The translations under genes were made by a program, and so were the position numbers. Below the pieces are notes generated by a model that was not told where the DNA came from, searched no databases, and saw only the letters and a program-made list of their open reading frames with translations. Positions 1-10,271 of a stretch of 10,271 nt of DNA are shown here, one piece after another. Origin of the DNA: Candidatus Helarchaeota ASGARD archaeon Hel_GB_B. Lineage in GTDB: Archaea; Asgardarchaeota; Lokiarchaeia; Helarchaeales; HEL-GB-B. Location of the stretch: NCBI GenBank assembly GCA_005191425.1, contig SUPR01000108.1, forward strand, positions 1 to 10,271. The letters are read 5' to 3'. How positions within the stretch are numbered: the first letter of the stretch is position 1; each line of letters begins with the position of its first letter.

Positions 1-2
1 GT

Positions 3-461
3 GAAAAGCTAAAACTAGGGGATTTGTTTGCTACTATAGTCCGTTCTTTAGATATTTTAGCTTGTCAGAAGAAAATTTCTCTCAGTTATGCACAAGACGC
101 TGAAAAAATAAATATTTTTGGAGACGAAGCTAAATTGGAAAAATTATTATTGAACAGGGTTCGGAATGCTATTAAATATACGGAAGAAAAAGGAAAAATT
201 TATTTATCTGCACGCAAGAAAAAGCAAGAAATAAAAATTTATATTAAAGACACGGGAATCGGAATTCCAAAAGAAGATTTGCCTTTTATTTTTGAGCGTT
301 TTTATAGAGTAGACAAGGCTCGTTCTCGGGGGGAGGGCGGAACTGGGCTCGGTCTTTCTATTTGTAAATGGATAGTTGAGGCGCATGGAGGAAAGATTGA
401 AGTTGAAAGTGAAGTGGGGAAAGGAACCACTTTTATTATTTCTTTGCCGATAAAAAAATAA
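3..461 (+). CDS. Two-component sensor histidine kinase, C-terminal HATPase_c domain (5'-partial; PhoR/WalK/CusS-like class)
   Basis: The frame is open from position 3 ([13 protein letters not shown]...), so the TTG at 24 is not the true start. Motifs seen: N box ([10 protein letters not shown]), G1 (IKDTGIGI), F box ([11 protein letters not shown]), G2 (GGTGLGLSI) and terminal GKGTTF. Stop is TAA at 459-461. Confidence 0.95.
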
Positions 462-472
462 AATATTTTTAT

Positions 473-502
473 AAAAATCTATTTGGAGAAAAGTAGATTT
501 TT
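473..502. other. AT-rich 9-bp inverted repeat (possible weak terminator, or operator over the -35 region of the next promoter)
   Basis: AAAAATCTA (473-481) and TAGATTTTT (494-502) are exact reverse complements with a 12-nt spacer. The stem is AT-rich, so it may be chance. Confidence 0.25.
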
Positions 503-524
503 TGTTATAATTGTGGTATAATAA
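494..524 (+). promoter_or_regulatory. Sigma70-type extended -10 promoter for the 547 operon
   Basis: TG-G-TATAAT at 514-522 is a perfect TGnTATAAT. There is no consensus -35 (TAGATT at 494-499). The sequence is repeated before the second operon. Confidence 0.75.
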
Positions 525-546
525 TTTACATTTTAAAAATTTTTGA

Positions 547-3297
547 ATGAGTAAATACTTTAAAATTTTTTTTGTTTTTATTTTATCTCTTGTTTTTATT
601 TTACCCATTTTAATAAAAGCAGAAGTAAATTCTTCTCCAGACGCTATAGCTATTAGAGTTCTGCCCAATGCAGAACATTTTAATATTTTAAGATGGTATA
701 ATTCCGAAGGTTTTAAGGGCTCGCCCCAACTCATATTAATAGATGATTATGAAGCTATTCGTGATGGTCGTACTGTATATGTTAATGCGGCTAATATAGA
801 CAGTAATAATCTTTATACCAATATTTATCTTATTTCTTATAATCAAGATGCTGAAAGCGCGACTTTAGATATATTTGGAGAAATTTTATCTCATTGGAAA
901 TTTAATATTAATTTAACGGAAGTGGGGGTATGTTCTGAGGACTCTGAAAAAAAATGTTTTTATGATTATGAATGTGGTGATAAAAGACAGCATTGTTTAA
1001 GTGATAAAGCCGAAACGATTAGGGATGTAAAACGCTTAGGGGATTTGGTTGAGATAAAAATATTATTGGAAAATTTTTTAGAAAAGGAAGGACATTATCC
1101 GATTCTTCGGTCTGGAACATATTTACCTAATAAAACTTTGTCTGTTTGGCCAAGCTGGAAAAGCAATTTATTTTATAAATTAGGAGTGAAGCCTATTTAT
1201 GATCCTGTTAATAAACTGGGAGATTGTGGAGATGATCGTTTTAATTTTATTACTTGCTGGGATGAGAAAACAAAAGAATTTGCTGATGGGGATTTATCAA
1301 CTCCGGAATTGGATTTGCCTCCTGATAGTTATATCTATTTTTATTCCGCCGCTGAAGATGGTTCCTCTTATGAAGCGTGTTCTATTATGGAATCAGGTTA
1401 TGTTAGCGGAGTAGACGGTGGGGATTGTGCGAGCTCGGAACAGCTAGTTATACATAATGTGCGTAAAAATCATCAACCGGTATTTTTATCCTCTGAATTT
1501 CCTATTAGTAATCCTTTCTCCGCATATGAAGGATATATTAAAGCTTATGATCCGGATGGTGATAATTTTACCTGGACGATGAATTTAATATCTTCTTGGA
1601 ATGCTTGGTTGCCAGGCGACACAATCCATATGAGATCAGGTCCCGTTTCTCATTTAGAGGTGGAAAAAGGGGTTCAGCATAAAAAGTTTTATGCAGATAC
1701 TTGCGGAGACTTTGGTACTTATACTTTCTCTATTACTTTAGATGATGGGCGAGGTCTTGCAAATAGTTTAAATGCTAAAAATTTTTCAGTTTTAATTGAT
1801 AATACTCCTCCTCGGATATTGGTTCCGGGAATAAGGCATGTGGTTAGTTCAACAAATCCATTAATTTTTAATATTAAAATGATGGATGAAAAAATTGATT
1901 ATCCTTTAACTTATTCTTTTCCGACTTCTTTAATTGCTGGTTTAAATGTTACTAATTTTAATATGGATGAAATGGGGTCTTATTATAATTTAGGAGTGGA
2001 AGGGATTACAAGTTCCTCCGATTATCCTCTTATTGTGGGAGAAGTTCCTTATTCTCAGAGAGTAAGGGGGATAAATAAATATAATCGGGAGACAACAAGA
2101 GATTTTGAGATTATTTTAATTAATCATGCTCCGGAAATTTTATCTACAGAAAGCTGTTCTGGGTATGCGACTGTGGGAGAAGCTTATCCTCCCTGTAAAA
2201 TAGAGGCGAGGGATATAGACGGACATCAATTTTCTTTTTCTTTAAGTTCCGCTCCAGCTGGACTTATAATTGATTCAGGAACTGGTATTATTTCCGGAAC
2301 GCCAAGTGTATCTTTTAGTGAAATATGTGTTCAGGTTACGGATGAATATGGACAGGATAGCTTGATAGAATGTTTTAACGTAGAGCCTTGTCGTGAGCAG
2401 GTGGTTGATTTTACAATAAATACGATAGCTGACGGACTTATTTTTGATAATGATGCAAATTATGCCATGGCCAACGATGAAGCTCCCAATAATTATTTAA
2501 AATTATCTTCGAGTATGCCGACTCCTTACATCTGGCTTGCTGATGCTCGCAATAATGAGGTTATAAAAATGAGAACTTTTGATGGTCTTCAGAAAACAAG
2601 GAATTTTGATGGTGATGGTCTTATAAATACTGGAATTTCAGAGCTTGAAGGAAATTTTCTAGGAGCTTTTAAAGTTGGATTTTCTCCTTCCCGTACTGCT
2701 GTTAACGCGGGAACAGGAGATGTTTGGATAGCGAATAGAGGCTATCCCAATACTTTAGGGGATACTACAATTACCAAGCTCGATGTAGATGGAAATCATT
2801 TAAAAACTTGTGAAACACAAGGAGAAGGAGCAAGGCCTGTGGTTATAGATAGACATGGGGATGTTTGGGTTGGAAATTATGAAAGTAATAATTTAGTTAA
2901 AATTTCCGGTGATGATCTTAGTTGTAATCCTTTGGTAAATTTATCGGTTTTATCTCCTTATGGTGCCGCTATTGATGCTAATGATAATATTTGGATTGTT
3001 AATGGCTTAAATTGTTCGGTAACTAGAGTTAATACTGAGACTCTAGATACTAAAGTTTTTGACTTAAGAGCTCTTTCAAATTGTGGAACAACAAATTCTA
3101 CTAATAATTATATATATGCTGTCTATGGGATTACGGTTGATACTTATAATAATGTTTGGGTAGCTGATCTGAATACCGGAATTTATAAAATAAATACATT
3201 ATTGGAAAATGTTGAACATTTTAATTTTTCTTCTGTTTTGAATCCTCCCTATGGACGCTCAAGAGGGGTTTCCGTTGATTCTTCGGGAGGAATTTGA
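547..3297 (+). CDS. N-terminal part of giant surface protein: signal peptide, DAIAIRV domain, pilin/GspG-like domain, three cadherin/Ig-like repeats, incomplete NHL/Vgb-like beta-propeller
   Basis: Hydrophobic signal peptide ending ILIKA. RDVKRLGDLVEIKILLENFLEKEGHYP is a pilin-like helix motif. Repeats start NHQP (1468), NTPP (1801) and NHAP (2122), with DxDG and APAGLIIDSGTGIISGTP motifs. Propeller blades follow DxxG/NxVW. Confidence 0.8.
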   Translation: MSKYFKIFFVFILSLVFILPILIKAEVNSSPDAIAIRVLPNAEHFNILRWYNSEGFKGSPQLILIDDYEAIRDGRTVYVNAANIDSNNLYTNIYLISYNQDAESATLDIFGEILSHWKFNINLTEVGVCSEDSEKKCFYDYECGDKRQHCLSDKAETIRDVKRLGDLVEIKILLENFLEKEGHYPILRSGTYLPNKTLSVWPSWKSNLFYKLGVKPIYDPVNKLGDCGDDRFNFITCWDEKTKEFADGDLSTPELDLPPDSYIYFYSAAEDGSSYEACSIMESGYVSGVDGGDCASSEQLVIHNVRKNHQPVFLSSEFPISNPFSAYEGYIKAYDPDGDNFTWTMNLISSWNAWLPGDTIHMRSGPVSHLEVEKGVQHKKFYADTCGDFGTYTFSITLDDGRGLANSLNAKNFSVLIDNTPPRILVPGIRHVVSSTNPLIFNIKMMDEKIDYPLTYSFPTSLIAGLNVTNFNMDEMGSYYNLGVEGITSSSDYPLIVGEVPYSQRVRGINKYNRETTRDFEIILINHAPEILSTESCSGYATVGEAYPPCKIEARDIDGHQFSFSLSSAPAGLIIDSGTGIISGTPSVSFSEICVQVTDEYGQDSLIECFNVEPCREQVVDFTINTIADGLIFDNDANYAMANDEAPNNYLKLSSSMPTPYIWLADARNNEVIKMRTFDGLQKTRNFDGDGLINTGISELEGNFLGAFKVGFSPSRTAVNAGTGDVWIANRGYPNTLGDTTITKLDVDGNHLKTCETQGEGARPVVIDRHGDVWVGNYESNNLVKISGDDLSCNPLVNLSVLSPYGAAIDANDNIWIVNGLNCSVTRVNTETLDTKVFDLRALSNCGTTNSTNNYIYAVYGITVDTYNNVWVADLNTGIYKINTLLENVEHFNFSSVLNPPYGRSRGVSVDSSGGI

Positions 3298-3576
3298 ATT
3301 ACCTTTGACCTTAGCAATCAAGTAATTAATATTCCTAATTCAAACAATCCTTCAGTTTATAACGCTTATGGTAGTGGTCTCTTTAGTCCCAGCCCATCAT
3401 CTTATTTCGTTGGTATAGCTGGAGATTCTGAAGGAAAAACTTGGGCTATTAATAGAGGTAATTTTACGAATGGGGAGGACGGAGCAGCTGTTGTATATAA
3501 TAGTTTAGGTCCTACGGGACATTTTTATAATGCTAATTCTGACCGGGGGAACGAATATACCTATACTTATAGCGAT

Positions 3577-5586
3577 ATGACTGGGCTTAATAGGGCTATG
3601 ATTTTTAGAAGTGGTGTTTGGTATCATCAATATGATAGCGCTTATGACGGGCAGTATTGGGGGCACGTATCTTTTAAGAAAATTATTCCTGGAGAGAAAC
3701 AGCAAGTAGAGCTTCTTCTGCGTTCTGGTGATAGTGCTGATCTTAGTTCGGAGACATGGATTAATTCAGATACTTGGAATAATTTAAATTTTAAGGATTC
3801 AAGAAGAAGAGGTCGTTATCTTGATTTAAAAATAAAAATGAAATCTCAGGAAAGAGGAATTAGTCCAGTAATTTGGGATGTGCGTATTAGCTGTGATTCT
3901 CCTTTCTGTGGAGATGATATTCAGCAAGCTCCTAATGATGATGGATTTATGGAGCAGTGTGATGGATCTAGTAATGTTTCTAATGGAGATCCCTTAGGTT
4001 GTTTGGTAAATTGTGAATGTGCTTCAAAATATCCTTGGGATGGCTTTGAATGTCAGGCGCCCTGTGATGATTTTGACTTTGTAGAAGAAAATTCTTGGAC
4101 TGGCTCTTCGATTTTACCTAGTTATAATCAGGTTATGATGACTCCCATAGCTGCTGATCTTGATGGAGATGGAAATATTGAAATACTTTTCAATGCCTTT
4201 GAGGGAAGTCATTATAATGGTGGTGGTTATTTAAGGGTTATTAATGGGAGAGATGCTACGGATAAATTTATAGCTGAAGGAGGTAATCCTCTTTACGAAA
4301 TATTTCCAGGAAGTAATCTAGCAGTTGGGGATATTGATAGTACTAGCCCTGGACTTGAAATTTTAGCTATAGCTGCTCAAGATTATATTGATTCTGGTTC
4401 TCCTCCTCATTATCTTATAGCTTTTAATGCAAATGGGGATTTTAAATGGTTTGGGCATAATACAGCAGGAAAATATGCTATAGGAGGTGGTCTAGCAGGT
4501 AGCCGAGAAGTTAGCTTGGTAGATATGGATTTAGATGGAGATGTGGAAATAGTGGTAGGTAACTATGTTTTTGACCATAACGGTAATTTTTTATGGGAAG
4601 CGGATTCAGCTGTTTTTGGATCTGCTCAAATTAATGCAATCGCGGATTTAAACGGGGATAATTATCCGGAAGTTGTTAGTCCTTCGGGTGCTTATCATTT
4701 TAATCCAACATTAGGAAGTTATGAATCATATTATACAATTCTCCCTGGTAATCCAGGATATGTCACTGTCGGATATATGGCAGTAGCTAATATTTTTGAT
4801 GATGATCCATATCCAGAAATAATATCAGTATCCTATAATCAAGTAAGAATTTTAAGTCATGAAGGGGATTTAGAGGATTATGCTTTCATTCCTTTTGTGA
4901 CGGGCTCTGCAGATCCTGACTGTGTTGCTGTAAATACTACTTGGCCACCCTCTAGTCCAATCACTGCAAATAAATATACTTGCCATAACCGTGGGGGAGG
5001 ACCTTCTACTGTAGCTGATTTTGATGGTGATGGTTTTCCGGAAATAGGAGTGGCTGCTGCTGATTATTATATTGTTTATGATATTGTTGGCAATAAATTA
5101 GAAGAACTTTGGAAAGTTCGCAATCATGATTATTCTTCGGCCATGACCGGATCATCCGTTTTTGATTTTAATGGTGATGGTCGAGCAGAAGTACTTTATG
5201 CGGATGAAAGTAATTTTATGATATTGAGAGGTTCGGACGGTACAGTTTTAAACATAATACCAAATTGTTCAGCGACTTTGTGGGAAAATCCGATTATAGT
5301 TGATATTGATAATGATGATATGGCGGAAGTTATTATTGCCGCTAATAATTATGGGAATTGTGGGGGCACATTTCCTACTGGGACATCTCCCTATACAGGA
5401 ATTAGAATTTTTGGAAGTGCGAATATAGATTGTATTTGGGAGGATGCTCGAGAGATATGGAATCAACATTCATATAATATAGTGAATATAAATACTGACG
5501 GTACTATTCCTTCTCCTATGGAAAGGAATTGGGAATATCCTCTCGGAAATCCTTATAATAATTATCGTCAGAATATCGCTGATTAA
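3577..5586 (+). CDS. C-terminal part of giant surface protein: beta-sandwich, Cys-rich (Myxococcus-type) repeat, FG-GAP/VCBS beta-propeller
   Basis: CGDDIQQAPNDDGFMEQCDG, then multiple FG-GAP-like loops (ADLDGDGNIEI, VDMDLDGDVEI, ADLNGDNYPEV, ADFDGDGFPEI, FDFNGDGRAEV, VDIDNDDMAEV) and WNQHSYNIVNINTDGTIP. There is no signal peptide or RBS, so this is probably not an independent gene. Confidence 0.75.
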   Translation: MTGLNRAMIFRSGVWYHQYDSAYDGQYWGHVSFKKIIPGEKQQVELLLRSGDSADLSSETWINSDTWNNLNFKDSRRRGRYLDLKIKMKSQERGISPVIWDVRISCDSPFCGDDIQQAPNDDGFMEQCDGSSNVSNGDPLGCLVNCECASKYPWDGFECQAPCDDFDFVEENSWTGSSILPSYNQVMMTPIAADLDGDGNIEILFNAFEGSHYNGGGYLRVINGRDATDKFIAEGGNPLYEIFPGSNLAVGDIDSTSPGLEILAIAAQDYIDSGSPPHYLIAFNANGDFKWFGHNTAGKYAIGGGLAGSREVSLVDMDLDGDVEIVVGNYVFDHNGNFLWEADSAVFGSAQINAIADLNGDNYPEVVSPSGAYHFNPTLGSYESYYTILPGNPGYVTVGYMAVANIFDDDPYPEIISVSYNQVRILSHEGDLEDYAFIPFVTGSADPDCVAVNTTWPPSSPITANKYTCHNRGGGPSTVADFDGDGFPEIGVAAADYYIVYDIVGNKLEELWKVRNHDYSSAMTGSSVFDFNGDGRAEVLYADESNFMILRGSDGTVLNIIPNCSATLWENPIIVDIDNDDMAEVIIAANNYGNCGGTFPTGTSPYTGIRIFGSANIDCIWEDAREIWNQHSYNIVNINTDGTIPSPMERNWEYPLGNPYNNYRQNIAD

Positions 5587-5590
5587 AAAA

Positions 5591-6463
5591 ATGGAAAATC
5601 AAGATAATCTACAAAAAAAGAATATTAAAGTAAAAATATTTTTATTATTAATATTGTTTTTATTTATAATTCTATTTATTTTGTTTCTTTATTTTTGGAT
5701 GCAGAATCTTAAAAATAAAGAAGATCTTAATTTGGGTGGAAATAATTTAGTAGAAACATCTTTTGAAAAAGAAGAAAAAATAAAAAATAATTCTTCAAAA
5801 TCGCCCTATAGTTCGGAGTATATTAAAACTAAAGAAGCTTTAGCTGAGAAAAATATTGAGAAATGTAGAGAATTAGAAGATGAACATAAAATTTCCAATT
5901 GTATTTATTCTTTAGCTACGCAGTATAAAGACAAAGAACTTTGTTTTCAGATAGAGGATTCTCAACTTCAGGAAAAATGTCAGGAATTTTTTCTTTATCT
6001 TCAGGTGCTTGAAGATAAAAATGCTGAGGAATGTTTAAAACTTCAGTTTAATAATTTTAAAGAGGCTTGTTTAAATACTATTTTTCAGGAGAAAAATAAT
6101 ATTTCCTATTGTGCAAATTTTTCCGATTTGGTCCGAGATAAATGTGAAAATATGTATTATAAACAGAAGGCTATTAAGGAAAAAGATAGCGCTGTTTGTT
6201 CTCAGATAAATGATGAGGGGAAAATGGAATCTTGTTATCATGTTTTGGAAAACACCATAGCTGATTCGGACGGAGATGGCTTAAGCGATACGATGGAGCG
6301 TTCTTATGGACTTAATCCGCATGATAGTGATACAGATAGCGATGGCTTAGATGATAGCAGTGAATTTAATTATAAAAGTGATCCTAAAAACCCCGATACG
6401 GACGGAGATGGCTATTTAGACGGTGCAGAAGTGGAGGCTGGCTTTAGCCCGATAGGAGAGTAA
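5591..6463 (+). CDS. Membrane-anchored protein with five Cys-pair repeats and C-terminal DxDxDG calcium-binding (bacterial thrombospondin type 3-like) repeats
   Basis: One N-terminal TM helix follows a Lys-rich start. C-x11-C occurs 4 times and C-x10-C once (5864-6235). DSDGDGLSD, DTDSDGLDD and DTDGDGYLDG lie in 6263-6460. The gene starts 4 nt after the upstream stop. Confidence 0.8.
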   Translation: MENQDNLQKKNIKVKIFLLLILFLFIILFILFLYFWMQNLKNKEDLNLGGNNLVETSFEKEEKIKNNSSKSPYSSEYIKTKEALAEKNIEKCRELEDEHKISNCIYSLATQYKDKELCFQIEDSQLQEKCQEFFLYLQVLEDKNAEECLKLQFNNFKEACLNTIFQEKNNISYCANFSDLVRDKCENMYYKQKAIKEKDSAVCSQINDEGKMESCYHVLENTIADSDGDGLSDTMERSYGLNPHDSDTDSDGLDDSSEFNYKSDPKNPDTDGDGYLDGAEVEAGFSPIGE

Positions 6464-6501
6464 TTTTTTAAGGTTTAGCGTTTATGATAATTTATATAAA
6501 A

Positions 6502-6533
6502 TAGATTTTTTTATTATAATTGTGGTATAATAA
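6502..6533 (+). promoter_or_regulatory. Sigma70-type extended -10 promoter for the 6669-9390 operon, near-identical to the one at 494-524
   Basis: TG-G-TATAAT at 6523-6531. TTATAATTGTGGTATAATAA (6514-6533) is identical to 505-524. Confidence 0.75.
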
Positions 6534-6545
6534 ATTTAAAGTTTA

Positions 6546-6630
6546 AAGAGACTAAGTCACTACGATTTTCATTGCTCAAAATTATATTTTAATATTTATT
6601 TGTTTTAAAATCGTAGTGACTTAGTCTCTT
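6546..6630. repeat. Perfect 24-bp inverted repeat with 37-nt spacer (REP/REPIN-like, MITE-like or leader RNA hairpin)
   Basis: AAGAGACTAAGTCACTACGATTTT (6546-6569) is the exact reverse complement of AAAATCGTAGTGACTTAGTCTCTT (6607-6630). Confidence 0.9.
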
Positions 6631-6668
6631 GGTTTCCCATCCGATTTTTTAATTTTGATTTTCCCAAT

Positions 6669-7067
6669 ATGTCCCCCAAAAACGCCATCCTAATTCTAAT
6701 CATCATGGCCTGTATATCATTTGGCACGCTTTTTTATTTGGTGAAGGATAGGAAGCTGGTTAATAGAGTTCAAGATGATGAGACGATGATGGTAGAGATG
6801 GAAAAAGATATAGGAACAGAGCTAAGCGAAGAACAAAAAAAAGACTTAGAATTAAAAAATTATATCAATAATTTAAAACAAAGTGATATTAAAGAATATG
6901 ATAGAGTATTACCCGAAACTACTCAAAAAATAGTTGATTTGATTAATGAACGAAGTGATGAAAAAAGAGCTTTAATGACTGAGAAAGAGAAACAAGCAGA
7001 AAAAGAAAGAATAGATGAGATTAAAAAAAGAGTAGATATGATTAATGCAGAAATGGAAAAAGAATAA
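6669..7067 (+). CDS. Hypothetical single-pass membrane protein with a highly charged, probably helical/coiled-coil C-terminal region
   Basis: 132-aa ORF with N-terminal TM (AILILIIMACISFGTLFYLV) and an E/K-rich remainder; no family recognised. Confidence 0.7.
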   Translation: MSPKNAILILIIMACISFGTLFYLVKDRKLVNRVQDDETMMVEMEKDIGTELSEEQKKDLELKNYINNLKQSDIKEYDRVLPETTQKIVDLINERSDEKRALMTEKEKQAEKERIDEIKKRVDMINAEMEKE

Positions 7068-7093
7068 TTTTAAATATAAATTAAATTTAAAAT

Positions 7094-7915
7094 ATGCAAA
7101 TTAAAAAACATTTTAAACTAGCTACTTATCTAGCTATCACTGTATTTCTTACTTTAGGATTATCTATTTCTTTCCAGTCTCTTTTAGCCTCTTGGCAAGC
7201 ACCAGGGTCAGCTCCGCCTTCAAGCACTATTTCAGCACCAATAAATGAGGGGGTTAATTTGCAAGCAAAATATGGACATCTATTACTGGATGGTAATGCT
7301 TCTCTAAATTCACCCGTTCTTCAATTGACTAATAAGCATGCCAGTGAAAATTCTTTTTTAGTGGAAGATGAAGCAGGCGATACAAGTCCTTTTGTAATTG
7401 ATAAAGATGGGAATGTTGGGATTGGAAAAACTGTTCCAGTGGCAAAACTGGATTTAGCTGGTAATTTAAATATGAATTTAAATGAAATTAGAAGTGTGTC
7501 AACTATAACTCTGTATGCTCTTCCTGATGATTGGATGAGATTATATACTATAGATGGTAATAACTCTCATATCGAGTGGGGAGATAACGCAGATGATAAA
7601 TTAGTCTTTTCGTTTAATTATTGGGATCCTGCACATCCTGAGCTTGATAAAGATGCATTAACACTAATAGCTAATGGAAATGTGGAAATTAGTAATGGTA
7701 ACCTAATGCTTTCGGATAGTTGGATTTCTAATGATGGAGAAAATAAAGGCATTAGAATTGATGATGATGGCAATGTGGGGATTGGGACGGATAATCCAAC
7801 GCAAAAGCTAGAAGTCGTTGGCGGACTTATAAAAGCGACCGGTGGGCTTATTATAGAAACAAGAGCTACTGATCCAGACACTCCAGTTAATGGCCAGATT
7901 TGGCTTATTAATTGA
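7094..7915 (+). CDS. Secreted or anchored fibre-like protein with GNVGIG repeats (Parcubacteria-type surface protein)
   Basis: N-terminal hydrophobic segment, then SWQAPGSAPP...APINEG...QAKYG. GNVGIG occurs at 7409-7426 and 7769-7786, with a GNVEIS variant at 7676. The C-terminus is GGLIIETRATDPDTPVNGQIWL. Confidence 0.75.
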   Translation: MQIKKHFKLATYLAITVFLTLGLSISFQSLLASWQAPGSAPPSSTISAPINEGVNLQAKYGHLLLDGNASLNSPVLQLTNKHASENSFLVEDEAGDTSPFVIDKDGNVGIGKTVPVAKLDLAGNLNMNLNEIRSVSTITLYALPDDWMRLYTIDGNNSHIEWGDNADDKLVFSFNYWDPAHPELDKDALTLIANGNVEISNGNLMLSDSWISNDGENKGIRIDDDGNVGIGTDNPTQKLEVVGGLIKATGGLIIETRATDPDTPVNGQIWLIN

Positions 7916-7950
7916 TTAATAAGGATTAAATTTATTTTGAAAATATTATC

Positions 7951-9390
7951 ATGAGAAAAATATTTAAAATTACAATTTTTGCTTTTCTCTTACTTATTTT
8001 TGTTTTACCAAAATATGTAGAGTCTGCGGAGTGGGATATTGTTAATACGGTTGATTTGGATAATATTTCTTTTCTTCTTCCTATGATAGCCGGGTTGGAT
8101 GAGGAAGGTTTTACTCCTGTAGGTTCTTGGTATTTTGTAGAAGAAGAGGGGGATTGGCTTTATGTATTTAGAGCTCCTGCAAATGGTCAATCATATATTG
8201 AGAAAAGAAGAAAATCAGATTTAAGCTTGGCAGGAGGTTGGACTTTTGATGCTGGTATGACGATTTTTGATTATGAGATTGATGAAAATTATATATATGT
8301 AATTGGTGTTAATGCTACAACATTTGATCTACCTGGAAGGGGTCCTCTTTATGTTTCTAAAATAAACAAAAGCAATGGTTTACCACAAGTTTATAAAGAG
8401 AATGCCGGGCCTTATGGTGGGGGATATGATCCAGTAGTTATAAATATTAATTTTCCTCATTATAATAAATTAAGCTCTGATGAAAATTTTTTATATTTTA
8501 GTGGGGTTACTTTTGATAATGATAGTTGGCAGACAGGAGATTGGATAATTGGGCGATTAAATAAAAGTGATTTAAAAATTGGTAGTGGTTGGGTTAAAAC
8601 TGATCTGTTGGTTTATGATACCTCCTTAATATTTTCCATAGTTGATGACCTTACTGTATATAATGGAGAGCTTTATGCTTTTGGTATGAATGAGTTAGGA
8701 CCATCTGGAGAATATGCTAAATATATGATAGACAGAAGGGACGTTTCAGGAACTTCAAATTGGAATATGGGTTTTACTAGTGTTCCCATGTGTTGTGCAA
8801 AATATGCTTTTGATGGAAATAATTTATATATAGAAAATTACCTTGGAACCGAAACTAAAAAATTTGATATTATCACAAAGCAAGAATTGCCCTATGACAC
8901 TTGGCCATCTCCAGTATTTGAAGGAGATTATTATTACAAACAAAGCAGAAAAACATATTATGAGGAAAATTCTATGCAGGGAGATTTTGGTTGGCGGATT
9001 GATAAATTTCATAAAGACGATTTAAATACTTCTGTTTCGTTTTTAGAAGAGAACCCACATGTTTCTGGGGCGGCTGGGTCTGAAGATGTAATCCAAAGGA
9101 TGGTTTATGACGATAGTGCTATATATATTATTGAAAAATGTGTGGGCTGTTCTAAAATGCGCTTGAGAAAAATTGAAAAAGAAGCTCCTGCTTATATTGA
9201 TATCGGCCTAAAAGTCTACAACGGGACAGAAACAGTTTCTATCGCCTGTGAATCAGGAGAAGCATCTCCTTTAAGAATAAGTAAGGGTGGGATTACTTAT
9301 GGAATAGTTTTAGTAGATCCGGGAGACTCTGCTGACTCAGGCGTGCATATTAGGGTTAATGGAGCCACAAAGGCATTGAGAAAAATGTAA
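7951..9390 (+). CDS. Secreted putative beta-propeller protein with a distinct 65-aa C-terminal module
   Basis: Signal peptide, seven (D/E)xxxLY-type repeats each followed by an I-x-K/R strand, and C-terminal YIDIGLKVYNG...SPLRISKGG..YGIVLVDP...KALRKM. Confidence 0.75.
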   Translation: MRKIFKITIFAFLLLIFVLPKYVESAEWDIVNTVDLDNISFLLPMIAGLDEEGFTPVGSWYFVEEEGDWLYVFRAPANGQSYIEKRRKSDLSLAGGWTFDAGMTIFDYEIDENYIYVIGVNATTFDLPGRGPLYVSKINKSNGLPQVYKENAGPYGGGYDPVVININFPHYNKLSSDENFLYFSGVTFDNDSWQTGDWIIGRLNKSDLKIGSGWVKTDLLVYDTSLIFSIVDDLTVYNGELYAFGMNELGPSGEYAKYMIDRRDVSGTSNWNMGFTSVPMCCAKYAFDGNNLYIENYLGTETKKFDIITKQELPYDTWPSPVFEGDYYYKQSRKTYYEENSMQGDFGWRIDKFHKDDLNTSVSFLEENPHVSGAAGSEDVIQRMVYDDSAIYIIEKCVGCSKMRLRKIEKEAPAYIDIGLKVYNGTETVSIACESGEASPLRISKGGITYGIVLVDPGDSADSGVHIRVNGATKALRKM

Positions 9391-9512
9391 TAATGGTATT
9401 TGCTCACTTCCTTAAATTTATTATTAATTAAATATTAAAATATAAAATTTGATATATGTCAAAACTAAAGGAGGGAATGAAGTTGTATTGAGAATCAGTT
9501 TTTAAAATTTTT

Positions 9513-9581
9513 ATGTCAAATAGAGACGAATTTCAAATAGGTGAATTTTATTATGTCTTTAACTGTGGGACGAAAAGATGA
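9513..9581 (+). pseudogene. N-terminal remnant of a REP-associated/IS200-like Y1 (HUH) transposase
   Basis: Translates MSNRDEFQIGEFYYVFNCGTKR*, resembling the N-terminal G-E-x-Y-H-(I/V)-x-N-R-G-x-x-K-R motif I recall for RAYT-type transposases. It is only 22 codons, with H to Y and R to C changes. Confidence 0.55.
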
Positions 9582-9607
9582 TTGTTTTGGTTTCTTCTTA
9601 TTGTATG
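9577..9607 (+). repeat. 31-bp exact direct repeat, copy 1 (intergenic; copy 2 is inside tsaC)
   Basis: GATGATTGTTTTGGTTTCTTCTTATTGTATG occurs at both 9577-9607 and 10062-10092. Confidence 0.95.
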
Positions 9608-9778
9608 ACTAAGAGATAAAATTAGAAATTATAAATAATTTTAATAAGAACTTTATATAAAAAGTACAGTAAACTGTGTATTTTTAAATTAGTATTAAAA
9701 AGTAGCTATTTTTAGATAAAAGCGGCTATTTTCTATTTTGGTTTATTACTATTAAAATAACTTATTAGTTTCCAAAAA

Positions 9779-9790
9779 TTGTGTTAAAAT
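9779..9790 (+). promoter_or_regulatory. Possible extended -10 promoter upstream of tsaC
   Basis: TTGTG-T-TAAAAT (TG at 9782-9783, hexamer 9785-9790) resembles the TTGTG-G-TATAAT core of the other two promoters. Confidence 0.4.
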
Positions 9791-9945
9791 GGAATTACTA
9801 ACTCCATAATTATAAACCATAATGCCAATAAAAAACGCTATAAAAAAATTAAGCGCTATTTTGAAAAATGTATTATAAAAGTATATCAACAAATTAGTAT
9901 GCTTTTATGAAAAGTCTGCTAATAGACTATATGTAATTATGTAAT

Positions 9946-10271
9946 ATGCCAAAAATATTTATATACCCTACGGATACAATTTACGGCTTGGGATGCAAGG
10001 CGATAGATAGACAGGCTGTCCTGGAATTGTTTAAAATAAAAAAAAGAGACATTAATAAGCCGATGATTGTTTTGGTTTCTTCTTATTGTATGGTTAAAAA
10101 ATATTTTTTTATTTCTAAAAAACAAGAAAAATATTTACGGACTGTTTGGCCGAGAACTAGTGCTGACGCTCGAAAAGAAAATTTAGATTATAGAATAAGG
10201 TCGACTACGGTAATTTTAAAAGCTAGAGATAATTTTCCAAAAGAACTTTTGGCTAGTGATGAAAGTGGAGC
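9946..10271 (+). CDS. tsaC: L-threonylcarbamoyladenylate synthase (TsaC/YrdC/Sua5 family), 3'-partial
   Basis: I translated MPKIFIYPTDTIYGLGCKAIDRQAVLELFKIKKRDINKPMIVLVSS...VWP..., which has the hallmark PTDTxYGL and KxR...KP motifs. The frame is open to the window end and absent from the ORF track. Confidence 0.92.
   Translation, partial: MPKIFIYPTDTIYGLGCKAIDRQAVLELFKIKKRDINKPMIVLVSSYCMVKKYFFISKKQEKYLRTVWPRTSADARKENLDYRIRSTTVILKARDNFPKELLASDESG
10062..10092 (+). repeat. 31-bp exact direct repeat, copy 2 (within tsaC, encoding MIVLVSSYCM)
   Basis: Identical to 9577-9607. Confidence 0.95.

What the first reader, a model, noticed from the sequence alone, without database searches (positions are those of the whole stretch)
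547..5586. Giant mosaic adhesin combining a pilin-like domain, cadherin/Ig stalk and two different beta-propellers
Seen, in order: signal peptide, DAIAIRV domain (about 640-909), Cys knot, pilin-like domain (about 1000-1400), three Ig/cadherin-like repeats (1468-2388), seven-repeat NHL/Vgb-like propeller (2524-3585), beta-sandwich (about 3613-3894), Cys-rich repeat (from 3907), FG-GAP/VCBS propeller (about 4096-5580). From memory, PSRTAV/YTYSDMTG propellers and CGDG...EQCD repeats typify myxobacterial surface proteins, and the FG-GAP propeller ending WNQHxY resembles the Vibrio Bap1/RbmC biofilm-matrix propeller. Inference: a Ca-dependent host-attachment or matrix-binding protein of an episymbiont, built by shuffling payload domains onto a conserved N-terminal module. 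I do not recognise this architecture as characterised.
Basis: partly seen in the sequence, partly recalled or inferred. Interest (0 to 1): 0.72.

Follow-up and report, generated by a model that had tools for sequence, protein, structure and literature searches.

The report
Broken mosaic adhesin of a CPR bacterium

Summary

Three corrections apply:
- **Origin.** The contig is not from the Asgard archaeon whose bin holds it. It is a Patescibacteria (CPR) contaminant.
- **The TGA at 3295-3297.** It replaces a Trp found in all nine aligned relatives. TGA also ends another gene on this contig, and the contig's other 48 Trp codons are all TGG. The gene therefore carries a premature stop in all four assemblies that hold it. 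It is not recoded.
- **The front module.** Residues 26-300 define a large family with no Pfam or NCBIfam model (1,441 cluster representatives). Members carry swappable payloads and usually sit beside a membrane protein with Ca-binding repeats.

I found no other member with both propellers.

The scan has already described this family on other DNA (e1-2056617, e1-2054257). The attachment role and Ca dependence are inferred, not shown.

The parts
484..511 (+). Sigma-70-like promoter with extended -10 (TGGAGA-16-TG-TATAAT), 36 nt before the start codon
   Evidence: The position fits, but such matches are no more frequent in the window than in shuffles, so this is weak evidence.
547..621 (+). Sec-type signal peptide (residues 1-25, ...LIKA|EV); no prepilin G|FTLIE motif
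   Evidence: Read from the translation. Pfam N_methyl does not hit. Family members all begin with a comparable hydrophobic leader.
625..915 (+). First domain of the family-defining N-module ('DAIAIRV' domain, residues 27-123), PsbP/Mog1/DcrB/LpqN-like alpha/beta fold
   Evidence: AF2 pLDDT 93.5. VIA-align: 1tu1 Z 8.2, 3lyd Z 7.7, LpqN Z 7.0, DcrB Z 6.0. Atlas DcrB cluster TM 0.44. Foldseek against PDB is not significant.
931..996 (+). Four-cysteine knot linker (C129, C137, C143, C150)
   Evidence: Positions. These columns are nearly invariant in A2 and A6.
1003..1446 (+). Stemless ('headless') type IV pilin globular domain (residues 153-300): alpha1-C helix plus head, two conserved Cys pairs, no alpha1-N stem
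1447..2421 (+). Stalk of three cadherin-like / He_PIG Ig domains (residues 301-625)
2479..3591 (+). Seven-bladed NHL/Vgb-lyase/PknD-type beta-propeller (residues 645-1015)
   Evidence: Seven h-W-h-x-N blade motifs can be read.
3295..3297 (+). In-frame TGA replacing the Trp of blade 6 that all nine aligned relatives keep (residue 917): premature stop
3607..3894 (+). Beta-sandwich that always follows this propeller type (residues 1021-1116)
   Evidence: Co-occurs with the propeller in 18 of the 19 module-bearing relatives that have the propeller. Atlas TM 0.74-0.79. No Pfam model hits. Not folded with AF2 here.
3895..4086 (+). Cys-rich linker (residues 1117-1180, 8 Cys, CGDD...EQCD-like)
   Evidence: No Pfam or NCBIfam hit in the query. 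Relatives carry PF11617 or PF13948 repeats.
4087..5583 (+). Eight-bladed FG-GAP beta-propeller of the Bap1/RbmC type, without a beta-prism insert (residues 1181-1679)
5591..6463 (+). Conserved neighbour: single-pass membrane protein (290 aa) with Cys-containing helical repeats and three C-terminal TSP3 Ca-binding repeats
   Evidence: Pfam TSP3_bac E 4.9e-10. 38% identical to the gene after P0002. TM+TSP3 genes follow the module gene in 7 of 9 complete related loci.

Best explanation
Frame 547-5586 is one gene of a Patescibacteria (CPR) bacterium. Its contig was mis-binned into an Asgard MAG.

**Ancestral product.** The gene encodes a Sec-exported protein of 1,679 residues that belongs to a large, unnamed CPR family. 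The family is defined by its front module: a PsbP/DcrB-like domain, a 4-Cys knot, and a type IV pilin head that lacks the hydrophobic stem.

**Inferred mechanism.**
- The conserved front module holds or docks the protein at the producer's envelope.
- Three cadherin-like Ig domains form a stalk.
- The two propellers at the far end are the binding heads: a 7-blade NHL type with its sandwich, and an 8-blade Bap1/RbmC-type FG-GAP with eight acidic loops. They would bind glycan or exopolysaccharide ligands of a host cell or matrix, probably with Ca2+.
- Payloads are exchanged between family members by recombination behind the conserved module.

**State in this population.** Trp codon 917, kept in all nine aligned relatives, is TGA, and TGA is a true stop here. 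Normal translation therefore ends at residue 916, inside blade 6. The full-length protein can arise only by rare read-through. This is most likely a recent null or truncated allele.

**Shown:** the domain identities, the family, the mosaicism, the stop codon and the contig's origin. **Inferred:** anchoring by the module, the ligands, Ca dependence and loss of function.
For: **Origin**
- The module was not found in 40 Asgard relatives and has no paralogue in the bin.
- Its relatives lie in Parcubacteria, Falkowbacteria and Patescibacteria MAGs.
- C12 is the third most deviant of 175 contigs in 4-mer content.
- The sister contig L015 adds YchF, an OmpR-type regulator and a PAS kinase. Its YchF is 64% identical to CPR YchF, against a partial 47% match in the bin.

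**Domains**
-, plus 6MLT at E 1.2e-38. 6MLT is apo Bap1.
- The Bap1/RbmC propeller has eight blades and binds Vibrio exopolysaccharide directly (PMC10102183).

**Family and mosaicism**
-.
- Probable paralogue pairs with different payloads, inferred only from the identical longest-contig length listed for both: P0175/P0176 and P0004/P0186.

**Stop codon**
- Trp in 9 of 9 homologues.
- TGA ends ORF 7094-7915. The next gene, with its own signal peptide, starts at 7951.
- 29 TGG against 1 TGA in this gene, and 48 against 1 in-frame on the contig.
- TGA is present in all four assemblies, one of which has 7 SNPs elsewhere.
Against: - No binding, localisation or expression data exist.
- The 762 codons after the TGA are still fully open, while the other two frames hit a stop every 7-15 codons. 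Either the inactivation is very recent or the downstream part is still used.
- The four assemblies may derive from only one or two samples, and contigs hide minority alleles.
- The anchoring role of the module rests only on its conservation and position.
- In some relatives the module is internal or C-terminal (P0034; L013 and L014).
- VIA Z scores of 5-8 are in the range of common arrangements.
- The region 626-1679 was not folded with AF2 here.
Confidence: 0.6

Rival explanations
1. The organism reads TGA as Trp (code 4) or Gly (code 25), so the 1,679-residue protein is made normally.
For: The TGA lies exactly on a Trp column kept in all nine aligned relatives. The frame stays open for 762 further codons. 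Some CPR lineages are known to recode TGA (established knowledge: code 25 in Gracilibacteria and Absconditabacteria).
Against: TGA terminates ORF 7094-7915, followed by a 35-nt AT-rich spacer and then a new gene with its own signal peptide. There are 48 TGG and only one in-frame TGA on a contig of 33% GC, whereas AT-rich code-4 genomes prefer TGA (established knowledge). None of the module ORFs in the CPR genomes searched held an internal stop.
Confidence: 0.05
2. The TGA is leaky. Near-cognate tRNA-Trp reads it through often enough to give a useful amount of full-length adhesin, so the stop acts as a dimmer and not as a knockout.
For: The downstream frame is intact. The same allele is present in sequence variants that differ elsewhere. 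From established knowledge, UGA is the leakiest stop and is misread mainly as Trp, and a following A, as here (TGA-A), is a weak context in E. coli.
Against: No read-through element was looked for or seen. No relative has a stop at this position. There are no expression data.
Confidence: 0.17
3. The TGA is a sequencing or assembly error, or a minority allele, and the real gene is intact.
For: It is a single G-to-A difference from TGG. Depth is only about 10x.
Against: Four assemblies made by different pipelines all carry TGA: the MAG, an ENA MEGAHIT contig, an NCBI metagenome assembly and a Logan contig. The Logan contig covers 470-5709 with one unrelated difference.
Confidence: 0.06
4. The propellers are enzymes, not binding heads. 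The protein would be a surface-displayed polysaccharide or peptide lyase that attacks a host envelope.
For: There are weak Pfam hits to Vgb_lyase (E 1.2e-4) and to rhamnogalacturonan lyase RGL11_C (E 3.6e-4). The profile matches Vgb lyase at E 1.5e-35. Atlas neighbours include lambda-carrageenase-type propellers.
Against: All enzyme-family scores are below the curated cut-offs. The best solved relative of the C-terminal propeller is a non-enzymatic adhesin. Catalytic residues were not examined.
Confidence: 0.12
5. The contig truly belongs to the Asgard archaeon, which acquired a bacterial adhesin island by horizontal transfer.
For: A binning program placed it in the bin. Both are AT-rich (33% against 28% GC).
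Against: Every informative gene on the roughly 14.7 kb known is bacterial or CPR-like. It was not found in 40 relatives. Its composition is an outlier. The bin has 4.9% estimated contamination.
Confidence: 0.04

Closest known systems
Vibrio cholerae biofilm adhesins Bap1 and RbmC (PDB 6MLT; PMC10102183; bioRxiv 10.64898/2026.08.03.742583)
   Same: The C-terminal 500 residues are a homologous FG-GAP beta-propeller. phmmer gives E 1.2e-38, and the alignment runs from the first blade to the WNQxxYN...DGTIP end motif. There are eight acidic loops, matching eight blades. Atlas gives TM 0.81 to the two FG-GAP_3 + Beta-prism_lec clusters of Pseudomonadota, whose representatives are 957 and 691 aa; I take these to be RbmC and Bap1. 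Both are modular secreted adhesins.
   Different: There is no beta-prism lectin insert, no 57-aa loop and no mucin-binding domains. The propeller is a distal payload on a CPR-specific module and stalk, not the whole scaffold. Its nearest relatives are CPR and Myxococcota propellers at 41-45% identity, not Vibrio ones. The exopolysaccharide-pocket residues were not compared.
Modular type IV pilins, e.g. Streptococcus sanguinis PilB (PMC8179133)
   Same: A pilin-fold module sits in front of grafted adhesive modules (vWA, lectin, Ig). Homology of the pilin head to genuine CPR pilins is detectable.
   Different: The defining class III signal peptide and the hydrophobic alpha1-N stem are absent. 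They are replaced by a Sec leader, a PsbP/DcrB-like domain and a Cys knot. The protein therefore cannot polymerise into a pilus in the usual way.
Unnamed Patescibacteria 'stemless pilin' adhesin family, noted earlier in this scan (e1-2056617, e1-2054257)
   Same: The front module matches relatives at E about 1e-97 and 50-60% identity. Payloads are variable. The neighbouring membrane protein with Ca-binding repeats is the same kind.
   Different: This member adds a second, FG-GAP propeller behind the common NHL-propeller-plus-sandwich core. That combination was not found among the 98 full-length hits or in the metagenome scan. This member also carries a premature stop.
NHL / Vgb-lyase / PknD-sensor beta-propellers (PDB 3WWA, 2Z2P, 1RWI)
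   Same: The repeat family and fold match at profile E 1e-34 to 1e-46. There are seven blades, as in Vgb lyase.
   Different: It lies inside an extracellular adhesin-like protein and is always followed by a dedicated beta-sandwich. Pfam scores for the single sequence are below the gathering cut-offs.

Membership tests
Bap1/RbmC-type FG-GAP propeller adhesins | Eight-bladed FG-GAP-like beta-propeller homologous in sequence to Bap1 | tested here: met
   phmmer E 1.2e-38 to 6MLT over four collinear stretches. Eight DxDxDG-like loops, 7 by pattern and 1 by eye. Atlas TM 0.81 to the two FG-GAP_3 + Beta-prism_lec clusters of Pseudomonadota.
Bap1/RbmC-type FG-GAP propeller adhesins | Beta-prism lectin domain(s) inserted in or appended to the propeller | tested here: not met
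   No Beta-prism_lec or Jacalin hit in Pfam. The stretch that corresponds to the Bap1 insert is filled by ordinary blades.
Bap1/RbmC-type FG-GAP propeller adhesins | Binding of the producer's own exopolysaccharide in the propeller pocket | not testable with these tools
   Needs biochemistry. Pocket residues were not compared.
Type IV pilins / modular pilins | Class III signal peptide (G|FTLIE) and hydrophobic alpha1-N helix | tested here: not met
   No N_methyl hit. The protein has a Sec leader, and the helix starts at the alpha1-C part.
Type IV pilins / modular pilins | Pilin globular head (alpha1-C packed on a beta-sheet, C-terminal disulfide loop) | tested here: met
   hhalign 85% probability, E 5.9e-6, to a CPR pilin that carries N_methyl and T2SSG. 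VIA Z 4.2-5.9 to more than 12 pilins. Atlas TM 0.61. Cys pairs 227/237 and 278/294 are conserved. Disulfide geometry was not checked.
CPR stemless-pilin N-module adhesin family (unnamed) | Module of about 275 residues (DAIAIRV domain, 4-Cys knot, pilin head) behind a Sec leader | tested here: met
   1,441 representatives at E<=1e-3 and 574 at E<=1e-30. 12 invariant and 55 nearly invariant columns.
CPR stemless-pilin N-module adhesin family (unnamed) | Adjacent gene for a single-pass membrane protein with C-terminal TSP3 repeats | tested here: met
   Window 5591-6463. The same arrangement occurs in 7 of 9 complete related loci.
Cadherin-like / He_PIG Ig domains | Sequence and fold match to the domain family | tested here: met
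   He_PIG E 1e-9, above the cut-off. Profile E 5.6e-11 to the SraP cadherin-like module. Foldseek E about 1e-10 to cadherin ectodomains.
Cadherin-like / He_PIG Ig domains | Ca-binding linker motifs of classical cadherins | not tested
   Only NxPP-type boundaries were seen by eye.
NHL / Vgb-lyase propellers | Repeat family and blade number | tested here: met
   Profile E 1.2e-46 (Pizza7H), 1.5e-35 (Vgb) and 6.8e-34 (PknD). Seven blade motifs.
NHL / Vgb-lyase propellers | Vgb lyase catalytic residues | not tested
   No residue-level comparison was made. The Pfam Vgb_lyase score of 21.5 bits is below the cut-off of 50.
TGA-recoded bacteria (codes 4 / 25) | TGA never used as a terminator and used frequently in frame | tested here: not met
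   TGA ends ORF 7094-7915. There is 1 in-frame TGA against 48 TGG and 246 GGN codons on the contig.

The most novel reading that the evidence does not exclude
The stemless pilin module is a docking device. By mimicking a pilin head, it would plug swappable adhesin payloads onto a type IV pilus tip complex, or onto the conserved TSP3 membrane partner. This would give Parcubacteria-type CPR cells a cassette system for changing what they stick to. This member would be a double-headed version that was recently switched off. A further reading that the data do not exclude is that the contig was co-binned with the Asgard archaeon because this bacterium lives on it.
Probability: 0.2. Interest if true: 0.7.

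Novelty: new variant of a known kind. Interest (0 to 1): 0.42.

Why it matters
How ultra-small CPR bacteria recognise and hold on to their hosts is largely unknown outside Saccharibacteria. This gene belongs to a very large family of secreted proteins that no Pfam or NCBIfam model covers. The family keeps one front module and exchanges binding domains, which is the pattern expected of host-range determinants. The link to the Bap1/RbmC propeller, which is known to bind exopolysaccharide, gives a concrete and testable guess at the ligand class.

The case also has two practical lessons. A published Asgard MAG carries a CPR contig that could be mistaken for an archaeal adhesin. A TGA on a conserved Trp codon is not enough to infer recoding.

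Tried and rejected
- **TGA recoding across the bin.** TGA behaves like TAA and TAG after long ORFs, and rpoB has no internal stop. This describes the archaeon, not the contig's owner, so I repeated the test on the contig itself.
- **One alignment for residues 626-1679 (A3).** MAFFT laid the FG-GAP segments over the NHL region, so A3 was discarded. The two halves were aligned separately (A4, A5). The second structure job went to the N-module, so neither propeller was folded with AF2.
- **Foldseek of the N-module against PDB.** Nothing below E 0.03. Sequence and profile searches of the module against PDB also found nothing in positions 1-290.
- **Pfam and NCBIfam.** No model hits the module, the sandwich or the Cys-rich linker.
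- **Complex prediction, N-module against the TSP3 tail with Ca.** No answer, score 0.00. This is evidence neither for nor against binding.
- **Search for an intact TGG allele or a close strain in JGI metagenomes.** No exact match.
- **Search for relatives sharing the sandwich-to-FG-GAP junction.** Only the start of the propeller matched.
- **Runs X2, X3 and X5.** They cover the gene only in pieces, and cover at position 3297 could not be established.
- **Other CPR contigs in the bin.** None were recognised with the few CPR loci in hand.
- **Literature search for the module.** Nothing relevant found.
Full report
**What is there**

The window is a whole 10,271-bp contig (C12) of a 3.5-Mb bin. 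Under the standard code the finding splits into two ORFs, 547-3297 (916 aa) and 3577-5586 (669 aa). Both lie in the same frame and are separated by one TGA at 3295-3297. Read through, the frame gives 1,679 residues.

**Whose gene it is**

Earlier notes of the scan call the bin an Asgard (Helarchaeales-like) archaeon. The bacterial rpoB model matches it only weakly. The contig does not belong to that organism, for these reasons:
- The front module of the protein was not found in 40 relatives of the bin and has no paralogue elsewhere in the bin.
- Its relatives lie in MAGs titled Parcubacteria, Falkowbacteria or Patescibacteria.
- C12 is the third most deviant of 175 contigs in tetranucleotide content and has 33% GC against a median of 28%.
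- A sister contig from another assembly (L015) extends 4.4 kb upstream. It carries YchF, an OmpR-type response regulator and a PAS/HisKA kinase.
- That YchF is 64% identical to YchF of two CPR genomes. The bin offers only a partial 47% match to a different GTPase.

The contig is therefore a Patescibacteria contaminant. The bin's estimated contamination is 4.9%. The source is hydrothermal-vent or marine-sediment metagenomes.

**The stop codon**

In an alignment with nine homologues, residue 917 falls on a Trp column that all nine keep. It is the hallmark Trp of blade 6 of the first propeller. That could suggest TGA = Trp, but the contig itself says otherwise:
- ORF 7094-7915 ends in TGA. A 35-nt AT-rich spacer follows, and then a new gene with its own signal peptide.
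- The adhesin gene uses TGG 29 times and TGA once. The contig's genes use TGG 48 times.

The same TGA is present in all four assemblies that hold the gene. One of them differs by seven SNPs in the neighbouring kinase gene. An assembly error is therefore unlikely, although contigs cannot exclude a minority TGG allele.

The 762 codons after the TGA remain open, while the other frames hit a stop every 7-15 codons. The lesion is recent, or low-level read-through still matters.

As assembled, the product ends inside blade 6. The downstream ORF would start in blade 7 without a signal peptide.

**Domains**

- **Front module (26-300).** An AF2 model built on 146 relatives is confident (pLDDT 93.5, pTM 0.90).
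  - Its first domain (27-123) resembles PA94, LpqN, DcrB and PsbP/Mog1 at VIA Z 6-8. This is a lead, not proof. Foldseek found nothing significant.
  - After a nearly invariant 4-Cys knot comes a long helix and a small sheet (153-300). These match more than a dozen solved type IV pilins and pseudopilins (Z 4.2-5.9) and an Atlas cluster of CPR N_methyl/T2SSG proteins (TM 0.61).
  - The family profile also picks up genuine short CPR pilins that begin G|FTLIE. hhalign aligns module positions 133-202 to pilin residues 40-106 at 85% probability, E 6e-6.
  - So this is a pilin head whose hydrophobic stem has been replaced by a Sec leader and an extra domain.
- **Stalk (301-625).** Three cadherin/He_PIG-like Ig domains.
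- **First propeller (645-1015).** NHL/Vgb/PknD type with seven blade motifs. It is followed by a sandwich (1021-1116) that accompanies this propeller in all but one of the module-bearing relatives that have it, and in Myxococcota proteins.
- **Linker (1117-1180).** Cys-rich. It gets no family hit in this protein.
- **Second propeller (1181-1679).** FG-GAP type (Pfam E 1.4e-21) with eight acidic loops.
  - It is homologous to V. cholerae Bap1 (6MLT, E 1.2e-38).
  - It is structurally close to the two FG-GAP_3 + Beta-prism_lec clusters of Pseudomonadota, which I take to be RbmC and Bap1, and to Myxococcota FG-GAP clusters (TM 0.80-0.85).
  - It lacks the beta-prism insert.

**Family and mosaicism**

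- The front module defines 1,441 cluster representatives at 50% identity and 648 proteins of 483-2,000 aa. It sits almost always at residues about 30-300.
- The payloads behind it vary: He_PIG or cadherin alone, NHL propeller plus sandwich, VWA, TSP1, LamG, Cys-rich repeats, CarboxypepD_reg, a C25 peptidase domain, or FG-GAP.
- About 6% (18 of 301) of evenly sampled Patescibacteria species genomes carry a strong copy.
- The commonest relatives of this gene (P0002 and others, about 1,140 aa, 35-41% identity) stop after the sandwich.
- No hit combines both propellers, and no metagenome contig shares the junction.
- The nearest FG-GAP domains are again in module-bearing or Falkowbacteria proteins (41-45% identity). 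This points to shuffling within CPR and not to a recent import.
- The module gene is followed in 7 of 9 complete related loci, and here, by a single-pass membrane protein ending in three TSP3 Ca-binding repeats.
- In several loci it is preceded by a giant secreted protein that starts with a T4SS_pilin domain.

**How it most likely works**

These steps are inferred:
- The conserved module keeps the protein at the producer's envelope.
- The Ig stalk projects the propellers.
- The propellers bind carbohydrate-type ligands with Ca2+. This is by analogy with the Bap1/RbmC propeller, which binds exopolysaccharide directly (PMC10102183).

A structure-based test of module-to-TSP3 docking gave no answer. 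In this population the gene is probably a recent null or strongly down-tuned allele.

**Verdict**

It is wrong to read the TGA as Trp. The scan has already described the family on other genomes (e1-2056617, e1-2054257, e1-2070448, e1-2043047). I found no Pfam or NCBIfam model and no paper for it.

Noticed in passing
window 1-10271 (contig C12 of the bin): The whole contig is a Patescibacteria contaminant inside an Asgard archaeon MAG. Any 'archaeal adhesin' or 'archaeal two-component system' annotated from it would be wrong.
   Followed up: yes
bin contigs C26, C41, C122, C167 (not in the window): A pair of ORFs of 183 aa and 450-452 aa, in one frame and separated by a single TGA, recurs on four contigs of the archaeal bin. 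It could be an IS-like element or a gene with a conserved in-frame TGA.
   Followed up: no
window 5591-6463: A 290-aa single-pass membrane protein with Cys-containing helical repeats and three TSP3 Ca-binding repeats. It is a conserved neighbour of module genes across divergent CPR genomes.
   Followed up: partly
window 7094-7915 and 7951-9390: Two secreted or membrane proteins (273 and 479 aa) with no Pfam or NCBIfam family. The first ends ...GQIWLIN just before a TGA stop and a small hairpin.
   Followed up: no
L007, L008, L009, L010, L012 (genes directly upstream of the module gene): Giant secreted proteins of 1,957-2,305 aa. The two I scanned (L008, L012) begin with a T4SS_pilin (PF18895) domain and carry Ig, fn3 or Fib_succ_major domains. 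In L012 and L013 the cluster lies just before genes that look like ftsA and ftsZ (judged by eye from their N-terminal sequences, not scanned).
   Followed up: partly
L013 3531-8864, L014 3351-9011, P0034: In a few relatives the 'N-terminal' module sits at the C-terminal end or in the middle of a protein of 1,500-1,900 aa. This does not fit a simple N-terminal anchor role.
   Followed up: no
window 112-266 (histidine kinase gene end): Seven SNPs cluster within 155 nt between this contig and the ENA assembly L015, while the 5-kb adhesin gene is identical. Two of the seven (112, 157) recur in a 2017 sediment run of another study.
   Followed up: no
P0009, P0016, P0029, P0172, P0193, P0197, P0219, P0230: In these relatives an insert of 150-250 residues separates the first module domain from the pilin head. 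It is LamG-like where Pfam names it. The two halves of the module can therefore be separated.
   Followed up: no

What the first reader, a model, noticed from the sequence alone, without database searches (positions are those of the whole stretch)
3295..3297. A single in-frame TGA at an invariant Trp splits one 1679-aa gene: readthrough, nonsense switch-off or error
Seen: neighbouring blades read DRHGDVW, DANDNIW, DTYNNVW and DSEGKTW, while this one reads DSSGGI*. The next 93 codons are open and complete the propeller, and the downstream ATG is inside YTYSDMTG with no RBS. About 29 other Trp codons in the gene are TGG, and TGA acts as a plausible stop at 7913-7915, so genome-wide recoding is unlikely. 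The context is UGA-A, versus UGA-U at the real stop. Established: in E. coli, UGA read-through typically inserts Trp and depends on the next base. Inference: a recent TGG to TGA mutation silencing a costly adhesin (possibly polymorphic), a consensus error, or leaky readthrough giving long and short forms. A stop mid-propeller makes a functional short form less likely.
Basis: partly seen in the sequence, partly recalled or inferred. Interest (0 to 1): 0.78.

Follow-up and report, generated by a model that had tools for sequence, protein, structure and literature searches.

The report
Premature stop in giant surface-protein gene
One G-to-A change has turned a strictly conserved tryptophan codon into a stop in the middle of a 1679-codon secreted surface-protein gene of an uncultured ultra-small (CPR/Patescibacteria) bacterium; it looks like an ordinary, recent gene knock-out and not a new way of reading the genetic code.

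Summary
TGA at 3295-3297 sits in frame in a 1679-codon reading frame (547-5586), at a column that is Trp in 20 of 20 aligned homologues. In 80 genomic relatives the aligned codon is TGG (55), Tyr or Phe (24) or a gap (1), never a stop. The TGA is in four assemblies that differ from each other by SNPs, and in a Logan contig from a second run of the same sample, so it is not an assembly consensus slip.

The contig does not belong to the archaeal MAG it was binned with. It is a Falkowbacteria/Parcubacteria-like bacterial contig. In about 21 kb of that bacterium, TGA ends six normal-length genes, four of them as UGA-A. Apart from this codon, every in-frame Trp codon examined is TGG. Recoding is therefore rejected.

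The 762 codons after the stop show no decay: no further stop, and 25 of 25 conserved columns kept. The AlphaFold2 model places the stop in blade 6 of a 7-blade propeller. A relative lacks the whole gene, so it is accessory.

Best reading: a recent TGG-to-TGA nonsense mutation, with at most basal Trp readthrough. This scan's earlier notes report several similar TGG-to-TGA cases in other Patescibacteria genomes. Interest is low.

The parts
547..5586 (+). Whole 1679-codon reading frame of the giant secreted protein (one in-frame TGA, final stop TAA)
   Evidence: Homologues P0002, P0005, P0006 and P0012 align end to end with residues 1-1117.
547..621 (+). N-terminal hydrophobic signal-peptide-like segment (residues 1-25), judged by eye
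   Evidence: Translation. No signal-peptide predictor was run.
2521..3531 (+). Seven-blade NHL/YVTN/Vgb-lyase-like beta-propeller (residues about 659-995)
   Evidence: AlphaFold2 model m653011ff7b91, mean pLDDT 82.8. Foldseek top matches are 1l0q, Vgb lyase 2z2p, and NHL and PknD propellers. Weak Pfam Vgb_lyase hit.
3295..3297 (+). In-frame TGA at codon 917, an invariant Trp column, in blade 6 of 7
3298..5586 (+). 762 open codons after the TGA: rest of the propeller, beta-sandwich, Cys-rich linker and FG-GAP domain, ending in TAA
   Evidence: No stop in frame versus 29-115 in the other frames. 25/25 conserved columns kept. FG-GAP_3 and FG-GAP Pfam hits.
3577..3579 (+). First in-frame start codon after the TGA; the Met inside invariant YTYSDMTG, so not a real gene start
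3607..3891 (+). Beta-sandwich domain that ends the conserved family module (residues about 1021-1115)
   Evidence: Model strands 382-476. Homologues stop at about residue 1117.
4114..5583 (+). Lineage-specific C-terminal FG-GAP/VCBS-type repeat domain (approximate bounds)
   Evidence: Pfam PF13517 and PF01839. None of the homologues' BLASTP alignments reaches past about residue 1173.
7913..7915 (+). Genuine TGA stop of the 273-aa gene on the same contig
505..524 (+). 20-bp promoter-like block, copy 1, upstream of the giant gene
6514..6533 (+). Identical 20-bp block, copy 2, upstream of the 132-aa gene. The two copies bracket the 6-kb giant-gene plus TSP3-gene cassette that relative L090 lacks.

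Best explanation
A genuine, evolutionarily recent nonsense mutation (TGG to TGA, a third-position G-to-A transition) interrupts an accessory giant surface-protein gene of a Falkowbacteria/Parcubacteria-like CPR bacterium. The organism uses TGA as a normal stop, so most ribosomes should terminate at codon 917. The released 916-residue secreted fragment would have an unclosed propeller and lack the beta-sandwich and FG-GAP domains, so it is most likely non-functional. Full-length protein would arise only when Trp-tRNA(CCA) misreads UGA at the basal rate; that misreading would happen to restore the wild-type residue. Shown: the stop is real, it lies at an invariant Trp, TGA is a genuine stop in this organism, the downstream part has not decayed, and a relative lacks the gene. 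Inferred: loss of function, recency, and the low level of readthrough.
For: The TGA is present in four assemblies that differ by SNPs and in a second run of the same sample. Its column is Trp in 20/20 homologues, and the aligned codon is TGG or Tyr/Phe in 79 of 80 genomic relatives (one gap), never a stop. In the same bacterium TGA ends the response regulator (228 aa), the 273-aa gene, Sua5/YrdC (187 aa), NusB (143 aa), RNase III (230 aa) and a PilT-like ATPase (350 aa). Apart from codon 917 there is no in-frame TGA: 48 TGG on the window, and 60 TGG in the genes of the fetched loci, which partly overlap the window and include relative L090. The downstream 762 codons are open (about 4e-26 by composition). 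They keep 25/25 columns that are at least 90% conserved, and their identity ratio to homologues (0.90) is no lower than upstream (0.85), so the event is young. The stop falls in blade 6 of a 7-blade propeller. A relative with 80% identical kinase lacks the giant gene and the TSP3 gene at this spot, so the gene is dispensable. No RNA structure follows the stop (z = 0.20) and there is no Rfam match. UGA readthrough in E. coli and Salmonella is reported at about 1e-3 to 1e-2 and is set by competition between Trp-tRNA and RF2 (PMC4989110, PMC10570021).
Against: The lack of any decay downstream is equally what one would see if the gene were still used through readthrough. No close orthologue (best 43% identity) or intact allele was found, so neither the ancestral TGG in this lineage nor dN/dS could be shown directly. 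Only assembled contigs were available, so a co-existing TGG minor allele cannot be excluded. The RF2 and tRNA-Trp genes of this bacterium are not on the DNA recovered.
Confidence: 0.72

Rival explanations
1. Functionally meaningful leaky readthrough. The UGA is tolerated or kept because near-cognate Trp-tRNA reads it often enough to supply a low dose of full-length surface protein, as in the phage Qbeta A1 protein.
For: UGA is the leakiest stop, and Trp-tRNA competes with RF2 for it (PMC4989110, PMC10570021). Misreading would restore the invariant Trp exactly. The downstream 762 codons are fully intact. tRNA-Trp variants with a 4-bp anticodon stem that raise UGA reading occur in many bacterial phyla (PMC13092985). 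This scan's earlier notes list several TGG-to-TGA cases in Patescibacteria; that is a lead only.
Against: No stimulatory structure follows the stop (z = 0.20). The UGA-A context is shared by four genuine stops of the same organism. No relative has a stop at this column. The short form would be a broken propeller. No other in-frame TGA turned up in about 130 kb of this bacterium and other CPR-labelled loci; one further hit lay in a 54%-GC locus and was disregarded.
Confidence: 0.12
2. Sequencing or assembly error: the true base at 3297 is G.
For: Coverage is modest, about 10x in X1. The four assemblies may draw on overlapping read sets from one study.
Against: The window, L084, L085 and L086 carry different SNPs elsewhere but all have TGA. 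A contig from a second run (X4, depth 22.5) matches exactly over 3187-3443. A substitution is not a typical Illumina assembly artefact.
Confidence: 0.04
3. Altered or ambiguous genetic code: UGA is read as Trp in this bacterium, as in Mycoplasma or the Patescibacteria family JAKLIH01.
For: A UGA-to-Trp reassignment has recently been reported inside Patescibacteriota (PMC13092985). The position is an invariant Trp.
Against: [quoted passage not shown] Here UGA ends 6 of about 16 genes, and the products have normal lengths. Every other in-frame Trp codon examined is TGG. Reading TGA as sense would run the 273-aa gene 35 codons into the next gene.
Confidence: 0.04
4. Two working genes: a 916-aa secreted protein and a separately started downstream protein (from ATG 3577, or AUU 3298 behind the GGAGGA).
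For: Gene callers report 916-aa and 669-aa products. A GGAGGA lies directly upstream of the stop, before AUU 3298.
Against: All homologues run continuously across the site. ATG 3577 is the Met of an invariant motif. A restarted product would lack a signal peptide. GGAGGA encodes the Gly-Gly of the blade motif. The split falls inside blade 6.
Confidence: 0.03

Closest known systems
Ordinary nonsense-mutation pseudogenes in accessory surface-protein genes of reduced or AT-rich bacteria
   Same: A single TGG-to-TGA transition at a conserved Trp. The rest of the frame is intact. The gene is dispensable, being absent in a relative. TGA is a normal stop in the organism.
   Different: Inactivation is inferred, not measured. 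No intact sister allele was found to show the ancestral state directly.
Phage Qbeta A1 (readthrough) protein: leaky UGA read as Trp by tRNA-Trp (recalled from my own knowledge, not from a tool)
   Same: A UGA that, if misread by Trp-tRNA, gives a long form. The competition between tRNA-Trp and RF2 is as described in PMC10570021.
   Different: In Qbeta both the short and the long form are functional, and the stop is conserved. Here the short form is a truncated propeller, and no relative has a stop at this column.
UGA-to-Trp reassignment in Patescibacteriota family JAKLIH01 (order UBA6257) and in Mycoplasmatales (PMC13092985)
   Same: Same phylum; UGA at a Trp position.
   Different: JAKLIH01 has no UGA stops and no RF2. 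This bacterium ends six genes of normal length with UGA and otherwise writes Trp as TGG.
Tandem YVTN beta-propeller plus PKD domains of an archaeal surface-layer protein (PDB 1l0q); Vgb lyase and NHL propellers
   Same: The interrupted domain is modelled as a 7-blade propeller followed by a beta-sandwich. 1l0q is the best Foldseek match, E = 1.4e-12.
   Different: Sequence identity is only 12-22%. The query sits in a much larger mosaic protein with an Ig-like He_PIG domain and a C-terminal FG-GAP domain. No function has been tested.

Membership tests
Nonsense-mutation pseudogene (premature stop in an otherwise intact gene) | Stop codon at a position where homologues have a sense codon, one base change away | tested here: met
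   Trp in 20/20 proteins. TGG in 55 of 80 loci, Tyr/Phe in 24, a gap in 1, no stop.
Nonsense-mutation pseudogene (premature stop in an otherwise intact gene) | The organism uses that codon as a genuine stop | tested here: met
   TGA ends six genes of normal length in about 21 kb of the same bacterium.
Nonsense-mutation pseudogene (premature stop in an otherwise intact gene) | The change is in the DNA, not an assembly artefact | tested here: met
   Four assemblies with different SNPs plus a contig from a second run. Minor-allele frequency was not measurable from contigs.
Nonsense-mutation pseudogene (premature stop in an otherwise intact gene) | Full-length product is lost or strongly reduced | not testable with these tools
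   Needs proteomics or a reporter assay.
UGA-to-Trp codon reassignment (table 4; JAKLIH01-type) | Many in-frame UGA at conserved Trp columns | tested here: not met
   One in-frame TGA. All other in-frame Trp codons are TGG: 48 on the window and 60 in the fetched loci, which partly overlap it.
UGA-to-Trp codon reassignment (table 4; JAKLIH01-type) | [quoted passage not shown] | tested here: not met
   6 of about 16 genes end in TGA. The criterion comes from PMC13092985.
UGA-to-Trp codon reassignment (table 4; JAKLIH01-type) | RF2 absent; tRNA(UCA) or a 4-bp-stem tRNA-Trp present | not testable with these tools
   The bin G000 is an archaeon (aRF1 present). The bacterium's own prfB and tRNA-Trp genes are not on the recovered contigs.
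Programmed stop-codon readthrough | Stop conserved at the site among relatives | tested here: not met
   No relative has a stop there, but the nearest relative is only 43% identical.
Programmed stop-codon readthrough | Stimulatory context or downstream RNA structure | tested here: not met
   Fold of 3280-3400 gives z = 0.20. No Rfam match. The UGA-A context is shared with genuine stops.
Selenocysteine insertion at UGA | SECIS hairpin just downstream, and Cys/Sec in homologues | tested here: not met
   No structure. The column is Trp, Tyr or Phe.
NHL/YVTN/Vgb-lyase-type beta-propeller surface proteins | Six- or seven-blade propeller of four-stranded blades with a repeated D-x-x-G-x-V-W-like motif | tested here: met
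   Model of about 28 strands, pLDDT 82.8. Foldseek probability 1.00 to 1l0q, 2z2p and NHL domains. Motifs listed.

The most novel reading that the evidence does not exclude
CPR bacteria such as this one might tolerate TGG-to-TGA changes because their translation apparatus reads UGA as Trp at an unusually high rate, for instance through a tRNA-Trp with a 4-bp anticodon stem or weak RF2. In that case the gene would still deliver a low, possibly regulated, dose of full-length surface protein. Such an ambiguous intermediate would lie on the path to the full UGA-to-Trp reassignment already reported in one Patescibacteria family.
Probability: 0.08. Interest if true: 0.65.

Novelty: new member of a known kind. 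Interest (0 to 1): 0.2.

Why it matters
Mostly as a caution. An in-frame TGA at a conserved Trp in an AT-rich CPR genome looks like recoding, but here it is explained by a single young nonsense mutation, and the neighbouring genes settle the code. The case also shows that statistics from the enclosing MAG can mislead: the contig is a bacterial contaminant of an archaeal bin. If readthrough turned out to be substantial, the site would be a natural reporter for UGA leakiness in an uncultured lineage whose phylum contains a full UGA-to-Trp reassignment.

Tried and rejected
- **Recoding via the whole bin.** Stop usage in G000 (TAA 1506, TGA 342, TAG 222 among long ORFs) and its tRNAs (7 found, none Trp or UCA) were examined. 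They were then set aside because G000 is an archaeon (aRF1 present, no RF2) and the contig is bacterial.
- **Search for an intact allele or close orthologue.**
  - The protein search over residues 640-1140 gave a best hit of 43% identity.
  - The 'shorter' search over residues 830-1010 found only the 916-aa product itself.
  - An exact-pattern scan of JGI metagenome contigs, with N at the variable base, found nothing.
  - Relatives found through YchF either end before the site (L089) or lack the gene (L090, L092).
  - dN/dS before versus after the stop was therefore not computable. Only one SNP, synonymous at codon 115, separates the assemblies inside the gene.
- **Read pile-up.** Only Logan contigs were served, so allele frequency at 3297 is unknown. 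Runs X2 and X3 hold identical pieces of the gene, but none covers 3297.
- **Expression.** No RNA holder was listed.
- **Selenocysteine.** No SECIS-like fold, and the column is Trp.
- **Frameshift.** Not needed, because the same frame carries the homology on both sides of the stop.
- **Restart.** Restart at ATG 3577 or AUU 3298 was considered and rejected.
- **Other single-stop splits.** About 130 kb of this bacterium and other CPR-labelled loci were scanned. Only this site recurred. One further hit, in a 54%-GC locus, was not followed up and may be an antisense open frame.

Full report
- The window has an ORF at 547..3297 (916 aa) ending in TGA. The same frame then stays open for 762 more codons to TAA at 5584-5586, giving 1679 codons in all.
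- The gene has 29 in-frame TGG and one TGA.
- The next in-frame start codon is ATG 3577, 93 codons on.

**The stop sits on an invariant Trp.**
- About 30 homologues (35-45% identical, 1000-1400 aa) run without a break across the site.
- In an alignment of 20 proteins the TGA column is an invariant Trp.
- In 80 genomic relatives the aligned codon is TGG in 55, Tyr or Phe in 24, a gap in 1, and never a stop.
- The three "internal stops" seen in tblastn matches are the homologues' natural ends near residue 1117.

**The stop is in the DNA, not an assembly artefact.**
- The identical 916-aa product is called on three other assemblies: ENA ERZ27227322, NCBI GCA_029935855.1 and Logan SRR21545388.
- These differ from the window and from each other by SNPs elsewhere, and all have TGA at the codon.
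- A 257-nt Logan contig from a second run of the same sample (X4, depth 22.5) matches 3187-3443 exactly.
- Only contigs were available, so a minor TGG allele cannot be excluded.

**The contig belongs to a different organism from its bin.**
- The window is the whole of contig C12 of a 3.5-Mb, 28% GC bin. That bin has an archaeal aRF1 and no RF2, so it is an archaeon, and its estimated contamination is 4.9%.
- C12 is 33% GC and ranks 7th of 182 contigs by tetranucleotide distance from the bin mean.
- The protein family was not found in 60 relatives of the archaeon. Its best relatives lie in Parcubacteria and Falkowbacteria MAGs.
- Longer assemblies extend the contig. Upstream are YchF, an OmpR-type regulator and a PAS kinase. 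Downstream are Sua5, bL32, NusB, RNase III and a PilT-like ATPase.
- YchF is 71-75% identical to Falkowbacteria and Parcubacteria proteins.
- C12 is therefore a misbinned CPR/Patescibacteria contig, and the bin's stop statistics do not bear on this gene.

**The genetic code is standard.**
- In about 21 kb of this bacterium, TGA ends six genes: the response regulator (228 aa, with the ATGA overlap to the kinase start), the 273-aa gene, Sua5/YrdC (187 aa), NusB (143 aa), RNase III (230 aa) and the PilT-like ATPase (350 aa). All have lengths I judge normal for their families.
- Apart from codon 917 there is no in-frame TGA. Trp is written TGG 48 times on the window and 60 times in the genes of the fetched loci, which partly overlap the window and include relative L090.
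- The one reported UGA-to-Trp reassignment in this phylum (family JAKLIH01) has no UGA stops and no RF2 (PMC13092985). This bacterium does not fit that pattern.
- No RNA structure follows the stop (z = 0.20), and Rfam finds nothing in the window. This speaks against SECIS-directed or structure-stimulated recoding.

**What the stop cuts.**
- The best homologues align end to end with residues 1-1117 and stop there. The FG-GAP domain beyond about residue 1140 is an extra module of this lineage.
- An AlphaFold2 model of residues 640-1140 (pLDDT 82.8) shows a seven-blade propeller followed by a beta-sandwich. Codon 917 lies in a strand of blade 6 by my count of the strands.
- The best fold matches are the YVTN propeller plus PKD pair of an archaeal S-layer protein (1l0q), Vgb lyase, and NHL propellers.
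- Termination would release a signal-peptide-bearing fragment with an unclosed propeller.
- A product restarted at 3577 would begin inside the invariant YTYSDMTG and would lack a signal peptide.
- No true gene start on this contig has a Shine-Dalgarno motif, so the "no RBS" argument is not informative either way.

**Age and dispensability.**
- The 762 downstream codons have no stop. The other five frames of that stretch have 29-115, and composition alone gives about 4e-26 for an open frame of that length.
- The query keeps 25 of 25 downstream columns that are at least 90% conserved in homologues.
- Relative to homologue-to-homologue identity, its identity to homologues is no lower after the stop (0.90) than before it (0.85).
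- The mutation is therefore young, or it is tolerated.
- A relative whose kinase is 80% identical has, between the kinase and the 132-aa gene, only a RelB gene and a single copy of the 20-bp promoter-like block. That block brackets the 6-kb giant-gene plus TSP3-gene cassette here.
- The gene is thus accessory, which fits loss without penalty.

**Conclusion.**
- The best explanation is an ordinary, recent TGG-to-TGA nonsense mutation.
- UGA is the leakiest stop, at about 1e-3 to 1e-2 in enterobacteria (PMC4989110), and it is misread by Trp-tRNA in competition with RF2 (PMC10570021). A trace of wild-type full-length protein is therefore plausible.
- Nothing found here suggests that this readthrough is programmed.
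- Earlier notes of this scan report several similar TGG-to-TGA events in other Patescibacteria genomes, all judged young pseudogenes. I treat them as leads and did not test them.

Noticed in passing
window 1-10271 (= G000 contig C12): The whole contig is a CPR/Patescibacteria (Falkowbacteria/Parcubacteria-like) sequence binned into an archaeal MAG. The MAG has aRF1 and no RF2, 93.7% completeness and 4.9% contamination. The contig has 33% GC against 28% for the bin, ranks 7th of 182 by tetranucleotide distance, and its extensions carry bacterial NusB, bL32 and RNase III.
   Followed up: yes
window 505-524 and 6514-6533; L090 (reverse strand) upstream of its 136-aa gene: An identical 20-bp promoter-like block (two TATAAT hexamers) brackets the 6-kb cassette of the giant gene plus the TSP3-repeat gene. 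A relative (L090) has one copy of the block, a RelB gene and no cassette. This suggests insertion, or deletion by recombination between the two copies.
   Followed up: partly
window 3286-3300: GGAGGA, which encodes the Gly-Gly of the blade motif, lies directly upstream of AUU-UGA-AUU. This arrangement of a Shine-Dalgarno-like sequence next to a stop superficially recalls the prfB frameshift site. The homology continues in frame, so no shift is needed.
   Followed up: partly
window 3895-5586: The conserved family module ends at about residue 1117 in the best homologues (natural stops there in L005, L013 and L014). Here the frame reads on through a Cys-rich linker into an FG-GAP/VCBS-type domain, which looks like a lineage-specific C-terminal fusion.
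   Followed up: partly
window gene starts 547, 5591, 6669, 7094, 7951, 9946: None of the gene starts has a recognisable Shine-Dalgarno motif. All sit in A/T-rich leaders, and the giant gene starts only about 20 nt after the second TATAAT.
   Followed up: no
L084:2368-2370; L087:4392-4394, 5939-5941, 8106-8108: Four of the six genuine TGA stops of this bacterium have a back-up TAA or TAG within 3-7 codons (response regulator 7, Sua5 3, NusB 4, PilT-like 3). This is what one would expect if UGA is somewhat leaky.
   Followed up: no
L089:2-517 (ENA ERZ23491052, scaffold DOMB18-1_SAMN06251743); run X3: The same species (99.4% DNA identity over 5.3 kb) occurs in a metagenome assembly from another sample. 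Run X3, a 2017 marine-sediment metagenome from another study, also holds identical pieces of the gene. In L089 the first 172 codons of the giant gene are identical, but the contig ends before the TGA site.
   Followed up: partly
G000 whole genome: ARAGORN finds only 7 tRNA genes in the 3.5-Mb archaeal bin, with none for Trp. Intron-containing archaeal tRNAs or unassembled tRNA loci are the likely reason.
   Followed up: no
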